Shown: positions 1 to 64,000 of the stretch, piece by piece
How positions within the stretch are numbered: position 1 is the first letter of the stretch
How the letters are laid out: each line of letters starts with the position of its first letter
From: an uncultured Candidatus Saccharibacteria bacterium
Lineage (GTDB): Bacteria; Patescibacteriota; Dojkabacteria; CAZCSM01
Length of the DNA: 64,000 nt
NCBI GenBank assembly: GCA_964501355.1
Contig: CAZCSM010000002.1
Span: 5,884-69,883 of the forward strand
Direction: 5' to 3'
The notes under the pieces: model-generated
The model's database searches: none
The model's input: the letters and a program-made list of their open reading frames with translations, nothing else
What the model was told of the DNA's origin: nothing
Made by a program: the position numbers and the translations under genes

Positions 1-17
1 AGGATGGTACTGAGCAT

Positions 18-1364
18 ATGGTTCTTTCAATTCAGTTTTATGGTGACAAGTTGGCAGAATTTGGCTGGGTTGTGCCTGTTCCTACAGAACCGGAAGTTGA
101 GAAGGGAGATATTGCAATTTTTCGAGAACTTGGTGACATGACAGTTCCAAAGGAGAATCTGTTGGAAAAGCTGATGAGCGATGATAATTATTATGCTACC
201 CCCATGATGGATGGTGCGGGAGCAATGGAGGATTCCACCAATCAAAAAACAACGGTCGAAGTTATTGAAGAAAAACAGGTTGGAATTTTGGACGTTGCAA
301 CTCTTCGTGCAGAAAAGGTTCAGGATTTAATTGACTGGATGGATGAAAATGGGTATGTTTTTCCATCTACTGATGGTTTGGGAAATAGTGATTTAAAGAC
401 GAAGCAGGTTCTTCAGGATTATATTGATGAAGATTGGTATTTCATTTTAAGTAAGGTTAATCCGGAGTTTGTTGATGAAGAAGTTTCTTCGGAAACAATT
501 TATGATGAACCTTACTACGATGACTATTATTATTATCGACCAGAACAAAAAGTTGACCTTACGCCGCTTCGAATATCCTTCAAAACAACTGATATTGTTT
601 ACCCAATGAAGATTTCTGCGGGTGGTTTACGAAATCAGAGTGTTCTTCTATACGTTTTTGATAATCATAAACTTCGCGTTTCCAATTATGATTACGAACA
701 AAATTACGGATATAGAGAAGATGAGGATGATAACTCCAGATTTGTTACAGAATATTCAGAAAAGATTGATAAAAGTGATATCGACGATTTGACAAGTTCA
801 ATCGGGAAAGGTTCTTGGTTAGAGCCGGATTCTGATATGTATTTGACAAAACTCTATTGTTCAAGCCTTGCTTATACAGATATGGATGAAGATGTTTTGT
901 TCGAAGATGCAAAAGATAACAAAAGCGTTAATGCGGGAGAAATGACAGTATGGGAATGGATTCTCTTGCCAATCGTTTTCGTGGTCTATCTTCCATACAA
1001 TATTCTCAACGGATTCGAAGGTTTTATGGATTATACATATTGGGGTGGTGGGATTGTTTCTGCGATTGTATTAATTGGTTTTATGATCGCTTTAAGTGCG
1101 GCAATTGTCTTTGGTTTTGCTTGGGGAACGAAAAAGATGAAGACGGATCTTGCGAAGAAAATTCTCAAGGTATTATTATTTCCTGCTCTTTGGCTTCTTG
1201 GAATATTTGTTGCTCTTGTCGCCGTTATTCCCTTTGGATACATAATGGAGCTTGTAGGAGTTCGTTCTGATGTGATTATGATAGATGCGGTGATGTTAGA
1301 AGGATTGCTGTCGACGGGTTTAGTGTTGTTGGGATATAGGATAATTGGGAGGAAAAACCTTTAG
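18..1364 (+). CDS. hypothetical acidic protein with C-terminal multi-TM region; frame is open to the window edge so the true start may lie upstream
   Basis: 448-aa ORF; Asp/Glu/Tyr-rich N-terminal part, 3-4 hydrophobic helices in last ~150 aa; no catalytic motif recognised. Confidence 0.55.
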   Translation: MVLSIQFYGDKLAEFGWVVPVPTEPEVEKGDIAIFRELGDMTVPKENLLEKLMSDDNYYATPMMDGAGAMEDSTNQKTTVEVIEEKQVGILDVATLRAEKVQDLIDWMDENGYVFPSTDGLGNSDLKTKQVLQDYIDEDWYFILSKVNPEFVDEEVSSETIYDEPYYDDYYYYRPEQKVDLTPLRISFKTTDIVYPMKISAGGLRNQSVLLYVFDNHKLRVSNYDYEQNYGYREDEDDNSRFVTEYSEKIDKSDIDDLTSSIGKGSWLEPDSDMYLTKLYCSSLAYTDMDEDVLFEDAKDNKSVNAGEMTVWEWILLPIVFVVYLPYNILNGFEGFMDYTYWGGGIVSAIVLIGFMIALSAAIVFGFAWGTKKMKTDLAKKILKVLLFPALWLLGIFVALVAVIPFGYIMELVGVRSDVIMIDAVMLEGLLSTGLVLLGYRIIGRKNL

Positions 1365-1376
1365 GCTTTTTTAAAA

Positions 1377-1406
1377 TGTAGAGACGCAAAATTTTGCGTC
1401 TCTACA
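1377..1406. terminator. 30-nt perfect palindrome tgtagagacgcaaaa/ttttgcgtctctaca directly after stop of 18..1364; shares its 12-nt arm aatgtagagacg with palindrome at 56019-56046
   Basis: perfect inverted symmetry read directly; preceded by T/A run; position immediately 3' of a gene. Confidence 0.45.
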
Positions 1407-1540
1407 TATAACTAGTTGTATAAACCACTAGCGATAGCTAGTGTGTACGTTTGAAGCGTAGCATTTAGCGAACGTTAGTTTAGAATATAAGAATCGTTTG
1501 TGATAGGCGTTAAGTTTAGAAAAGAGAAAGATTAAGTTAT

Positions 1541-1705
1541 GTTACTTTTGAGACCAAAAGTAACCAAAAGTCTTGAACCAAATGAACTCCATCCAGTACC
1601 AAACCAAAAACAAATAGCAACCGGAATCATTTGGTTCAAACTCCAACGACTAACGACCGAATACAGATAACAAGGGGAATAATATTAAGTTAAGATGTAT
1701 GAATC
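1541..1705 (+). ncRNA. copy A of a repeated structured element family (unclassified; candidate cis-regulatory RNA or small mobile structured element)
   Basis: 5' hairpin gttacttttg-agac-caaaagtaac, long-range helix gaaccaaatga...tcatttggttc, invariant aaatagcaacc loop, conserved tail cgaatacagataacaagggga; five other copies in window. Confidence 0.5.
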
Positions 1706-1718
1706 AGGCGTAGCCTGC

Positions 1719-1749
1719 AAGATAAAAACCACCGGATTCTATCCGGTGG
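1719..1749 (-). terminator. rho-independent terminator of the minus-strand gene 1754..3172
   Basis: minus-strand reading gives stem accaccgga-tagaa-tccggtggt followed by TTTTTATCTT immediately after the stop codon. Confidence 0.7.
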
Positions 1750-1753
1750 TAAT

Positions 1754-3172
1754 TCATTTCTTTTTCAACATTCTTCTAACTAGTTTGAATGGTGCCGAGA
1801 AAAGGTTCTTTTTTAATAATAAAGAGAATAATCCTAGGATTATAATAATTCCTCCTCCAAGTGCAACTACAATGCCAATTACAATGTAAATCCAATTTTG
1901 ACTTAAGAAATCTTGAATTTGTTTAACTAAATCACTTTCGGTAATCACCGGCGCAGTGTATGTTATTGAGCCTTCTATTTTTCCGAACTCTCCATCTTCA
2001 TTTTTTGCATAAGCTTCAATCGTGTTTCTCCCTTCGATTAATTGAACCTCTTGTGCAAAATCTCCATTTTCATCAAATTCGACTTTTATTTCTTCGTCAT
2101 TTAACACAATAAAAACATCAGATGAAACATCAGAAACGGTTCCTTCAATTGTCAAAATGCCTGTTTCTAGATTTACGTAATCTTGAAAGTTATCTAGATT
2201 AGTCTTCAATGTCGGTTCCAATTTTACTTCAATCTTCTCGCCTTCATGTTCCTTAATAACTTCCGGTGTTAGTTCAACTTTCTTTTCACCGGTTTCCGTT
2301 TCAGTAATTTTGTAATCATCCGTTCCAAGGACTGCGCCATTAAGCGTAACGGCAGAATCTTCAGTATATTGATCTTCCGTATCGTAGAAAGTAACCTCGA
2401 CAGGAGCTTCCCAGATCGCCCAGAATTCCCAACTCATCCAGAAAAACATATATTCAAAACCAACATTATTATCCAAATTTTTCACCGCATTTTCGGCTGT
2501 ATCCGTTGACATATCTACATCTCCAAGAAATGTCATCATTGATAAATCCTGTCTATCAAGGGTGAAGTTACTTACGCTTGCTGGGTTCTCTATTTTACTT
2601 AAATCGGTCGTATTAGAACCTTCGAAGAAGAACCATTGATTTATTTCAATATCAATTATTGTAATGTCTACAACAATAATCGGCGCGGGCGTTGGTGAGG
2701 GTGTCGGAGTAGGTGTTGGTGTAGGAGTTGAAGTCGGCGTTGGTTCTGGTTCGGGTGTTGGTACAGGATCGGGGTATTCCTGTTTTTGATTAACCGTAAA
2801 CCAACCATCAGATTTGTCGTTTAAACTTCCTGTCCCCGTTTCGTAACCCGTTAAATCAATAACGTATTGAGTGTTTGTCGTATTTCCAACATCAACTTTC
2901 CAGGAGTAGGATCCAGTGTTTGGAGCTGTGAAAGCGACCCAATCAAGATGACCAGGTCCATGTGAGTAACCAATTGAAACTTTATCTATGTTTGGAGATG
3001 TTTTCCAAGTGATAGTCATCATGTCTCCTTCCGTATACACTTCTCCGCCATTTGGAGATGTTATTGTAACAAATCCATCAATCGCTGCGAAAGCCTTCTG
3101 GGCCGGTATTAGCACCAGCATGTTGTTTGCAATAATCAGCGCAACCAAGAACATTTTTAATAATTTCTTCAT
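1754..3172 (-). CDS. secreted/cell-surface protein with signal peptide, Pro-Thr-rich linker and C-terminal TM anchor plus Lys/Arg tail
   Basis: N-terminal MKKLLKMFLVALIIANNMLVLIPAQKAFA signal-like segment; PTPEPEPTPTSTPTPTPTPTPSPTPAP linker; C-terminal hydrophobic helix then KKNLF..RRMLKKK. Confidence 0.7.
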   Translation of the reverse strand: MKKLLKMFLVALIIANNMLVLIPAQKAFAAIDGFVTITSPNGGEVYTEGDMMTITWKTSPNIDKVSIGYSHGPGHLDWVAFTAPNTGSYSWKVDVGNTTNTQYVIDLTGYETGTGSLNDKSDGWFTVNQKQEYPDPVPTPEPEPTPTSTPTPTPTPTPSPTPAPIIVVDITIIDIEINQWFFFEGSNTTDLSKIENPASVSNFTLDRQDLSMMTFLGDVDMSTDTAENAVKNLDNNVGFEYMFFWMSWEFWAIWEAPVEVTFYDTEDQYTEDSAVTLNGAVLGTDDYKITETETGEKKVELTPEVIKEHEGEKIEVKLEPTLKTNLDNFQDYVNLETGILTIEGTVSDVSSDVFIVLNDEEIKVEFDENGDFAQEVQLIEGRNTIEAYAKNEDGEFGKIEGSITYTAPVITESDLVKQIQDFLSQNWIYIVIGIVVALGGGIIIILGLFSLLLKKNLFSAPFKLVRRMLKKK

Positions 3173-3307
3173 AACTCGTTAATGAAAAATATTGTACGGA
3201 TTATATAGAATCACTAAATACATTGCAATATCGGAGTTTTAACATCCATTTGCTTATCATCTATAATTTATTGTATATTGAATTAGAATATTCTATGTTG
3301 CGAAACA

Positions 3308-4576
3308 ATGAATCTAATTGATCTACAAAATTTCTTGATTGCCATTGCGGTTGGTGGGATTATCGGTTTGGAACGCGAGATTGGTAGAAGAGAAAAGAAA
3401 GATGCAATTAGTTTTGCCGGTCTTAGAACATTTATACTCGTTAGCTTCTTTGGTGCCCTTAGCTACTTTATGGGGGAAAAGCTAAATCAGCCGATACTTC
3501 CTGCCGTCGGTTTCGTGATTTTTTCATTACTAATAATAGTCTCCTATTACATTTCAGCGCAGAAAGGCTTTTGGGGAATTACCACAGAATTAACAGGACT
3601 TCTCACGTATCTTTTAGGCGTACTTGTAATGCAGGCAGATTATCAGGTCTATGCAGTAATCTTTGCTGTATTAATAACAATACTTCTCGCATTCAAGAAA
3701 TACGTTCGTCGATTTATTCAAAAGACAAAAACTAAAGAATGGTATGATACGATGAAGTTCGCATTCATAGCATTCGTCATTCTGCCCTTATTGCCAAATC
3801 AGGGTTTCGGACCTTATGAATTTTTCAATCCATATCAAACATGGTTGATGGTTGTTTTCGTTTCGGGTTTATCCTTCGCCGGTTACTTCGCAGTCAAATA
3901 TTTCGGCACGAGAATTGGTGTTAGCTTGTCCGGACTTCTTGGCGGAATAGCTTCGAGTACTGCGGTTACTACATCAATGTCTCATCGAAGCAAAGATGTT
4001 AAGGAAAAAGATTACAAGCCATTTGTAATCGCCACTGTTCTTGCTTGTAGCATCATGTTTGTTCGTGTAATTCTGGAAGCCGCAACAATTAATCAGGAAC
4101 TTGCACTGATCCTTCTTTTCCCAACGGCCATTATGTTTCTCGCAGGAATTGTTCCAATTCTACTTTGGTGGAGAAAGGGGAAAGAGAAAAGTGATAAAGA
4201 ATTAGACCTTCCAAGTCCTTTCCGGTTACAACCGGCGATTGCGTTTGCTGCAATTTATACATTTGTTCAACTTGTTGTTAATGTATTAGTTCATGAAGGT
4301 GTTGGTCAAACAGGAATAATTTTTACAAGTGTTATTGCAGGAATTACTGATGTTGATGCAATTACCCTTTCTCTTTCCCGCTTCGCACAAGAGGGTTCAA
4401 TTACAATGGACTCGGCTGTAAATGGAATTCTGGCGGCTCTGTTTACAAATACAATTGTTAAGGGCGGAATTGCATGGTTTTGGGGAGGAAAGGAATATAG
4501 AAAAAAAGTAGCGATGATTTTATTCGCGATATTACTGATAGGAATCTGCTCCATATTTATTTTAAGAGTTACTTGA
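3308..4576 (+). CDS. MgtC/SapB-family membrane protein with DUF4010-like C-terminal half
   Basis: N-terminus AIAVGGIIGLEREIGRREK matches MgtC family signature; ~10 predicted TM helices over 422 aa. Confidence 0.6.
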   Translation: MNLIDLQNFLIAIAVGGIIGLEREIGRREKKDAISFAGLRTFILVSFFGALSYFMGEKLNQPILPAVGFVIFSLLIIVSYYISAQKGFWGITTELTGLLTYLLGVLVMQADYQVYAVIFAVLITILLAFKKYVRRFIQKTKTKEWYDTMKFAFIAFVILPLLPNQGFGPYEFFNPYQTWLMVVFVSGLSFAGYFAVKYFGTRIGVSLSGLLGGIASSTAVTTSMSHRSKDVKEKDYKPFVIATVLACSIMFVRVILEAATINQELALILLFPTAIMFLAGIVPILLWWRKGKEKSDKELDLPSPFRLQPAIAFAAIYTFVQLVVNVLVHEGVGQTGIIFTSVIAGITDVDAITLSLSRFAQEGSITMDSAVNGILAALFTNTIVKGGIAWFWGGKEYRKKVAMILFAILLIGICSIFILRVT

Positions 4577-4592
4577 ACTGGGGAATTACACT

Positions 4593-5879
4593 ATGAAGGT
4601 ACTTTTTAATCCGATGGGTGGGTCTCTTGCACATACCGTAAGGTGTATAGCCGTTGCAGAAGAACTGAGAGATCGAAAGCATGAGGTTTTTTTTACAGCT
4701 CCGCGAGATCAGATTGCATTTATAAAAGATCAGGGTTTTGAAGTTGTCGGTGATTTTGAAGTTGTAAGCTTTACCGATCCTGAAGATCAATCCTTGAATT
4801 ATATGGAGTCGAATAAAGACAAGTTCGTTGAATGGTTTAAGACAGAAATTGCTGCTGTCGATATGATTAAACCAGATGTCGTCGTTACTGCGCCGGGATT
4901 TCTTGGTTCAACAATCTGGCATGCGAGAAAAATTCCCAATGTGGCTATTCTCGACTCTGTGTATACTTATAAATCAAAAGGAATTCTAGGACTTTCCTTA
5001 TCAGATGATAGTGTCAAGAGTGTTGTTTTAAGAAGATTAATACAACCGGTTTTTGAATCGAAATTCTATGAGTTGTACATTACTCAAGTATTGGATATTT
5101 ACAACCGGTTGGGTATTTCAACGGAAAATGTTAAAACCCGAAAGGATGTTCAATCCTTTACAAAAATTATTGTTCCCGGAGATTCACAACTTGAAGTCCT
5201 TAAAGATAATTTAGATCAGGATATTATTCATGTTGGTCCAATTTTTTGGAAGGGGTGGGAGGAAATGGAGACCCGTTTTACGGATGATTACATATTAAAT
5301 TTTAAAAAGAATAATTTCTTGGTAGGAGTATTCTTTGGTGGTAGCGTTCACGATAGAAATATCTATGAAAATGTCATAAATACGTTCAAGGATAACGCAG
5401 CAAACATGAAAGTTATAATTGGTTTTGGTCCCAATTACAAAAGATCCGATTTCCCTGCAGATAACGATAAGATTTTGTTCTCTAAATACCTACCCGGACT
5501 TCGAATCTCAAGGCATGCTGATCTCATTGTGAATACGGGAGCCCAGGGAGGAACTTCGCAGGCCCTTTATTATGGAAAGCCTGTTATCGCTTTCCCAACT
5601 AATATTGACCAGTCTTATTACGCGAATAGGCTTGAGGAGTTAAAACTGGGAATCAATGTTAATAAGGTTAAGCTTTCAGAATTCTCGAAGAGAGAGTCTT
5701 ATGCAAACGTGGATGATACAATTTCAGATAAGATTATTAACGCAATTAATAAAATCAGAAAGGATATTAAATATAAAGAGAGGGCGGTCTGTTTTTCAAA
5801 GTTTTTACAGAATACGTACCATGATCCCGTTCATGCTTCTGCAGATATAATTGAGGATATTGTTAGAAATGGTCTTTGA
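4593..5879 (+). CDS. GT1-family UDP-glycosyltransferase (MGT/OleD-like, GT-B fold)
   Basis: N-terminal NPMGGSLAHTVRCIAVAEELRDRKHEV and C-terminal GAQGGTSQALYYGKPVIAFP donor-binding motif typical of GT1. Confidence 0.7.
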   Translation: MKVLFNPMGGSLAHTVRCIAVAEELRDRKHEVFFTAPRDQIAFIKDQGFEVVGDFEVVSFTDPEDQSLNYMESNKDKFVEWFKTEIAAVDMIKPDVVVTAPGFLGSTIWHARKIPNVAILDSVYTYKSKGILGLSLSDDSVKSVVLRRLIQPVFESKFYELYITQVLDIYNRLGISTENVKTRKDVQSFTKIIVPGDSQLEVLKDNLDQDIIHVGPIFWKGWEEMETRFTDDYILNFKKNNFLVGVFFGGSVHDRNIYENVINTFKDNAANMKVIIGFGPNYKRSDFPADNDKILFSKYLPGLRISRHADLIVNTGAQGGTSQALYYGKPVIAFPTNIDQSYYANRLEELKLGINVNKVKLSEFSKRESYANVDDTISDKIINAINKIRKDIKYKERAVCFSKFLQNTYHDPVHASADIIEDIVRNGL

Positions 5880-8100
5880 GATCTTCTTTTTAGGAATAAT
5901 ATTAGCGTTTAACCTCGTCGTTATTTTTACCTTGCTTTTTGCTGAAACACAAAGGTTTAAGGAATCTCGTAAGTGGTTTGTTCTGCTAAATATATTTGTA
6001 GTTTTCTGGGTGTTATCCATTTTTATAACCGATATGTTTTACGATCTCACGATAGTAAGTCTGTGGGCGTCTAGAACTTCTTTTCTCTTCTCAATATTTA
6101 TAGCTTTTTTTCTTTATCGATTTGTTAAGAGTTATCAGAAAACGATTCTGCCTATCTGGGATTTTTGTGGAATATTATTTGAAATATTCAGTATAGTTTT
6201 TGGTGTTGCTTCACTGACGAAGTATAACATTTGGGGAGTTGTTGTGCTTGGTGAAAATAGTTTGAAGTCGGAAGTCGGATTTCTTTATCAATTTATTTCC
6301 TTATTTATTTCTATATATTTTGTTTTTTCAATTGCACTTTTCTTCAAGATTTACAAGGAAGAACGAAATCTTTCTCTCAAGACACAAATAGGCAATATCT
6401 TAATAGGGAGTACCTTGTCAATCTTCTCTTCCTTGGTAACAAATATTTTAATGCCGATGTTAGGTTTTCCTGAAATTCGATTTCTAGGTCCATTAGCATT
6501 AGGATTTTTTCTGTTCTTTACCTACTTCTCAATGCTTCGGGAACGATTCCTTGGGACGAAACAGATGCTCTACAACACCATTTATACATTTCTCTTCGCA
6601 CTGGTCCCATACGCAACCTTCCACATCATAGTATTCTTACAAAATATGATTTGGGGAAGTGTTTTTGAAACAGGTGCTTTGATAACAGGATTCTTTTATT
6701 CGTTAATTTTTTTATATGTTTTTAAGGCTGCGGGCAAATGGCTCAGTGTATTTGTAAAAGGATATGTTTTGAATTATCAATACGATCCTCTAGAGCAGCG
6801 AGATCGGTTTTTGGAAAAAACCAGAAACATTCTTGATATAAATGAATTGATTTCGGTTTTGAAAGAATTTGTAGATAATGTTGTTCGTCCGGTCAAAAGC
6901 TGGGTTGTTTTGAAGCCTCAATATCAAATAACGAATGAAGATTTAAAAAGTTCTGATTTCGGCTTTGGTAAAATCAATGGTTTGATAAAGGAATCTGAAT
7001 TGAAATTGCCATTGATTACTGATGAATTATTTGTAAAACACATTGAAGGAAAACACGAGTCTGAAGCTGATCCTAAATTTCAGCTTTGGAAGTTCTTGGA
7101 CATCAATAATATCCGAGCTGTATTATCTGTGAAAGATAAATCCCGTATTTATGGATATCTTGTGCTTGGTGAATTAAAGAGCGGTTCTGCGTATAGTGTT
7201 GAAATCGTAGAGCTCTTGGAGTTCTTGATTGACAATACGGCAATGGCAATTAACCGTGCACTTTTGTATCAAAAGGTAAAAAACTTTAATAAAATTCTCG
7301 TGGATGAAATCGAATCCGCTACAACACATCTTGCGGAAGCGAATGCTGAGCTTCGTAAGGTTGATGAAGCAAAGGACGATTTAATCTCAATTGCATCTCA
7401 TGAACTTCGAACACCTGCAACAATTGTAAAAGGTAAACTTCATTTGCTTAAAGGACGCGTTGCAAAATTAAAGGTTTGTGAGGGCTATGATCCCAAGATT
7501 GATAATGATATTGATGTTTGTCTATCTGCAATAGAAAGAGAGATTGAACAGGTAAACACTCTTCTTGAAGCTTCAAGGATTGGTAAGGACACGATGGTTT
7601 TGGACAAACAACTTTTTGATTTATATGATGTAGTTGAACAGGCAGTTGAAGATTTTGAAGGCATTGCAGCAGAGCAGGGACTTGAATTAACGATTGAGAA
7701 AACTGTGAAAGATTTACCTTTTGTGAATATTGATGTTCGACGTATCCGGGAAGTAATTGATAATCTAATCACCAATGCCATTAAGTATACAGAAGAAGGT
7801 TCAATAAAAGTTCGCGTATTTCAAAAAAATGCGAGAGAAATTAGTGTTAGCTTCACTGACACAGGAATCGGTGTTCCTAAAGAAAAGTTAGATCGACTAT
7901 TTACGAAGTTTTATCGTGTGAGGAACGATGAGGAAAATCGTTCTAAATTAGTAAAGCCGGGAGGAACTGGTCTTGGTCTCTTTGTTGCAAAGAACATTGT
8001 TGAAAAACATGGCGGAAGTATTTCCGTAAAGAGCGAAGAGGGGAAGGGATCCGTGTTTACTTTCTGTCTTCCTGTAAGCAGGAAGGATAATGTTGGGTAA
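5851..8100 (+). CDS. membrane sensor histidine kinase (multi-TM N-terminal sensor, HisKA, HATPase_c)
   Basis: ~8 TM helices in first 300 aa; H-box SIASHELRTP; G-boxes GGTGLGLFVAKNIVEKHGGSISVKS; overlaps upstream gene by 29 nt. Confidence 0.8.
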   Translation: MRILLEMVFEIFFLGIILAFNLVVIFTLLFAETQRFKESRKWFVLLNIFVVFWVLSIFITDMFYDLTIVSLWASRTSFLFSIFIAFFLYRFVKSYQKTILPIWDFCGILFEIFSIVFGVASLTKYNIWGVVVLGENSLKSEVGFLYQFISLFISIYFVFSIALFFKIYKEERNLSLKTQIGNILIGSTLSIFSSLVTNILMPMLGFPEIRFLGPLALGFFLFFTYFSMLRERFLGTKQMLYNTIYTFLFALVPYATFHIIVFLQNMIWGSVFETGALITGFFYSLIFLYVFKAAGKWLSVFVKGYVLNYQYDPLEQRDRFLEKTRNILDINELISVLKEFVDNVVRPVKSWVVLKPQYQITNEDLKSSDFGFGKINGLIKESELKLPLITDELFVKHIEGKHESEADPKFQLWKFLDINNIRAVLSVKDKSRIYGYLVLGELKSGSAYSVEIVELLEFLIDNTAMAINRALLYQKVKNFNKILVDEIESATTHLAEANAELRKVDEAKDDLISIASHELRTPATIVKGKLHLLKGRVAKLKVCEGYDPKIDNDIDVCLSAIEREIEQVNTLLEASRIGKDTMVLDKQLFDLYDVVEQAVEDFEGIAAEQGLELTIEKTVKDLPFVNIDVRRIREVIDNLITNAIKYTEEGSIKVRVFQKNAREISVSFTDTGIGVPKEKLDRLFTKFYRVRNDEENRSKLVKPGGTGLGLFVAKNIVEKHGGSISVKSEEGKGSVFTFCLPVSRKDNVG

Positions 8101-8136
8101 AATTGTGCAATAATAGTGTAAGATGGTTTTTGATAG

Positions 8137-8508
8137 ATGGTTAGTAACAAATCTCTAAAATTTGAAGATTTGGAAGTTTGGAAACTTTCTCAAACGTTAT
8201 TCCTAGAGCTGTCGGATATCTTTTATTTGAAATCTTTCCACAATTACTCTTTCCAAGATCAAATTATGAGAGCAGCAATTTCTATTAGTAATAATATTGC
8301 CGAAGGTTATGGACGTGGTGGGAAAAAGGAGCTTATCCGATTCTTGTTTATAGCCAAAGGTTCATGCGAGGAAGTTAAGAATATGATATATTTGGCGTTT
8401 TCTTTAAAATATATCTCGGAAGAACAGAAATTGGAATTTTTGCAGAAAACGACACAATTGAGCGTAAAGCTTAATAATTTTGTCAATTATTTAAAGAAAA
8501 AGGTCTGA
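8137..8508 (+). CDS. four-helix-bundle protein (TIGR02436 / 23S rRNA intervening-sequence protein family), copy 1 of 3
   Basis: 123 aa; motifs LEVWKLSQ..., ISISNNIAEGYGRGGKKELIRFLFIAKGSCEEVKNMIYLA shared with paralogs at 39080..39463 and 45574..45936. Confidence 0.75.
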   Translation: MVSNKSLKFEDLEVWKLSQTLFLELSDIFYLKSFHNYSFQDQIMRAAISISNNIAEGYGRGGKKELIRFLFIAKGSCEEVKNMIYLAFSLKYISEEQKLEFLQKTTQLSVKLNNFVNYLKKKV

Positions 8509-8580
8509 TATATTTTTCAACAGTCTTCTCTCAACATTACACAATGTTACACTATATTAAACCATTTTACACAACTTATT

Positions 8581-9591
8581 ATGAAAATATTAGTAACCGG
8601 AGGCGCAGGATATATCGGTTCGCATGCAGTTCTTGCACTTTTAGAAAAGGATTTTGATGTCGTTGTGTTCGACAGCTTGGAGAATGGACACAAGGAATCA
8701 TTGGATCGGATTGAAACGTACACGAAAAAGAAGGTCGATTTTGTAAAGGGTGATTTACGTAATGCTGACGACGTCGAAAAACTATTAAAAATTCACCATG
8801 ATATTGATGCGGTTTTACATTTCGCTGCGTTTATCGAGGTTGGTGAATCTGTGAAAGACCCCGGGAAATATTATAGGAATATTGTCTGCGGAAGTCTCAA
8901 CCTAATTAATGCTCTCATTAATCATAATATTAACAAGATTGTTTTCTCTTCCACCGCTGCTGTTTATGGCATGCCTAAACGGATTCCGATTTCCGAAGAA
9001 GATGAGAAATCACCTATAAATCCATATGGAACAGCTAAATTAACAGTTGAGAGAATGCTCGATGACTTCCACAAGTCACATGGACTAAACTCTATTCGAC
9101 TACGATATTTCAATGCTTGTGGAGCATCTCGGACTGTAAATATTGGAGAGGATCATCATCCGGAATCTCATGTAATTCCTTTGCTAATGCAATGTGCACT
9201 CGGTACCAGGGAGAAGTTTTACATTTTTGGAAATGGTTTTGATACTTCCGATGGAACTCAAATTCGAGATTATGTACACGTGGAAGATTTAGTTGATGCA
9301 CACATAAAGGCTTTGGAGCTAATGAATGTTAATTCCATCTGTGATTTCATTAATTTAGGTACGTCGAAAGGCTACAGCGTCCAAGAAGTTATTAATATAG
9401 CAAAAGAGGTTAGCGGAGTGGATTTTACTGTTGAATTGGGAGAATATCGAGAGGGTGATCCCGTTCGGCTTCTTGCTGACAATTCAAAGGCAAAGAAATT
9501 GCTAGATTGGGAGCCGAGAATTGGTTTAAGGGAGATTGTAGAATCGGCATGGAATTGGCATTTAAAAAATCCGAATGGTTACAAATCCTGA
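8581..9591 (+). CDS. galE: UDP-glucose 4-epimerase
   Basis: MKILVTGGAGYIGSH Rossmann start, YGTAK (YxxxK) catalytic motif, 336 aa, GalE-like throughout. Confidence 0.85.
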   Translation: MKILVTGGAGYIGSHAVLALLEKDFDVVVFDSLENGHKESLDRIETYTKKKVDFVKGDLRNADDVEKLLKIHHDIDAVLHFAAFIEVGESVKDPGKYYRNIVCGSLNLINALINHNINKIVFSSTAAVYGMPKRIPISEEDEKSPINPYGTAKLTVERMLDDFHKSHGLNSIRLRYFNACGASRTVNIGEDHHPESHVIPLLMQCALGTREKFYIFGNGFDTSDGTQIRDYVHVEDLVDAHIKALELMNVNSICDFINLGTSKGYSVQEVINIAKEVSGVDFTVELGEYREGDPVRLLADNSKAKKLLDWEPRIGLREIVESAWNWHLKNPNGYKS

Positions 9592-9653
9592 TAATTGTTA
9601 CTTTTATAAATAAATTCCGTTATATTGTTTACAGATAATTTATAAATAAAATC

Positions 9654-11171
9654 ATGAACGAGCCTACAATTATTGAAAAGTTAGAAAAGGAGCCAACTGA
9701 AGTTGTTGAAACTCCTGTTGATGTTAAGAAAGGAAAGACTGGTTTAGGATTATTGGTAATAGTAATTGCACTTGTTATTGTTTTCCCCTTGGCTGTTCTA
9801 GGATATCTTTTTGCAACCGGCCAACTTCATTTGGGTGATGGGACGAATGGGGAAGAGGATGTTGTAGAGGAGGAAGATTCTCAAGAAGAAACGCCATTAA
9901 CTGAATCGGCAAGTCATATGCTCATAGAACAAATGTTAAGCGACTTGGATATTGATGCAGAAGTTACACAAATAGAAATTGATTGGAGAACAGAAGATTC
10001 TGACATTACGATTTCTCTTGATAATGGATATAGCTTTGAAATAAAGGACAAAAAATATGAAAATGTTGAAGCAATAGTTGATTGGTTAACTAAAGAAGGT
10101 TTTTCTGATGATATGTTTAATGTAGCTGATGGACCTCAGGGTGGTAATTGGGGTTATTATAAGAATGATTTAGGATGCATAGTTAGTCATACGGATGTTA
10201 ACTTTATGGGTCCGAATGAAGATGGTACTTTTCCAGAATATGAAGAGAGTCGAACAATAATTGTCTCATGTGGGGAAGGTGTGGAGATTGTTGAAGATGA
10301 AGCTGTATCAGAGGAACTTTCCGGTGAATATATTGGAATTACAACTGATGTTTTAGATGGTTCGGAATATTATCAGTTCCAAAATGTGGATATGGTGAAT
10401 TCTCAATCTACGGTTTATTTGGTAAATAAGGATTCTGTTTCTTCTCTTAATTTGGATTTGGTTGAGGGAACGACATATACGATAACAGGAGAAAAGAACG
10501 AGCTTGAAGGTGGTGCAGCAGCAGGAACTACGTATGTTGAAGTGGTTGATGTGACATCAATTTTAGATGCGGGTGTTGCAGATTCTTATGTACATCAAGA
10601 TTCATCTTTAGTGTCGCGGGAGTATGAAGATATAGAATTTGACGTACCTGAAATTTATGAATTTGCTGACAGAGAAGATGATGCATGGCTGAGTTGTCGT
10701 GGAGGTGAATCTCAAAAGATGTTGCTAAGTGGACCTGCGCAATTACTGGAAGATAATCCTCAAATGAAACTTCCGTCAGATACGGATTCAGATTTCTATG
10801 AGGATTATTTTAAGGCTACGATTTGTTATTTTGACAATGAAGGTGATTTGAGTTTAGAAGATTTTATTAAATCTGAAGATAGATGGTGGAACGGCGTTGA
10901 AGATATCACGGTAGTTGATCCGAATCCCGGGGATAGGATTTACGAGAACAGTGAACCGGTAGATATAAATGGGTTTGAAACAGTTACTTTTGAAGGAATA
11001 TTATATTACGAGGGTTGGACACGGACTTCTTTTGTAAAAGATTTTGATACAGGTCGAATCTATATTTTTGATTTGGATGGAAATGGACCAGTTGGTGTTG
11101 ATAACGGCGTCACAGATACGGCTACAAATGTTTTTGATGAGATGGTGCAATCTATTACTAAGGTCAATTAA
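9654..11171 (+). CDS. hypothetical membrane-anchored acidic protein (single N-terminal TM, large extracytoplasmic domain)
   Basis: 505-aa ORF; TM helix LGLLVIVIALVIVFPLAVLGYLFA near N-terminus; very Asp/Glu rich; followed by terminator. Confidence 0.6.
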   Translation: MNEPTIIEKLEKEPTEVVETPVDVKKGKTGLGLLVIVIALVIVFPLAVLGYLFATGQLHLGDGTNGEEDVVEEEDSQEETPLTESASHMLIEQMLSDLDIDAEVTQIEIDWRTEDSDITISLDNGYSFEIKDKKYENVEAIVDWLTKEGFSDDMFNVADGPQGGNWGYYKNDLGCIVSHTDVNFMGPNEDGTFPEYEESRTIIVSCGEGVEIVEDEAVSEELSGEYIGITTDVLDGSEYYQFQNVDMVNSQSTVYLVNKDSVSSLNLDLVEGTTYTITGEKNELEGGAAAGTTYVEVVDVTSILDAGVADSYVHQDSSLVSREYEDIEFDVPEIYEFADREDDAWLSCRGGESQKMLLSGPAQLLEDNPQMKLPSDTDSDFYEDYFKATICYFDNEGDLSLEDFIKSEDRWWNGVEDITVVDPNPGDRIYENSEPVDINGFETVTFEGILYYEGWTRTSFVKDFDTGRIYIFDLDGNGPVGVDNGVTDTATNVFDEMVQSITKVN

Positions 11172-11207
11172 CTTGTAATGATTATGACTTACCAAAGTTA
11201 ATATAAA

Positions 11208-11244
11208 TACTTCTCTCGCTTGCAGGCGGGGGGAGTATTTTTTC
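11208..11244 (+). terminator. rho-independent terminator after 9654..11171
   Basis: stem tacttctctcgc / gcggggggagta (G-U wobbles) with loop ttgcag followed by TTTTTTC. Confidence 0.55.
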
Positions 11245-11338
11245 AATTATAACTAACTCTCCCTGATTTACCTTCGGTAAATCTTCCCTCTCTTTAACAA
11301 AAGAGAGGGGAAAAAGGAACTAATTTAGCATCATACAA

Positions 11339-12244
11339 ATGGAGATTACAAAAGCAATAATTACAGCAGGTGGCAGAGGGACTCGTTTTCTTCCCGCTGT
11401 AAAAGCATATCAGAAAGAAATGATTCCGGTGATGAATAAACCTCAGTTACAGTGGATTATTGAGGAAGCTGTGGAATCAGGGATTAAACAAATTGCTATT
11501 GTTAATAGAGAAGGTGTCGATACATTTTCTCGATATTGGGCAGATGATGATAAATTGATGAAATTTTTAGAGGAAACAGGAAAATCCTCACTGATGGATT
11601 CCCTTGTTGATCTTAAAAATAAAGTGGAAATTACTATGTTTGAGCAAAAGGAATCCGATCCATATGGAAACGGAACACCTTTTCTTTTAACAAAAGATTG
11701 GACAGATGGAGAACCTATTGCTGCAATGTGGGGCGATGATATTATGGTTCGGATGGATAAAACTAAACCAACTGTTCTTGTTCAAATGATGGAATATTTT
11801 GAAAGGTACAATCCTGCTGCCGTGATGTCTGTTTTCGAAGCTCCAATCGGATCTATCCCTAAGGGTGGTAGATATGAGTATTTTTCAGAAATGGAATCAG
11901 AAATTCCATATCATGCAAAGAGGGTAATCGAAAAGCCTTCAATAGAAGAAGCTCCCTCGCAATTTGAAAATTCATGTAGATTCATTTTGGGGCCGGAAGT
12001 ATTCATAGAGCTAGAGCAGCGAATTAAAGGTATGGGCGGAGAGATTTGGTTAGTAGACTCTGTTAATCGTCTTATGGAAAAGGGACTACTGGTTATTGCT
12101 CATCCGTGGGAAGGGTTCAAAGTGGTTCCCTGTGGAGATCCTATCCATTGGCTGCAAGGGAATCTTTTAGTTGCCCTTTACAGCGGCGAATTTGATAGTG
12201 AAAAGTCTGAATTGATTGAATTCATAAAGAATCTTCACCTGTAG
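11339..12244 (+). CDS. sugar-1-phosphate nucleotidyltransferase, GalU-like (UTP--glucose-1-phosphate uridylyltransferase family)
   Basis: N-terminal KAIITAGGRGTRFLPAVKAYQKEMIPVMNKPQLQWIIEEA closely parallels GalU GxGTRFLPATKxxPKEMLPxxDKP motif. Confidence 0.7.
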   Translation: MEITKAIITAGGRGTRFLPAVKAYQKEMIPVMNKPQLQWIIEEAVESGIKQIAIVNREGVDTFSRYWADDDKLMKFLEETGKSSLMDSLVDLKNKVEITMFEQKESDPYGNGTPFLLTKDWTDGEPIAAMWGDDIMVRMDKTKPTVLVQMMEYFERYNPAAVMSVFEAPIGSIPKGGRYEYFSEMESEIPYHAKRVIEKPSIEEAPSQFENSCRFILGPEVFIELEQRIKGMGGEIWLVDSVNRLMEKGLLVIAHPWEGFKVVPCGDPIHWLQGNLLVALYSGEFDSEKSELIEFIKNLHL

Positions 12245-12281
12245 TAACATGATTTTTTGAGCTTGATGTTGAATTGATTTT

Positions 12282-12524
12282 TTAAATTTCTGCAGATTTA
12301 CCAAGAAGTTGAAGCGCCTCTTCATGTAGAGTTGGATTTAGATGTTGATGAAGTTCATTTAGAAAACTAATTGATTGTTTCCGCAGGAGTATTTGTGCGC
12401 CCGAATCCTCATAATCAACTCCTCCATCTGGCGCTATCACGGATTTCGCAAGTTGCATTGCGAAGTCAACATAACACTGCGCATCAGTGCACTGGCAAAT
12501 TGCTTCAATTATTTCAGACTCCAT
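12282..12524 (-). CDS. small hypothetical protein (80 aa), uncertain
   Basis: ORF only; convergent with galU-like gene; no motif recognised. Confidence 0.25.
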   Translation of the reverse strand: MESEIIEAICQCTDAQCYVDFAMQLAKSVIAPDGGVDYEDSGAQILLRKQSISFLNELHQHLNPTLHEEALQLLGKSAEI

Positions 12525-12700
12525 CCTATTCAGAATTTCACCTAAATGTATTTCTTTAACAATATGTTAACAATATATTATTCCTTGGATACCTTGACAA
12601 GGGTCTTCTTTGTTTTTTCTCGTAGGCAGGAGAAATTTAATTGTTAATCCTTCCATCTTCATTTACAATGTATATATTAAGTTATGGTCTTCCATTGAAT

Positions 12701-13060
12701 ATGAATTCTAAGAAATCCTTAAGTGATACGAAAATAGTCGTTGACGGAAATGGTGTACATGTAGTCGAAGATTCTACGAAAAATAAAATACTACTAATTT
12801 CCATCGTTGTAATAATCTTCGTCGTTAGCATTGGATTGATCGCCTGGGTAGTAATAAAGGAAAACTATTACCGAGAAGAGGAAATTCAGGTCAAAAGATT
12901 TCCTGGCCAAGCTGAAGAATTCGTTGCACAGAACGACAAACAGGAGACTTTATTATTAGTTAAGGATGAAATTGACACAATAGAATCTGATATTGAAGAG
13001 TTTTATTCTTTGCTTAATGATAAAGATGCAAATGAATATGGGGTATTGTTAATTAAATAA
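12701..13060 (+). CDS. small single-pass membrane protein, hypothetical (start placed at internal ATG MNSKKSL)
   Basis: TM helix ILLISIVVIIFVVSIGLIAWVVI then acidic tail; ORF track start at 12641 is a non-ATG codon. Confidence 0.4.
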   Translation: MNSKKSLSDTKIVVDGNGVHVVEDSTKNKILLISIVVIIFVVSIGLIAWVVIKENYYREEEIQVKRFPGQAEEFVAQNDKQETLLLVKDEIDTIESDIEEFYSLLNDKDANEYGVLLIK

Positions 13061-13093
13061 TTTAAGGAATATTCTGTGGAGAATTTGGTCTTA

Positions 13094-13295
13094 TATTACT
13101 TTTGTAGCCTAGAATCCCATTTGTCATACTTCGCCAAGGCTTCGTATGACATTTTCCCTTAACAAGGGAAATCTAGTAACCAAAAGCTCTGGGGGGAATG
13201 AGTGTCCTCCAAGCACGAACTTTTTAGAAATAGCAACCGACATCATTCGCCCCAGACCCCAGGTTTGAACAATCGAATACAGATAACAAGGGGAA
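13094..13295 (+). ncRNA. copy B of repeated structured element family (expanded 5' region)
   Basis: contains gtaaccaaaag, long-range helix ggggggaatgagtg...catcattcgcccc, gaaatagcaaccgac, tail cgaatacagataacaaggggaaaa. Confidence 0.45.
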
Positions 13296-13343
13296 AACAC
13301 CGGGGTATGTGTCAGGAATTGTAACTGTTTAAGATAACTTAAT

Positions 13344-14006
13344 ATGACAATGTCTTTTTGGACGCCGAAAAAGAAATTCAGGGTAGTTTTGTGGATAGTT
13401 CAAATCCTGATAATATTTATTCTCTCCTGGATTATTTCCTCCAATTTTCTCTGGAGTGCTTCGGATGATTACAAGAGCGTTTCAGAAAAATATTTAGAAA
13501 CAAAAGAACAATATTCTCAATCAAACATTGCAGAAGAGAGGGAACAGCTTTTTTCTAATACCCTCGATTATGCCACTGCTTCGATAGATCAGATGCTCAA
13601 TCGTTGTTTGGAACTACAGAACTCGATCGAAAATTTCTCCTGGTTAGCGGACGAAGATCGGGCAACCGTTATTTCCCAGATAGATGAGGAGACTCAATAT
13701 TTAGAAAAACAGAGAAATCAAATTTTAACGGCTGCAGATGAAGATGAAGTTCAGGTGCTTTTCAAGCCCGTCTTTGAGAACTGGAAAAGTTTTAAATCAG
13801 ATCTCAGTTCCGTCTCTCGCGAAATCTTTTATTCGACGCTTTTGAAAAAGTGTGAAGGTTTTTCTGAGTTGGAAGATATGACTATTGTTGACTCAGATTT
13901 AGAACTTCGAAGGTATGCAGATTTTACCACCGCGTGTGAGGATTGGAAGGTAGAAGACGTTGACTTGTCGGATTCTCTACTTGAATGGATCAAGGTAATC
14001 GAGTAA
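13344..14006 (+). CDS. hypothetical protein with N-terminal TM helix
   Basis: 220-aa ORF downstream of element copy B; TM VVLWIVQILIIFILSWIISS; remainder charged/helical. Confidence 0.5.
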   Translation: MTMSFWTPKKKFRVVLWIVQILIIFILSWIISSNFLWSASDDYKSVSEKYLETKEQYSQSNIAEEREQLFSNTLDYATASIDQMLNRCLELQNSIENFSWLADEDRATVISQIDEETQYLEKQRNQILTAADEDEVQVLFKPVFENWKSFKSDLSSVSREIFYSTLLKKCEGFSELEDMTIVDSDLELRRYADFTTACEDWKVEDVDLSDSLLEWIKVIE

Positions 14007-14011
14007 GTATT

Positions 14012-15208
14012 TTAAACTATTCTCGCTCCATCATCCGGTTGGCAAAAATGTACGCTGTAGAGCTCTGATACATCAGGATGTTGTTTAGGATAGAGGTCTT
14101 TAATTCTTTCCACAATTTCCTCCCGATGGTCGGGATCTGTTATTCCAATACAAGAACCTCGGAATCCTGCACCGGAAAACCTTGCTCCGTAGACACCTTG
14201 CGTTTCTTTCAGGATATCAAATACTGTCTTTAAATGTGGACTTCCTGACTCATAATCATTTACGGAACTTTCTCCAGACTCCATAATTAGCTTTCCGAAG
14301 TTTTCAAGATCTCCGGTCTTCCAGGCTGCTACACCATCACGAACTCTTTGTACTTCTGTAAAAAAATGTTTAACTCTTCTGTCAATTGGATCAGGAAGTT
14401 CATCTTTATGAGCAAGCCAAACCTCTCTTGGAACCATTCTTAGTTTAGGTGTTTCCGGAACTTCCATATCCGCAAGCTCCATAAGTCTTCGTGCTCCTTC
14501 TCGACATTCGTAAACTCTGTTATTGTAGTCAGTTCCCGTTAGGGCTTTGCTTAATCCGGAATATACGACAACGACATCATATGGTTTCTTGAATCCACAC
14601 GGAATATTTTCAAATTCTTCGCTCCGACAATCCATGTATGTCAACTGATCCTTTTGACTTAATAAAATAATAGATTGATCAAGAATTCCATTTTTCAAAC
14701 CCAAATATTCATTTTCAATATATCTATCTAAATGAATATTTTCCTTTGCTGAAATATTTAAACCATTGCATTCTTCAATAGCTAATAGGCAGGCAACACC
14801 TGTTGCAGCAGATGAACTAAGTCCTCCAATTGGCATGTTCCCTTCGATTAACGCGTTCATTCCACGTTTCAAATTATGTTTTTGTTCTATTGCGAGGGCC
14901 GCACCCTTAACATAGTTTCCCCATTCCTTTCCGTTCATTGCCGGAATTTTATTTACGGAGAAGTCAACTGTGCCGGGGAAATTTAAACTGTCTATTATTA
15001 CCTTATCATCATCTCTTGGAACAAATGCAAGCAAGATGGATTTATCAATAGTCATTCCGGTTACAAGTCCCAGTTGGTGATCTACATGGGCTCCAAGAGG
15101 TGCAACTCTAAGTGGGGAAATAGCTACCTTTACATCTTTGAGGGAACAACCGACCTGATCTGATAATGATTTTTTTAATTTTTCGATTCTCTCCTCAATT
15201 GTTTCCAT
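14012..15208 (-). CDS. GHMP-family sugar kinase (galactokinase/fucokinase-like sugar-1-kinase)
   Basis: GHMP phosphate-binding motif PIGGLSSSAATGVACLLAI; N-terminal APLGAHVDHQLG resembles galactokinase GEHxDY substrate motif; 398 aa. Confidence 0.65.
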   Translation of the reverse strand: METIEERIEKLKKSLSDQVGCSLKDVKVAISPLRVAPLGAHVDHQLGLVTGMTIDKSILLAFVPRDDDKVIIDSLNFPGTVDFSVNKIPAMNGKEWGNYVKGAALAIEQKHNLKRGMNALIEGNMPIGGLSSSAATGVACLLAIEECNGLNISAKENIHLDRYIENEYLGLKNGILDQSIILLSQKDQLTYMDCRSEEFENIPCGFKKPYDVVVVYSGLSKALTGTDYNNRVYECREGARRLMELADMEVPETPKLRMVPREVWLAHKDELPDPIDRRVKHFFTEVQRVRDGVAAWKTGDLENFGKLIMESGESSVNDYESGSPHLKTVFDILKETQGVYGARFSGAGFRGSCIGITDPDHREEIVERIKDLYPKQHPDVSELYSVHFCQPDDGARIV

Positions 15209-15327
15209 TCTGAATTCTGAAAAATAGGTAAATTGATATTACCAGAATGTTCTATTTCGAACAAATTATGTGACGGTATTTGAGAAAATTCGTTGCATAG
15301 GGTACTTACTTAATTACTCTGCTTTCT

Positions 15328-16416
15328 ATGAAATTTGTTGTAATGGCAGGTGGTCTTGGTACAAAATTATGGCCCATAAGTACGGAAACTGAACCCAAAC
15401 AGTTTCTAAAAATTGTTGGAGAGAAAACCCTTTATCAGATGAATGTTGAAGGCCTACTCGAAAGATACTCTCCAGAAGACATATTTGTGTCCATTACGCC
15501 AGACTATGTTCATTTTATAGAGGAACAAACGCCACAAATTCCAAGAGAGAACTATATTGTAGAACCAATGTTCAGAGGAACGGGGCCAGCCTCCTGCTTT
15601 GCAATGTTAAAGGTTGCAGAACAATATCCAGATGAGGTCATAATGTTTTATGTTCAACCCGTTGTTGTTCGTGATCCTAACGAAAAATATCTGGATATGA
15701 TAGATGGGATGAATCGTCTTGTTGAGGAAACGGATCAATTAATAACGGGAATTAAATTCCCCGAATATATTGAAACAGGGAGTGATTTAATCGAACTTGG
15801 AGAGGAAATAGATAGATCTGACGAATTGAAATATTTCAAAGTAGAATCTTGGGTTGACGTCGTTAATAAGAGAATGTCTTATGAACAGGTCGAGAAGCTT
15901 GTTTCGACAAATAGATATGCTCTTCACTGTAATCATTATATGTGGAAACCGAACCCTTTTTTTAAGGCTGTAAAAGAATATCGATCAGATTGGTATGAAA
16001 TTCTGATGGATATGAAGTCAAAATTAGGAAAAGAAAATGAACAGGAGATTATCACAAAATTATATGCCCAGTTTTCTACTGATAGAATGGAAGTTATCAC
16101 TCAGCCATTATTTAATGCTAAAAAAGCAATGGTTGTCCTCCTTCCTTTTGAATGGACACATATCACAACTTGGGTTGACGTAGAGGAATATTATAAAGCG
16201 CATAATGTTAATTCTTCTATGGCGGATACGGTAGAAATTGATAGTGAGAATAATTTTGTTTTTACAAAAAACAAGAAACTCGTCACTTTGATAGGAATGA
16301 AAGATTTTGTTGTAATAGACAGTGGAAAAGCGTTACTAATTGCTCCCAAAAAAGAAATCAGTAAAGTTAAGGATCTAAATGATAAGGTCAATCAGTGTTA
16401 TAAGGAATATGTATAA
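15328..16416 (+). CDS. sugar-1-phosphate nucleotidyltransferase, ManC-like (mannose-1-phosphate guanylyltransferase family, no cupin domain)
   Basis: MKFVVMAGGLGTKLWPIS...PKQFL matches ManC/CpsB N-terminal signature; divergently paired with GHMP kinase. Confidence 0.6.
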   Translation: MKFVVMAGGLGTKLWPISTETEPKQFLKIVGEKTLYQMNVEGLLERYSPEDIFVSITPDYVHFIEEQTPQIPRENYIVEPMFRGTGPASCFAMLKVAEQYPDEVIMFYVQPVVVRDPNEKYLDMIDGMNRLVEETDQLITGIKFPEYIETGSDLIELGEEIDRSDELKYFKVESWVDVVNKRMSYEQVEKLVSTNRYALHCNHYMWKPNPFFKAVKEYRSDWYEILMDMKSKLGKENEQEIITKLYAQFSTDRMEVITQPLFNAKKAMVVLLPFEWTHITTWVDVEEYYKAHNVNSSMADTVEIDSENNFVFTKNKKLVTLIGMKDFVVIDSGKALLIAPKKEISKVKDLNDKVNQCYKEYV

Positions 16417-16480
16417 CTTCTATATTTGCTAAACTGGCGGAGAAAATATTCGCAAATATTTATTTTATCAAAAAATTTTC

Positions 16481-17494
16481 ATGGCAAAGCGAGCATTAAT
16501 TACAGGATTAACAGGTCAAGATGGTTCATACCTAGCAGAACTCTTACTTGAAAAAGGATATGAGGTCGGAGGAATCGTTCGAAGACTCAGCACCCCGAAT
16601 TATTGGAGAATTGAAGGCTTTTTCGAAAAACTCAAACTTTATGATGGTGATTTAACTGATCAGAATTCTTTGGATTGGGCTGTTCAGGATTTTCAACCTG
16701 ACGAAGTCTATAATCTTGCTGCACAGTCATTTGTAAAAACAAGTTGGCAGCAACCATTGGCTACTGGTGATGTAACGGGAATGGGTGTTGTTCGGATGCT
16801 TGAGGCGTTAAGAAAGTTTTCTCCAAAAGCTAAATTCTATCAGGCTTCTACAAGTGAAATGTTTGGTAATCATGGAGCTGATTGTACACTCAATGAAGAA
16901 TCGGGATTTTATCCGACAAGCCCATACGCCATTGCAAAATTATATGGACATTATTCTGCAATCAATTATCGCGATAGCTACGGAATGTTCACGAGTTGTG
17001 GAATTTTATTCAATCACGAATCACCACGACGAGGCGTTCTGTTCGTAACCAGAAAGATTACTGACGCGGTAGCGCGAATTAAACTAGGACTTGCTGATCA
17101 TATCTCACTAGGATCTCTTGATTCTACAAGAGATTGGGGATATGCAAAGGATTATGTGAAAGCAATGTGGTTGATGCTTCAGCAGGATACGCCCGATGAC
17201 TATGTCGTTGCGACGAACAGATCTATTTCTGTAGGAGAATTCGTGGAAGCCGCTTTCAAGGCAATTGGTGAAGATGATTGGAAGAAATATGTTAGAAAGG
17301 ATCCGAGGTTCTCTCGACCATCAGATTTGAAACATTTGCGAGGAGATTATTCAAAGGCAAAAAAGAAACTTGGTTGGGAGCCGGAAACTTCTCTTGAGGA
17401 GCTTGTCGAGATGATGGTGAAAAAAGATATTGAAAATCTTGAAAACATGCCGGAGTCGGAAAGGCGAATAAATAAGAGTGAGTTTATTATTTAA
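16481..17494 (+). CDS. gmd: GDP-mannose 4,6-dehydratase
   Basis: KRALITGLTGQDGSYLAELLLEKGYEV is the canonical Gmd N-terminus; 337 aa. Confidence 0.85.
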   Translation: MAKRALITGLTGQDGSYLAELLLEKGYEVGGIVRRLSTPNYWRIEGFFEKLKLYDGDLTDQNSLDWAVQDFQPDEVYNLAAQSFVKTSWQQPLATGDVTGMGVVRMLEALRKFSPKAKFYQASTSEMFGNHGADCTLNEESGFYPTSPYAIAKLYGHYSAINYRDSYGMFTSCGILFNHESPRRGVLFVTRKITDAVARIKLGLADHISLGSLDSTRDWGYAKDYVKAMWLMLQQDTPDDYVVATNRSISVGEFVEAAFKAIGEDDWKKYVRKDPRFSRPSDLKHLRGDYSKAKKKLGWEPETSLEELVEMMVKKDIENLENMPESERRINKSEFII

Positions 17495-17566
17495 TTATAT
17501 AAATCACTAGTGTAGCCGTTATTTACGAATTAAGCTTTGTGTTTATGTATGAAGGATTTTAGTTGT

Positions 17567-17726
17567 GTTACTTTTGGAAACAACGCCCACAAGGGGTGCA
17601 CGAAGTAACCAAAATTTTTGAAACAACAGAACGTCAACCAGGCACGACCATAAAACAGATTGCAACCGACATCTGTTGTTTCAAGCTTCAACGGGTAACC
17701 GACCGAATACAGGTAACGAAGGGAAG
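17567..17726 (+). ncRNA. copy C of repeated structured element family
   Basis: 5' hairpin gttactt...aagtaac, helix ttgaaacaacagaacgtc...gacatctgttgtttcaa, cagattgcaaccgac, tail cgaatacaggtaacgaagggaag. Confidence 0.45.
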
Positions 17727-17806
17727 GAGTTAATCTTAAGATGTATGAAGAATGTTTATAGGGTAGAGATAAAATTTATCCTATGATAGTTCACTTAATC
17801 TAAATC

Positions 17807-18694
17807 ATGAAGAAAAGAGTTTTGGTAACTGGTGCGAGCGGATTCGTCGGCCCGTATCTTGTTGCTGAATTAGAAAATTCAGGCTATGAGGTTTTTGGAA
17901 TGGATCGGTCCGCCGGTTCGGATTTTCAAGCGGATTTATTAGATCCGGATTCTTTGGATCAAGTTGTTAGAAAGACGGACCCTGACTATATCTGTCATCT
18001 TGCCGGTTTCAGCTCGGTGAAAGATAGTTTTGACAATCCCGAACTTTGTAAAAAGATTAACGTCGATGGGACGAGGAATTTATTATCTTCCGTCAAAAGG
18101 TTTTGTCCGAATGCTCGAGTGTTAATTATTACCTCAGCCCACGTTTACGGTGAGCCGGAGTACAATCCAATTGATGAACTTCACCCGCTGAATCCAAACA
18201 GCCCATATGCAGAAAGCCGTGTTGAGCAAGAAACGCTGGTATTAGACTCCGGTTTAGATGTCGTAATTTCCCGAAGTTTCAATCATACCGGGCCGGGACA
18301 GCAAAGGGGCTTTGTTTGTCCAGATTTCATCTATGAGGTGAAGGAACTTTTAGCCGGAAAATGCGAAGAAATTAAGGTTGGGAATTTATCTGCTGAACGG
18401 GATATAAGCGATGTGAGAGATGTTGTAAAAGCCTATCGTTTGCTTCTGGAAAAAGGCAAAACAGGTGAAATTTATAATGTTTGTTCAGGACGAGCTGTTT
18501 CAATTCAATCTATATTGGATTCGATTTTAAGTCTGGCTGAACTGGACGCATCCAAAGTCATTGTTGATCCCGAGAAATTTCGACCGGTAGATGTTCCCCT
18601 CATGTATGGCGATAATTCCAAAATTAAGAAATTGGGGTGGGAACCCGAGATTGGAATTGAGGAGACATTGGGAGATATGTGGGAGAAAAAGTAA
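17807..18694 (+). CDS. NAD-dependent epimerase/dehydratase, likely GDP-4-dehydro-6-deoxy-D-mannose reductase (Rmd-like)
   Basis: KRVLVTGASGFVGPYLVAEL Rossmann; ~295 aa short-chain fold; lies just downstream of gmd, as rmd does in GDP-D-rhamnose clusters. Confidence 0.55.
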   Translation: MKKRVLVTGASGFVGPYLVAELENSGYEVFGMDRSAGSDFQADLLDPDSLDQVVRKTDPDYICHLAGFSSVKDSFDNPELCKKINVDGTRNLLSSVKRFCPNARVLIITSAHVYGEPEYNPIDELHPLNPNSPYAESRVEQETLVLDSGLDVVISRSFNHTGPGQQRGFVCPDFIYEVKELLAGKCEEIKVGNLSAERDISDVRDVVKAYRLLLEKGKTGEIYNVCSGRAVSIQSILDSILSLAELDASKVIVDPEKFRPVDVPLMYGDNSKIKKLGWEPEIGIEETLGDMWEKK

Positions 18695-18736
18695 AAAGTA
18701 AAAAGGAAAAAGCAGATAAGCAGGAAAACAGGGATG

Positions 18737-18780
18737 CAGTAATACAGTAATACTGTAATACTGTAATACTGTAATACTGA
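18737..18780. repeat. tandem 8-nt microsatellite (taatactg x ~5)
   Basis: cagtaatacagtaatactgtaatactgtaatactgtaatactga read directly. Confidence 0.8.
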
Positions 18781-18825
18781 TTTATTTTTCATTGAGAATT
18801 GAAAATTGCGGAGAGTTTAGAGAAA

Positions 18826-19197
18826 CTATCTTGTGGCACAGTTGTTTACTGATGATTGTACGGACGATAAAGCCATTTTTAATTCATTAGTATCTGCTTT
18901 CAGCCCGTTCAAGTCCTTCCCTAGGTCTGCTACATCCATTTGTAATCTAGAGACATCTTTGCGAGATTCATTAGTATCTACTCTTAATCCAGCTACATCA
19001 CGTTTCAATTCCGTGCTGTCTGATTGTAATCCGCTTATGTCGGTTCTCAACCCACCTATTTCTCTTTTCAGTTCTGCCGTATCAGTTTTCAAGCCAGTAA
19101 GATCGTTTGCAATTGTAGCGATATTCTTGTTAATTTCATCAAAGTCTTGTTGAAGAGCCTTTTGTATTAAGATTGCGTCGTCTTTTGTAAGTGCCAT
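18826..19197 (-). CDS. small heptad-repeat coiled-coil protein (about eleven tandem 7-aa units, consensus x-x-G-L-K/R-x-D)
   Basis: LTGLKTD TAELKRE IGGLRTD ISGLQSD STELKRD VAGLRVD TNESRKD VSRLQMD VADLGKD LNGLKAD. Confidence 0.55.
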   Translation of the reverse strand: MALTKDDAILIQKALQQDFDEINKNIATIANDLTGLKTDTAELKREIGGLRTDISGLQSDSTELKRDVAGLRVDTNESRKDVSRLQMDVADLGKDLNGLKADTNELKMALSSVQSSVNNCATR

Positions 19198-19328
19198 TTT
19201 TTAGATTAATCTGAGTATGTTGTTAGTTTATGATTTCATGACTCATAAAGCAAGGAAAACTTTATCTTTGTGATTGGTAAGATTATCTCGCGTTAGTAAT
19301 TTCTGCTTATTTTGAGAAACTGGAAAAC

Positions 19329-21107
19329 ATGTGCGGTATTTTTGGTTACGTTGGTGAAGGAAATGCTTCTGCCCAAATATTAAAGGGTTTGAAAAGATTA
19401 GAATATCGTGGATATGATTCTTGGGGAGTGGCCGTTTTGGATAAGAAGGAAAATGAAATAGATGTTTTTAAACAGGTCGGACCGATTGGAGAGGTTGTGG
19501 ATGTGAAGTCTTTAGATGGTGCTAAAATCGGGATTGGCCATACAAGGTGGGCAACGCACGGAGGTGTAACAGATGTTAACGCTCATCCTCATTTTTCCAC
19601 TGACGAAAGCTTCGTTTTAGCACAAAATGGCATTGTTGAAAACTATCAAGAATTAAAATCAAAATTGGAAAAACTCGGATATAAGTTTCAGTCACAAACT
19701 GATACAGAAGTAATTGTTCGATTGGTTGAAGAAAAGCTTAAGAATACACCTGATTTGCGTCAAGCTATTCGTTTGGCATTTTTAGATTTGGAAGGCAGGA
19801 ATACAATAATCGTTTTATCAAAAGCTGATAACCAGCTAATTGCAGTGAGAAACGGATCTCCTCTTGTTGTGGGTGTAGGAAAGAATGAATTCTTTTTTGC
19901 ATCAGACACTTTATCATTTTCTGATAGAACAAATGATGTCATTTATATCAATGACAATCAAATGGTTGAGTATATTGATGGAAAAATAAAATTGTCGGAT
20001 GTAAAGAATGATAAAAATCTTAAATATAAAGTTGTGAAGTTGGATCATGGAGATGTTACTGTTGATAAGGAGGGTTTTAAACATTTTATGCACAAGGAGA
20101 TTTGCGAGCAATCATATACAATTAAAAATGCAGCAAGATATGATTTGGAAGAGATTCAAGAATTTGTAGATGTAATCAAATCGGCGGATAGAGTTTATAC
20201 AGTAGGTGCAGGAACTGCCAGTTATGCAGCAGGACAGATTGCTTATTTTCTTCGAACAGTTGCTGGTATAAATGCAACTGAACTTCGATCTTATGAACTT
20301 AGCGGGTATGAAAAATTGTTCAAACCAAATGATGTTTTAATAGCAGTTAGTCAAAGTGGAGAAACTGCAGACACTGTAGAGACAATTGAGATTGCGAAAA
20401 GCAAAGGTGTAAAAATAGCAAGCATTGTTAATATGCTTGGCTCAACGATAACACGACTTTCTGATTATCCATTTTTTCTCCGCTCGGGTCCTGAAATTAG
20501 TGTGGTTTCCACAAAAGCTTTTACAGCAATGTGCTCATGGGGAATTATGCTTGCTTATGCAGTTAAAGGTGATATTGAGAAAGGAAAGAAATCAATTAAC
20601 AAATTAGGGGTTGCTTTGGAAAAATATTTCAAAAAAAACGAAGATAGGGAAAATTGGGAAGAATTGGTTCAAAAAGTGAAAGGTGTTAATACGGCATTCA
20701 TTCTTGGAAAAGGACAGAATTTTTACATCGGATTGGAGGGGGCTTTGAAATTAAAAGAAACTGCATATAGACATGCGGAAGGCTTTGCTGCAGGAGAATT
20801 GAAACATGGAGTAATTGCATTAATAGAAAAGGGAACACCTGTTTTCGTGATTGTTTCAGAAGATGAACATAAGAATGATATTTTGAGTGCGGCCGCTGAA
20901 GTCAAAGCCAGGGGTGCATATTTGGTAGGTATTGCGAAAGAGGAGAATGAGTTGTTTGATTTTTGTATAAAAATTGAAGATGCTGGGATTGCGGATTCTA
21001 TAGCAAATATTATTCCATTTCATTTGCTGGCGTATCATTTGGCGGTTGAGCTGGGATATTCTCCTGATAAGCCAAGGAATTTGGCGAAGAGCGTGACGGT
21101 GAAATAG
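19329..21107 (+). CDS. glmS: glutamine--fructose-6-phosphate aminotransferase
   Basis: MCGIFGYVG N-terminal nucleophile Cys start, two SIS domains, 592 aa. Confidence 0.85.
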   Translation: MCGIFGYVGEGNASAQILKGLKRLEYRGYDSWGVAVLDKKENEIDVFKQVGPIGEVVDVKSLDGAKIGIGHTRWATHGGVTDVNAHPHFSTDESFVLAQNGIVENYQELKSKLEKLGYKFQSQTDTEVIVRLVEEKLKNTPDLRQAIRLAFLDLEGRNTIIVLSKADNQLIAVRNGSPLVVGVGKNEFFFASDTLSFSDRTNDVIYINDNQMVEYIDGKIKLSDVKNDKNLKYKVVKLDHGDVTVDKEGFKHFMHKEICEQSYTIKNAARYDLEEIQEFVDVIKSADRVYTVGAGTASYAAGQIAYFLRTVAGINATELRSYELSGYEKLFKPNDVLIAVSQSGETADTVETIEIAKSKGVKIASIVNMLGSTITRLSDYPFFLRSGPEISVVSTKAFTAMCSWGIMLAYAVKGDIEKGKKSINKLGVALEKYFKKNEDRENWEELVQKVKGVNTAFILGKGQNFYIGLEGALKLKETAYRHAEGFAAGELKHGVIALIEKGTPVFVIVSEDEHKNDILSAAAEVKARGAYLVGIAKEENELFDFCIKIEDAGIADSIANIIPFHLLAYHLAVELGYSPDKPRNLAKSVTVK

Positions 21108-21169
21108 TGTAGAGTTATTGAATTGCTGTAATAATTTATTCTATGTCATAATCAGTTGATTTGTTTAAT

Positions 21170-21390
21170 GTAAGTAAATTACAAATTACAAATAACAAAT
21201 AAATCTCAAATCACAAATTCAAAATACCAAACAATACACACTACTGTTATTAACAAGATTATTTAGATTCGTTCTTGATACTTCTACAACCTCAGTACAA
21301 GTTTTTGAATTTTGGTAATTTTTAGTGAGCTCATCAAACTATTGTAATTTGTTTGGAAATTGAAATTTGGAATTTGATGCTTAACCACAA
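21170..21390. repeat. AT-rich modular inverted repeat pair upstream of GT2 gene (modules caaat/ccaaacaat ... atttgtttggaaattgaaatttggaatttgatgctt), no ORF between the arms
   Basis: right arm 21345-21390 matches arms at 42055-42100 and 45960-46000; left arm is a degenerate reverse copy. Confidence 0.5.
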
Positions 21391-21504
21391 TTTGTCGAGT
21401 TTTTGATTTTTTGTTTTAATTCATGTGTCCAACCAGAACATAAGCTTTTTGGAAAAAGAATTCTAGTGTATTATGTAAGAGGTTTTACTTTGAGATAAAT
21501 TGTT

Positions 21505-22434
21505 TTGGACTTATCAATAATCATATTAAATTGGAATAATAAGGGGGTCATTTTTGACTGCCTTGGTTCTGTTTTTCGGGAAATTGAAAATCTCGATGCG
21601 GAAGTTATTGTTGTGGATAATGGTTCGACTGACGGAAGTTTAGAATTAATAAAAAAGAATTATCAAAAAGTTGTTTTAATTGAGAATAAAGAAAACTTTC
21701 TTTTCGCTAAAGGTAATAACCAAGGCGTTGGAAAAGCAAAGGGCAAGTGGATAATGACACTTGGTTCAGATACGATTATTCAGAAAGATGCGATTAAATT
21801 GCTTTTAGACAAAGCAAAAAGCCTGTGTCACCCTGAGCCTGTCGAAGGGTCTAGCGATAGCGTTCCTTTGTGCAAAACAATTCTTGCTCCACAACTTATT
21901 TCCAAATCCGGTTCTGTTTTACTTTCTTGTCGTAAAATTCCAACTTTTTGGAATATGGCGAAATATATGGTTTATTCTTTTTTCGTTCGTCATTTTGACA
22001 CAAAGAATGTTTTTTGGGGTGAATATCGTATGGTTGATTGGAATCATGATACAGAAAGATTCGTAGAACAACCCGAAGCTACTTGTTGGTTAGGCCAGAA
22101 ATCTTTTTTCGAATCAATCGGGGGTTTGTTTGACGAGGAATTTCCTCTTTACTTTAATGATGTAGAAACGGCGATTCGAGTAAAGAAAGCAGGTGGTAAA
22201 TTTCTTTTTTGTCCGGAAGCAAAAGTGGTTCATTTAGGTGGCCAGAGTACGAAGAATTGGAGTGAGAATAGATTGTGGTTGTTTAGAGAAGGATTATTGA
22301 GATTATATACTAAACATTATATTAAAATATGGTATGATTGGTTTGGATATTTTTTAATAAAATATGCAACGTGGGCTTGGGTTCAAGTTAAGAATATTAC
22401 AAAGTCGCAAAATACGACTTATGAAATCAAATAG
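21505..22434 (+). CDS. GT2-family glycosyltransferase (TTG start) carrying a probable in-frame repeat-derived insertion
   Basis: LSIIILNWNNKGV..VVDNGSTDGS GT2 N-terminus; segment SLCHPEPVEGSSDSVPLCKT encoded by hairpin-forming tgtcaccctgagcctgtcgaagggtc. Confidence 0.7.
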   Translation: MDLSIIILNWNNKGVIFDCLGSVFREIENLDAEVIVVDNGSTDGSLELIKKNYQKVVLIENKENFLFAKGNNQGVGKAKGKWIMTLGSDTIIQKDAIKLLLDKAKSLCHPEPVEGSSDSVPLCKTILAPQLISKSGSVLLSCRKIPTFWNMAKYMVYSFFVRHFDTKNVFWGEYRMVDWNHDTERFVEQPEATCWLGQKSFFESIGGLFDEEFPLYFNDVETAIRVKKAGGKFLFCPEAKVVHLGGQSTKNWSENRLWLFREGLLRLYTKHYIKIWYDWFGYFLIKYATWAWVQVKNITKSQNTTYEIK

Positions 22435-23143
22435 TAAGAAACAAAAATTTAATGAGGATGTAGTCGTCGTAATTCCCTGTTTTAATGAATCCGGGAAGAT
22501 TGGTGAAGTAATTAATAAAATAAAAAAAGAGGGTTTTTCTCGAATTGTTGTTGTGGATGATGGTAGTTTAGACAATACCTTCGAAGTTGCAAAAACCGCA
22601 GGTGCTATGGTTCTTAAACACTCGGTCAACAGAGGAAAAGGCGCAGCAACTCAAACCGGTCTGGATGCGGCGAAATTACTAAATCCTGATATTGTAGTAA
22701 CAATGGATGGTGATGATCAGCATGATACAAAAGACATTCAAAAAGTTGTTGATGAATTGATTTCAAAAAAAGTTGATTATGTCATTGGGAGTAGACTCTT
22801 GGATAAAAGCGGGATTACGTTTTCTCGTAGAGTTATGAATAAAATTGGAAACGTAGTTACGTTTATGTTTTACGGCGTTTGGGTTTCTGATTCTCAATCT
22901 GGTTTTCGTGCGTATAATAACAAAGCTTTGAAAGTGATTAACTCAACTTGCGATAGATATGAATTCGAATCAGACACTTTGGGGCAGCTTTATAAGGCAA
23001 AAATGACATTTTCTGAAATTCCTATTACGGTTCGCTACACAGAATATTCTTTGAATAGATACAAAGGTTTAAGCGTGCCAAGTCAAAACCTATTTAATGG
23101 TTTCAAGATGCTTTATAGAATGATAATTCGGGCAATTTTATAA
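22421..23143 (+). CDS. GT2-family glycosyltransferase, Dpm1/ArnC-like polyprenyl-phosphate sugar transferase
   Basis: VVVIPCFNESGKI...VVVDDGSLDNT...NRGKGAA motifs; start placed at ATG 22421 (MKSNSKK), overlapping upstream stop. Confidence 0.75.
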   Translation: MKSNSKKQKFNEDVVVVIPCFNESGKIGEVINKIKKEGFSRIVVVDDGSLDNTFEVAKTAGAMVLKHSVNRGKGAATQTGLDAAKLLNPDIVVTMDGDDQHDTKDIQKVVDELISKKVDYVIGSRLLDKSGITFSRRVMNKIGNVVTFMFYGVWVSDSQSGFRAYNNKALKVINSTCDRYEFESDTLGQLYKAKMTFSEIPITVRYTEYSLNRYKGLSVPSQNLFNGFKMLYRMIIRAIL

Positions 23144-23144
23144 T

Positions 23145-23495
23145 ATGAATGAATTCTTAACATATCAAATAATAATTTTTGGATTTTGTGCTTTACAAGC
23201 TCTCCGTAGTATTTGGAAATTAATTAAAGGGAAAATTGATTTTCGTGAATTATTGTTGGCGATAATAATTTGGAGTGGGTTTGCAACACTTGGTCTTTTT
23301 CCAAATCTTTCAACTGTGATTGGTAAATATTTAGGTTTTGAACTAGGTATTAACTTTCTGTTAGTTTCGGCTGTTTTGTTCTTATTATTCTCTACTTTCA
23401 GTCAAAGTTTAGAAAATGAAAAGACGAATAATACTGTTACGAAGCTAGTTAGACATTTGGCGATTGAGGAGTTTAGTCAAGGTTTAAAGAAATAA
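23145..23495 (+). CDS. small 3-4 TM membrane protein, DUF2304-like partner of Dpm1-like GT2
   Basis: 116 aa, hydrophobic helices; immediately follows the Dpm1-like GT2, as DUF2304 genes do. Confidence 0.45.
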   Translation: MNEFLTYQIIIFGFCALQALRSIWKLIKGKIDFRELLLAIIIWSGFATLGLFPNLSTVIGKYLGFELGINFLLVSAVLFLLFSTFSQSLENEKTNNTVTKLVRHLAIEEFSQGLKK

Positions 23496-23732
23496 TTTAG
23501 TTCATAATATAATGTGTGGTTATGGAATAGATTATAGTGATGTTGATTATACAGGCCCTTATGTTCCTTGGTCGGTTTTAATGGAACTTGCATTGAAAGA
23601 CCTTAATGTGTGTACGACGAATTTAGTCGTAGGTTTACCAAGAAATGATAAAGTTACTTTAGCTGCAATAGAAAATTCAGCTGACTGTGGCGTAACATGG
23701 TTTCCTGATTGCTAATTTATAAGTTTTCAAAA

Positions 23733-24674
23733 ATGATTGATTTAAAAAATAAAAAAATATTACTAACCGGTGGTTCAGGATTCTTGGGTTCATTTATTTT
23801 AGAAAAGCTTTTGGAGCGAGGATGTAAAGAGTCTGATATTACAATTCCGAGGAGTAAAGATTGTGATTTGCGTTTAATGGAGAATTGTAAGGAAAGTACC
23901 GAAGGACAAGATATTGTTATTCACCTTGCGGCAGATGTCGGTGGAATTGGTTATAACAGAGAAAATCCAGGATCTTTATTCTACAACAATTTGATGATGG
24001 GAACTCAGTTGATGGAGTCCGCGAGGCTATCTGGAGTAGAGAAATTCGTTGCAGTAGGAACAATTTGTGCTTATCCAAAATTTACACCAGTTCCATTTAA
24101 AGAAGAAGATTTATGGAATGGCTATCCCGAAGAAACAAATGCGCCTTACGGTTTAGCTAAGAAAATGCTTCTGGTTCAGTCTCAAGCATATCGACAGCAA
24201 TATGGATTTAATTCAATATTTTTGCTGCCTGTAAATTTGTACGGACCTAGAGACAATTTCAATCCGGAATCTTCCCATGTAATTCCTGCACTTATTAAGA
24301 AAGTTTATGATGCAAAAAAATCTAAATCCGATCATATAGAAGTTTGGGGGACAGGTAAGGCTTCAAGGGAATTTCTATATATTGAAGATGCGGCAGAAGG
24401 AATTGTTTTGGCAACTGAAATATATGACGGTAGTGAGCCGGCAAACTTGGGCGCCGGATTTGAAATAACAATCAAGGAGTTAATAGAATTAATTGTGGAC
24501 TTGATGGATTATAAGGGAAAAATAATTTGGGATGCATCAAAACCTGATGGACAGCCGAGACGATGTTTGGATGTTTCTAGAGCTGAGAAGTATTTCGATT
24601 TTAAGGCTAAAACAAAATTCAAAGAAGGTTTGAAAAAGGCAATTGGGTGGTATGAGAAGAATCCATATAAATAA
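23733..24674 (+). CDS. fcl: GDP-L-fucose synthase (GDP-4-keto-6-deoxy-D-mannose 3,5-epimerase/4-reductase)
   Basis: [27 protein letters not shown] and overall Fcl/WcaG-like sequence; start placed at ATG 23733 (MIDLKNKK). Confidence 0.8.
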
Positions 24675-24691
24675 ACTTGTAAATTTTAAAA

Positions 24692-25513
24692 ATGAAAATA
24701 TCAATAGTAACACCAACTTGGAATCAGAAAAATTTTATTGAAAGAACAATTGAAAGTATCATTAAGCAAAAAGGAGATTTTGAGCTTGAGTACATTATTA
24801 TGGATGGCGGATCTACCGATGGCACTGTTGAAATTCTCAAAAAATATGAGCAAATTTTAAAAGACAAAAAATATTCTCATATTACTTACATTTGGAAATC
24901 TGAGAAGGATAAGGGACAAAGTGATGCTATTAATAAAGGAATGAAAATGGTGACGGGTGATATTGCTGCATTTATGAATTCTGATGATACTTACACAGAA
25001 GATACTTTTGCAAAAATCGTAGATGTATTTGAAAATAATTCTTCCGTAAGGTGGGTGTTTGGGAAAGTCAGAATTATAAACGAAAATGATCTTGAAATAA
25101 GTAAAGCCATTACTTTATACAAAAACATTCTCTTGAATCTACATTCGGTTCCACTTTTGCTTGCAGAAAATTACATTTCCCAACCTGCAACTTTTTGGCG
25201 AAGGGAAGTTCTTGATGAAGTTGGTTTGTTTAATGAAGAAGAGCATTTGGTAATGGATTATGAGTATTGGCTTCGAATTGTAACGAAATATGGAGATGGA
25301 TATTTTCTGAACGATTATCTTGCAAACTTTAGATATTACGACACTTCAAAAAGTGGAAGTCGATTTAAGGAGCAATTTAGAGATGAGCTTCGTGTAGCGA
25401 GGAAATACGGTATGAATTATCCTCTCTCGATTCTGCTTCACGAGTTTAATAGAATAAAGATTATTACGGCGTATACGGTGATAAATTTCGCAAAAAGGCT
25501 GATTAAAAAATGA
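24692..25513 (+). CDS. GT2-family glycosyltransferase
   Basis: KISIVTPTWNQKNFIERTIESI..IIMDGGSTDGT N-terminal GT-A motifs. Confidence 0.75.
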   Translation: MKISIVTPTWNQKNFIERTIESIIKQKGDFELEYIIMDGGSTDGTVEILKKYEQILKDKKYSHITYIWKSEKDKGQSDAINKGMKMVTGDIAAFMNSDDTYTEDTFAKIVDVFENNSSVRWVFGKVRIINENDLEISKAITLYKNILLNLHSVPLLLAENYISQPATFWRREVLDEVGLFNEEEHLVMDYEYWLRIVTKYGDGYFLNDYLANFRYYDTSKSGSRFKEQFRDELRVARKYGMNYPLSILLHEFNRIKIITAYTVINFAKRLIKK

Positions 25514-26607
25514 AAATACTTTTGGACCACCAAATCTTTACATTCCAGGATTATGGGGGGATTTCTCGCATTTATACCGAGCTCTACAAGATTTTTGAAA
25601 AGCAACAAGATGTTGAAATAGAAATGCCTATCAAATATTCCAACAATTTTTACTTAGAAGAGCTGGAAGATTTTCAATATAAAAACTTTAAGAAAATTCC
25701 TCATCCGATTGCAAATAAACTTTTCATCAAAACAGTTAACGATTTGCAAACCTGCAGAAAGCTTTTGAGAAATGATTTTGACATATTCCAGCCGACTTAC
25801 TACGATCCGTATTTCCTAAAATTTTTAAAAAAACCTTTCGTACTTTCTGTTTATGATATGACACATGAAATATTTCCCGAAGGCGTTTCTTCTCTAGACA
25901 GAACTATTCCATGGAAAAGAAAACTGTTAAAAAAGGCTTCAAGGATAATTGCAATTTCAGAAAGTACGAAGAAAGATATTGTAGAAATGTACAATGTTGA
26001 AGAATCAAAAATAGACGTTGTTTACCTTGCAACTTCTTTGAAGCTTGATGCGAATTATAAAACAGCTCTTAATTTGCCGAATAAATACATACTTTTCGTT
26101 GGAAATAGAAAAGGCTATAAAAACTTTGAGTTTTTCGTAAAGAGTATCGCAGAAATATTAAAATCCACAAAAGACCTGAATTTGGTTTGTGCGGGTGGTG
26201 GTGGATTTACTGAAATTGAAAAAGAACTTTTGGAAACTTTAGGGATAGAAAATAAGGTTCAGCAAATCTTTTTTAAAGACGATAAAGAGCTTGCATATAT
26301 TTATAATCATGCATTATGCTTTGTTTTTCCATCTAGATACGAAGGTTTTGGAATTCCGATTTTAGAAGGTTTCGCTTGTGAGGCACCGGTTCTTGCTAGC
26401 AATACGAGTTCTTTGCCAGAAGTTGGTGGAGATGCTGCATTGTATTTTGATCCTGAAGACTCTGTATCTTTAGTTTCGGCACTGGATAAGGTAATATCAA
26501 ATGATTCTTTGCGACAAGGGTTAGTTAAGAAGGGGACGGAAAGCTTAAAGGCTTTCTCGTGGGAGAAGACTGCGAAAGGATATTTGGATGTTTATTCATT
26601 AATTTAG
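25510..26607 (+). CDS. GT4-family (group 1) glycosyltransferase
   Basis: C-terminal EGFGIPILEGFACEAPVLASNTSSLPEVGGDAALYF retaining-GT motif; 4-nt overlap with upstream gene. Confidence 0.75.
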   Translation: MKILLDHQIFTFQDYGGISRIYTELYKIFEKQQDVEIEMPIKYSNNFYLEELEDFQYKNFKKIPHPIANKLFIKTVNDLQTCRKLLRNDFDIFQPTYYDPYFLKFLKKPFVLSVYDMTHEIFPEGVSSLDRTIPWKRKLLKKASRIIAISESTKKDIVEMYNVEESKIDVVYLATSLKLDANYKTALNLPNKYILFVGNRKGYKNFEFFVKSIAEILKSTKDLNLVCAGGGGFTEIEKELLETLGIENKVQQIFFKDDKELAYIYNHALCFVFPSRYEGFGIPILEGFACEAPVLASNTSSLPEVGGDAALYFDPEDSVSLVSALDKVISNDSLRQGLVKKGTESLKAFSWEKTAKGYLDVYSLI

Positions 26608-26623
26608 TTTAATAGTTAGCTTT

Positions 26624-27334
26624 ATGAAAAATTATTTGCAACATTTACAGCAACAGGGTGATAATGATGTTAGCCTAACAAGAAAGATTGAATATATAAA
26701 GCATAATTTTGGTAAATATCTTACAGAACTAAATAAGAAATCATCAGTTCTCTCGATTGGTCCCGGAATTGGAGCTTTAGAAGAATACATGAATTCTCGA
26801 GGAGTTAGCAATATAGATCTTATTGATAATGACGAGAATGTGCTTAATTTCATAAAAACAAAGTTTAAGGTTAACAATGTTTTCAAAACAGAGAATATTG
26901 CGGAAATAAAAAACAAGTTACAAAAGTATGATGCTATATTTTTGATTCAAGTTTTTGAACATATTCCTCAGTCTCAATATAAGTCGTTTTTGTATACTTT
27001 GGTTGATTGTTTAAAGAGCAATGGAAAAATATTTATAGTTGTGCCTAATGGTGGGAATCCTCTAAATTTATTAGAACGATATCATGATTTGCAACATGTA
27101 AGTTCTTTTACGGAAGATTCTTTGAAAGAGTTGCCTGATTTCTGTGAGATAACAGACGTTAAAGTTGAGGTAAGAAGTTTTGACATACCTCCTTACTCAA
27201 TTGTAAACTTAGCTCGCATTTTTATGCAAAAACTGCTTCATTGGATGATAATTTCTCTACTAATAATTAACGGTGGTGTATATCAGAAAATAATGGCACC
27301 AAACATCACTTTAATTATAAAGAAAAAGAGATAA
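26624..27334 (+). CDS. class I SAM-dependent methyltransferase
   Basis: motif I VLSIGPGIGALEE, motif II DLIDNDE, post-II DAIFLIQVFEHIP. Confidence 0.65.
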   Translation: MKNYLQHLQQQGDNDVSLTRKIEYIKHNFGKYLTELNKKSSVLSIGPGIGALEEYMNSRGVSNIDLIDNDENVLNFIKTKFKVNNVFKTENIAEIKNKLQKYDAIFLIQVFEHIPQSQYKSFLYTLVDCLKSNGKIFIVVPNGGNPLNLLERYHDLQHVSSFTEDSLKELPDFCEITDVKVEVRSFDIPPYSIVNLARIFMQKLLHWMIISLLIINGGVYQKIMAPNITLIIKKKR

Positions 27335-27371
27335 TGTCTGTGAAGCAGATTAATACTTTTCATAAAATAAT

Positions 27372-28607
27372 TTGAAAATTCTCTTGTTTAAAATAAAGTT
27401 ATTTTTATTTAATCCATTTGTAATTTCAATTGGATTTACAGTGCTTGCAAATCTTATCCAGGTTTTTGCATTTATGGCACAGAAAAATTTGGATGATAGC
27501 AACTTTTCTCTTTTGAATTGGGGGATATATGTTTTTACAATTCTAAACATTCCCTCTGAGTCATTAATTAAATGGGTCACAATTGAGCTTGGTAAAATAG
27601 ATATTGAAAAAAGAACAGATTATCTTATCACTATTGCCCGTAAATCTTTTGTTCCATTTTATCTAATGTTTTCAATAATATTTGCGGGAATATCTTTGCA
27701 GAAAAATTCTGATTTTACAATTGTTTCGATTTGTTTAATTTCTGCATTAATTGCTTTTTGGTCAATTTTCCCAAGAGCATATCTGAATGTAAGGGAAAGA
27801 TACTTAGAAATGAATTTGGTACTATTAACCATACCTGTAATTAGATTAATATTTACAGTTTTTTTTATAGCCAATGGTAATGTGGTCTTATTATTCTGGG
27901 GGCTTGTATTGTCTTCTATCATTGGTACTCTTTTATCATATGTTTTCCTATTTAATGATTTAGGGTTAAATTTGAAATACTTATTTAATAGCTTATCGAA
28001 TCAAAACTCTTTTCAATTTACAAATAAGATTTTAAACATAGTAGGGAATGTATTTTTACAAATAGCTTTAAGTACTTTTTGGCTTGTTGACGGTTTGGTT
28101 TTAAAGAATTTTCTGGGTGATTATGATTATAGCGTTTACGTTTCGTATTCATATATTTATAAATTTCCGATGTTTGCTGCAATCGGTGTGGCGCCTGTGC
28201 TTTTGGGTAAATCTGTTTTATCTGAAGCAAATAGAATTGAATTAAAGAAAACTTTACGAAAAAGCATTTTGATAATTTTTGGTTTGTTTGGAAGTTTTCT
28301 TCTAATAGAAATATTATTTGAAGGGAGATTACTAGAACTTTTGGGTTATACTAGATATTTTAAACAGGGATTTAGTTTTATATTTGGATTGGCGTGGCTT
28401 GTCCAGACTTTAGTATACTTTGTATTTACATATTTGTTGAAGATAAAAGCTAATCGGAAAACTTATGTTGCAATATTTTTATACAGCTTGAGTTTCATAA
28501 TTGGTTTGTACGTTTTTCGTGATAGTATATTTAGTGTAATGTGGTTTGTTTTAGGACAGGGATTATTTTTCATAATTGTTAATTTTGCCTTGTTGTTAAA
28601 GAAATGA
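27372..28607 (+). CDS. polytopic membrane protein, candidate Wzx-like oligosaccharide flippase (start uncertain: TTG 27372 or ATG 27474)
   Basis: ~12 hydrophobic helices over 411 aa inside a glycan cluster; no catalytic motif. Confidence 0.4.
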   Translation: MKILLFKIKLFLFNPFVISIGFTVLANLIQVFAFMAQKNLDDSNFSLLNWGIYVFTILNIPSESLIKWVTIELGKIDIEKRTDYLITIARKSFVPFYLMFSIIFAGISLQKNSDFTIVSICLISALIAFWSIFPRAYLNVRERYLEMNLVLLTIPVIRLIFTVFFIANGNVVLLFWGLVLSSIIGTLLSYVFLFNDLGLNLKYLFNSLSNQNSFQFTNKILNIVGNVFLQIALSTFWLVDGLVLKNFLGDYDYSVYVSYSYIYKFPMFAAIGVAPVLLGKSVLSEANRIELKKTLRKSILIIFGLFGSFLLIEILFEGRLLELLGYTRYFKQGFSFIFGLAWLVQTLVYFVFTYLLKIKANRKTYVAIFLYSLSFIIGLYVFRDSIFSVMWFVLGQGLFFIIVNFALLLKK

Positions 28608-30334
28608 AGTTAATAAAACTTTTCATATTGTTTTGGGCTTACTTTATTATCGGAGCATGGGCGTTATCTGCTCTCGGTTATTTTTCAGTGTTGGGTTTCA
28701 GAATATTGATTGCCATATTTTTGGTTTGTATAGGTGTTTATATTATTAAATCAAAATTCCTATCTCAATCAAAAGTTTGTATTTTAAAAGCTAAGGCAAT
28801 ATACTTAACCTGCAAAAAAGATTTTTATGATTATCTTGCTTTCCTAGTCACAATATTCTGGTTCGTTTATTTCGCCTACTGTCTTTATAGAATAGTTCTT
28901 TTGCCTCCAGAAAACTGGGACAGTATGACATATCATTTAACGAAGATCGCGAATGCAAACCAGACAGGTACATTGTGGCATGATTCTACAATACCAGTAT
29001 CAAGAGTAAACGTTAGCCCGAGTAACTCCGAGATTTTCAATATGGTATTCTTTTCAATTTTGGGCAAAGATTTGATAGTAGAGATTCCACAGCTAATGGG
29101 GGCATTCTTCACCGTAATAGGTTTAGTATTTATCGTCGTTAGGCATTTCAAAGTCGATTGGCAAAAAGCTGTAATTGCATCATTATCTTTATTGACGATT
29201 CCTCTTTTTATATCTCAAAGTTACACTACTCAAAACGATCTTTTGTTTGTAGCGGTTTCGATAATTTCGATGTTATTTACTTTGGAATATTATAACTATA
29301 AATCTTTCTCTAATCTTTTATTTTGTATTATTTCAGTAAGTATTTTGGCGGGACTTAAATTAAGCGGTCTAATTGTAGCATTTCCTTGTTGCCTAATGGT
29401 TCTTCTGAGGTACATGGATTCCTTCAAAACTAATTGGAAGAATACCTCAAAATTAATAAAAGACGTTATTTTGGCATTGGTTATTTTTTTGACTTTAGCT
29501 TTGCTCAATTATATTATCGCAAAGATTTATTATGGTAAATTCACATATTTACCAAATGATTATAAAGCTATCTGGGGGATTGATACTTTTTTAGAGAATC
29601 TGAGACATTTTCATAGTTGGATATATGTTACAGGCGGAGAAGTTATCAGCCATGATACTGGTAGTATTGGTATGCTTGCCAAGGTAATGATCCCTTTGTT
29701 TCTCGTTGGCTTCATATTGGATTTCCTTAATTCAGAGAGAAGAAAAGGTGGGCGGATGATTATTTTCTTTGCACCAATATTCTTTACTCTTATATTTTTA
29801 TTTTCACATACTCCAGATCCTTGGGATTTAAGATTAGTTTTGTTGTTGCCGATAATCTGCGTTTATTTTGGAACTGTGTTTTTTATAAATCTTAAAAACA
29901 AGTTCATTGGTGGTTTCGTATTTTGTTACATTGTTATGTTTGTGTTTAATACCGTAACTGTTTTTTATAACGCAGATAAGCCTAAATTAATAATTTCCCT
30001 TGATAAATATCAATCCGGTTATGGGTTTTCAACCATTGGAGATGTTTTTGCTTATCGTCCAGACATCTCCATCTTCGAGAAAGACAATCTGTCTTCGGCA
30101 GACATCTTGTTTCTGGGCAGTGAGGATTCTTGGGTTTATCCATATTATAGATCTGATTGGAGAAATAAAATCGTTTTTACAGATGAAGATAATTTACCAC
30201 AAATGATTCAGAATCAAACTTATAAATATGTATTATTAGAGAGATCGAAAATAGATTTGGTTATTAATTATGTACCAAGTCATTATGTGGTGTTAGCAGA
30301 AGATAATTTCTTTAGAATTTATAAATTTTACTAA
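28604..30334 (+). CDS. GT-C-like polytopic membrane protein (ArnT/PMT/oligosaccharyltransferase-like architecture) candidate
   Basis: ~430-aa multi-TM N-terminal part with early loop LPPENWDSMTYHL (acidic-aromatic loop as in GT-C enzymes) and ~150-aa soluble C-terminal domain. Confidence 0.35.
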   Translation: MKLIKLFILFWAYFIIGAWALSALGYFSVLGFRILIAIFLVCIGVYIIKSKFLSQSKVCILKAKAIYLTCKKDFYDYLAFLVTIFWFVYFAYCLYRIVLLPPENWDSMTYHLTKIANANQTGTLWHDSTIPVSRVNVSPSNSEIFNMVFFSILGKDLIVEIPQLMGAFFTVIGLVFIVVRHFKVDWQKAVIASLSLLTIPLFISQSYTTQNDLLFVAVSIISMLFTLEYYNYKSFSNLLFCIISVSILAGLKLSGLIVAFPCCLMVLLRYMDSFKTNWKNTSKLIKDVILALVIFLTLALLNYIIAKIYYGKFTYLPNDYKAIWGIDTFLENLRHFHSWIYVTGGEVISHDTGSIGMLAKVMIPLFLVGFILDFLNSERRKGGRMIIFFAPIFFTLIFLFSHTPDPWDLRLVLLLPIICVYFGTVFFINLKNKFIGGFVFCYIVMFVFNTVTVFYNADKPKLIISLDKYQSGYGFSTIGDVFAYRPDISIFEKDNLSSADILFLGSEDSWVYPYYRSDWRNKIVFTDEDNLPQMIQNQTYKYVLLERSKIDLVINYVPSHYVVLAEDNFFRIYKFY

Positions 30335-30350
30335 TTTGGAATAGATTGCC

Positions 30351-31085
30351 ATGCAGAAATATTCACATAAGGGAGATCAAATATTAAAATCTTTAGATTC
30401 TGCCAATAACTTCACCAATTGGATGTACGAAGTTGTGTCAAAGAGATTGAAAGGTGATATCTTAGAGGTCGGAAGTGGATTTGGGACCTATTCTCAAAAG
30501 TTGGTTGCAGATAAAAGATTTGAAAACTCCAAATTTACTTTAAGCGATATCGACAGTGGATATGTTAAGTCTTTAAGGCACAAGTATAAGGATAATAAGA
30601 ATGTACAAGTAGTTGAATTGGATATTGAATCAAAAAAACAAAAATCAAATTTTGAAGAGAGTTATGATTCGATTTTCGCTTTAAATGTATTCGAGCATAT
30701 AGGAGATGATAATAATGCTTTAAGAAATGCTTACAGCTTACTTAAAAAAGACGGTTATTTGGTACTTATCTTGCCGAATTACAAATTCTTATTTAATACT
30801 TTAGATAAATCTGTAAATCATCACCGTCGTTACAACAAAAATGAAATTTTGGAAAAGTTGAAACAAACTAAGTTTAAACTGGTTGAATTATCTTACTTCA
30901 ACTCTGTTGGCGTAATAGGCTGGTTTTTAAATGGTAACATATTGAAAAAGGATGAGATAGATTCTAATACTGGGTTTCTGTTAAAGATATATGATGCAAT
31001 AATTCCATATTGGAAGTACATAGAAAGATTATTTATAAAGAAAATCTGTGGGTTGTCGCTATTCGTAGTTTTAAGAAAAGAGTAA
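30351..31085 (+). CDS. class I SAM-dependent methyltransferase
   Basis: ILEVGSGFGTYSQKL motif I, DSIFALNVFEHIGDD motif, 244 aa. Confidence 0.65.
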   Translation: MQKYSHKGDQILKSLDSANNFTNWMYEVVSKRLKGDILEVGSGFGTYSQKLVADKRFENSKFTLSDIDSGYVKSLRHKYKDNKNVQVVELDIESKKQKSNFEESYDSIFALNVFEHIGDDNNALRNAYSLLKKDGYLVLILPNYKFLFNTLDKSVNHHRRYNKNEILEKLKQTKFKLVELSYFNSVGVIGWFLNGNILKKDEIDSNTGFLLKIYDAIIPYWKYIERLFIKKICGLSLFVVLRKE

Positions 31086-31163
31086 TAACCATTAAGTGTA
31101 AAATCAAAAACGTATTTCTATCTATTTGCAATTAGAAAATCACTTTTTTATCTTTTAATAAAT

Positions 31164-31664
31164 ATGAAAACAGACAAGAAAATTGTTAAATATTCAGATC
31201 TTTCTAAACTTAAAGAGAAGTATAAAAAGCAAAAGAAAACTACAGTTTTCACTACGGGTTGTTATGATATTTTGCACCTTGGGCATGTGATTCATTTCAA
31301 TTATTGTAAATCCAAAGGTGATATCTTAATCGTGAGTGTAGGTAATGATAAAAATGTTCGTGAATTAAAAGGTCCTTCTCGACCAATTAATTCAGAGTCT
31401 TTTCGTGCTAGAATGATTGCGGCACTTGAGATTATAGATCATGTCGTCATCAGTGAGGAGATGGGGATTATGGATCATGACAAATCGGTTGAGCTTTTGA
31501 AACCAAATTTTTACGTTGTTCCGGGTACGGATGGTTATTTGGATGGGAAGAAGAAACTTGTTGAAAATAATGGGGGAAAACTGATAGCATGTAAAAGACT
31601 TCCTCCAGAGAATAAGAAGGGTGGAATTTCTACTACTATGATTGAGAAAGAATTGGGAAAATGA
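31164..31664 (+). CDS. cytidylyltransferase-like nucleotidyltransferase (TagD / RfaE domain II-like)
   Basis: TTGCYDILHLGHVIHFNYCKSKGDILIVSVGND carries the (H/T)xGH motif of the cytidylyltransferase superfamily; 166 aa. Confidence 0.65.
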   Translation: MKTDKKIVKYSDLSKLKEKYKKQKKTTVFTTGCYDILHLGHVIHFNYCKSKGDILIVSVGNDKNVRELKGPSRPINSESFRARMIAALEIIDHVVISEEMGIMDHDKSVELLKPNFYVVPGTDGYLDGKKKLVENNGGKLIACKRLPPENKKGGISTTMIEKELGK

Positions 31665-31689
31665 AAATAGATTTTATAATTAATTAAAA

Positions 31690-33399
31690 ATGCTCCGTAC
31701 AAGCCTTGTGTTGATATTGTTGTTTCTCATTCTTAATCTTATTGGGCTGTTATTTTCAAAATTATTTTTGAAAAAACTACGATCTTTTGATTACCCTGTT
31801 TTGGGCTTATCCTCTTTTTTCATTTTAAGTTCCAACCTTTTCCTGTTAGACGTTGATCATAGGATAACGATAATTTTATTATCGATTCTTTCTATGATTG
31901 CCATTAGGTATGTTAAAAAAGAAGATTTGTTTAAAATATTACTTAACTTGGTAATATTTCTATCTACAACTGTAGTTTTTCTTTCGACTTATTTATTTGT
32001 CTTTGGGTTTGATCGTAACATAACAGGCTATAACATATGCAATGATTCTGTAGTACATGCAACATTTTCTCGAAATCCTGAGGATAATTATTTAATAGAG
32101 GATAAGGTCGAAGGTCGCTATTATCCGAGAGCTGTTCATTCGGGGATAAATTTGATAAGCAATGTTGCACACGAAGATACGAGTAAACTTGTCATTCCAA
32201 TGGGGATATATTTTTATGCTTTTGCGGTTTTTCCTTTGATAAGAATCGTAGAATTATTTTTTGATTTGAAGAAAAGCAATTCTCGTTTCTTTGAGAACAA
32301 ATTATTTCTGTACGGAATACCAATAATTAGTTTAAGTACATATTATTCTCTGGCGATTGCATTCCATGGATTCTTGACTCAGGTTTCTTACTTATCCTTT
32401 GTGTTTCTAATTCCTTTCTATATTAATTACAGAAAATTGTATAAAAAGGATATTTTATTAATGCTTTTGGTTGTTGCCAGTATTATAAGTTATGGTCCTG
32501 CAGCTTCGATTATAATTTTCGCTGAATTTACAATTTCTTTTCTATATACTCTTTTTGGAAAAGTTAGGTTGGATATAAAGGTATTGGTTATGAAGTTGTT
32601 AGTTTATATTACGTTAGGTTTATTGTTTGCGGGAGTTAATTTAATAGATTTATTTCATGTTGCTTTAGCAATTGTGGAGCCAGGAGGGGAGGCGCAATCG
32701 TCTATTGGCAATCTTGTTGGGAAATTGGATTTAGACATCCTAACCGGTGTATGGGACGAATCTGATTATCGGATAGTAACTGTCAAGGATACCTTTGTTG
32801 GACAAGCATTTTTATTAATGAACTCATTGTTCTGGGTAGTGTTGGGCTCATTAATTTGTAGAATTAAAAAGCTTAAAAATAACAGGCCGTTAACGATTGT
32901 TATCTTTTCTTTAGTTTTTGCATATCTATTTATGGACTTCTATTCTGGGAATCCATATATGTTAAGTAAATTGCTAACTCCATTGACACCAGCTCTTTGT
33001 GTGCTTTTTCTTTTGGGAATAATTTATTTATGTAAAAATTGGATAGTCAAGTATTCTTTGCTATTAGTTTATTTGTTAGGATTTTTCTATTCGAATTATG
33101 TATTGATGTCGAATATTACGGTATTGCCATATGATTCTCTCTTTGAATTAGATGATCTTCGAACAAGGATTGAAAACTATGATTCTGTGTTATTTCATAC
33201 CAGTAATGATTGGGCTGTATATTATGTAGATAGTTCGGAGGTAGATATTAAGGGAATTCATTATTTTCAAGACACAAATTTTAAAGATATTGTTGATTAT
33301 GATTTAATAGTCTATGATACTGCTGATATTCCAGAAAATTCAATAAGTGGATGCTTGATAAAAGAAAGTTTCGGTAAATATATACTTTGTAAAAACTAA
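31690..33399 (+). CDS. large polytopic membrane protein, hypothetical (possible GT-C-like or polymerase-like)
   Basis: 569 aa, >12 hydrophobic helices with one ~60-aa loop; no motif recognised. Confidence 0.45.
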   Translation: MLRTSLVLILLFLILNLIGLLFSKLFLKKLRSFDYPVLGLSSFFILSSNLFLLDVDHRITIILLSILSMIAIRYVKKEDLFKILLNLVIFLSTTVVFLSTYLFVFGFDRNITGYNICNDSVVHATFSRNPEDNYLIEDKVEGRYYPRAVHSGINLISNVAHEDTSKLVIPMGIYFYAFAVFPLIRIVELFFDLKKSNSRFFENKLFLYGIPIISLSTYYSLAIAFHGFLTQVSYLSFVFLIPFYINYRKLYKKDILLMLLVVASIISYGPAASIIIFAEFTISFLYTLFGKVRLDIKVLVMKLLVYITLGLLFAGVNLIDLFHVALAIVEPGGEAQSSIGNLVGKLDLDILTGVWDESDYRIVTVKDTFVGQAFLLMNSLFWVVLGSLICRIKKLKNNRPLTIVIFSLVFAYLFMDFYSGNPYMLSKLLTPLTPALCVLFLLGIIYLCKNWIVKYSLLLVYLLGFFYSNYVLMSNITVLPYDSLFELDDLRTRIENYDSVLFHTSNDWAVYYVDSSEVDIKGIHYFQDTNFKDIVDYDLIVYDTADIPENSISGCLIKESFGKYILCKN

Positions 33400-33401
33400 T
33401 C

Positions 33402-35741
33402 ATGAAAATAGGATTTCTTTGTGAACGAATGCTTCTTGGTTTCGGTGTTGATCTTGTAATTCACAATCAAGCAGAGTTACTGGGTCAGATGGGTCATGAC
33501 GTTACAGTTTACACTTTGCGAACGGATGAAACTTTTAATAATAAATATTATCGAATCATCAAACTCAATTCCGGATTGCACCTCAATCCTCTCAAAACAG
33601 AGCTTGGAGTTGTAAAAAATACCGCTAGATTTCTTAACAATCAAGATGTCGATGTTTGGATATCTGAAACGTACCCATTCCATATATTGACATGGTTTTT
33701 GAAGAAACCCGTCTTCATAATAGAGTATGGCACAAGTTCAAGTGAAGGAATGAAGTTTAAGCAAAAGATAAATTTTTTCTATCAGAAATATGTTGATAGA
33801 TTATTATTCTTCCCTTTTTCAAAAAAGATAATAACAATTTCACAATATTTGAAAGATGCTCAGGTTCCTTTCTATTTACGACATAAGGCTATTCCTCAGC
33901 ATTTAGGAGTAGATCATTATATTAATGATTTCAAGGAAAGGAAAGGCAACTCATCTGCATTGAAAAAAGATTTAAAGTTGAACAAGGATGATTTCGTTTT
34001 GCTTTATGTAGGCAGATTGAGACATGAGGCTCAGCCGTATAAAGGTGTTGCTGATTTGATTGAAATATATCAGCAGGTTAAAAAGAAAAATTCAAAAGTA
34101 AAGCTGATAATGGCAGGTTATGGAGATGAAGAGGATAAAAAGAATTTGGAGAAAAAGGGAATAATTGCGTTACCTTGCGTTCCCAAAGAGGATCTAGAAG
34201 AATTATACGATTTGTGTGATTTATGTGTTTCTGCAACTAAGTGGGAGGGATTTAATCTTCCTATGTTTGAAGCACAGACATTCGGTAAAGTTCCGGTGAT
34301 TTATAATATCGGGCCTCATCCGGAACTGATGAATGATGGAGAACATGCTTTTCTTGTTAATGATCAGGATGAATTTATAGAAAAGGTTCTTTTGCTATCA
34401 AAGGATGAAAATTTGAAGAAGTCTATGGAGAAAAAGGCAATTGAACATTCTTCCAATTTTACATGGAAGAAAAATGTGGAGAAATTTGAAAAACTATTGA
34501 GGAAAGAGGTAAAGATAAAAAAGGAATATAAAAAAGATTGGGTTGATCTGATAACTCTTAACTATGATGGAAAATCAATAACGGAAGACTTGTTTAATTC
34601 TCTGAAGAAGAACAAATACAAAAATGTTAATTATGTAATGGTTGATAATGGATCTCATGATGGTTCCGCCGATTACATAGAAAAGAAATTCCATAATGTA
34701 AAAGTAATTCGTTCAAATAAGAACCTATTTTTTCCAAGAGGAAATAATCTTGCTATAAAACAAACGAACTCAGAATTTATAATGTTGGTTAACAATGACA
34801 TTATTGTCGAGCCGGATGCAATATCAAAAATGGTGAATAGAATGAAAAGTGATCCAATGATTGTAGCGGTTGCAAGTAAGATGTTGTCAATGAAAAATAA
34901 AAGAGTGATAGACTCTATTGGAACTGTGATGATGCCCGATGGTTCACCTTTTAATCGCGGAATTGGGCAGATTGATTTGGGACAATATGATAAAAGCGAA
35001 GATGTATTTGGTGCTTGTTTTGGCAGTGTTTTGCTGAGAAGGTCTTCGTATGAAAATGTAGTTGGTCCGATGGACAATGATTATTTCGGATATTTTGAAG
35101 ATGTAGATTGGTGTTTCCGTGCTAATATGTTGGGATATAAGATTGTCACTGAACCGGAAGCTATTGTTTATCACGCTCACAGTGCAACTTCCGCAAAGAG
35201 GAATTATGATTGGAAATTTTTCTTAATTCAGAGAAATTTTATCTGGACTATTCTCAAAAATTTTCAAAGAAATAAGGCTCTTCGAGGTGTAGTAAGAAGG
35301 TTGCTTGCATTATCAAGGGAGTTTGTTTTCTCCAAATCGCTTAGTAGGAAATGGGCAAGCTTGAAAGTTATTATGGCAACTATAATTTGTTCTCCGAAGT
35401 TTCTTGTAAAGAGATTAGATTTGCAAAGGAAAAGAATGGTCTCGGATGCTGAAATCTTCCGATTTTCTATTAACGAGTTTTCCTTCTTTGAACCAGTTAA
35501 ATATGAACCTATTTATTCTCTTGATAATTTAGAGAAGACTTTTGAAAGACTTGCTAATTTGAACAAAAAAGATATAAAGATTTATAAAGAAATCAGAAAT
35601 TTGAATCTGACAAAATCTGCTTCCGATGGACAGTGGGATAAAAAAGCAATTAAACTTTTGAAATCTTTGGAAAGTAGAATTGGTCGAGAAGACACAAAAA
35701 GATTTTTGGAATTTATTGTCGAGAAGAAGTCTTGGATATAA
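33402..35741 (+). CDS. two-domain glycosyltransferase: N-terminal GT4 (GT-B) fused to C-terminal GT2 (GT-A)
   Basis: EGFNLPMFEAQTFGKVPVIYN (GT4) in first half; ITLNYDGK..VMVDNGSHDGS..LVNNDIIVEPD (GT2 DxD) in second half; 779 aa. Confidence 0.7.
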   Translation: MKIGFLCERMLLGFGVDLVIHNQAELLGQMGHDVTVYTLRTDETFNNKYYRIIKLNSGLHLNPLKTELGVVKNTARFLNNQDVDVWISETYPFHILTWFLKKPVFIIEYGTSSSEGMKFKQKINFFYQKYVDRLLFFPFSKKIITISQYLKDAQVPFYLRHKAIPQHLGVDHYINDFKERKGNSSALKKDLKLNKDDFVLLYVGRLRHEAQPYKGVADLIEIYQQVKKKNSKVKLIMAGYGDEEDKKNLEKKGIIALPCVPKEDLEELYDLCDLCVSATKWEGFNLPMFEAQTFGKVPVIYNIGPHPELMNDGEHAFLVNDQDEFIEKVLLLSKDENLKKSMEKKAIEHSSNFTWKKNVEKFEKLLRKEVKIKKEYKKDWVDLITLNYDGKSITEDLFNSLKKNKYKNVNYVMVDNGSHDGSADYIEKKFHNVKVIRSNKNLFFPRGNNLAIKQTNSEFIMLVNNDIIVEPDAISKMVNRMKSDPMIVAVASKMLSMKNKRVIDSIGTVMMPDGSPFNRGIGQIDLGQYDKSEDVFGACFGSVLLRRSSYENVVGPMDNDYFGYFEDVDWCFRANMLGYKIVTEPEAIVYHAHSATSAKRNYDWKFFLIQRNFIWTILKNFQRNKALRGVVRRLLALSREFVFSKSLSRKWASLKVIMATIICSPKFLVKRLDLQRKRMVSDAEIFRFSINEFSFFEPVKYEPIYSLDNLEKTFERLANLNKKDIKIYKEIRNLNLTKSASDGQWDKKAIKLLKSLESRIGREDTKRFLEFIVEKKSWI

Positions 35742-36936
35742 GCTTCTTAACCTTGTTTTTTAGAGCGTTAACATTAAAGACTTTGTTCTCTAGAATTTCT
35801 ATTGTCTTTCTTTGATTATTAATTTCTCCGTCTAAGTGGGCAACGGCATTTTGGAAATTTTCAATATGCTGATTCTTTTCTTCTAGTTCTTTTTGAAAGT
35901 TTTCAATATGCTGATTTTTTTCTTTCAGTTCTTTTTGGAAGTTTTCAATATGCTGATTTTTTTCCTTCAGTTCTTTTTGGAAGTTTTCAATATGCTGATT
36001 TTTTTCACTCAGTTCTTTTTGGAAGTTTTCAATATGTTCATTCTTTTCATCTATTGTTTTTACAAGATCTGGTATTTGTGAGGTTTCTTTCTGTAGATTC
36101 TCTATATGTTTCTGTTTGGCTTCTGCTTCTTTCAAAAGCTTTTGAACTAGTTCTTCTTTCTCTTCGATTATCCTTGTTTGGTTTTCTACTAATTGGTGAA
36201 CCTCAAGCATTGGCTTTTTGTTTTGCGGAAGATCGCTAATTCCCTTTGTTTTTTCTGCAGAGATTTTGAATATGTATTGATATGCAATCGATTCCTTTTT
36301 AGTAATTAGATTAATGAACGCGGATGTTGTTTTTAATCCAAGCTTTTCAAGTTCTTCATTTAAGTACTTTGTTGGAAAATCGAAAGTTGTGTAATGTAGT
36401 TCATTAACAAACAGGTCTGCTTTTTTGATGAGATTACTGAATTTCTTTAAAGTGAAATATTGAAGATGTGTGTCATCAAGAATTCCTCTTTCTTCCGATT
36501 CGAAATCGCCTCTCAATAGTTCCAACCTGATTGATACGTGTGCAATGTTTGGAATAGACACAATTATGAATCCCTTCGGTTTTATGTATGATTTCAGTCT
36601 CTTCAGTAACTCCAGAGGATTCTTTAAATGTTCAAGCAAATCTGCGACTATAATATAGTCGAAACTATTTTTTTCGAACTCTTTTTCCCATATACTATCT
36701 TCAACATTCGCGATGACAACCTTCTTACACACCTTCTTTGCGATTTCCGCATCTTCCTTTGACAACTCTATTCCAGAGACTTGGCAGTTTTTTTGTTGAA
36801 TTAAATATTCCGCAAGGTAGCCGCTACTGCACCCTATATCAAGTATTTCGGCACCATCATCAATCATATTAACAATTTTGGTAAGCGAAACATTTTCATT
36901 TGAAACATCAACTTTTTGGTGGGAATATTTGCTCAT
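35713..36936 (-). CDS. SAM-dependent methyltransferase fused to a tandem-repeat coiled-coil tail; WbdD-like chain terminator/ruler candidate
   Basis: N-terminal ILDIGCSSGYLAEYL..IIVADLLEHL MT motifs; C-terminal ~150 aa of 15-aa repeats EKNQHIENFQKELKE x4-5; last gene of the wzm-wzt operon. Confidence 0.65.
   Translation of the reverse strand: MSKYSHQKVDVSNENVSLTKIVNMIDDGAEILDIGCSSGYLAEYLIQQKNCQVSGIELSKEDAEIAKKVCKKVVIANVEDSIWEKEFEKNSFDYIIVADLLEHLKNPLELLKRLKSYIKPKGFIIVSIPNIAHVSIRLELLRGDFESEERGILDDTHLQYFTLKKFSNLIKKADLFVNELHYTTFDFPTKYLNEELEKLGLKTTSAFINLITKKESIAYQYIFKISAEKTKGISDLPQNKKPMLEVHQLVENQTRIIEEKEELVQKLLKEAEAKQKHIENLQKETSQIPDLVKTIDEKNEHIENFQKELSEKNQHIENFQKELKEKNQHIENFQKELKEKNQHIENFQKELEEKNQHIENFQNAVAHLDGEINNQRKTIEILENKVFNVNALKNKVKKLISKTSSRQ
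35845..36048. repeat. tandem 45-nt repeat (about 4.5 copies) encoding the coiled-coil repeats of the WbdD-like gene
   Basis: plus-strand unit gttttcaatatgctgatttttttcyttcagttctttttggaa repeated head-to-tail. Confidence 0.85.
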
Positions 36937-37820
36937 TAATTTATTTTACAAATATCATATATTTCTTGGTGCATGGGGAAAAAGTCAAATTCATCATTAA
37001 TTTTATATTTATTAAACATGGATCTTCTCTTAAAGAATAATATTTTACAAGAAGGCTCAGATAATCCGGGATCTGCATTATTATTTATAATTCCTGTGCT
37101 TTTCGAATTCTTTCTTCCTGAACTCAATCCAATAATAACTAGATTCATTTCTACATGTAGGCCTCTTGTATAACCTTGGTCGAGTTTGATTAGAGTTTTA
37201 TTGTTTCGTTTTATAGATCTCGTAGATGATTCAGTATAATAGATTTCGTTTTCATAGACAAATACTGAATGTGGATGAAATATATTCACGATTTCTTTCC
37301 TTTGACCAACAATCTCAAATATGTATCCGTTTTTGGCAGAACTCCACCTCTCTCCTTTTTTGAGTCCGAATCCAGATATAAATAACTTATCTTTGTTTGA
37401 GTATAGAGAATTTAAGTGATGCGTATCATTTCTACCTTCTGAATCATTGGGCTTCCATAGAATTTCTGGTTTATCAAATTTTAGGTTCTTTTGATCATAA
37501 TTGTATTTTATTACGGAGTCATTTCCTGTGGATACAACGTAAAGATTATTGTCTTTTAATACAATAGAGTGTCCGTCGATTACTTCGGCAAGATCACTCT
37601 TTGCCAATACATCTGAGGTTTTTTTATCGATTATCACAATACCATTTGGTTGCGATTGGTAGAGAGCGAATATAAAGTTTTCATTTTGGGCGACTTCAGT
37701 AAATCCTGTGTTTGGAAAGTCTATGTTTATGCAGGATACTGAATGCTCTTCCGTATCTAAGATTGAAATATTTTTTTTGTTTCCATCTGTTTGATTACAA
37801 AAGGATATTGCTAATTTCAT
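36936..37820 (-). CDS. hypothetical protein, co-operonic with wzt and the WbdD-like gene
   Basis: 294-aa ORF, 3-nt gap to wzt and 1-nt overlap with downstream gene; no motif recognised. Confidence 0.55.
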   Translation of the reverse strand: MKLAISFCNQTDGNKKNISILDTEEHSVSCINIDFPNTGFTEVAQNENFIFALYQSQPNGIVIIDKKTSDVLAKSDLAEVIDGHSIVLKDNNLYVVSTGNDSVIKYNYDQKNLKFDKPEILWKPNDSEGRNDTHHLNSLYSNKDKLFISGFGLKKGERWSSAKNGYIFEIVGQRKEIVNIFHPHSVFVYENEIYYTESSTRSIKRNNKTLIKLDQGYTRGLHVEMNLVIIGLSSGRKNSKSTGIINNNADPGLSEPSCKILFFKRRSMFNKYKINDEFDFFPMHQEIYDICKIN

Positions 37821-37823
37821 AGT

Positions 37824-39014
37824 TTACCTCCATGTATGTGGTAATTGCAAAAGTCCGTTCTTTTTAGTGGTTGCCTTGAAATTAACAAACTCGTTAAATT
37901 CAGAGCTGTCATAAACCTCGTAGATGAGATTATTTTTTGGATCGCCTTTGAATATGCTTGCCTTATAATAAAAACTTCCTTTGTTGAAATAATTGGGATT
38001 AAAACTCAGCTTTATCTTATTCACACCTCTATTTATCTTTGGCGAGAATCCATCATAAAATGAATTATTTCCACAAATCCAAGCGTTTGTATTTTTATCA
38101 AATATAGCCAAACCCACGAATAAATCATTTTCTGGCTTTTCAACTTCTAAATTTATCTCGAAAGTTATGTTTTCCTCACTTGTGAAACTTCTTTTTTCTA
38201 GACGCTGTTTGGCATAAGTTTTTATCTCCTTGATGAAATGTAAATCTTTAACTGTAGAAGAATCATTCGAAAGTATAGGGTTGCCTTCATTTTGATAATG
38301 TGATACCACCTCTTCCGTCCCATTATCAATCCTCACCTTTCCTCCATCAATCCAAATAACCCTATCACAAAACTCTTTCACACTATCCATCCCATGGCTC
38401 ACAAACACCACAGTCTTTCCTTCTTTTTTAAAATTTCTAAACACATCAAAACATTTTTCCTGAAAACCAGCATCGCCGACTGCCAGTACTTCATCAACTA
38501 AATAAATATCAGCATCTGATTGAATGGCGATGGAGAAGGCGAGTCGTACTTGCATGCCTGAAGAATAATTCTTTACCGGCATATCGATGAAATCTCTCAC
38601 TTCTGCAAAATCTACAATTTCATCAAATTTCTTCTCTAAAAACTTCTTCGTCATTCCGAGAATTATCCCGTTAAGAAAAATGTTTTCTCTTCCCGATAAT
38701 TCAGGGTTGAATCCAACACCAAGCTCCAAGAATGGAGTCATTTGACCATTGATTTTTACACTTCCTTTATCCGGCTCGTAAATGCCTGCGAGTGTTTTTA
38801 AAAGTGTAGATTTTCCGCTACCGTTTCTTCCGATAATTCCCAAAAACTCTCCCTTTTTCACTTCGAAAGAAACATCGTTTAAAGCATTAAATTCTCGGTA
38901 CTTTGTTTTGTGAAAAGGGTTGAGAACGTAGTGTTTAATCTGCGTCTTCTGTTCAAAAGGGATTCGGAAGGTTTGGGATAAGTTATTTACTTTTATTGCA
39001 ATAGCATCGTTCAT
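37824..39014 (-). CDS. wzt: polysaccharide ABC exporter ATP-binding protein with ~150-aa C-terminal extra domain (CBM-like)
   Basis: Walker A GRNGSGKST, signature YSSGMQVRLAFS, Walker B IYLVDEVLAVGD; extension beyond the NBD to 396 aa. Confidence 0.75.
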   Translation of the reverse strand: MNDAIAIKVNNLSQTFRIPFEQKTQIKHYVLNPFHKTKYREFNALNDVSFEVKKGEFLGIIGRNGSGKSTLLKTLAGIYEPDKGSVKINGQMTPFLELGVGFNPELSGRENIFLNGIILGMTKKFLEKKFDEIVDFAEVRDFIDMPVKNYSSGMQVRLAFSIAIQSDADIYLVDEVLAVGDAGFQEKCFDVFRNFKKEGKTVVFVSHGMDSVKEFCDRVIWIDGGKVRIDNGTEEVVSHYQNEGNPILSNDSSTVKDLHFIKEIKTYAKQRLEKRSFTSEENITFEINLEVEKPENDLFVGLAIFDKNTNAWICGNNSFYDGFSPKINRGVNKIKLSFNPNYFNKGSFYYKASIFKGDPKNNLIYEVYDSSEFNEFVNFKATTKKNGLLQLPHTWR

Positions 39015-39079
39015 ATTTAAATTGGTTGGAGATTGTTAAAACATTGATAAAACATAGTTCAAACGTTGTTGAAACGTAG

Positions 39080-39463
39080 TTACAAATTTTTAGATAAATA
39101 TTTAATCAAGTTACTTATCTTCACTGATATGGTAACACAATTCTTTCGAAGTTCTTCTGATTTTGCAGAACCTATAAAGTTTTGATTCTCTGCAATATGC
39201 AACATGCTTCGCACTTCTCCGCAAGATCCTTTGGAAATGTATAAGAATCTTATAAGTTCTCTGTTGCTTTGTCTTTCGTAACCTTCAGCAATGTTATTGC
39301 TTATTGATAAAGTTGCTCTTAATATCTGATCTTTGAAATAGTAATCCCTAAATTTCTTATCTCCAAATATCTGAGATATGTCTATGAATAATTGTATTCC
39401 TAACTGCCAAATTTCTAAATCTTCAAAATTTGTTTTACTATGTTTGATCGATGTTTTATCCAT
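39080..39463 (-). CDS. four-helix-bundle protein (TIGR02436-like), copy 2 of 3, inserted between wzm and wzt
   Basis: LEIWQLGIQLF..ATLSISNNIAEGYERQSNRELIRFLYISKGSCGEVRSMLHIA; flanked by inverted repeats aaaacatagttcaaac / gtttgaaactatgtttt. Confidence 0.75.
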   Translation of the reverse strand: MDKTSIKHSKTNFEDLEIWQLGIQLFIDISQIFGDKKFRDYYFKDQILRATLSISNNIAEGYERQSNRELIRFLYISKGSCGEVRSMLHIAENQNFIGSAKSEELRKNCVTISVKISNLIKYLSKNL

Positions 39464-39543
39464 GTTTGAAACTATGTTTTATCTTTACAATGAAAGCGCT
39501 TCGCTAGATCCTTCGTTGCACTCTGGATGACACTGTTTGTTAT

Positions 39544-40338
39544 TTACAACCGTTCTGCAATCCCTTTGATATTTTTCTTAAAAAAATACAGACTGATGAA
39601 AAATGCCGGTAATATTATTGCCAGCATTATTAGGTTCGTTTTTACAAATTCTATCTTCCCATAAATCAGTGCCGATCTTGCGGAAAGAATGATTCTAGTT
39701 AATGGATTTAATGCAACAACGGTGCTTATTGTTCCGGTCAACATTTCAATCGGGTATATGATTGGTGTAAGGTAGAAAAACACTTGCAATACTAGTTCCC
39801 AAATCGGGGCAATATCTCTGAATCGGACATGTAAAATACTTATAATAAATCCGAAAGTTAATATTAGTATGTATTGGATGAAAATTAAAAAGATGAAATA
39901 TAAAAATGATTGGAATGTGACATCTGTTTTAAATACAATTGCGAATATTCCGAAAATACAGAGGTTTATTCCATAATTTATTATGGCAATTATTGTTGAA
40001 GATACCACCGCAATTTCCTTTGGAAAATTTACCTTCAGAATAATTCCGGCTTTTCCTAGAATTGAATGCATACCGTTAATTGTTCCTTCTGAGAAGAATT
40101 GAAATGTAATTGTTCCGAGTAATAGGTATAAAGGGTAATTTGAGATTGAGTCATTTCCACCGAAGAATTTAGAAAAAACAGTATACAGAATCAGAAACAT
40201 CATAAACGGACGGATAAGCACCCATGCAAATCCGAGAAATGAATTATTATATCTGATTTTGAAGTCTGTCTTTACAAGCTCGACCAGAAGGTCTTTAAGA
40301 TTTTCGTTGGATCGATTCATATGTATGTTCAAAGTCAT
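39544..40338 (-). CDS. wzm: polysaccharide ABC exporter permease (ABC-2 type)
   Basis: LVKTDFKIRYNNSFLGFAWVLIRPFMMFLILYTVFS matches the Wzm/TagG N-terminal signature; 6 TM helices; 264 aa. Confidence 0.75.
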   Translation of the reverse strand: MTLNIHMNRSNENLKDLLVELVKTDFKIRYNNSFLGFAWVLIRPFMMFLILYTVFSKFFGGNDSISNYPLYLLLGTITFQFFSEGTINGMHSILGKAGIILKVNFPKEIAVVSSTIIAIINYGINLCIFGIFAIVFKTDVTFQSFLYFIFLIFIQYILILTFGFIISILHVRFRDIAPIWELVLQVFFYLTPIIYPIEMLTGTISTVVALNPLTRIILSARSALIYGKIEFVKTNLIMLAIILPAFFISLYFFKKNIKGIAERL

Positions 40339-40339
40339 T

Positions 40340-40900
40340 TAAATGGAAGTCCCTTCTCCTTTTAGGAGAAGGTCAGGATGAGGTGATTGTGTTGTATTTA
40401 AACCTCACCCTATCCCTCTCCTATTAGGAGAGGGGACTAGAATACAATTTTGAAATAGCACGTCTTTATGATTGTATAACAAAAGGACTTCGTTTCAAAG
40501 TAGATTCAAAGTAGAGGCAGAATGAGGATGACTGGAACAAGAAATGGATCCCGTGTCGAAGCACGGGATGACGAAGTGAAATGACACCAGCTGTCATCGC
40601 GGGCGAAGACCCGCGATCTCGGAGTACATTGATTACTGACTTTTGTGAAAAACAGTAGTTTTATATTTAATCCGAGATCCCGCATCACACCCCGAGATTC
40701 GGGGCTGTGCGGGATGACATAATATCTTCTCCCCTGAAAAGGGGAGTGGTTGCGAAGCAACCGAGGGGTGTTACCGTACACCTTCCGCCACTAATAATCG
40801 GTTTATTATTCTTCGAGCGCAACGAAGTGGAGTCGAGAAGTTCTCGACTTCGCTCGAACAATAAACCATGTCTGATTCTCCACCAGTAGTGAGCTTGTCG
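40340..40900. repeat. palindrome-dense intergenic region: at least nine distinct short hairpin units of several families
   Basis: ccttctcct-ttt-aggagaagg; ccctctcct-att-aggagaggg; gatcccgtgtcg-aag-cacgggatgacg; tgaca-ccagc-tgtca; cgcggg-cgaaga-cccgcg; atcccgca..ccccga-gat-tcgggg..tgcgggat; ctcccct-gaaa-aggggag; ggttgc-gaa-gcaacc; ttattcttcgagcg..tcgagaa-g-ttctcga..cgctcgaacaataa. Confidence 0.8.
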
Positions 40901-40994
40901 AATTATGCGGAGAAGGACACTGTGCTATGCACTAGTTGCAAACGGTTGTTTATAGTACAATATTTCTATCTGAATTTTGGCTTAAAGATTTTTA

Positions 40995-41924
40995 ATGAAA
41001 AACTTTGATCTTTCGATTGTTATACTTACATATAATGTTCGCAATTTATTAAAGGAGTGTCTTCATTCTGTTTTTAATTCCGTCGATTTCGCGAAGCTTT
41101 CTGCTGAGGTATTCGTGGTTGATAATGGTAATGATGGAACGGATAAAATGATTGGAGAATTTTTCAATCGTTCGGTAAAGTATATCCCAAATTCTTCTGA
41201 ATCCGGATATGCGGCATCGAACAATCTTGCATTAAAACAAACTTCGGGGAAATATGTTCTTCTTCTTAACCCTGATACAAAACTTCAAAATGACACGCTG
41301 AAAGTTATTTACGATTACATGGAAGAAAATCCTGATGTCGGCGTTTCGACTGCAAAGGTCGAGCTTCCAGATGGAAAATTGGATGGTGCTTGTCACAGAT
41401 CTTTTCCCACACCATGGAATGCATTAACGAGATTTTCTCATTTGTCGAAAAAATATCCGACTAGTAAGATTTTCAATCAGTATAATTTGGGATATTTGGA
41501 TATTAATACCATACACGAAGTTGATTGTTGTACTGGAGCTTTTATGTTTATTCGACGAGAATCGATAGAAGGAGGTTCTCGCCATGCTGAAGTCGGCTGG
41601 CTTGATGAAGATTATTGGGCAAATGGAGAGGATATCGATTTTTGTTATAGAATTAAGCAAGCCGGTTGGAAGATTATGTTTGTCCCGACGACAAAGATCA
41701 TTCATTATAAGGGAGCAAGTAGCGGAACGCAGCTTTCAACACAAGAGATTTCAAGTGCGGATAAAATGACGAAAAGAAGATGGATTAACGCATTTCATGA
41801 TACGATGCCGATTTTTTATAAAAAACATTACACGAAGAAATATCCGTTTTTCGTGAGATGGATAGTACTTCTGGGCGTTGAGATAAAAAGACAAATTGCA
41901 CTTAAAAAACTATTAAATAACTAA
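40995..41924 (+). CDS. GT2-family glycosyltransferase
   Basis: DLSIVILTYNVRNLLKECL..VVDNGNDGT..LLNPDT GT-A motifs; 309 aa. Confidence 0.75.
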   Translation: MKNFDLSIVILTYNVRNLLKECLHSVFNSVDFAKLSAEVFVVDNGNDGTDKMIGEFFNRSVKYIPNSSESGYAASNNLALKQTSGKYVLLLNPDTKLQNDTLKVIYDYMEENPDVGVSTAKVELPDGKLDGACHRSFPTPWNALTRFSHLSKKYPTSKIFNQYNLGYLDINTIHEVDCCTGAFMFIRRESIEGGSRHAEVGWLDEDYWANGEDIDFCYRIKQAGWKIMFVPTTKIIHYKGASSGTQLSTQEISSADKMTKRRWINAFHDTMPIFYKKHYTKKYPFFVRWIVLLGVEIKRQIALKKLLNN

Positions 41925-41959
41925 TTATAATTTCAAAGTGATACTAGTTTTTTAAGAAA

Positions 41960-42145
41960 TTCCAAATTCTAAATTACAAATATCAAATAAATTACAATAT
42001 ATAAAATCTCAAAATAATTATTTGTAGGTTTTGTGATTTGGCGAATTAATGTTTGAGATTTGTTTGGAAATTAAGATTTTGGATTTGGTGCTTTAAGATA
42101 ATGATTCTTATACATGGATTCCGTGTCGAGCACGGAATGACGATT
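41960..42145. repeat. AT-rich modular inverted-repeat pair with ~35-nt spacer (no cargo) followed by one gatcccgtgtcg-type palindromic unit, immediately upstream of GT4 gene
   Basis: aaattccaaattctaaattacaaatatcaaata ... gagatttgtttggaaattaagattttggatttggtgcttt; then ggattccgtgtcgagcacggaatgacg at 42116-42142. Confidence 0.55.
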
Positions 42146-42164
42146 TACTTTACACATAAAATTG

Positions 42165-43394
42165 ATGCGTATTGGTATTGATGTTCGGATGATTTTTGAA
42201 TTTCCAACCGGTATTGGAAATTATCGTAAGAGTTTGATGGAAGCTCTCTTTGAGATTGATCATGAGAATGATTACATTTTAGTTGGGAACAGCAATCAGC
42301 GGTCAGCTTTCAGCGCACAGCTTGAGCAAGTGAATATTTCATTTGGAGAAATAAAATCTAAAGCTAATCATCCTCAGCAACATCTTCTCCTCAGAAGAGA
42401 ATTGCAAAAGCTTAATCTTGATGTCTTTTACACAACACCGTGGGGTGCGACTCTTGGTCTGCCATGCAAATACGTCCTGGAAATTCCTGATCTTATTTAT
42501 CACCATTATCCTCAGTTTGGCTCCTGGAAATCAAAACTTTATGAATTGTTTTTAGAGAAACCTATTGCACGAAATGCCGAGCATGTTGTAACAATTTCTG
42601 ATTTTGTTAAGACAGATATTCATAATTATCTCGGTGTCGATCTGGATGATATTTCGAATATGAAGGGGGATGTTTCTTCTGATTATCGTGTAATTGAAGA
42701 TGAGAAATTTATTAATAATGTTTTAGAGAAATATGGATTGGTGGACCCTAAATTTCGTCGGGGTAATGAAGGGGTGGATCCCGTGTCGGAGCACGGGATG
42801 ACGCCGTTCTTTGTATATCTTGGGAATCAGCGTCCGCATAAAAATTTGGTAAGTTTGTTAAAGGCGTTTGAGATTTTTAAAGACGGGGTTATTTCGTCAC
42901 CTCACCCTAGCCCTCTCCTAAGAGGAGAGGGGACAGATGTGAAGCTTGTCATTATTGGCGGTGTTGACGCAAGCGGGAGGGATGAGGATTCTTTGCGAAT
43001 TCAAAAACAACTTGGGGAAATGAAATATAAAGATGACGTTATGCTTTTGGGAAAGGTGTTTGATAATAATGAAGTTGCTGCAATTTTCAACCGCGCAATT
43101 GCTATGGTTCACCCATCAATGCATGAAGGGTTTGGTATGACTCCTCTTGAAGCAATGAGATGCGGTTGTCCAATTATTGCCTCAAATGTTACTGCTATGC
43201 CCGAGGTTGTAGGTGAAGCGGGTATTTTAATTGATCCTCTCGATCAAAATGCCATCGCAACGGCAATGTATGAACTTTTTACAAACCAGAAATTAAATAA
43301 AGATTTAAAGCAGAAATCTTTAACTCAATCTAAACTGTTTTCTTGGGAAAAAACTGCTAGAATATTGTTAGACGTATTTAGTAAATTGAAATGA
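42165..43394 (+). CDS. GT4-family glycosyltransferase carrying two in-frame palindromic-repeat insertions
   Basis: [23 protein letters not shown]4 motif; inserted peptides [11 protein letters not shown] (42776-42805) and [15 protein letters not shown] (42897-42935) are encoded by hairpins identical to intergenic repeat units. Confidence 0.7.
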
Positions 43395-43395
43395 G

Positions 43396-44652
43396 ATGCA
43401 GGGTTTCCAACTACAAGCCAGAAGTAAGATAGTTATTTCTGTACGGATATTAATTCAGATTGTATTTATTTTATACCTAATCTTCGCGAAGGAAGATTTT
43501 CAGAACCTTGCTGCTTTCTTAGTTGCAATCATCGCTGCGGAAGGCTACAAATTACTCGGTGCTGTAGCAATATCCCAAAATAGCAGATTCCGCGATTTGA
43601 TTGGTTTAGTAACCGGTGTACTAAACGGTATGATATTTATGATTACCTTGTATCTGACAGGCTTTGTTCAAACGGAATTGTGGATGTTCGCCTTACTTTC
43701 TGTCGCATTGACAGCTTTAGAATATGGTATTTATGGTGCCGTTGCAGAAAGTTTGGTTATGATGTCCCTTTATGTTGTAATTGGAGGAATAGAGAGTATG
43801 GACTATTCCATTTTGTTAATTCGTGCTTTTGTAACAATTCTTGTTTCTGCAATTTACGGTTATATTTCAAATCGTGAATTAGTCTTCGAGAAAAGATTTC
43901 AAGAACTGGAAAAGATGAGCAAACTTACAAAAGATCAGAAATCCAGGTTTATTGGTCTCATCTCACACAGTTTGCGGACTCCAATTACGACAATTCGCGG
44001 ATATGTTGATTTACTTGTTAATGAAAGAGCCGGAAAGCTTAAAAAGGAGCAAATGGAATTGGTGGAGAAATTAAAGGAAGAAACTAGCGAGCTTCAAGAT
44101 CTAACAGAAGACTTTCTTACTATCAGTACATTAGAGAAAGAACACATTCAGTTAGACTTCTCCGAATTCGACATATGTGGGCTTTGCAAGGAGGTTTATG
44201 AGGAAATGACACCTCGTGCAAAAGAGAAAGGTATTACCTTTAAATATGAAGACAAATCCTCTCAGTGTTCATATGAAGGTGAGAGATCCAAGCTTGAAAA
44301 TGCAATAAAGAATCTTATCGACAACGCAATCAAGTTCACGCCACAGGATGGTACGGTGACGTTATCTTTATATAATGATACGGATTATGTTTATATCGAT
44401 GTTCATGATACTGGAGTTGGAATCCCACAAAAGGAGCAAAAAGATCTTTTTGGAATGTTCTCAAGAGCAACAAACATTTTGAAATATGAGTATAAAGGTG
44501 TAGGATTAGGGCTATACATGTCTCGGCTTATTGTTGAGGCTCATGGAGGAAGAATAGAACTTGAATCAGAAGAGGGTGTTGGTAGTAAGTTTTCAATTAT
44601 TCTTCCAACCGGCAAATTAGGCAAAGTTATCAGGAAAATATCCGGAAAGTAA
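43396..44652 (+). CDS. membrane sensor histidine kinase
   Basis: 5-6 TM helices N-terminal; H-box LISHSLRTPITTIRGY; G-box GVGLGLYMSRLIVEAHGGRIELESEEGVGSKFSIILP. Confidence 0.8.
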   Translation: MQGFQLQARSKIVISVRILIQIVFILYLIFAKEDFQNLAAFLVAIIAAEGYKLLGAVAISQNSRFRDLIGLVTGVLNGMIFMITLYLTGFVQTELWMFALLSVALTALEYGIYGAVAESLVMMSLYVVIGGIESMDYSILLIRAFVTILVSAIYGYISNRELVFEKRFQELEKMSKLTKDQKSRFIGLISHSLRTPITTIRGYVDLLVNERAGKLKKEQMELVEKLKEETSELQDLTEDFLTISTLEKEHIQLDFSEFDICGLCKEVYEEMTPRAKEKGITFKYEDKSSQCSYEGERSKLENAIKNLIDNAIKFTPQDGTVTLSLYNDTDYVYIDVHDTGVGIPQKEQKDLFGMFSRATNILKYEYKGVGLGLYMSRLIVEAHGGRIELESEEGVGSKFSIILPTGKLGKVIRKISGK

Positions 44653-44670
44653 TATTTCTTTGTTAAAGAA

Positions 44671-45057
44671 ATGGCAAATAAATACAACAAAAAGATATTA
44701 ATAATTGAGGATGAGCCGAGTGTCCTTGAGATTTATGCTAGAGAACTTGAGCACGCTGGATTTGAGGTTGTTAAAGCTTTAGACTCTGATTCGGGGTACG
44801 ATCTAGCAAAAAGTGAGAATCCAGACTTAATACTTCTGGATATAATGATTCCCGGTAGTGGAGGTCTGGATCTTCTAAGAAGATTTAAAACGGAATCAAC
44901 AACAAAGGGAATTTTAGTTGCAATGCTTACGAATCTTGATTCGATATCTATGGTCAATGATTGTTATGAACTGGGCGCAGATGCATACTTTGTTAAGGCG
45001 GAATTTCTCCCATCTGAAATTACCAAAGAGGTTATCACAATGTTAGGTCTAAATTAG
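44671..45057 (+). CDS. single-domain response regulator (receiver only, CheY-like)
   Basis: KILIIEDE..DLILLDIMIPGSGGLDLL with conserved Asp pocket; 128 aa, no output domain. Confidence 0.75.
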   Translation: MANKYNKKILIIEDEPSVLEIYARELEHAGFEVVKALDSDSGYDLAKSENPDLILLDIMIPGSGGLDLLRRFKTESTTKGILVAMLTNLDSISMVNDCYELGADAYFVKAEFLPSEITKEVITMLGLN

Positions 45058-45086
45058 CAATATATTTATTATCATTAACTACAACA

Positions 45087-45473
45087 ATGGCAGAGAAAAT
45101 AAATAAGAAGATACTTATTATCGAAGATGAGGAGGCTGTCCTTGATGTATATTCGAAGGAATTAAAGTTTTCAGGTTTTGATGTAATCACTGCCCTTGAT
45201 TCGGATTCCGGTTATAAAAAAGTTCTTGAAGAAAATCCGGATATGATTCTTCTGGATATCATGCTTCCGGGGGCAAGCGGATTAGAACTTCTGAAACAGT
45301 TGAAGAATAACGAGAAAACGAAAGATATAATGGTAGTTATGCTTACGAACCTTGATGCATCGGCCGTTATTGACGAGGGATACAAACTGGGCGCTGAAGC
45401 ATATTTTATAAAAGCTGAATTCGTTCCATCCCAAATAACCGAAGAGATAAAATCATTGTTGGGTCTGTCATAG
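45087..45473 (+). CDS. single-domain response regulator (receiver only), paralog of 44671..45057
   Basis: KILIIEDEEAVLDVY..DMILLDIMLPGASGLELL; 128 aa. Confidence 0.75.
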   Translation: MAEKINKKILIIEDEEAVLDVYSKELKFSGFDVITALDSDSGYKKVLEENPDMILLDIMLPGASGLELLKQLKNNEKTKDIMVVMLTNLDASAVIDEGYKLGAEAYFIKAEFVPSQITEEIKSLLGLS

Positions 45474-45530
45474 TTTCTCTTAAATGCGTTAATTATATAA
45501 TAACTCTTTAAGAAATAAGGAGGCCTTGAT

Positions 45531-45570
45531 ATCAAATTCCAAATTCTAAATAACAATTTCCAAACAAATC
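45531..45570. repeat. left AT-rich modular arm flanking the four-helix-bundle gene (contains caatttccaaacaaat)
   Basis: reverse complement of module atttgtttggaaattg found in right arm at 45965-45980. Confidence 0.55.
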
Positions 45571-45573
45571 ACA

Positions 45574-45936
45574 ATGACCAAAATCTCAAATAACAAACAA
45601 TATGATTTAGAGGAAAGAACTTTAGAATATGGTAAGAGAATTGTTAGATTCTGCAAATCTTTATCAAAAGATAAAATAAATTCTAGACTTTGTGATCAAT
45701 GTTTGCGCTCTGGAACATCTATAGGAGCGAATTATAGAGAAGCAAATGAAACAGAAACAAAAAAGGACTTTTTGTTTAGGATGAGGATATCTCGAAAGGA
45801 AGCAAAAGAGACGATTTATTGGTTACAATTAATAACAGAAGCAAATCTAGAACTAGAAAATAAGATTAAACCTTTGTTAGAAGAAACTTCTGAACTTCTA
45901 AAAATAATTTCGAGTATAATCGAGAAGTGTAAATAG
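45574..45936 (+). CDS. four-helix-bundle protein (TIGR02436-like), copy 3 of 3, between inverted AT-rich arms
   Basis: 120 aa; GTSIGANYREANETETKKDFLFRMRISRKEAKETIYWLQLI parallels paralogs. Confidence 0.7.
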   Translation: MTKISNNKQYDLEERTLEYGKRIVRFCKSLSKDKINSRLCDQCLRSGTSIGANYREANETETKKDFLFRMRISRKEAKETIYWLQLITEANLELENKIKPLLEETSELLKIISSIIEKCK

Positions 45937-46000
45937 TTTAGAATTTTGAATTTGTTATTTGATATTTGTTTGGAAATTGAGATTTTGGATTTGGTGCTTT
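45937..46000. repeat. right AT-rich modular arm (tttagaattttgaatttgttatttgatatttgtttggaaattgagattttggatttggtgcttt)
   Basis: near-identical to 42055-42100 and 21345-21390. Confidence 0.6.
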
Positions 46001-46046
46001 TTATTAAGTTTTGTATTTTGTGAATTGTTAATAAGTTTAATGCTAT

Positions 46047-47201
46047 ATGAAAGATTATAAAGTCGCTCTCGTTCATGATGATCTTCTCCAGTACGGTGGA
46101 GCTGAGCGTGTGCTTGAAGTAATGCATGAGATTTGGCCGGATGCTCCAATTTACACCTCGCTATATGATAGAGAAGAGATGTTAAAAAGGGGCTGGAACG
46201 ATGATGGAATGGATATTCGGACTAGCAAGTATCAATGGTTACCGTGGAAGGCAAAATTCGGCAACAAGTTCTATCTCCCAATATTTCCACTCGCTTTTGA
46301 ATCATTTGATTTTTCAGAATACGATCTTGTGATTTCGTCATCAACAAGGTTTGCCCATGGCGTTATAACGCGACCCGAGACTTGTCATATTAGTTACTGT
46401 AACTCACCCGCAAGATTTCTCTGGATGTATCCTGATTATGAAAAGGGACATGGCGGGATTAAATCTTGGCAGAAGCTTCTTCTAGCGCCGATTCTTCATT
46501 GGCAAAGAATTTGGGATCAATTAGCTTCCCAACGGCCGGATTTTTTCTTTGGGAACTCATCTACGTCAGTTGCAAGAATTAATAAGTTTTTCAGACGTTC
46601 TGCAGAAATACTTTTTCCTCCAGCAGATGTTTCCAATTTTCTCCCAAAGCAAAAGGTTGAAAAGAAAAATTATTATGTCATTGTTGGAAGAATGGCAGGG
46701 CACAAAAGATATGATATTGCTGTTGAAGCCTTTAACAAACTTGGCTCTGATTATGAGCTTCGCTTAATCGGTTCCGGTGATAAGCTTGAAGAACTTAAAT
46801 CTATGGCAAAAGAGAATGTTAAATTCTTAGGTTTTGTTAGTAATGAAGAACGTGAAAAACAGGTCCAAGAAGCAAATGGGTTTCTTTACCCGCAGCTTGA
46901 AGATTTCGGGCTAACGGCTGTTGAAGCAAATGCTGCAGGAACACCGGTTGTTGCTTATGGAAAAGGTGGTGCTCTTGATACTATTGTTGATGGGAAGACT
47001 GGTGTTTATTTTTCTGAACAAACGTCCGATTCTTTGGTTGATGCTATTAAACGATTTGAGAAAATGGCTTTGAGTGCTGATGATTGTATAGAAAATGCAA
47101 AACGATTTGATAAGGAAATCTTCAAGTCGAAGATGAAGAAACGTGTAGAGGAAATGTTTACAGAGTATCGTGTTGATTATGGATCTAGGAAGAAATCATA
47201 G
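46047..47201 (+). CDS. GT4-family glycosyltransferase (paralog 1 of a tandem pair)
   Basis: KVALVHDDLLQYGGAERVLEVMHEIWPDAPIYTS...VAYGKGGALDTIVDGKTG; 384 aa. Confidence 0.7.
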   Translation: MKDYKVALVHDDLLQYGGAERVLEVMHEIWPDAPIYTSLYDREEMLKRGWNDDGMDIRTSKYQWLPWKAKFGNKFYLPIFPLAFESFDFSEYDLVISSSTRFAHGVITRPETCHISYCNSPARFLWMYPDYEKGHGGIKSWQKLLLAPILHWQRIWDQLASQRPDFFFGNSSTSVARINKFFRRSAEILFPPADVSNFLPKQKVEKKNYYVIVGRMAGHKRYDIAVEAFNKLGSDYELRLIGSGDKLEELKSMAKENVKFLGFVSNEEREKQVQEANGFLYPQLEDFGLTAVEANAAGTPVVAYGKGGALDTIVDGKTGVYFSEQTSDSLVDAIKRFEKMALSADDCIENAKRFDKEIFKSKMKKRVEEMFTEYRVDYGSRKKS

Positions 47202-47223
47202 TGTGTTCTAGAAAAATTGGTTA

Positions 47224-47362
47224 TGTTACTTTTGCAAACAAAAGTAACCAAAATTTCTGAAACAAACCAGTTCCGACAAATAGCAATCCGATACAATTAA
47301 CTACCGGAATGGCCCGTTTCAGACTTCATCGGTTAACAACCTAATACAAATAACAAGGGGAA
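47224..47362 (+). ncRNA. copy D of repeated structured element family; its 3' AAGGGG doubles as the ribosome-binding site of GT4 gene 47364
   Basis: gttacttttgcaaacaaaagtaacc hairpin, helix ctgaaac..ttccg / cggaa..gtttcag, caaatagcaatccgatac, tail ctaatacaaataacaaggggaaa-ATG. Confidence 0.5.
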
Positions 47363-47363
47363 A

Positions 47364-48503
47364 ATGGAATATGAAAAACAAAAATTGAAAGTTGCTCTTG
47401 TCCATGACTACCTCCAGTGGCACGGTGGTGCGGAGAAGGTTTTGGAGGCTTTGCATGAAATTTGGCCGGATGCTCCGGTTTATACTTCTGTTTATAATCC
47501 GGATACAATGCCGGATCTTTACAAGTCTTGGGATATCAGAACTTCCTTTATGCAAAAATTACCGTGGTGGAGCAAGTTTTTGAAACATTATTCCTTTCTT
47601 TATCCGATGGCTTTTGAGCAGTTCGACTTTTCAGAATACGACTTGGTCATTTCTTCATCTGCCGGATTTGCAAAGGGAATTATTACAAGACCAGAAACGA
47701 CTCATATTGCATATACTCATACTCCTCCTCGTTTCCAGTGGGGATATGCTACTGCAACGCGTGAAAAGCTAAACGGTTTTTACACAAACTGGATTTTGCC
47801 TCCGATTGATAATTACCTAAGGATTTGGGATCAATGTGCTGCAAAACGGGTTGATTATTTTGTATGTAATTCGAGAGAGGTACAAAAAAGAATTAAAAAG
47901 ATTTATAGACAGGATTCAACTGTAATAAATCCACCGGTCGAATTTGAACGATTTGCGGATCATGAATCGAAGAAGGAGAATTATTTTGTAACCATTGGCA
48001 GATTAGAAAGGTATAAGAATTTTGACTTATTAATAAAAGCTTTTAATAAACTTGGTCTTGATTACAAGTTAAAAATTATAGGTGGTGGAAGTGACGAAGC
48101 TTATCTTAGGTCGTTAGCACATTCAAATATCGAGTTTATGGGTCGCGCTTCTGACGATGATTTGACCAAGCTTTTGTGCAATGCAAAAGCTTTCATTTAC
48201 GCCGCAGAGGAAGATTTTGGAATTGTTATGGCGGAATCCTTAGCGGCTGGAACACCTATTGTTGCTTATGGAAAAGCGGGGGCGCTTGAAATTGTGGAAG
48301 AGAATAAAACAGGGGTGTTTTTCAAAGATCTTTCTGAAGAATCGATTGCTTCCGCGATTCATAATTTTGAAAAGATGGAATTTGATTTAGAGTATTGCAA
48401 AAAACAGGCCCAAAGATTTTCGAAGGAACGGTTTAAGAATGAAATAAAAAATTTTGTTTCAAAGTTGTTACAAAGTAGAAGCAAAGTAGATACAAATGTT
48501 TAG
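47364..48503 (+). CDS. GT4-family glycosyltransferase (paralog 2)
   Basis: KVALVHDYLQWHGGAEKVLEALHEIWPDAPVYTS...VAYGKAGALEIVEENKTG; 379 aa. Confidence 0.7.
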   Translation: MEYEKQKLKVALVHDYLQWHGGAEKVLEALHEIWPDAPVYTSVYNPDTMPDLYKSWDIRTSFMQKLPWWSKFLKHYSFLYPMAFEQFDFSEYDLVISSSAGFAKGIITRPETTHIAYTHTPPRFQWGYATATREKLNGFYTNWILPPIDNYLRIWDQCAAKRVDYFVCNSREVQKRIKKIYRQDSTVINPPVEFERFADHESKKENYFVTIGRLERYKNFDLLIKAFNKLGLDYKLKIIGGGSDEAYLRSLAHSNIEFMGRASDDDLTKLLCNAKAFIYAAEEDFGIVMAESLAAGTPIVAYGKAGALEIVEENKTGVFFKDLSEESIASAIHNFEKMEFDLEYCKKQAQRFSKERFKNEIKNFVSKLLQSRSKVDTNV

Positions 48504-48668
48504 AAGGTTTTTATGAGATAATTTCTAATTACTAATATCTAATTTCTGAACAAATTCAAAATATCAAATCCCAATCCTTGTTTAGATTAATTAGGTTAAT
48601 TAGGTCAATTAGAAATTTGGATCGAACTGTATGACGTTATATTATTAAAATAAACATAAATTACTTAC

Positions 48669-49292
48669 ATGAAGAATTCTGTAAAAAGATTAATGGATAT
48701 TGTTATTTCTCTCTGTGCACTGATTTTAGGGTTTCCTATTTATCTTATTACTGCAATTGCCATTAAGCTGGACTCAAAAGGTCCTGTTTTTTACTCTCAA
48801 GATCGAGTCGGGAGAAATGAGAAGAATTTCAAATTCTGGAAATTTCGATCAATGGTTGTTAATGCTGATGAAATCCTTTTCAAGAATAAGGAGATGTATG
48901 AAAAGATGAGATCCGGTTCACATAAGATTGCTGATGATCCACGAATTACAAAGGTAGGAAAGTTTATTAGAAGAACGTCTATCGATGAGTTGCCTCAATT
49001 TTGGAATATATTGAAAGGTGATATGAGCTTTGTCGGTCCTCGTGCATATAGACCGGATGAGATAAAAATTTATCGGGATGAAAAAAGAGAGGGCTATGAA
49101 TTGTTTCCAAAAGTATTTTCTGTAAAACCAGGACTTACTGGTATCTGGCAAGTGTCTGGGAGATCAACTCTTACATTCCTTCAACGTGTGCAAATGGACG
49201 CTGACTATGCAGAGAATTGGACTGTTCCCGGTGATGTAAAGATTATTATTCAGACACCAATTGCGGTTATTAAAGGTGAAGGTGCGTATTAA
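48669..49292 (+). CDS. initiating polyprenyl-phosphate sugar-phosphate transferase, small PglC/WbaP-C-terminal type
   Basis: single N-terminal TM, GPVFYSQDRVGRNEKNFKFWKFRSM, DELPQFWNILKGDMSFVGPRA motifs of PF02397 sugar transferases. Confidence 0.8.
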   Translation: MKNSVKRLMDIVISLCALILGFPIYLITAIAIKLDSKGPVFYSQDRVGRNEKNFKFWKFRSMVVNADEILFKNKEMYEKMRSGSHKIADDPRITKVGKFIRRTSIDELPQFWNILKGDMSFVGPRAYRPDEIKIYRDEKREGYELFPKVFSVKPGLTGIWQVSGRSTLTFLQRVQMDADYAENWTVPGDVKIIIQTPIAVIKGEGAY

Positions 49293-49511
49293 TAAGTAAT
49301 AGTTAAAAAGTAATAAGTAATAAGAGCGGCATTACAGTTACATGTTTGATTGTCAAAAGTCGGAATGTCTATAACGCCGAAAGGAAGATGCTTTGTTATT
49401 CCGGATATGTTGCATGACACTGTGTATAAAACTTCAGAAAATTACACTGTTAGCTGTTAGCTGAACTTTTTGTTATACTGAATCTTGATTTCGAATTGCC
49501 CTTACATTGTA

Positions 49512-51479
49512 ATGACTAAAATTGATATTAAAGTTGATACGAAAAGACATAGGAATGCACATAGGTTTGAAAAGAATGTCTTATCGAAGTTTCCTAAAAC
49601 TGTTAATGAAAAAAGGAAAAAGTTAATTAAAACTCTTTCAATTGTTTTTTCAGTATTCCTCATGTTATTAGCAGTAATAGGCGTTTGGGGCTATTACAAG
49701 CTTTATCTTCCTGCAATGAGACTTAAAGATCAGGCATATTCGATGCTTGATGAGGTTAACATTGCAAAGAATTACTTTGAGAGTCAAGATCTCGTAAGTT
49801 TGCAAAATCAAATTCCAATTGTTGAAACAGAGCTCGAAGAATTTATTTCTCAGTATGAATATTTTTCCTTTGCTGAAAAGCTGCCGATTGCAAAAGGCTA
49901 TTATGCAAATGGAACCAATCTTCTTGAAGCTGCCAGATTATCAATTCCTCTTGGCCAAAGTCTATTAACGGCTGCAACTCCTATCGCAGATGTCTTCGGT
50001 TATAAAACGACAGATGGTGAACAGGAAGAGGTCGCAGGGCAAGAGAAAATAGAAACGATTATTCGGAACCTCCCCGATATTTCCTCTGTTTTGGAAGAAT
50101 CTGACTCACAGGTGGATCAGATTCTAGACGCATTATCCAGAATTGATCCCAAGTATATCCCCGAGAAAGTCGGAGATATGGAAATTGGGAGCAAATTCGA
50201 GGAGATAGATTTTGTCTTAAAAGAGAGTAAAAATATTTTTGCAGATGTACAAGAAGTTCTTCAGCTTGTCCCAAGTTTAGCTGGCGCAGATGGGAAAAAG
50301 ACCTATCTCATTCTTTTTCAGAATGATATGGAAATACGTCCAACAGGTGGATTTATTACAGCTTTTGGTTATGCGGAAATTGAGAATGGCGTTTTGGGAG
50401 ATATTGTAAGTGAGGATATTTATAACTTGGATCGAAAAATTTATAGTTGGGAAAAGGCCCCAAAAGAAATTCAAGAATATCTAGGTGTGTATGAGTGGCA
50501 CATTCGAGATGTAAACATTCATGCGGATTTGGTTTCTGCTTCGCAGAAATTTGAAGAGATGTATGCAAATCAATATCGACCTAGAGATTTCGATGGGATT
50601 GTCTATTTGGATACGGGGTTTGTAGAATCATTGATTTCCGTTGTCGGGCCAATTGAGCTGAAAAAATATAATGAAACAATTACCGCAGAAAACGTTGTTC
50701 ATGAACTGGAAATATACTCCGAGAAGATATTAACCGGTGGCGCCGATCGGAAGCAGTTCATGGAAGATTTGATGGGAGAACTTATTTCTAGAGTAATTGA
50801 GGCTCGAAGTGAAGAGTGGGGCGGTTTAATTAGCGGCGTCTGGTCTTCTCTTGAAACAAAAAGTTTGCAGTTTTACTTTCATAATGAAGATGTACAGTCT
50901 CTTGCTTCAAAGTATGGATTTACCGGAGAAGTTAATGAAGATGTTGATGGCGATTTCCTCTATGTTGTTGAATCAAATATGGGAGGATTGAAATCCAATA
51001 TTTATGTCACAAGTGCAATGACACAAAATATTCAGATTGATGATGATGGTTCGGTTACAAAAACCGTAAAAATTAGATGGGAAAATCCCGAACCAAAAGA
51101 TTTTTGGCTTAATGGTCCATATCGAAATTGGGTGAGAGTCTATGTTCCTAAAGGCTCGGAGTTAATAGGGGACGGTGTTTGGACAAGGACTCCTAATGAG
51201 GATTGGAATGAAAAGGATTATGGGAAAACAATTTTTGAATCTTTTGTCACGGTTCCTGTTGCAACCGGATGTTCATATTATGATAAAGAAAAAAATTGTG
51301 AACCGGGTGTTGCAGAGATAGTGTTTACGTATAGACTACCGTTCACGGTTGATAAAAAGGAGCCGTATTCTCTATTTATTCAAAAACAGCCTGGGCGAGA
51401 CGATGAGCCACAAACGATCATTATTAATGATGAAACGTTTGAGGAAGTTTTGAATAGGGATTTGGAATTAATGTTGTAG
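49512..51479 (+). CDS. large membrane-anchored extracytoplasmic protein, hypothetical (adjacent to initiating transferase)
   Basis: N-terminal TM LSIVFSVFLMLLAVIGVWGYY then ~600-aa soluble domain; start placed at ATG 49512. Confidence 0.55.
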   Translation: MTKIDIKVDTKRHRNAHRFEKNVLSKFPKTVNEKRKKLIKTLSIVFSVFLMLLAVIGVWGYYKLYLPAMRLKDQAYSMLDEVNIAKNYFESQDLVSLQNQIPIVETELEEFISQYEYFSFAEKLPIAKGYYANGTNLLEAARLSIPLGQSLLTAATPIADVFGYKTTDGEQEEVAGQEKIETIIRNLPDISSVLEESDSQVDQILDALSRIDPKYIPEKVGDMEIGSKFEEIDFVLKESKNIFADVQEVLQLVPSLAGADGKKTYLILFQNDMEIRPTGGFITAFGYAEIENGVLGDIVSEDIYNLDRKIYSWEKAPKEIQEYLGVYEWHIRDVNIHADLVSASQKFEEMYANQYRPRDFDGIVYLDTGFVESLISVVGPIELKKYNETITAENVVHELEIYSEKILTGGADRKQFMEDLMGELISRVIEARSEEWGGLISGVWSSLETKSLQFYFHNEDVQSLASKYGFTGEVNEDVDGDFLYVVESNMGGLKSNIYVTSAMTQNIQIDDDGSVTKTVKIRWENPEPKDFWLNGPYRNWVRVYVPKGSELIGDGVWTRTPNEDWNEKDYGKTIFESFVTVPVATGCSYYDKEKNCEPGVAEIVFTYRLPFTVDKKEPYSLFIQKQPGRDDEPQTIIINDETFEEVLNRDLELML

Positions 51480-51697
51480 CAATGTGGTATCAATGTTGGA
51501 ACAATGTAGTACTTGTTAAGTCAAACGTCTATAAAGTCAAAAGTTAAACGTCTAAATTCAGATATTCTTCGAGCGAAGTCGAGAAGTTGTTGTCTTTCAT
51601 TCTGCCTTTGAAATTGTCGTTATTCGATAAACTCCTTGAAAAATTGGATGAACAGCACTAGTCTTTGAGCTTTTAGTTTTACCTTTTTACTTTTCTC

Positions 51698-52426
51698 ATG
51701 CTTTATAAGGACACAGGGATTATTATTAAGCAAGTTGAATATTCCGATTACGATCGGATTCTTACTATTCTTACCAAAAACCACGGGAAAATTTCTGCAA
51801 TTGCGAAAGGTGTCCGTCGGTTAACTAGTAGCAAATCTGCCTCGACAGATCTTTTTGTAAAGAGTAAATTTTCATTCGCCGAAGGTAGGAATCTTGATAT
51901 CGTAACAGAAACAATTGTTGAAGATGTTTATGAAAAATCGAAAGAATCATATGACCAGATTACAACACTTTTCTATCTTGCAAGAGTTATTGATCAACTT
52001 GTAGTTGAAGGCGATGGGATGCAATCGAAAGATATATTCCATCTTTTAGAGAAGACCCTCGATTTATTAAACAAAGCATTTACTACGAATGCTTCAATAG
52101 ATATTTTTGTCGCCGCCTTCGAATTACATCTACTGAGAGTTTTAGGACTTTTACCGAGTTTCTATAATTGCGTTGAATGTGGAAAAGAACTTCGAGAAAG
52201 TAAGTCCTTCATCTTTCGTCCAAGTACCGGAGGTATAATTTGTGACGCCTGTTCAAACCTGAGTGAAGGAAATCTGAACGTTGATGCAATCAAAACTTTA
52301 CGGTACCTGTCCGAGAGTTCAATCGAAAAGAGCGTCTTATTAAGTTGCGACCAGCCTGTTCTAAAAGCGGTGAATTTAGTTAATAAGGGAATGTTGGAGT
52401 ATTTTATGGATTTGAAACTGAACTAG
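51698..52426 (+). CDS. recO: DNA repair protein RecO
   Basis: N-terminal OB-fold segment GIIIKQVEYSDYDRILTILTKNHGKISAIAKGVRR and C-terminal CVECG...CDAC zinc motif; 242 aa. Confidence 0.7.
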   Translation: MLYKDTGIIIKQVEYSDYDRILTILTKNHGKISAIAKGVRRLTSSKSASTDLFVKSKFSFAEGRNLDIVTETIVEDVYEKSKESYDQITTLFYLARVIDQLVVEGDGMQSKDIFHLLEKTLDLLNKAFTTNASIDIFVAAFELHLLRVLGLLPSFYNCVECGKELRESKSFIFRPSTGGIICDACSNLSEGNLNVDAIKTLRYLSESSIEKSVLLSCDQPVLKAVNLVNKGMLEYFMDLKLN

Positions 52427-52499
52427 CGAACCATTATCTTCCAATTTTTGAGTTTTCTGTTTATACTGAAGTTTGTAATTAATTTTTCATCATAAATTT

Positions 52500-53261
52500 A
52501 TGGACATAGGAAAAGCGTTCGGGCAAATGTTTAAAGATCCAAAGTGGGTAAAGAAAATGCTATTCTATGGACTTTTTTGTTTCCTATGTGTGTTTCTCGT
52601 CGGAATTCCTTTTGTTGCAGGTTATACAATTTTGATTTTGAATAACTATATGCAAGGCAAGGATGAGCTTCCTGAATGGGAGGGTAATTGGGAGAATATC
52701 CTTATGACGGGACTCAAATTTATAGTTTTTGGAATAATCTTCGGAGTTGTTAGTTGGATAATTTCCTTCTTCTCTTCAGGCATTTTAAGTATTGTTGCCA
52801 GAATAATGACCGAGACCGATGGTTTGGAAATGATTGGTTTAATATTGACCTTTGTGCAAATGGGCGTCTCTTTCTTCATCAGTGCCGTTATTACCTTGGT
52901 TGGGAATATGGCACAGATTCGGTTCGCAAAGAACCTTAGCTTTTCAGACGTCTTTGACTTTGATTGGTACTTCTCCTTCTTTAAGAAGAGCTGGTCTAAT
53001 CTGATAGTTGTCTGGTTGTTATCAATTGTCACCGGAATAATATCTATGGCGGGTCTGTTTGCATTATGTGTGGGTGTTTTCTTTACAGCATTTTACGCAA
53101 TGGTGACAAATGCTGCACTTCTTGCTGAAGTAGCAAAGGCTGCAGGTGAAACTGCTACATCAAGTGACCCTGTTAAAGCGACTACAGAATCGGCTCCGAC
53201 TGCATTACCAGTTGCTCCAGCAAAGGTTACAGAAGAAGGACCGGTAAAGATGGTAAAGTAA
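52500..53261 (+). CDS. hypothetical multi-TM membrane protein with Ala/Thr/Pro-rich C-terminal tail
   Basis: 253-aa ORF, 5-6 hydrophobic helices. Confidence 0.5.
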   Translation: MDIGKAFGQMFKDPKWVKKMLFYGLFCFLCVFLVGIPFVAGYTILILNNYMQGKDELPEWEGNWENILMTGLKFIVFGIIFGVVSWIISFFSSGILSIVARIMTETDGLEMIGLILTFVQMGVSFFISAVITLVGNMAQIRFAKNLSFSDVFDFDWYFSFFKKSWSNLIVVWLLSIVTGIISMAGLFALCVGVFFTAFYAMVTNAALLAEVAKAAGETATSSDPVKATTESAPTALPVAPAKVTEEGPVKMVK

Positions 53262-53366
53262 ATTCATGTATGTAAAATTTAAAGGCACCTTTTGGGTGCC
53301 TTTTTCTTTGCAATATTTTAATAAGCGTATATTATTATTTTTATATAATATTTTATTAAGAAGTAA

Positions 53367-54047
53367 ATGGAGATTATGTTGCCGATTATCCTCACTACGA
53401 TCCCTCTTGTAATTATTGCGAGTACTGTAATTGGAGTTGTTACTCTGCTAAAAAGAAAGAAGGAAGGTCCCGTTAACTTGGATTTTAAATTAGTCTTCAG
53501 AGTTTATTATTACATAATAATGTTTGCTTCAGTGGTATCAATCGGAATTGGAGGAATGTTTACACTCAAAAGTCTTTTTACTAATGTCTGGGGGAAAGAA
53601 TTTAGTTATCGGAAAGAGTATGTCTCAGAAGAATATTATACAAAACCAGTTCTTGAGGATGAAGTTGTTCGTGAACCGGAATATGAATATGTAAAAGATG
53701 TCGAGAAAAAGGATTTAATTTCTGGATTGAGCTACTTACTAATTGCGACTCCGATATTACTTTTACACGTGTATGGTTTGTCTCAACTGGAAAAGAGCGA
53801 CGGTGTGAACTGGCAGATTAAGAAAGTATACCTGATTGTTTCTTTGGTTGTGTTCTCGATGGTCGGTGTTATCTCTCTTCCCGTTGGAATTTATCAGACT
53901 TTACAGTTCTTCATTACAGAGCAGGCGGATGATAATTGGACCTCAATCGTTCCAGGTGAGTATCTCGCAACTGCATGTTCATTTGTCCCAATCTGGGTAT
54001 ATTATTTGATGAAGTTTAATAAAGTTGTATTGAAAACCAAGGATTGA
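53367..54047 (+). CDS. hypothetical multi-TM membrane protein
   Basis: 226-aa ORF, 4-5 hydrophobic helices. Confidence 0.5.
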   Translation: MEIMLPIILTTIPLVIIASTVIGVVTLLKRKKEGPVNLDFKLVFRVYYYIIMFASVVSIGIGGMFTLKSLFTNVWGKEFSYRKEYVSEEYYTKPVLEDEVVREPEYEYVKDVEKKDLISGLSYLLIATPILLLHVYGLSQLEKSDGVNWQIKKVYLIVSLVVFSMVGVISLPVGIYQTLQFFITEQADDNWTSIVPGEYLATACSFVPIWVYYLMKFNKVVLKTKD

Positions 54048-54072
54048 TAAATTGTGGGTTTTGGGGTAAAAT
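54044..54072 (+). promoter_or_regulatory. sigma70-like promoter for the glyQS T-box leader (TTGATA-17 nt-TAAAAT)
   Basis: -35 ttgata 54044-54049, -10 taaaat 54067-54072, spacer 17 nt; read directly. Confidence 0.4.
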
Positions 54073-54077
54073 CTTTA

Positions 54078-54270
54078 TATAAGCGATCGGGGAATACTGT
54101 GAAAGCCCGAAATAAATTGGCAAATCGATGAGAATAAATCCTGTGCTGAGCATTGTCGAAGCATTAAAGTGTCCTTGTCGCTCGGGTTTTCTGAGTGGAG
54201 GGGAATAAAGGTGGAACCACCGTGAATTACGGTCCTTGTTTGATTATTTATCAAGCAGGGACCTTTTTTT
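54078..54270 (+). promoter_or_regulatory. T-box riboswitch leader, glycine-specific (minimal glyQS type): specifier candidate GGC-A, antiterminator with UGGAACC bulge, overlapping terminator
   Basis: aaGG-UGGAACC-ACCG-ugaauua-CGGU-CCuu at 54208-54237 reproduces the A1/7-nt bulge/A2 antiterminator; bulge UGGA complements tRNA-Gly UCCA; terminator ggtccttgtttga-ttattta-tcaagcagggacc + T7 at 54231-54270; aauuGGCAaau upstream. Confidence 0.6.
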
Positions 54271-54349
54271 ATTCTTTAAACGAAAGCTATTATTTACTTG
54301 TTCGATTCCGTGTATATTAATAACGTATAAATTTTATTTTGTTGGCTCT

Positions 54350-54490
54350 GTTACTTTTGCAAACAAAAGTAACCAAAATTTCTGGGACAACCCAGTTCCG
54401 ACAAATAGCAACCAAATACAGATAACTACCGGAATGGGATTGGCCCAGGCCCCAACGGCTAACAACCTGATACAAATAACATGGGGAAAT
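54350..54490 (+). ncRNA. copy E of repeated structured element family, lying between the T-box terminator and the glyQS start codon
   Basis: gttacttttgcaaacaaaagtaacc, helix ctgggacaacccagttccg / cggaatgggattggcccag, caaatagcaaccaaatac, tail ctgatacaaataacatggggaaa. Confidence 0.5.
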
Positions 54491-54632
54491 ATAAAACATA
54501 ATTAGCAGATATTAATGAAAGTTGTTTTTAATATACAATTTTATACATCCACTCAGCCTGCCGGCCGGACAGGCAGGGGTGGTGGTTGGGTTTACGTTTT
54601 AGCGATTTAATTCTATTTAAGTTAATTTTATT

Positions 54633-56012
54633 ATGAACAAAAGTGCATCGTTAGAGAAAATACAATCTTGGGCAAAAAGAAAAGGATTTGTGTTTCCATG
54701 TTCAGAAATCTATGGAGGGTTAGCAAATTCTTGGGATTATGGTCCATATGGAGCGCTACTTAAGAACAATATTCGAGATTCATGGTGGAGACGATTTGTC
54801 GAACAACGTGAAGATGTAGTTGGACTTGATTCCAGCATTATTCTTAATCCAAAAGTTTGGGAGGCTTCCGGACATGTCGCCAGTTTCAAGGAAGCTTTAA
54901 TTGATTGTAAAAAATGTCGAAATAGAACTGCTGCGGAAAAACTTATAGAATCTGCAACAGGTGAAATAATGGATGGAAAGAGTGTTGAGGAGTTGAATAC
55001 TTTTATTCAAGAAAAAGAGTTGAAGTGTCCAGTGTGCGGATCTTTTGATTGGACTGAGGCAAGAATGTTTAGCAACCTGTTTGAAACTAGCATCGGTATT
55101 GTTAAAGAATCTGAATCAAAAGTGTACCTTCGAGGAGAAACTGCTCAAGGTATTTTCGTTAACTTCAAGCCAGTTGTTGAATCAATGCGGGTTCGAGTTC
55201 CTTTCGGAATTGCACAGGTGGGGAAGGCCTTCAGGAATGAAATTACAAAAGGGCAGTTCACTTTCAGAACTCTTGAATTCGAACAAATGGAAATTGAATA
55301 TTTTATTCATCCTGAATCTGATTGGGAATCTATTTTCGAAAGCTGGATGAATGAACTAACTGATTGGTATGAATCAATTGGTATTAGCAAAGAAAACATG
55401 CGGCAGAGAGAGCATGGTGATGAAGAGCGTTCTTTCTATTCAAAGCGAACCGTTGATCTGGAATATGAATTTGATTTCGGGTGGAAGGAACTATATGGGC
55501 AAGCATACCGAACTGATTATGACCTATCAAAACATACTGAATTTTCCGGAAAAGACTTGTCTTATAGAGATCCTAAAACCGGTGAGAAATATATCCCACA
55601 TGTTGTTGAACCTTCAACAGGACTTTCTCGAGCTATGCTTTGTGTAATGTATGATGCATATACTGAAGAAGATTTGGGGGATGGAAAGATGCGAACTGTG
55701 ATGAAGTTTGCACCAAGTGTTGCGCCGATTAAGGTTGCTATTCTTCCTCTTCAAAAAGACGATAATCTTCGTGCAAAATCAAGAGAAATTTTTGATGAGT
55801 TGAAGAAATCGTTTGTAGTTGAATATGATGATTCAGGGAGCATTGGTAAAAGCTATAGAAGGCAGGATGAAATCGGAACTCCGTTATGCGTTACGGTGGA
55901 TTTTGATTCTTTGGAAGATGGAGCTGTAACGGTGAGAGATAGAGATACAATGGCACAGGAGAGAATTAAGATTGAGGAACTGGAGAGGTATATTGCAGAA
56001 AAGGTAAAATAG
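54633..56012 (+). CDS. glyQS: glycine--tRNA ligase, alpha2 homodimeric type
   Basis: KRKGFVFPCSEIYGGLANSWDYGPYGALLKNNIRDSWW and class II motifs; Cys-rich insertion CKKCRN..CPVCGS; 459 aa. Confidence 0.85.
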   Translation: MNKSASLEKIQSWAKRKGFVFPCSEIYGGLANSWDYGPYGALLKNNIRDSWWRRFVEQREDVVGLDSSIILNPKVWEASGHVASFKEALIDCKKCRNRTAAEKLIESATGEIMDGKSVEELNTFIQEKELKCPVCGSFDWTEARMFSNLFETSIGIVKESESKVYLRGETAQGIFVNFKPVVESMRVRVPFGIAQVGKAFRNEITKGQFTFRTLEFEQMEIEYFIHPESDWESIFESWMNELTDWYESIGISKENMRQREHGDEERSFYSKRTVDLEYEFDFGWKELYGQAYRTDYDLSKHTEFSGKDLSYRDPKTGEKYIPHVVEPSTGLSRAMLCVMYDAYTEEDLGDGKMRTVMKFAPSVAPIKVAILPLQKDDNLRAKSREIFDELKKSFVVEYDDSGSIGKSYRRQDEIGTPLCVTVDFDSLEDGAVTVRDRDTMAQERIKIEELERYIAEKVK

Positions 56013-56018
56013 CTTAAT

Positions 56019-56046
56019 GTAGAGACGTAGCATGCTACGTCTCTAC
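56019..56046. terminator. 28-nt perfect palindrome gtagagacgtagca/tgctacgtctctac after glyQS stop; shares the arm aatgtagagacg with 1375-1406
   Basis: read directly; no T-run, so the terminator role is tentative. Confidence 0.4.
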
Positions 56047-56144
56047 GAGCTGTCTGGTAACAAATATTATAGGTTTGACATACATTTATATCCATGATAT
56101 AAAGGATACAATCTTAAATCGAGTATTTAAGAGGTCAAACCTTT

Positions 56145-56180
56145 GCCGCGAACGATATTCAACGTTCGCGGCTTTATTTT
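56145..56180 (+). terminator. rho-independent terminator
   Basis: gccgcgaacg-atattcaa-cgttcgcggc followed by TTTATTTT. Confidence 0.6.
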
Positions 56181-56249
56181 CTTCCTTTGTGAATGTATTG
56201 AAATTTTTGGTTCAATGCACGGCTTGACTCGTATTTTCGACAGTGTTTA

Positions 56250-56420
56250 ACTAACAGTGACGGTATTCCTTCCTATAAAGGAAGGCGGTGCACTGAGCTT
56301 GTCGAATGTGTGCCGAATGAAATGAGGCGGAAGGTGTTTCCTTATTCACGACAGTTGAAAACACACCCCGATTCGCCAACCGCGAATCGCCCCTCTTTCT
56401 AGAGGGGAAACGAAGAGCCG
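56250..56420. repeat. second cluster of short palindromic hairpin units (ccttcc-tataaa-ggaagg; cgattcgc-caac-cgcgaatcg; cccctc-tttctag-agggg)
   Basis: read directly; same unit families as the 40340-40900 cluster. Confidence 0.6.
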
Positions 56421-56498
56421 GATAATGGTGATTTACTTACTTGTCAATCTCAGTCTTTACTGATAGCATCGAAGTATCGTTTAGAAATTATTGAAATA

Positions 56499-57029
56499 AT
56501 GCAAAATCATAAACAATTTCGAGGTGTAGATCTCAAAAGATTTGTTCGAAAAAATAAAACACAAAAAGATTTCGAGCTCGTTCTAATCCTACTCAATCTC
56601 TCCTATGCGACAAATGTCGCTGCAGTTTTCCGAACTGCAGATGCGTTCTCTGTGGATAAAATGTATTTAATTGGTTGTACTACAACACCTCCTTTCGGAA
56701 AAGCCATGGCATCCGTTTCTAGAGGAAAAGAAGGTTCTGTCTCTTGGGAATATTCTGAAACTTTTGAGAAGATTGCTGCGAAACTACACAAGGATAATTT
56801 CAAAATTTATGGGCTCGAGCTTGCAACCGATGCAAAGATTCTTTCGGATCTTAATTCGTCTGCGGGTTCAAAAATAGCTCTTGTCGTTGGTAATGAGGAA
56901 CACGGAATTCCGGACAAGCATTTGGCACTAATGGATGATGTCTTCTATATTCCGATGGGAGGGAAGGGGAAATCGCTTAATGTTTCTACAACTGCAGCGA
57001 TTGGGCTTTATCAAATTAGTCAAAATTAA
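56499..57029 (+). CDS. SpoU/TrmH-family RNA 2'-O-methyltransferase
   Basis: LILLNLSYATNVAAVFRTADAF and C-terminal LVVGNEEHGIPDKHLALMDDVFYIPMGGKGKSLNVSTTAAIGLY SPOUT knot motifs. Confidence 0.65.
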   Translation: MQNHKQFRGVDLKRFVRKNKTQKDFELVLILLNLSYATNVAAVFRTADAFSVDKMYLIGCTTTPPFGKAMASVSRGKEGSVSWEYSETFEKIAAKLHKDNFKIYGLELATDAKILSDLNSSAGSKIALVVGNEEHGIPDKHLALMDDVFYIPMGGKGKSLNVSTTAAIGLYQISQN

Positions 57030-57145
57030 AAAGGCAAAAGGAAAAAAGAAATAGTTTTCCGTAAAAGTATTTAAAGCATTTGGTTAGGAACGATAGATTC
57101 TCTATAAGAAAACTATTCACTACTTACTATTAACTATTCACTTTC

Positions 57146-58222
57146 CTACAATCTAATCTCTGCTTCAATAAATTCGTCTAACTTTCCATCTAGCACATCG
57201 TCTGGATTTGTTGATTCTACTTTTGTTCGCAAATCCTTTACCAATTTATACGGTTGAAGGATATAGTTTCGAATTTGGTTTCCCCATCCTGCCGTTTTAT
57301 ATTCTCCCTTTACTCGGGATAGTTCCGCTTCCTGTTTTTCTAATTCAATTTGTAATAACTTTCCCTTCAGCATTCGCATTGCATTCTCCCTGTTTTGTAA
57401 CTGACTTCTTTCACTTGAACAAGAAACTGCAATCCCTGTTGGAATGTGCTTTATTCGCACGGATGTCGAAACCTTATTTACATTTTGTCCTCCTTTGCCG
57501 CCTGAGCGAACTGCAGCAAATTCAATATCCTCATCTTTTATTTCAATATCTACGTCATCATCAACAATCGGAATTACCTCAACTCCGGCGAAAGATGTTT
57601 GTCTAAGACCTTGTGCATTAAATGGTGAAATGCGGACGAGTCTATGTGTTCCGTGCTCCTTCTTCAAATATCCGAAAGCATACCTTCCCTTTATCTCAAT
57701 TGTTACAGACGAATAACCAGTTTCTTGACCTCGAACTTCATCAACAATCTCTGCATCCCAATCTTGAATTTCAGCATATCGAAGATACATTCGAAGCAGC
57801 ATCGCGGTCCAATCCATCGCTTCGGTTCCTCCCTGACCTGCGTGAATTGTTAACACCGCATCGTATTTATCATACTTTCCGCCTAAGTATTTCTTTAATT
57901 CTAATTTATCTATTTCTTTATCGAGCTTTTCGACCTCGGCTACAATCTCTTGTTCCAAAGATTCGTCTCCAAGTTCACATAACTCAATAATATCGTTAAC
58001 TCTTTTCTCTACACTTTCCAAAGATTTGATTTCATTCTCAAGTCCACCGATTCGTTTCATTATCTTTTGTGCGTTTTCTTGATCATTCCAGAATCCTTCA
58101 TTCATAGATTTCATCTGCAAATCGCCGAATTCTGCCCTTAATCCATCAAGATCAATATATTCCAAAAGATTGGAAAAACGTTCTTTTACTTCTTCGATTT
58201 TACTATCAATAGGTGCTGACAT
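57146..58222 (-). CDS. prfB: peptide chain release factor 2 (no programmed frameshift; single continuous ORF)
   Basis: SPF tripeptide (RISPFNAQG), GGQ motif RSGGKGGQNVNK, 358 aa. Confidence 0.8.
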   Translation of the reverse strand: MSAPIDSKIEEVKERFSNLLEYIDLDGLRAEFGDLQMKSMNEGFWNDQENAQKIMKRIGGLENEIKSLESVEKRVNDIIELCELGDESLEQEIVAEVEKLDKEIDKLELKKYLGGKYDKYDAVLTIHAGQGGTEAMDWTAMLLRMYLRYAEIQDWDAEIVDEVRGQETGYSSVTIEIKGRYAFGYLKKEHGTHRLVRISPFNAQGLRQTSFAGVEVIPIVDDDVDIEIKDEDIEFAAVRSGGKGGQNVNKVSTSVRIKHIPTGIAVSCSSERSQLQNRENAMRMLKGKLLQIELEKQEAELSRVKGEYKTAGWGNQIRNYILQPYKLVKDLRTKVESTNPDDVLDGKLDEFIEAEIRL

Positions 58223-58224
58223 AG

Positions 58225-59226
58225 TTATTTATTTAATTTATGAAAGCCCAGTCCTGCCACCATAGCAGCGTTATCCATACACATTTTAATGTCCGGATAA
58301 CGAACGTCAAAGCCCATTTCGTCTCCCATTCGAACCATTTTCTCTCGTAATCTCGAGTTTGCGGCAACTCCGCCAGCTAGTGTTATCATCTCAACAGATT
58401 TTGAAGCAGCTGCTCTAAATGTCTTCTCAACAAGTACATCAACTACGGCCTCCTGAAAAGATGCTGCTATATCTGCTTTCCAATTATACATCAATTGATC
58501 TTGAATCTCTTCTGAAAGTGCTTCGTTATTCGGTTTACTCTTCTTCACCTCATACAAAACAGCCGTTTTAAGTCCAGAGAAACTGAAATCAAAATCGTCC
58601 CGATCAAGTAACGGACGCGGAAATTTGATAAATTCTGCATCTCCATCTTGTGCCATCTTATCGATTACCGGTCCACCTGGATATGGCAGATCAAGCAGTC
58701 TTGCGACCTTGTCATATGCTTCGCCTGCAGCATCATCGATAGTTGAACCAAGTACATCATATTCCGTTGGTGATTTGACGTAGAGAATACTTGTGTGTCC
58801 ACCAGAAACTAAAAGACAAATATGAGGGTAACTAATTTCTTCCATTCCTTCCTCAACTGGCATTAATGAGTTTGCATATACGTGTGCTTCCAAATGATTA
58901 ATTGGAATTGCTGGAATTCCCGCCGCAAGAGCCAGCGCTTTCGCATGAGAGATCCCGACTAAGAGTGCTGGCATAAGTCCCGGTTCTTTTGTATAAGCAA
59001 TCCCATCAATATCTTCCATCTTCAAATTCGCCTCGGTTAGAGCCTGTTCGATTACCGGAGTTAAAAGTTCTAAATGTTTTCTTGAAGCAAGTTCAGGGAT
59101 TACTCCTCCGTATTCTGCAAACAAGTCGGCCTGGCTTGCTACAACTGAAGACAGAATTTCCTTTCCGTCTTTCACGATTGAGGCGGCTGTTTCATCGCAA
59201 CTGGTTTCAATTCCTAAAATATTCAT
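58225..59226 (-). CDS. tsaD: tRNA N6-adenosine threonylcarbamoyltransferase
   Basis: MNILGIETSCDETAASIV start, HxxxH-like metal motif HLEAHVYAN, 333 aa Kae1/TsaD family. Confidence 0.85.
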   Translation of the reverse strand: MNILGIETSCDETAASIVKDGKEILSSVVASQADLFAEYGGVIPELASRKHLELLTPVIEQALTEANLKMEDIDGIAYTKEPGLMPALLVGISHAKALALAAGIPAIPINHLEAHVYANSLMPVEEGMEEISYPHICLLVSGGHTSILYVKSPTEYDVLGSTIDDAAGEAYDKVARLLDLPYPGGPVIDKMAQDGDAEFIKFPRPLLDRDDFDFSFSGLKTAVLYEVKKSKPNNEALSEEIQDQLMYNWKADIAASFQEAVVDVLVEKTFRAAASKSVEMITLAGGVAANSRLREKMVRMGDEMGFDVRYPDIKMCMDNAAMVAGLGFHKLNK

Positions 59227-59350
59227 AAAGCTTTGTAATTTGTAGTTATTTATGAGAAATTATAACAGAGGATTATCATAGTAGAAAGGAGATGTTGTTC
59301 TATATTGTGGTTCTAGATATAATCCGATTTAATATTTAATAAATTGTCAG

Positions 59351-60736
59351 ATGGATTCTCATAAAAAATTATTACTCGCTGGATTGTTTGTTATCTCTCT
59401 TGCCATGCCATCCATTCTCTTCGCACAAGGATATACAGATGAATACGGGTTCAAGCAGTCGTATTCTTCTATCCCGACAGAAGTTACGAAGGGAGAAAAC
59501 TTTACGGTAGTTTTGCATTTCGAAAATGTTCCTGACCCTACGGCTCAAAATCAAGGATATATTTTGCAAAATTGTATGATCCAGTCCGGTTTTGCTGACG
59601 GAAGAGATGCGGGAGAACCTGCGGTAGATTTTGTTAGCGGTTATGCTCAACTAGAAGATGGTTCGAAATATTCTTTTACCAAAACAGGAACGGCAACAAT
59701 GCCTGTTATTAGCTTCGATGTTAATGCAGGAGATGATGTTTGGATAAAGGAAGGTAAATCTGCTACAGCAAGTTTTGTACTTAGCACCAGCAAGAGTGTA
59801 ATTAAAGAGACTGATGAGATTTATTTGAATTTGAGCTGTGGGTATAAGGGTGATTTTACACAAATGGAACTTAGTCCTGGAGTTGCAGTAAATCCTCCAC
59901 ACATAAGTATCGTTCCACCTGTGGTTGTAGAACCAGAAATCGAAGATGTTATTACTGGTAATGATATGGACGAACATGGGTGCATTCCATCTGCGGGAAC
60001 GCAATGGTGTGAGAGTTTGCAGAAATGTTATAGAAGCTGGGAGGAGGATTGTCCTGTTGTTACTCCGACACCTGAACCTGAGGAAGATACTGTTTTAACA
60101 ATTGATTTAATTGAGCAGGTTCAGGATTCGTTAGAAATATACTTTGATGATAACTCTACATTAGATGCGGTTACAAATTTTAATATCACTGATGATGAGT
60201 TTGGAATAATTGCCTTTTCAAGTGTTTTGGATTTCAGTGAGGAAGGTGTTGTTGATGAATTAAATAATTTAAAAAATGCTGTTTTTATCGATGAAGGAAT
60301 AATAGATATTGATACAACAAAGGTTTCTGCTCTTGCTGATAAACCTGCTATGATAACTATGAATGGGTTAAGTTTTATAGAAACACCAAGAATTCTTGTT
60401 GATGGAAAAGAAGATGCCGAAGGAATTATTTCGAATATTCAATATGATTTAGAAACTGGAACGTTAACATTTGACGTTACACATTTTACTCGTTTTGAAG
60501 CAGTTGCATCTGAAGAGGAGTCTGTTAAGGTTGAAGATACAGTTATCGCTACAGATGATTCTGACGAACTAACACTTGACCAAGAACGACAAATTTTTAC
60601 AATAGCACTTTCAGTGGTTTTGGCAGTTACAGTTCCTGCCATGGTTTTGCTGAAGAAATGGTTTGTGAAAGAGAAGATGTCTGCAAAAGAATCTAAGAAA
60701 GAAGAAAAGGAAGAGATTCATGATATTACCGCATAG
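59351..60736 (+). CDS. secreted/cell-surface protein with signal peptide and C-terminal TM anchor plus Lys/Glu-rich tail
   Basis: MDSHKKLLLAGLFVISLAMPSILFA signal-like start; PVVTPTPEPEED linker; C-terminal IALSVVLAVTVPAMVLL then KKWFVKEKMSAKESKKEEKEE. Confidence 0.65.
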   Translation: MDSHKKLLLAGLFVISLAMPSILFAQGYTDEYGFKQSYSSIPTEVTKGENFTVVLHFENVPDPTAQNQGYILQNCMIQSGFADGRDAGEPAVDFVSGYAQLEDGSKYSFTKTGTATMPVISFDVNAGDDVWIKEGKSATASFVLSTSKSVIKETDEIYLNLSCGYKGDFTQMELSPGVAVNPPHISIVPPVVVEPEIEDVITGNDMDEHGCIPSAGTQWCESLQKCYRSWEEDCPVVTPTPEPEEDTVLTIDLIEQVQDSLEIYFDDNSTLDAVTNFNITDDEFGIIAFSSVLDFSEEGVVDELNNLKNAVFIDEGIIDIDTTKVSALADKPAMITMNGLSFIETPRILVDGKEDAEGIISNIQYDLETGTLTFDVTHFTRFEAVASEEESVKVEDTVIATDDSDELTLDQERQIFTIALSVVLAVTVPAMVLLKKWFVKEKMSAKESKKEEKEEIHDITA

Positions 60737-60751
60737 AAGTTTCAGTTGTAC

Positions 60752-60782
60752 AAAAGGGGCAGGCTGGAGGCCTGCCCCTTTT
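60752..60782. terminator. bidirectional rho-independent terminator between convergent genes
   Basis: aaaaggggcaggc-tggag-gcctgcccctttt: perfect 13-bp stem flanked by A-run and T-run. Confidence 0.75.
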
Positions 60783-60784
60783 GT

Positions 60785-61339
60785 TTAAAACTTCAAAATA
60801 TACTTCCTATATTCTTTATTATCATTTGTAAAATCGGAATCATATTTCAATCCCGCACGTTCCTGCACTCCATATGATTTTTCATTTCCTTTTCTCACTC
60901 TTGCCCAAACTGATTTGAAACCAGCATTTTTATCAACATCAATCATGGCTTTTACTGCATTTGTCATAATTCCCGGATAATCTTCACTTGCCCAGTATCC
61001 AATTTCCGCACCGTCACAATCATTTGATTTCGTATCAACAGCTGCAACTATTTCCCCTTCAGAATTTCGTACCAAAAATACAAAGTGGGTATTTTCGTCC
61101 CAACCCTTTTTCGCCCACTCGATAAAGCCTTTCGCCTTCTCAATCGGATAGGGTTTTCCTTCAAGCTTTTCTTTAAATAGGTAATCGTAAACAGCTTCTT
61201 CATTACAAATCTTTCTAATCTGTTCGTAATCGTTGTTTGTAATATTCATTTTATCAACTCGCCAAAGTTGACAAAGATCACCTGTTTTGAAATTTGTTAT
61301 TTCGATATATTTGAAGTCTGGATATTGTGGTGTGTTCAT
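60785..61339 (-). CDS. GNAT-like acetyltransferase candidate / hypothetical
   Basis: 184 aa; central HFVFLVRNSEGEIVAAV..GAEIGYWASEDYPGIMTNAV resembles GNAT beta-strand/CoA pocket region; weak. Confidence 0.4.
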   Translation of the reverse strand: MNTPQYPDFKYIEITNFKTGDLCQLWRVDKMNITNNDYEQIRKICNEEAVYDYLFKEKLEGKPYPIEKAKGFIEWAKKGWDENTHFVFLVRNSEGEIVAAVDTKSNDCDGAEIGYWASEDYPGIMTNAVKAMIDVDKNAGFKSVWARVRKGNEKSYGVQERAGLKYDSDFTNDNKEYRKYILKF

Positions 61340-61992
61340 CCTATCTTTGTTGTATTAATATATAGAGGTTTCAGCGCAATAATGTCGTCGAATAAATTAT
61401 TCTGAGCTCTGCCATCTGCAATTTGCGCGATGAATCTCGATAAGATTTGATCTCGTTCATCAGTCTTTGCTTGTCCTTGGAATGCTTCCAAAAGGGCATC
61501 TTTATTTGCTGTTGTACCTGTTCCGACAAAGACATAATTCTTGTCTTCTTGGGACAATTCATGAATTATCTCCACAATATCTTTACATCCTTGTTCATTA
61601 TCAAACTGATAATAAACACGGTTATTTCGTGCATCGATTAATGGAATAATTTTAAAATCAGTATCTGCATAATCTTCATCAATTACTTCTATTAAAGCTT
61701 CAAAGCTATTTATTCCAACAATTGGAATGTTTAATCCTTGTGCTAAACCTTTTGCGGTGGCAATGCCGACCCTTGTTCCTGTGTATGATCCCGGACCAGT
61801 TCCAACTGCGATAAGTTCAATCTCTTCGAGTTCAATCATTGCCTTTTCCAGCAAATCTTCAATTTCTGTTGTCAAAACTTCAGAGACACCTTTCAGCGTT
61901 GGCAACGGCTTTTCCCAGATTCTATCAAGTTCAGTATCAAGAATTGATAAATCTGCGGTTTCGCCTGAAGTTTCTAATGATAATATTTTCAT
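61336..61992 (-). CDS. tsaB: tRNA threonylcarbamoyladenosine biosynthesis protein TsaB (start placed at MKILSLETSG)
   Basis: MKILSLETSGETADLSIL YeaZ/TsaB N-terminus; ~218 aa from this start; 4-nt overlap with downstream gene. Confidence 0.75.
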   Translation of the reverse strand: MKILSLETSGETADLSILDTELDRIWEKPLPTLKGVSEVLTTEIEDLLEKAMIELEEIELIAVGTGPGSYTGTRVGIATAKGLAQGLNIPIVGINSFEALIEVIDEDYADTDFKIIPLIDARNNRVYYQFDNEQGCKDIVEIIHELSQEDKNYVFVGTGTTANKDALLEAFQGQAKTDERDQILSRFIAQIADGRAQNNLFDDIIALKPLYINTTKIG

Positions 61993-62003
61993 GTTTGATA
62001 ATT

Positions 62004-62543
62004 CTAAATCTGTTTTTCTCTTCCTTTGGACACAACTCGTCCGCCTTGCCATTGACCACGATATGCGGCAGTTTCTCCTTTAACTTCCATGAAGATAATG
62101 TGAGCATATCTAGCTCCCATCTCTATTTCAAATTCGCAAGGCCCTGCATTATAAATCCCAAAGTTCAAGATTCCTGAATAGCCGGGATCGATTTCTCCCG
62201 CTCGAAGCAAAACGCCGGATCTAAATAATGTTGTTCTTGGTTTTACAAATGCAATTAAATTATTGGGCATATTTACACTTTCAACTGTTTGCGTGAGGTA
62301 ATATTCACCTGGTTTAATAACAAACGTTCTTCTTTCCTCGGGATTGAATGATGCAACTTCTTCGATATCAACAGTTTCTCTTTCGTCAATTCCTAAAAAT
62401 GTTCGACCTTTTAGTTTGTATAATTTATCAAGTCTTAAATCAAAACCTGCGCCTTCAGGGGTTTCCAATTCTCGATCACAAAGGTTCTCCACAAGTTTAT
62501 TTTCCTTAACAAGTTTGTGAAGTTCAGATATTCCTAAAATCAT
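62004..62543 (-). CDS. dcd: dCTP deaminase / dUTPase-superfamily enzyme
   Basis: MILGISELHKLV.., FVKPRTTLFRSGVLLRAGEIDPGYSGILNFGIYNAGP resembles Dcd motifs; 179 aa. Confidence 0.65.
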   Translation of the reverse strand: MILGISELHKLVKENKLVENLCDRELETPEGAGFDLRLDKLYKLKGRTFLGIDERETVDIEEVASFNPEERRTFVIKPGEYYLTQTVESVNMPNNLIAFVKPRTTLFRSGVLLRAGEIDPGYSGILNFGIYNAGPCEFEIEMGARYAHIIFMEVKGETAAYRGQWQGGRVVSKGREKQI

Positions 62544-62553
62544 GATTTTAATC

Positions 62554-62991
62554 TTAATTTAAATTAGCTTCGGAAATTTCAATTTCCCGAATTTGGTCAT
62601 CGATATATGCAAACTTTATCCAGATTGCATTTTTCGGAACAATTTCTTCTGCTCGTTCCGGCCACTCTATTGCAACAATTGCTTCAGGATTTCCAATAAC
62701 ATCTTCTAAATCCATGCCATCTAAATCCTTAGCACTGTTCATTCTGTATAAATCCAGATGATAAAAATCCGGTGCATTTTCCCGTTCGTAAATTTTCATA
62801 ACAACGAAGGTTGGGCTTACGATTTGTTCTTCGATTCCAAGAGCTTTTGCGATCCCTTTTGTGAAGTGTGTTTTCCCGCCACCTAAGTCTCCGGTTAGAC
62901 AAACGACATCTCCGCCCTTTAATTTTTGCCCAAGCTTTTCTCCAAGCAGAATAGTCTCGTCTGCTGATTTTGTAATAAATGTTTCTACCAT
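62554..62991 (-). CDS. tsaE: tRNA threonylcarbamoyladenosine biosynthesis ATPase TsaE
   Basis: VVCLTGDLGGGKTHFTKGIAKALG P-loop and SPTFVVMKIYE motif of the YjeE/TsaE family; 145 aa. Confidence 0.8.
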   Translation of the reverse strand: MVETFITKSADETILLGEKLGQKLKGGDVVCLTGDLGGGKTHFTKGIAKALGIEEQIVSPTFVVMKIYERENAPDFYHLDLYRMNSAKDLDGMDLEDVIGNPEAIVAIEWPERAEEIVPKNAIWIKFAYIDDQIREIEISEANLN

Positions 62992-63227
62992 CTTTTCTCC
63001 CCCGGTTTTAATCTGTAGGTAATTTTGATAAATTCTTCATAGCCAAGCATCATCCCAAGTGCAGGATTTACAAGAGTCCACTTTGCAGTTCTTTTCATAC
63101 TTCGTTTCTTATATTTATGAGTGTTGGCGACCATATATCCCTGATTTGCCATTTCTCTGTTTGACTGATTAATTGCAAAGTTATCTGAAGATTTGAATTC
63201 TTTGACAATTTCGTTCGGCTTTATCAT
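62985..63227 (-). CDS. small basic hypothetical protein (80 aa)
   Basis: ORF tightly packed between tsaE and downstream membrane gene (overlaps both by a few nt). Confidence 0.4.
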   Translation of the reverse strand: MIKPNEIVKEFKSSDNFAINQSNREMANQGYMVANTHKYKKRSMKRTAKWTLVNPALGMMLGYEEFIKITYRLKPGEKRW

Positions 63228-63721
63228 TATTCCCCGTAATATTTTTCACCTGTAATAATTGCCCAACCTTTTCTTGCAAATCGGTGTTCTATTTCAGCAA
63301 TTACACCCGATTTGAACAAGATTCCCGCAGAAAAAAGAATTCCTATCGAATCAATTAGTACATCTACCAGACTTCCAACTCTCGTTGGAACAAGAGATTG
63401 GTGATATTCATCAAAAGCTGCATAAAGAATCGTTGCAAGTACGGCAATTGTTAACAAAAGGCCTTCTATCATTATCGATGCATCAAAATCTTTTCGTAAC
63501 TCAAATTGTCTAACCTTCGTTCTAACGGTCCAAAGTAGGGATCTGTATGTTAGAATGGTTTGTATTGCAAAGAAGAAAACATGTGCGGCTTTTCGTAAAA
63601 TCATATCCCATTGGTTTTCTACAATATGTAGATCCGGCTGTTCGGAAAGATAGAAAATGATTGCTGCCCATGCAATCGTGCTTGCCCAGTAGTAGACGAG
63701 ACTGATTGATCGTTTTGACAT
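63227..63721 (-). CDS. VanZ-like multi-TM membrane protein candidate (start placed at MSKRSISL)
   Basis: 4 hydrophobic helices, N-terminal WASTIAWAAIIFYLSEQP resembles VanZ-family start; ORF track start 63868 adds 49 non-homologous residues. Confidence 0.4.
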   Translation of the reverse strand: MSKRSISLVYYWASTIAWAAIIFYLSEQPDLHIVENQWDMILRKAAHVFFFAIQTILTYRSLLWTVRTKVRQFELRKDFDASIMIEGLLLTIAVLATILYAAFDEYHQSLVPTRVGSLVDVLIDSIGILFSAGILFKSGVIAEIEHRFARKGWAIITGEKYYGE

Positions 63722-63883
63722 TGTATTATCATTGGAAATTAAGTTAGTAATATTGTAGCAGAAATATGAAAGAGATGGGAGAGAAGAAAATATTGTATAA
63801 GTTGCGATACATGTTACGAATCGTAAATAGAGGACCTGCTTCAGAATAACGACAATTTTAGTAATCATACGAAAACAAAGTTC

Positions 63884-64000
63884 TTTCTCTCATACTTTTG
63901 AGACCAAAAGTATACAAAAGTCTTGGGGTGAATAAGTGCCCTTCGTACACGAACTAATTACAAATAGCAACCGGCATCATTCACCCCAAACCCCAGATTT
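63884..64000 (+). ncRNA. copy F of repeated structured element family, truncated by window end
   Basis: atacttttgagaccaaaagtat hairpin (compensatory A:T swap relative to copy A), helix cttggggtgaataagtg / catcattcaccccaa, caaatagcaaccggcatc. Confidence 0.45.

Follow-up and report, generated by a model that had tools for sequence, protein, structure and literature searches.

The window, by which we mean the whole stretch of 64,000 nucleotides under analysis, contains three genes for four-helix-bundle (4HB) proteins, and each of them lies between a pair of inverted arms. The third of these units, here called element 3, is composed as follows.

45510-45999, forward strand: element 3 as a whole, consisting of the 5' arm, the 4HB gene and the 3' arm.
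45525-45590, forward strand: 5' arm of element 3, poor in G and built of degenerate CAAAT-type heptamers.
45574-45936, forward strand: 4HB gene of element 3, encoding 120 amino acids (PF05635 / TIGR02436, the 'S23p' family).
45937-45999, forward strand: 3' arm of element 3, poor in C and built of ATTTG-type heptamers.

Element 3 has the gene of a response regulator on one side and that of a GT4 glycosyltransferase (GT) on the other, and it is co-directional with both. Its two ends are the points where the similarity to a gene-less copy at 41954-42093 starts (AAGAAAT...) and stops (...GGTGCTT), the boundary being deduced from this comparison of two copies. The 5' arm holds the 16-mer CAATTTCCAAACAAAT (45554-45569) as well as an AAAT-N4-ATG motif with the start codon at 45574, and it reaches past the ATG to cover the first codons of the 4HB gene; the 3' arm holds a 22-mer found across phyla, ATTTGTTTGGAAATTGAGATTT (45964-45985), and a terminal TTTGGTGCTT. 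In fact ATTTGTTTGGAAATTG at 45964-45979 is the exact complement of CAATTTCCAAACAAAT, just as an earlier reading made from the letters alone (hereafter the sequence-only reading) had quoted it, and the AT-rich inverted arms which that reading drew around the third 4HB gene are confirmed: 45574-45936 is bracketed by 45525-45585 and 45948-46008, which are 74% complementary over 61 nt, with the best local pairing between 45539-45590 and 45945-45994. A search of the window with the 16-mer, at most three mismatches being allowed, gives 12 matches, where shuffled sequence gives 4.76 ± 2.0 (12 was reached in 0 of 100 shuffles), and the copies that are exact or carry one mismatch are found only at 21347, 42058, 45554 (reverse strand) and 45964. 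The modules of the arms are degenerate tandem heptamers, with an identity at lag 7 of 0.494 against 0.347 expected (z = 12.6) and a periodicity that is also seen at lag 14 (z = 7.1); the termini of element 3 are fuzzy arrays of such heptamers, without sharp terminal inverted repeats. A scan of the window for G-poor and C-poor runs was too noisy because of the genome-wide GC skew.

Besides the three elements with a gene, the window holds related hairpins that have none.

41954-42093, forward strand: gene-less copy of element 3, 140 nt long (fold z = -2.4).
21172-21382, forward strand: gene-less copy with its left arm at 21172-21250 and its right arm at 21342-21382 (fold z = -2.2).
48518-48622, forward strand: fourth hairpin, gene-less, of another, related arm type with TAATTAG-type units (fold z = -3.0).

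In the first of them, 41957-42013 matches 45534-45590 of element 3 in 47 of 57 positions, the first codons included and the ATG changed to ATA; within the left arm the match reaches 22/23 (45534-45556 against 41957-41979), the right arm at 45958-46000 is matched by 42052-42094 in 41 of 43 positions, and some 367 nt of element 3 are absent between the two matching ends. The copy at 21172-21382 has the exact 16-mer at 21347 and matches the right arm of element 3 in 32 of 36 positions (21347-21382), with an unrelated centre of about 100 nt. In the spacers of the gene-less copies, stop-free stretches do not exceed 43 codons and no trace of a 4HB gene was detected, and the earlier claim that the same right arm occurs at two further sites with no ORF thus stands. 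The hairpin at 48518-48622 sits upstream of a sugar transferase gene, and its right arm shares 36 of 39 positions with the arm that adjoins a truncated 4HB gene in a relative (locus L085), so that the cluster holds intact, truncated and bare-hairpin stages. Moreover the motif AAAT-N4-ATG(A/G)CCAAA is present in three gene-bearing elements (element 3 of the window, L040 and L042) and persists where there is no gene, in hairpins from two MAGs (one gammaproteobacterial, one of Desulfosarcina) and from a metagenome contig; elsewhere it occurs once in the 703 kb searched. Since the start-codon region of the 4HB gene is retained, the gene-less copies look like internal-deletion, that is non-autonomous, derivatives of the gene-bearing element.

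The other two 4HB genes of the window have arms as well.

8087-8579, forward strand: element 1, with a 4HB gene at 8137-8508 and arms at 8087-8127 and 8541-8579.
39036-39470, reverse strand: element 2, with a 4HB gene at 39080-39463 and arms at 39442-39470 (ATG included) and 39036-39064.

The neighbours of element 1 are genes for a histidine kinase and an epimerase; element 2 separates two ABC transporter genes, one wzm-like and one wzt-like. Both elements run in the same direction as the genes on either side of them. The arm sequence differs among the three elements, each gene having its own, and the start codon is inside the 5' arm in elements 2 and 3. When each gene is given an inverted-repeat score, namely the best local complementarity of its start and stop surroundings, the three 4HB genes take ranks 1, 2 and 3 among the 56 genes of the window (scores 47, 38 and 38; median 18), an outcome with a probability of 1 in 27,720 by chance. 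Likewise the median score is 57 for 15 4HB loci outside the window, which were selected by protein only and include eight cyanobacterial plasmids, and 19 for control ORFs (p = 2.4e-5). From locus to locus, the arms of the g1/g2 subtype have no significant similarity to one another (scores 16-17), and about one third of the sampled 4HB genes are not co-directional with both neighbours.

The comparison of orthologous intergenic regions, which the sequence-only reading had proposed, was made with the GT gene downstream of element 3 (46047-47201), for which close orthologues are found on several contigs. On L051-L053 (GT 80% identical) the order histidine kinase, response regulator, GT, GT and sugar transferase is kept with spacers of 40, 12 and 16 nt, against 573, 162 and 166 nt in the window, so that the spacer between response regulator and GT measures 573 nt with element 3 and 40 nt there; on L055 (GT 69% identical) it measures 12 nt. 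On L049/L050 (GT 92% identical) the same site holds a 4HB gene of another subtype with different arms, which is 56% identical to that of element 1 and 32% to that of element 3. The contigs L042 and L085 come from one genome and overlap by 31 nt inside an arm; a 4HB element is found there on both sides of the GT gene, together with a truncated third. The surroundings can also be entirely different. In L040, for example, a PilM-like gene and an unrelated gene enclose a 4HB gene that is 87% identical and has the same arm type, other 4HB genes separate prgI from a traC-like gene, lemA from an M48 peptidase gene, or a CCA-adding-enzyme-like gene from dnaN, and the arm type of element 3 goes together with a 4HB gene in other contexts in L040, L056, L066, L073 and L085. 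Judged by these alignments, the arms and the 4HB gene are shown to be one discrete insertion unit, which orthologous sites have or lack as a block.

The spread of the arms is not confined to this lineage. The exact 22-mer of the right arm, ATTTGTTTGGAAATTRARATTT, is found at 12 loci in species-representative genomes and at 25 metagenome loci; some of the matches lie in AT-rich coding DNA and are chance-like, and most share one architecture, in which a G-poor heptamer arm is followed by a C-poor arm. This architecture is seen in MAGs of Desulfobacterota, Gammaproteobacteria, Nitrospirota, Verrucomicrobiia and Patescibacteria, often with GC-rich flanks. A 4HB gene lies just upstream of the 22-mer at four distinct loci, namely L004, L009, L026 and element 3 of the window, where L009, whose sequence recurs in L016/L021, and element 3, which is also on L001/L002, are counted once each. 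In other phyla the neighbours of the 22-mer are recO, recR-like and ribosomal-protein-like genes, and one copy is within a 16S rRNA gene: in L020/L035/L038 the gene-less hairpin is an insert of 144 nt in the tip of a 16S rRNA helix, and by this position that copy is an rRNA intervening sequence (IVS). IVSs in the strict sense lie within a 16S or 23S helix, and the copies of the window lie between protein-coding genes, with no rRNA in the window. No Rfam family was matched, neither by the window at the gathering threshold nor by seven loci at E <= 0.1.

With these data the possibility can be weighed that the hairpins are a host regulatory structure of RNA or DNA, serving as operator, attenuator, or processing or stability site for the GT cluster, with the 4HB protein as the regulator. 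It would agree with the location of all four hairpins of the window at 46-122 nt upstream of sugar-transferase genes, with the start codon lying within the predicted stem, and with an arm core conserved above synonymous sites. However, the distance from the end of the right arm to the next start codon is not fixed but varies over these 46-122 nt, the window is dense in GT genes, no promoter-like or terminator-like site around element 3 is above chance, orthologous clusters work without the hairpins, and the same arms stand in unrelated contexts and in rRNA. We consider this explanation quite unlikely; operators bound upstream of GT genes, which the sequence-only reading had named as the finding that would overturn it, agree poorly with a 22-mer that stands beside recO, recR-like and ribosomal-protein-like genes and within 16S rRNA. 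A more sceptical explanation is that there is no element at all, and that heptamer repeats born by slippage in AT-rich spacers acquire complementary arms from low-complexity composition. Heptamer repeats are in fact over-represented in many bacteria with a copy number that varies between strains (PMC4692102, PMC4990558), the arms in the window are just 74-80% complementary, and their mismatch spectrum is neutral. Such an origin is nevertheless highly improbable in view of the non-repetitive 22-mer and the ATG region common to several phyla, the gain and loss of arms and gene as a block, and the specificity of the inverted repeats for 4HB genes compared with controls.

The protein of element 3 matches Pfam PF05635 with E = 8e-19 and TIGR02436 with E = 4e-25, and its AlphaFold (AF2) model has four helices at a pLDDT of 91. 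The best structural matches by Foldseek are 2rld and 2gsc (Xcc0516), followed by 4dwl, the accessory protein Avd of diversity-generating retroelements (DGRs). Against its homologues the 4HB gene of element 3 has a pN of 0.10-0.23 and a pS of 0.8-0.9, with synonymous sites saturated, and these substitution levels show strong purifying selection on the protein. The arms of element 3 are 80-94% identical to those of its homologues over 35-58 nt, against 46-54% at third codon positions, by which the arm core is shown, in these alignments, to be better conserved than the synonymous sites of the gene. A low pN beside a saturated pS, together with an arm identity above that of third positions, indicates that protein and arm core are both constrained. 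No match to a defence system was given by PADLOC; in viral contigs only two distant 4HB loci were found, and two in phage records.

As to the structure of the transcript, the arms are paired in the minimum free energy structure of a 521-nt sense transcript of element 3 (z = -4.2), and the fold z-scores of the hairpins range from -2.2 to -6.4. With RNAalifold, 14 elements yielded neither a common long stem nor covariation, since the copies differ in their pairing register. A strand test on the arm mismatches revealed no bias (G-U-compatible mismatches 37 versus 36), with 138 transversions besides, and in the young-looking copies on cyanobacterial plasmids the arms are perfectly Watson-Crick complementary. 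Taken together, the absence of strand bias, the excess of transversions, the lack of a fixed register and the perfection of young copies suggest arms that are complementary at birth and then drift. The pairing may thus be made when a copy forms and decay afterwards, rather than being maintained by selection for an RNA stem. A telomere-like addition at 3' ends, by which the G-rich strand would always point outward, was considered and rejected, as element 1 of the window, L082 and L084 have the opposite polarity.

A tblastn search of plasmids located 4HB genes mainly on cyanobacterial plasmids, of which eight were inspected, and near-perfect inverted heptamer arrays bracket the gene in seven of the eight. 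In Nostoc punctiforme pNPUN02 and N. flagelliforme the units form (CAATTCG)4 ... (CGAATTG)4 with a match of 35/36; the unit is AAATTCA in Aulosira, GGTCGGA in Nostoc HK-01, TAATTCG in Dolichospermum, and AATCCCC and AATCGTA in Planktothrix, and in Nostoc UHCC 0870 an inverted repeat of 50/51 surrounds the gene. The eighth plasmid, that of Anabaena cylindrica, has its copy between cas2 and cas1 with a weaker inverted repeat. A recognition code from protein to heptamer was thought of and is doubtful, for near-identical cyanobacterial proteins go with unrelated units (GGTCGGA versus CAATTCG). On homologous plasmids the pNPUN02 locus is found in three states: empty in L087 and L088, with an intact ORF of 139 amino acids in L089, and interrupted in L077, where the element replaces about 300 nt in the middle of that ORF. 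Target-site duplications, which the sequence-only reading had advised to look for, were found neither at the junctions of the window, which are approximately defined, nor at those of this precisely mapped filled/empty Nostoc pair.

These junctions bear on the nature of the mobility. If the element were a true MITE or DNA transposon, the arms would be terminal inverted repeats for a transposase encoded elsewhere (e.g. a RAYT-like Y1 transposase) and the 4HB gene a passenger. Much of the behaviour is of this kind: the arms are inverted, the element is small and has several copies per genome, derivatives that lack the gene occur, presence and absence are polymorphic, contigs break inside arms, and in L012 a heptamer hairpin has a Y1_Tnp gene at a distance of 230 nt. 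Like MITEs, the gene-less copies are short and non-coding with inverted ends, occur in several copies with insertion polymorphism, and appear to originate from a gene-bearing element by internal deletion. However, no junction has a target-site duplication, the ends are variable heptamer arrays instead of defined terminal repeats, and the parent has no transposase and encodes only the 120-aa 4HB protein, which is conserved together with the arms under strong purifying selection as a passenger would not be. As for the RAYT as a mobiliser, a candidate we rejected, the Y1_Tnp gene of L012 is the sole one in about 700 kb of loci, none being found in the window or at other loci, and it is flanked by GC-rich palindromes of its own, different from the arms. 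A true MITE is thus unlikely. The MITE-like element with 4HB cargo of the sequence-only reading survives as a description of behaviour, in block insertion and non-autonomous derivatives; as a family assignment it gives way, for lack of target-site duplication, transposase and sharp termini, to the rRNA IVS with an S23p ORF as the closest relative. Since there is neither duplication nor transposase, and the one RAYT-like gene has its own palindromes, cut-and-paste transposition is unsupported and the junctions suggest an illegitimate or replacement-type insertion.

Insertion without duplication that replaces target DNA, with arms near-perfect when young, would also be expected of a retro-type mechanism, in which hairpin RNA released by RNase III is copied and re-inserted, the reverse transcriptase being encoded elsewhere and recruited by the Avd-like pentamer. 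The protein model fits Avd of the DGR reverse transcriptase complex with a TM of 0.7-0.8, sharing the same four-helix-bundle fold and superfamily, and PF05635 is the commonest DGR-associated family (PMC10053308). No reverse transcriptase gene is found beside any of about 25 elements examined, however, and unlike Avd the 4HB genes of the window have no adjacent reverse transcriptase, template repeat or variable repeat; we regard this mechanism as very unlikely.

Among the known systems, the rRNA IVS with an S23p ORF, as in Coxiella burnetii (helix 45), Leptospira, Xanthomonas and Brucella, has a loop protein of PF05635 as here. In both cases inverted-repeat borders form a long stem around the ORF, and the ORF reads in the direction of the host transcript, the three copies of the window being co-directional with their neighbours. 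The Coxiella IVS is described as a selfish element of 428 nt in helix 45 of 23S rRNA, with inverted-repeat borders and a stem cut by RNase III, whose S23p ORF has tandem GACAGAT heptamers and a poor ribosome-binding site in front of it (PMC4990558); tandem heptamers just upstream of the start codon are seen in the window too, with the lag-7 signal given above. In CPR rRNA genes 23S_rRNA_IVP ORFs are located at several insertion sites (PMC11270868), and for rRNA IVSs in general ORF-less versions exist and the distribution is sporadic, suggesting horizontal transfer (PMC4990558, PMC11270868). The differences are that the copies of the window lie between protein-coding genes, though a sibling of their arms is in a 16S helix tip, and that the Coxiella ORF was considered untranslated and in decay, whereas the 4HB protein of the window is under strong purifying selection.

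The arms have their own relatives in the heptameric tandem repeats of cyanobacteria (STRR), reportedly described by Mazel et al. in 1990. Xanthomonas has similar repeats of GGGAATC in 70-75 convergent pairs (PMC4692102). Like the arms of the window, both are tandem 7-nt intergenic units within operons, often in inverted pairs that can form stem-loops, and they are transcribed; the units are degenerate in the window and perfect in the cyanobacterial plasmid copies, where AATCCCC-type units flank the 4HB gene of Planktothrix. Nostoc chromosomal heptamer arrays are mostly unpaired, unlike the arms of 4HB elements. In the literature the heptamer repeats of Xanthomonas and Nostoc figure as possible quadruplex motifs (PMC4692102; also PMC4679880), and these papers treat them as simple-sequence or G-quadruplex motifs with no mention of 4HB genes or IVSs. 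REP and REPIN sequences are likewise intergenic hairpin repeats, with many copies and tolerated in operons, but they are GC-rich palindromes of 20-40 nt, in contrast to the AT-rich heptamer arrays of 40-70 nt with no RAYT seen here. An integron cassette has a single 3' attC hairpin, whereas the element has arms on both sides of its ORF, and reading of the element 3 sequence and the window revealed neither GTTRRRY core sites nor an integron integrase. Eukaryotic foldback transposons have long inverted termini of short tandem repeats and an optional internal gene; they come from another domain of life and serve as an analogy only, with no homology to 4HB elements. In the full-text literature searched, heptamer repeats, intervening sequences and four-helix-bundle proteins are combined only in the Coxiella paper (PMC4990558), and no account was found of 4HB elements outside rRNA, of gene-less derivatives, or of a general link with heptamer repeats.

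To sum up, the 22-mer found beside 4HB genes, in gene-less hairpins and in a 16S helix tip leads to the conclusion that the element of the window, by its sequence features, is an IVS-type, heptamer-armed 4HB element living outside rRNA. With a probability of roughly 60%, the locus belongs to a widespread class of small insertion elements, in which a pentamer-type PF05635 4HB gene stands within inverted degenerate heptamer arrays. As to how such an element would live, it is usually co-directional in operons with no recognisable promoter or terminator, and because of this it is probably co-transcribed with the host genes. In the transcript the arms would pair into a long stem rich in A-U and G-U pairs, which would hide the start codon of the 4HB gene. 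Processing of rRNA copies by RNase III is established experimentally in Coxiella, Leptospira and Salmonella, and by analogy with these rRNA IVSs the arm stem would be a substrate of RNase III, so that processing could make the insertion tolerable in rRNA as well as in operons; through internal deletion the elements would in time decay to bare hairpins. For the elements of the window, co-transcription, masking of the start codon and RNase III processing are what we infer from these parallels.

For some 30 years the rRNA IVSs and the S23p ORF they carry have lacked an explanation, 'four helix bundle protein' is among the commonest uncharacterised annotations in bacteria with thousands of orphan genes, and no long simple repeats are more over-represented in bacteria than heptamers. 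The locus and the comparisons made with it link these three features, in a unit that is gained and lost within operons at orthologous sites. A wider and more tentative view, which we hold possible though we would not yet favour it, is that 4HB genes and inverted heptamer arrays make up a single pan-bacterial selfish class of foldback type, in which each element would be propagated or maintained by an Avd-like pentamer of its own, through an action on the heptamer arms, and which would unite ORF-bearing and ORF-less rRNA IVSs, the heptamer repeats of cyanobacteria and Xanthomonas, and orphan 4HB genes. On the practical side, the conservation of arms across phyla can break or mis-join metagenome contigs, and handles for experiment are offered by cultured Nostoc with filled and empty plasmids, a purifiable protein and mutable arms. 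If the wider view is true, one class of elements ties together the intervening sequences, the 4HB genes and the heptamer repeats.

One spacer in contig L085 shows serial insertion and decay of the element, since a third 4HB (PF05635 four-helix-bundle) gene survives there as a pseudogene remnant, its C-terminal half, at 1700-1990 immediately after an intact element. The arms moreover break assemblies: the 3' end of L042 and the 5' end of L085, two contigs of one sample, both lie inside the same right arm and overlap by 31 nt. In a 'Moranbacteria' MAG (L010, CAVURJ010000002.1, 7300-8000), very GC-rich coding DNA is followed by the AT-rich hairpin and then by AT-rich DNA, which looks like a chimeric join at the repeat that recurs across phyla.

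In the expanded spacers of the window and of the orthologous glycosyltransferase (GT) cluster L049, the heptamer hairpins, that is, inverted arms of degenerate 7-nt units, co-occur with a second family of short, GC-richer hairpins:
Window 42117-42139: GC-richer hairpin, ATTCCGTG-TCGA-GCACGGAAT.
L049 1640-1750 and 2920-3010: GC-richer hairpins of the GTGTC...GACAC types.
The GT4-GT4 spacer (window 47202-47363) has 162 nt, whereas that in the orthologous cluster L051 has only 12 nt; neither a heptamer-type hairpin nor a 4HB remnant is present in this window spacer. The 'empty' 40-nt spacer between the response regulator and the glycosyltransferase at L051 1974-2013 starts with TAGTTTCCAAAAAATAA, similar to the arm core TTTCCAAACAAAT; this likeness may reflect a preferred target, a footprint or coincidence.

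Among the 16S rRNA genes whose helix tip carries a 144-nt gene-less heptamer hairpin, L038 and L035 are identical to L020 at 1619 of 1620 positions apart from a 309-nt insert at 16S rRNA position 67. The insert has inverted ends gccccgccacttt / aaagtggcgg and, as judged by eye, holds a leftover C-terminal portion of a GIY-YIG-like ORF; within this one population it is a second case of a polymorphic rRNA insertion, unrelated to the first.

As for other inverted repeats in the window, the following ORF ranks fourth among 56 genes by flanking inverted-repeat score (34; 12531-12564 / 13044-13076), and its product is not a 4HB protein:
Window 12641-13060: ORF of 139 aa with weak Wzz/TssO-like matches.
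The right-arm end TTTTGGATTTGGTGCTTT has a 17/18 match (18 nt) at window 23177-23194, within the start of a DUF2304 membrane-protein gene, probably by chance.

Comparison locus L012 (5320-5980 and 6190-7160) contains a gene for a RAYT-like Y1 transposase, which lies between copies of its own palindrome GTAGCGCCATGAGATCTCATGGCGCTAC; recO, its neighbour, is bordered on either side by a heptamer hairpin. A 4HB gene is also found beside cas genes:
L079, Anabaena cylindrica pANACY.01, NC_019772.1 155585-155932, opposite strand: 4HB gene between cas2 and cas1.
The 23S_rRNA_IVP family has reportedly been noticed near cas genes before, and this gene may be the explanation of those earlier reports.

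Follow-up and report, generated by a model that had tools for sequence, protein, structure and literature searches.

A structured repeat element between a glycine T-box terminator and glyQS in a Dojkabacteria-like genome

Why should a glyQS gene preceded by a T-box begin 362 nt beyond the T-box terminator, and what is the structured element that occupies much of this interval? Two readings had been raised for the locus: the element is a second regulatory layer stacked on the T-box, or it inserted into a pre-existing leader. The DNA analysed (the window, 64,000 nt, ~36% G+C) comes from an uncultured Patescibacteria genome, and the closest named homologues of its GlmS and some of those of its GlyRS are from Candidatus Dojkabacteria (57–67% identity). 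Among its gene products are DUF4012, DUF4013 and DUF5671 proteins, glycosyltransferase and sugar-nucleotide genes form a large block, and a Pfam scan of ~50 of its ORFs found no transposase, integrase or reverse transcriptase. A Shine-Dalgarno-like motif precedes only a handful of the 50 gene starts inspected, the upstream regions being A/T-rich, which implies that translation initiation in this lineage may proceed without dependence on Shine-Dalgarno pairing.

The glycine T-box and the long leader behind it

The features of the glyQS region are as follows.

54044–54072, + strand: sigma-70-like promoter of the glyQS leader (TTGATA, 17 nt spacer, TAAAAT), from a consensus scan
54047–54240, + strand: glycine T-box leader, with the GGC specifier at 54119–54121 followed by A, and the AAAGGTGGAACCACCG core at 54210 with its UGGA bulge
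54231–54270, + strand: intrinsic terminator of the T-box, a 14-bp stem and a T7 run, the 5′ arm overlapping the 3′ arm of the antiterminator
54271–54338, + strand: AT-rich spacer from terminator to element, unalignable to relatives, holding the left arm (54311–54324) of an inverted repeat
54339–54498, + strand: element copy E (covariance model 160.5 bits, E 1e-32)
54515–54610, + strand: putative small ORF of 31 aa (MKVVFNIQFYTSTQPAGRTGRGGGWVYVLAI), holding the block 54527–54556
54546–54588, + strand: GC-rich imperfect hairpin inside the small ORF, with the palindrome core CCTGCCGGCCGGACAGG at 54557–54573
54633–56012, + strand: glyQS, class II GlyRS of 459 aa (HGTP_anticodon 1e-22, tRNA-synt_2b 2e-9)

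The match to the Rfam T-box model (RF00230) runs end to end over 54047–54240 and scores 26.7 bits (E 7.6e-4), below the gathering score of 93. Orthologous leaders from relatives score 26.6–34.7 bits, the match being weak but significant in three of the five. Stem II is absent when the window T-box is aligned to the model, as is typical of glyQS-type T-boxes. The other features were read from an alignment of six leaders, which was too gapped for RNAalifold to return a consensus structure. The specifier stem-loop presents GGC-A at 54119–54122, and the aligned codons of the five orthologous leaders are GGC (three), GGA and GGG, all for glycine. The T-box sequence AAAGGTGGAACCACCG includes the UGGA bulge, and its core GGTGGAACC at 54210 is invariant in all six leaders. 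tRNA-Gly, with discriminator U73 and the end UCCA, fits such a bulge; the window itself contains no tRNA gene. The terminator hairpin (GGTCCTTGTTTGAT..ATCAAGCAGGGACC, 54231–54263, with the T7 run to 54270) and the antiterminator are mutually exclusive, since GGTCCTT forms both the terminator 5′ arm and the antiterminator 3′ arm (AAGG...CCTT); the fold that includes the terminator has a free energy of −31.6 kcal/mol. The specifier, UGGA bulge and competing arms, common to the five orthologous leaders, give strong comparative support for regarding 54047–54240 as a real glycine T-box despite the missed Rfam threshold, and uphold the T-box call and the terminator end (54270) of an earlier note on this DNA.

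The T-box itself is of a known kind, and it is the host group that is unusual. A core-motif search found a T-box core upstream of glyQS in five of 80 diverse GTDB loci, of which two (L005 and L012, both 'Parcubacteria group' MAGs) were the only Patescibacteria. In these two the core lies 169 and 307 nt from the ATG, also further than the Bacillota norm of ~90 nt. A literature search found no article combining T-boxes with Patescibacteria or the Candidate Phyla Radiation. The locus documents a glycine T-box in a Patescibacteria lineage, the motif being rare in the group by this simple search.

Between the terminator end at 54270 and the glyQS ATG at 54633 there are 362 nt, and from the T-box core to the ATG 423 nt, compared with 106 and 108 nt in two relatives (L084 and L089) and 87–97 nt in three Bacillota. 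The earlier note had described a gap of 363 nt, several-fold longer than normal and containing a full element copy at 54350–54490; apart from one nucleotide this is what was found, the covariance model extending the copy to 54339–54498. Copy E comprises a P1 hairpin (54350–54373), a single-stranded CCAAAA, a long P2 stem (54381–54449) with a CA-rich loop of ~29 nt, and a CCCC at ~54451–54454 that pairs with GGGG at 54483–54486, within a GGGGAA motif ending at 54488. Its 3′ end is 134 nt from the glyQS ATG. A 14-nt inverted repeat (54311–54324 with 54524–54537; reached in 1 of 100 shuffles) brackets copy E, and E alone, and might set the insertion apart as an RNA domain of its own.

The small ORF beyond the element has six glycines, and the glyQS ATG lies 22 nt past its stop codon. 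Its 30-nt block (54527–54556) is similar to blocks in the leaders of two relatives, L087 and L088 (z 3.3 and 2.7), where it is likewise in frame with small ORFs. The window peptide FYTSTQPAG corresponds to FYTSAQGAG in L088 (MSFYTSAQGAGINP), with several third-position differences, and the L087 match is weaker. The similarity is suggestive only; the block may reflect a leader peptide or a motif at the RNA level, and it is a part of the long leader that an insertion does not explain. A further, improbable possibility is that the Gly-rich ORF encodes a true leader peptide, a translational glycine sensor added to the T-box. The GC-rich hairpin inside the ORF has no T-run after it and is therefore not terminator-like. 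It had been noticed before, at 54549–54572, a placement that is off by a few bases from both palindrome and stem.

The promoter at 54044–54072 is the only promoter-like site on the + strand between 53900 and 54700, and consensus scans of that strand found no promoter-like or terminator-like site in 54271–54632. Because copy E has no such site of its own, it would be transcribed only upon T-box read-through.

The repeat family and its fold

The family (~150–160 nt) was found by a direct-repeat search and alignment. A covariance model built from five copies detects exactly six in the window (80–169 bits), all intergenic and on the + strand, and the next best match scores 11 bits. Besides copy E these are:

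1530–1689, + strand: copy A, past the hairpin downstream of gene 18–1364 and ahead of a convergent gene, with no gene downstream
13142–13305, + strand: copy B, upstream of a gene for a 220-aa protein without a Pfam match
17556–17735, + strand: copy C, between a GDP-mannose dehydratase-like gene and an epimerase gene
47214–47372, + strand: copy D, between two tandem GT4 glycosyltransferase genes
63880–64000, + strand: copy F, cut by the window end

Copy D exactly fills the 162-nt gap between its two co-directional genes, and coding sequence follows immediately. Copies A and C have 5′ and 3′ extensions in common (z 6.2 and 5.2). A 5′ extension of E looked like those of A and C by eye, and was rejected as not significant (z 0.5 and −0.3).

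The common fold consists of a 10-bp P1 hairpin, the single-stranded CCAAAA, a long P2 stem whose CA-rich loop of ~30 nt carries a conserved AAATAGCAACCG or ATAACTACCG, and a 3′ part in which a short helix is formed by CYYC pairing with the GGGG of the motif AAGGGGAA. Over eight copies, 90% of the cells are paired and 15 of the 32 pairs show changes on both sides, with 12 of 18 in P2. Neither the covariation score nor the percentage paired was reached by any of 500 shuffles, and slid controls collapse. Mismatches of the G-U and A-C types number 12 and 14, which makes them uninformative as a guide to the transcribed strand.

All nine copies seen, in the window and its relatives, are co-oriented with neighbouring genes, and those of the window are on the strand of positive GC skew. 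The genes downstream encode a hypothetical protein, an epimerase, a GT4 glycosyltransferase, glyQS or spoU, or there is none. At the 3′ end of the element, GGGGAA is accompanied by an ATG, which is the glycosyltransferase start codon in D (where the GGGG motif is 3 nt away) and the small-ORF start in E and L087. The motif was considered as a general Shine-Dalgarno site and rejected; it is unlikely to be a general ribosome-binding site because the genome is almost without Shine-Dalgarno motifs, which precede only the handful of genes mentioned above.

In sigma-70 consensus scans of the A, B, C, E and F regions, no promoter-like site on the + strand adjoined a copy, and the search for terminators came up empty behind B, C and E. 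The element has no terminal inverted repeats, its 5′ end (TTRGYTNT-GTTAC...) and 3′ end (...AAGGGGAA) not being complementary, and only the internal hairpins are common to the copies. Direct repeats flank copies C (13 nt, 12 of 13 matching, 0 of 100 shuffles) and A (12 nt, 4 of 100 shuffles); none that is significant was found around B, D, E, L087 and L088. Several copies (E, A and those of L082 and L088) lie shortly past terminator-like hairpins or stop codons, and C and D follow stop codons. This positioning may reflect a target preference, or only the places where insertions are tolerated.

Rfam 15 gave no match at gathering score anywhere in the window, and permissive scans over E, A and C returned weak matches to different, unrelated families on either strand. 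No match to the element was found by blastn in phage and plasmid collections, or by pattern scans of metagenomes (a collection that evidently lacks the JGI contig of L088) and a viral scan, and a full-text literature search on repeat elements and structured RNAs in Patescibacteria yielded nothing relevant. As far as these tools can tell, the family is undescribed.

Other repeats were observed in the same DNA. At ~1411–1440 and 56020–56046 of the window, genes unrelated to each other have near-identical palindromic hairpins (TGTAGAGACG...CGTCTCTACA) after their stop codons, and such hairpins also occur just past glyQS in L082, L087 and L088; they probably form a second, short repeat family acting as terminators. 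Three genes encode '23S rRNA intervening-sequence proteins' (PF05635), at 8137–8508 (+), 39080–39463 (−) and 45574–45936 (+). The last is flanked by two AT-rich repeat families (45534–45590 and 45959–46029) whose adjoining ends are, by eye, complementary. The same two families are adjacent at 41957–42123 and 21169–21412, with no ORF of at least 90 aa between them, and these pairs look like IVS-like hairpin cassettes in the intergenic DNA of the polysaccharide locus. At 35807–36100, six tandem 42-nt repeats lie inside a minus-strand ORF with a methyltransferase domain (35713–36936), and would encode a 14-residue peptide repeat.

Element sites in related genomes

No GTDB species representative was closer to the window than 59% GlyRS identity. 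The 80 glyQS loci taken from them (1.34 Mb) contain no copy of the element, the best being a single 25-bit match to the covariance model (E 0.02). Closer relatives came from a large protein collection: L081–L083 (89–90% GlyRS identity), L084–L086 (84%), L087 (79–81%), L088 (75–76%) and L089 (65–67%). All of these relatives are known from short contigs of metagenomes, recognised by one or two of their proteins; L081–L083 trace to SRR29243436, SRR29243437 and SRR29243440, L084 to JGI 3300015214, L087 to ERR15087793 and L088 to JGI 3300004318. A neighbour-joining tree of GlyRS forms a ladder, (((((window,L081),L084),L087),L088),L089), with L089 as outgroup. The distance from terminator to ATG and the state of the element in each leader are:

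Window: 362 nt, element present (copy E)
L081: 120 nt, no element
L084: 13 nt, no element
L087: 368 nt, element present (73.9 bits)
L088: 149 nt, no element
L089: 35 nt, no element

A glycine T-box with its terminator is found in all six leaders (specifiers GGC in four, GGA and GGG in one each) and the element in two of the six; the T-box clearly predates the element and evidently works without it. The order in L087 matches that of the window (terminator, element, conserved block, glyQS), but the flank between terminator and element is 36 nt long in L087 versus 68 nt in the window, and the two are unalignable. L088 has the small-ORF block without the element, and L081 and L084 have neither. 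In the L081 leader, at 1016–1170, the T-box sequence is separated from the terminator by an insertion of ~100 nt that holds two GC hairpins (GCGACAGACC..GGTCTGTCG and CCCGAAATCCCCGC..GCGGGAC..TTCGGG); its antiterminator region is interrupted or remodelled.

The earlier note had asked whether relatives have short, element-free leaders, and had taken the same element at the same place, with conserved sequence, as a sign of an ancestral part. Each outcome is seen in part: the leader is short and element-free in L084 and L089, while the longest, that of L087, carries a family member with 58% identity to E at the equivalent place, and L081, L084, L088 and L089 have none. Because of the L087 copy, the insertion may not be recent: it may be an old one that L081 and L084 have since lost. 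With such a ladder, a single early insertion that was then deleted in L081 and in L084 would be about as parsimonious as two independent insertions; the unalignable, unequal flanks and the pattern of identities described below lead us to favour the latter.

Presence of the element varies at three orthologous sites, namely the glyQS leader, the glyQS-spoU spacer and the dehydratase-epimerase junction. The glyQS-spoU spacer holds a full copy in L088 (71 bits) and the start of a copy at the contig end in L082 and L083; that of the window, L084 and L087 has no copy. The dehydratase-epimerase junction measures 312 nt with copy C in the window, versus 12 nt in L092, where the dehydratase is 88% identical and the gene order the same. 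L092 provides the sole clean empty site and is too diverged to map the junctions. For a further relative (L090, 95%) the GlmS neighbourhood was examined, and it did not extend to an element site. The contig of a 98%-identical relative (L091) stops, at 4146, 15 nt past the dehydratase stop (compare 17494–17556 of the window), and its other end falls a short way into the gene that follows copy B; both ends fit a picture in which short-read assemblies break at copies of the repeat family.

Copy E shows 85% identity to D, 73% to A and 69% to C, and 58% to the copy in the L087 leader; it is nearer to A, C and D than to the L087 copy in 99.5% of bootstraps. D and E are more alike than the window and L081 are in their T-boxes (73%) or at third codon positions of glyQS (60%); the split of those two lineages must therefore predate the making or conversion of one or both of these copies. 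Whichever of the two copies is older, copying has taken place within the window's lineage. The L088 copy groups with B and F, which makes the subfamilies older than the speciations.

A conserved small unit was also observed between glyQS and spoU (window 56060–56185; L082 2330–2495; L084 2940–3060; L087 5375–5450; L088 2140–2290). A sigma-70-like promoter (ATTATAGGTTTGACAT, 17 nt, GATATAAA) is followed by a variable middle and by AAGAGGTCAAACCTTT, after which come a GC hairpin and a T-run. Complementarity was seen between AGGTTTGAC, from the promoter region, and GTCAAACCT, close to the 3′ end. The unit has no Rfam match at gathering score, and looks like an unannotated small RNA gene.

Interpretation and comparison with known systems

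The best explanation, to which we give a probability of about 0.62, is that the T-box is ancestral and that a lineage-restricted repeat, copied within genomes, landed or was retained past its terminator without taking part in glycine sensing. Uncharged tRNA-Gly would pair with the GGC specifier and the UGGA bulge, stabilising the antiterminator and allowing read-through of 54231–54270. Copy E, having landed or been retained in a permissive stretch between the terminator and the proximal leader, would then be present as extra 5′ UTR in read-through transcripts only. Functionally it is most likely a passenger, and any effect as RNA, such as its stable hairpins stabilising or insulating the read-through transcript, would be secondary at most. 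What is shown directly is the anatomy of the T-box and its conservation, the membership of E in the family, the covariation of the fold, the variable presence of the element at three orthologous sites and the lack of promoter- or terminator-like sites; the mode of copying and the passenger role are inferred. Several features sit less easily with a passenger: the strong conservation of structure and single-stranded segments is more like a functional RNA than junk, all nine copies are co-oriented with neighbouring genes, and retention in both the window and L087, if it traces to a single old insertion, would hint at usefulness. Against mobility, no target-site duplication or terminal repeat is common to the copies. 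Insertion of a mobile family into a pre-existing leader, one of the two readings in the earlier note, is better supported than a second layer, with the qualification that one relative carries a family member at the equivalent place.

The element may instead have entered the leader once, before the window and L087 split, and been inherited vertically, its likeness to D, A and C being due to gene conversion or to E having been the source of a later expansion. We regard this as the less likely course. The order of parts is the same in both leaders, the 58% identity of their copies is close to that of the T-box part between the same genomes (56.5%), and L081 and L084 also lack the downstream block, so that a single deletion in each would remove both. 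However, the flanks between terminator and element (68 and 36 nt) do not align, the two nearest relatives have no element, and the two other polymorphic sites indicate that the family moves or is lost on this time scale. A second regulatory layer seems unlikely. It would be a cis-acting RNA module that binds a protein or ligand and controls the stability or translation of the read-through transcript, for example with the CCCC/GGGG helix hiding both the purine-rich motif and the site where the small ORF begins (54515), an ORF whose translation would be coupled to glyQS. The covarying structure with invariant single-stranded blocks would suit such a role, as would the sense orientation of copies always 5′ of or between genes, the GGGGAA and ATG at the element's 3′ end (gene start in D, small-ORF start in E and L087), the same leader position in L087, and the weak in-frame conservation of the small-ORF block in the window, L087 and L088. 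Yet four relatives with a T-box (L081, L084, L088 and L089) do without the element, among them the window's two closest, and L088 has the small-ORF block without it. The downstream genes are unrelated and copy A has none, the masked GGGG has no obvious translational meaning in a genome nearly without Shine-Dalgarno sites (and is only 3 nt from the ATG in D), and copy E ends 134 nt before the glyQS ATG, past the point of the T-box decision. These observations weigh against the second layer that the earlier note had offered as its other reading.

It is very unlikely that the copies are independent small-RNA genes, or a DNA-level signal such as a protein-binding or replication-oriented site, with their position in leaders incidental. 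Copy A, between a terminator-like hairpin and a bidirectional terminator and with no gene downstream, fits this, as do the placement of all copies on the strand of positive GC skew and the mismatch counts (12 G-U, 14 A-C), which favour neither strand as the one read as RNA, if any. A small RNA is opposed by the promoter and terminator scans, by the coding sequence right after D and by the exact fit of D into the 162-nt gap between co-directional genes. A bolder proposal, improbable but worth stating, is a new non-autonomous mobile structured RNA module of a Dojkabacteria-like lineage, without terminal inverted repeats, sense-only and preferring sites past terminators and gene ends, whose fold is active in mRNA and rewires glyQS and other genes. 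If that were true, the active fold might undergo self-cleavage or processing, capture a protein by binding or sequestration, or give ribosomes a landing pad where Shine-Dalgarno sites are nearly absent.

On the preferred reading, of a passenger past an ancestral T-box, a working riboswitch-type leader tolerates ~160–240 nt of foreign structured RNA just past its terminator, and the six related genomes form a natural with/without series for the element in a T-box leader. The covarying, orientation-specific family occurs in reduced genomes that are usually thought poor in mobile DNA. Should its fold have an RNA function, the family would stand as a class of regulatory or mobile RNA that is new; otherwise it serves as a useful marker for recent genome dynamics and is a source of breaks in metagenome assembly.

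Among known systems, the leader is the same as the RF00230 T-box of the Bacillus subtilis glyQS type in its glycine specifier followed by A, its UGGA T-box, its competing terminator and the class II GlyRS downstream. It differs in its score (26.7 versus 93 bits), in its Patescibacteria host (where most glyQS loci have no T-box core) and in having 362 nt, not ~15–40 nt, before the start codon. The element resembles riboswitch-like leaders with a sequestered RBS in being a covarying, multi-helix structure, with GGGG paired to an upstream CCCC/CUUC, that precedes a start codon in some copies. Unlike these, it has no single class of downstream gene, one copy has no downstream gene at all, Shine-Dalgarno sites are hardly used, and its presence varies at the same gene. 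A riboswitch or gene-specific leader is disfavoured by the want of a consistent downstream functional class, a stand-alone small RNA gene by the consensus scans (sigma-70 for promoters), which gave it no promoter (A, B, C, E, F) or terminator (B, C, E) of its own, and a MITE by copy ends that have no terminal inverted repeats. REP/BIME, ERIC/IRU, the Correia elements of Neisseria and RUP/BOX of Streptococcus are known to land in 5′ UTRs and to alter mRNA stability or processing. Compared by description, from general knowledge and not by sequence, the family is set apart from these repeats by having no terminal inverted repeats and no consistent target-site duplication, by its conserved single-stranded CA-rich blocks and by its sense-only orientation in nine copies. 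It is like them in being short, non-coding, multi-copy, intergenic, co-transcribed, rich in hairpins and patchy at orthologous sites, and it has the broad character of a REP/ERIC-like family, with six copies per 64 kb, all intergenic, covarying stems and three polymorphic orthologous sites.
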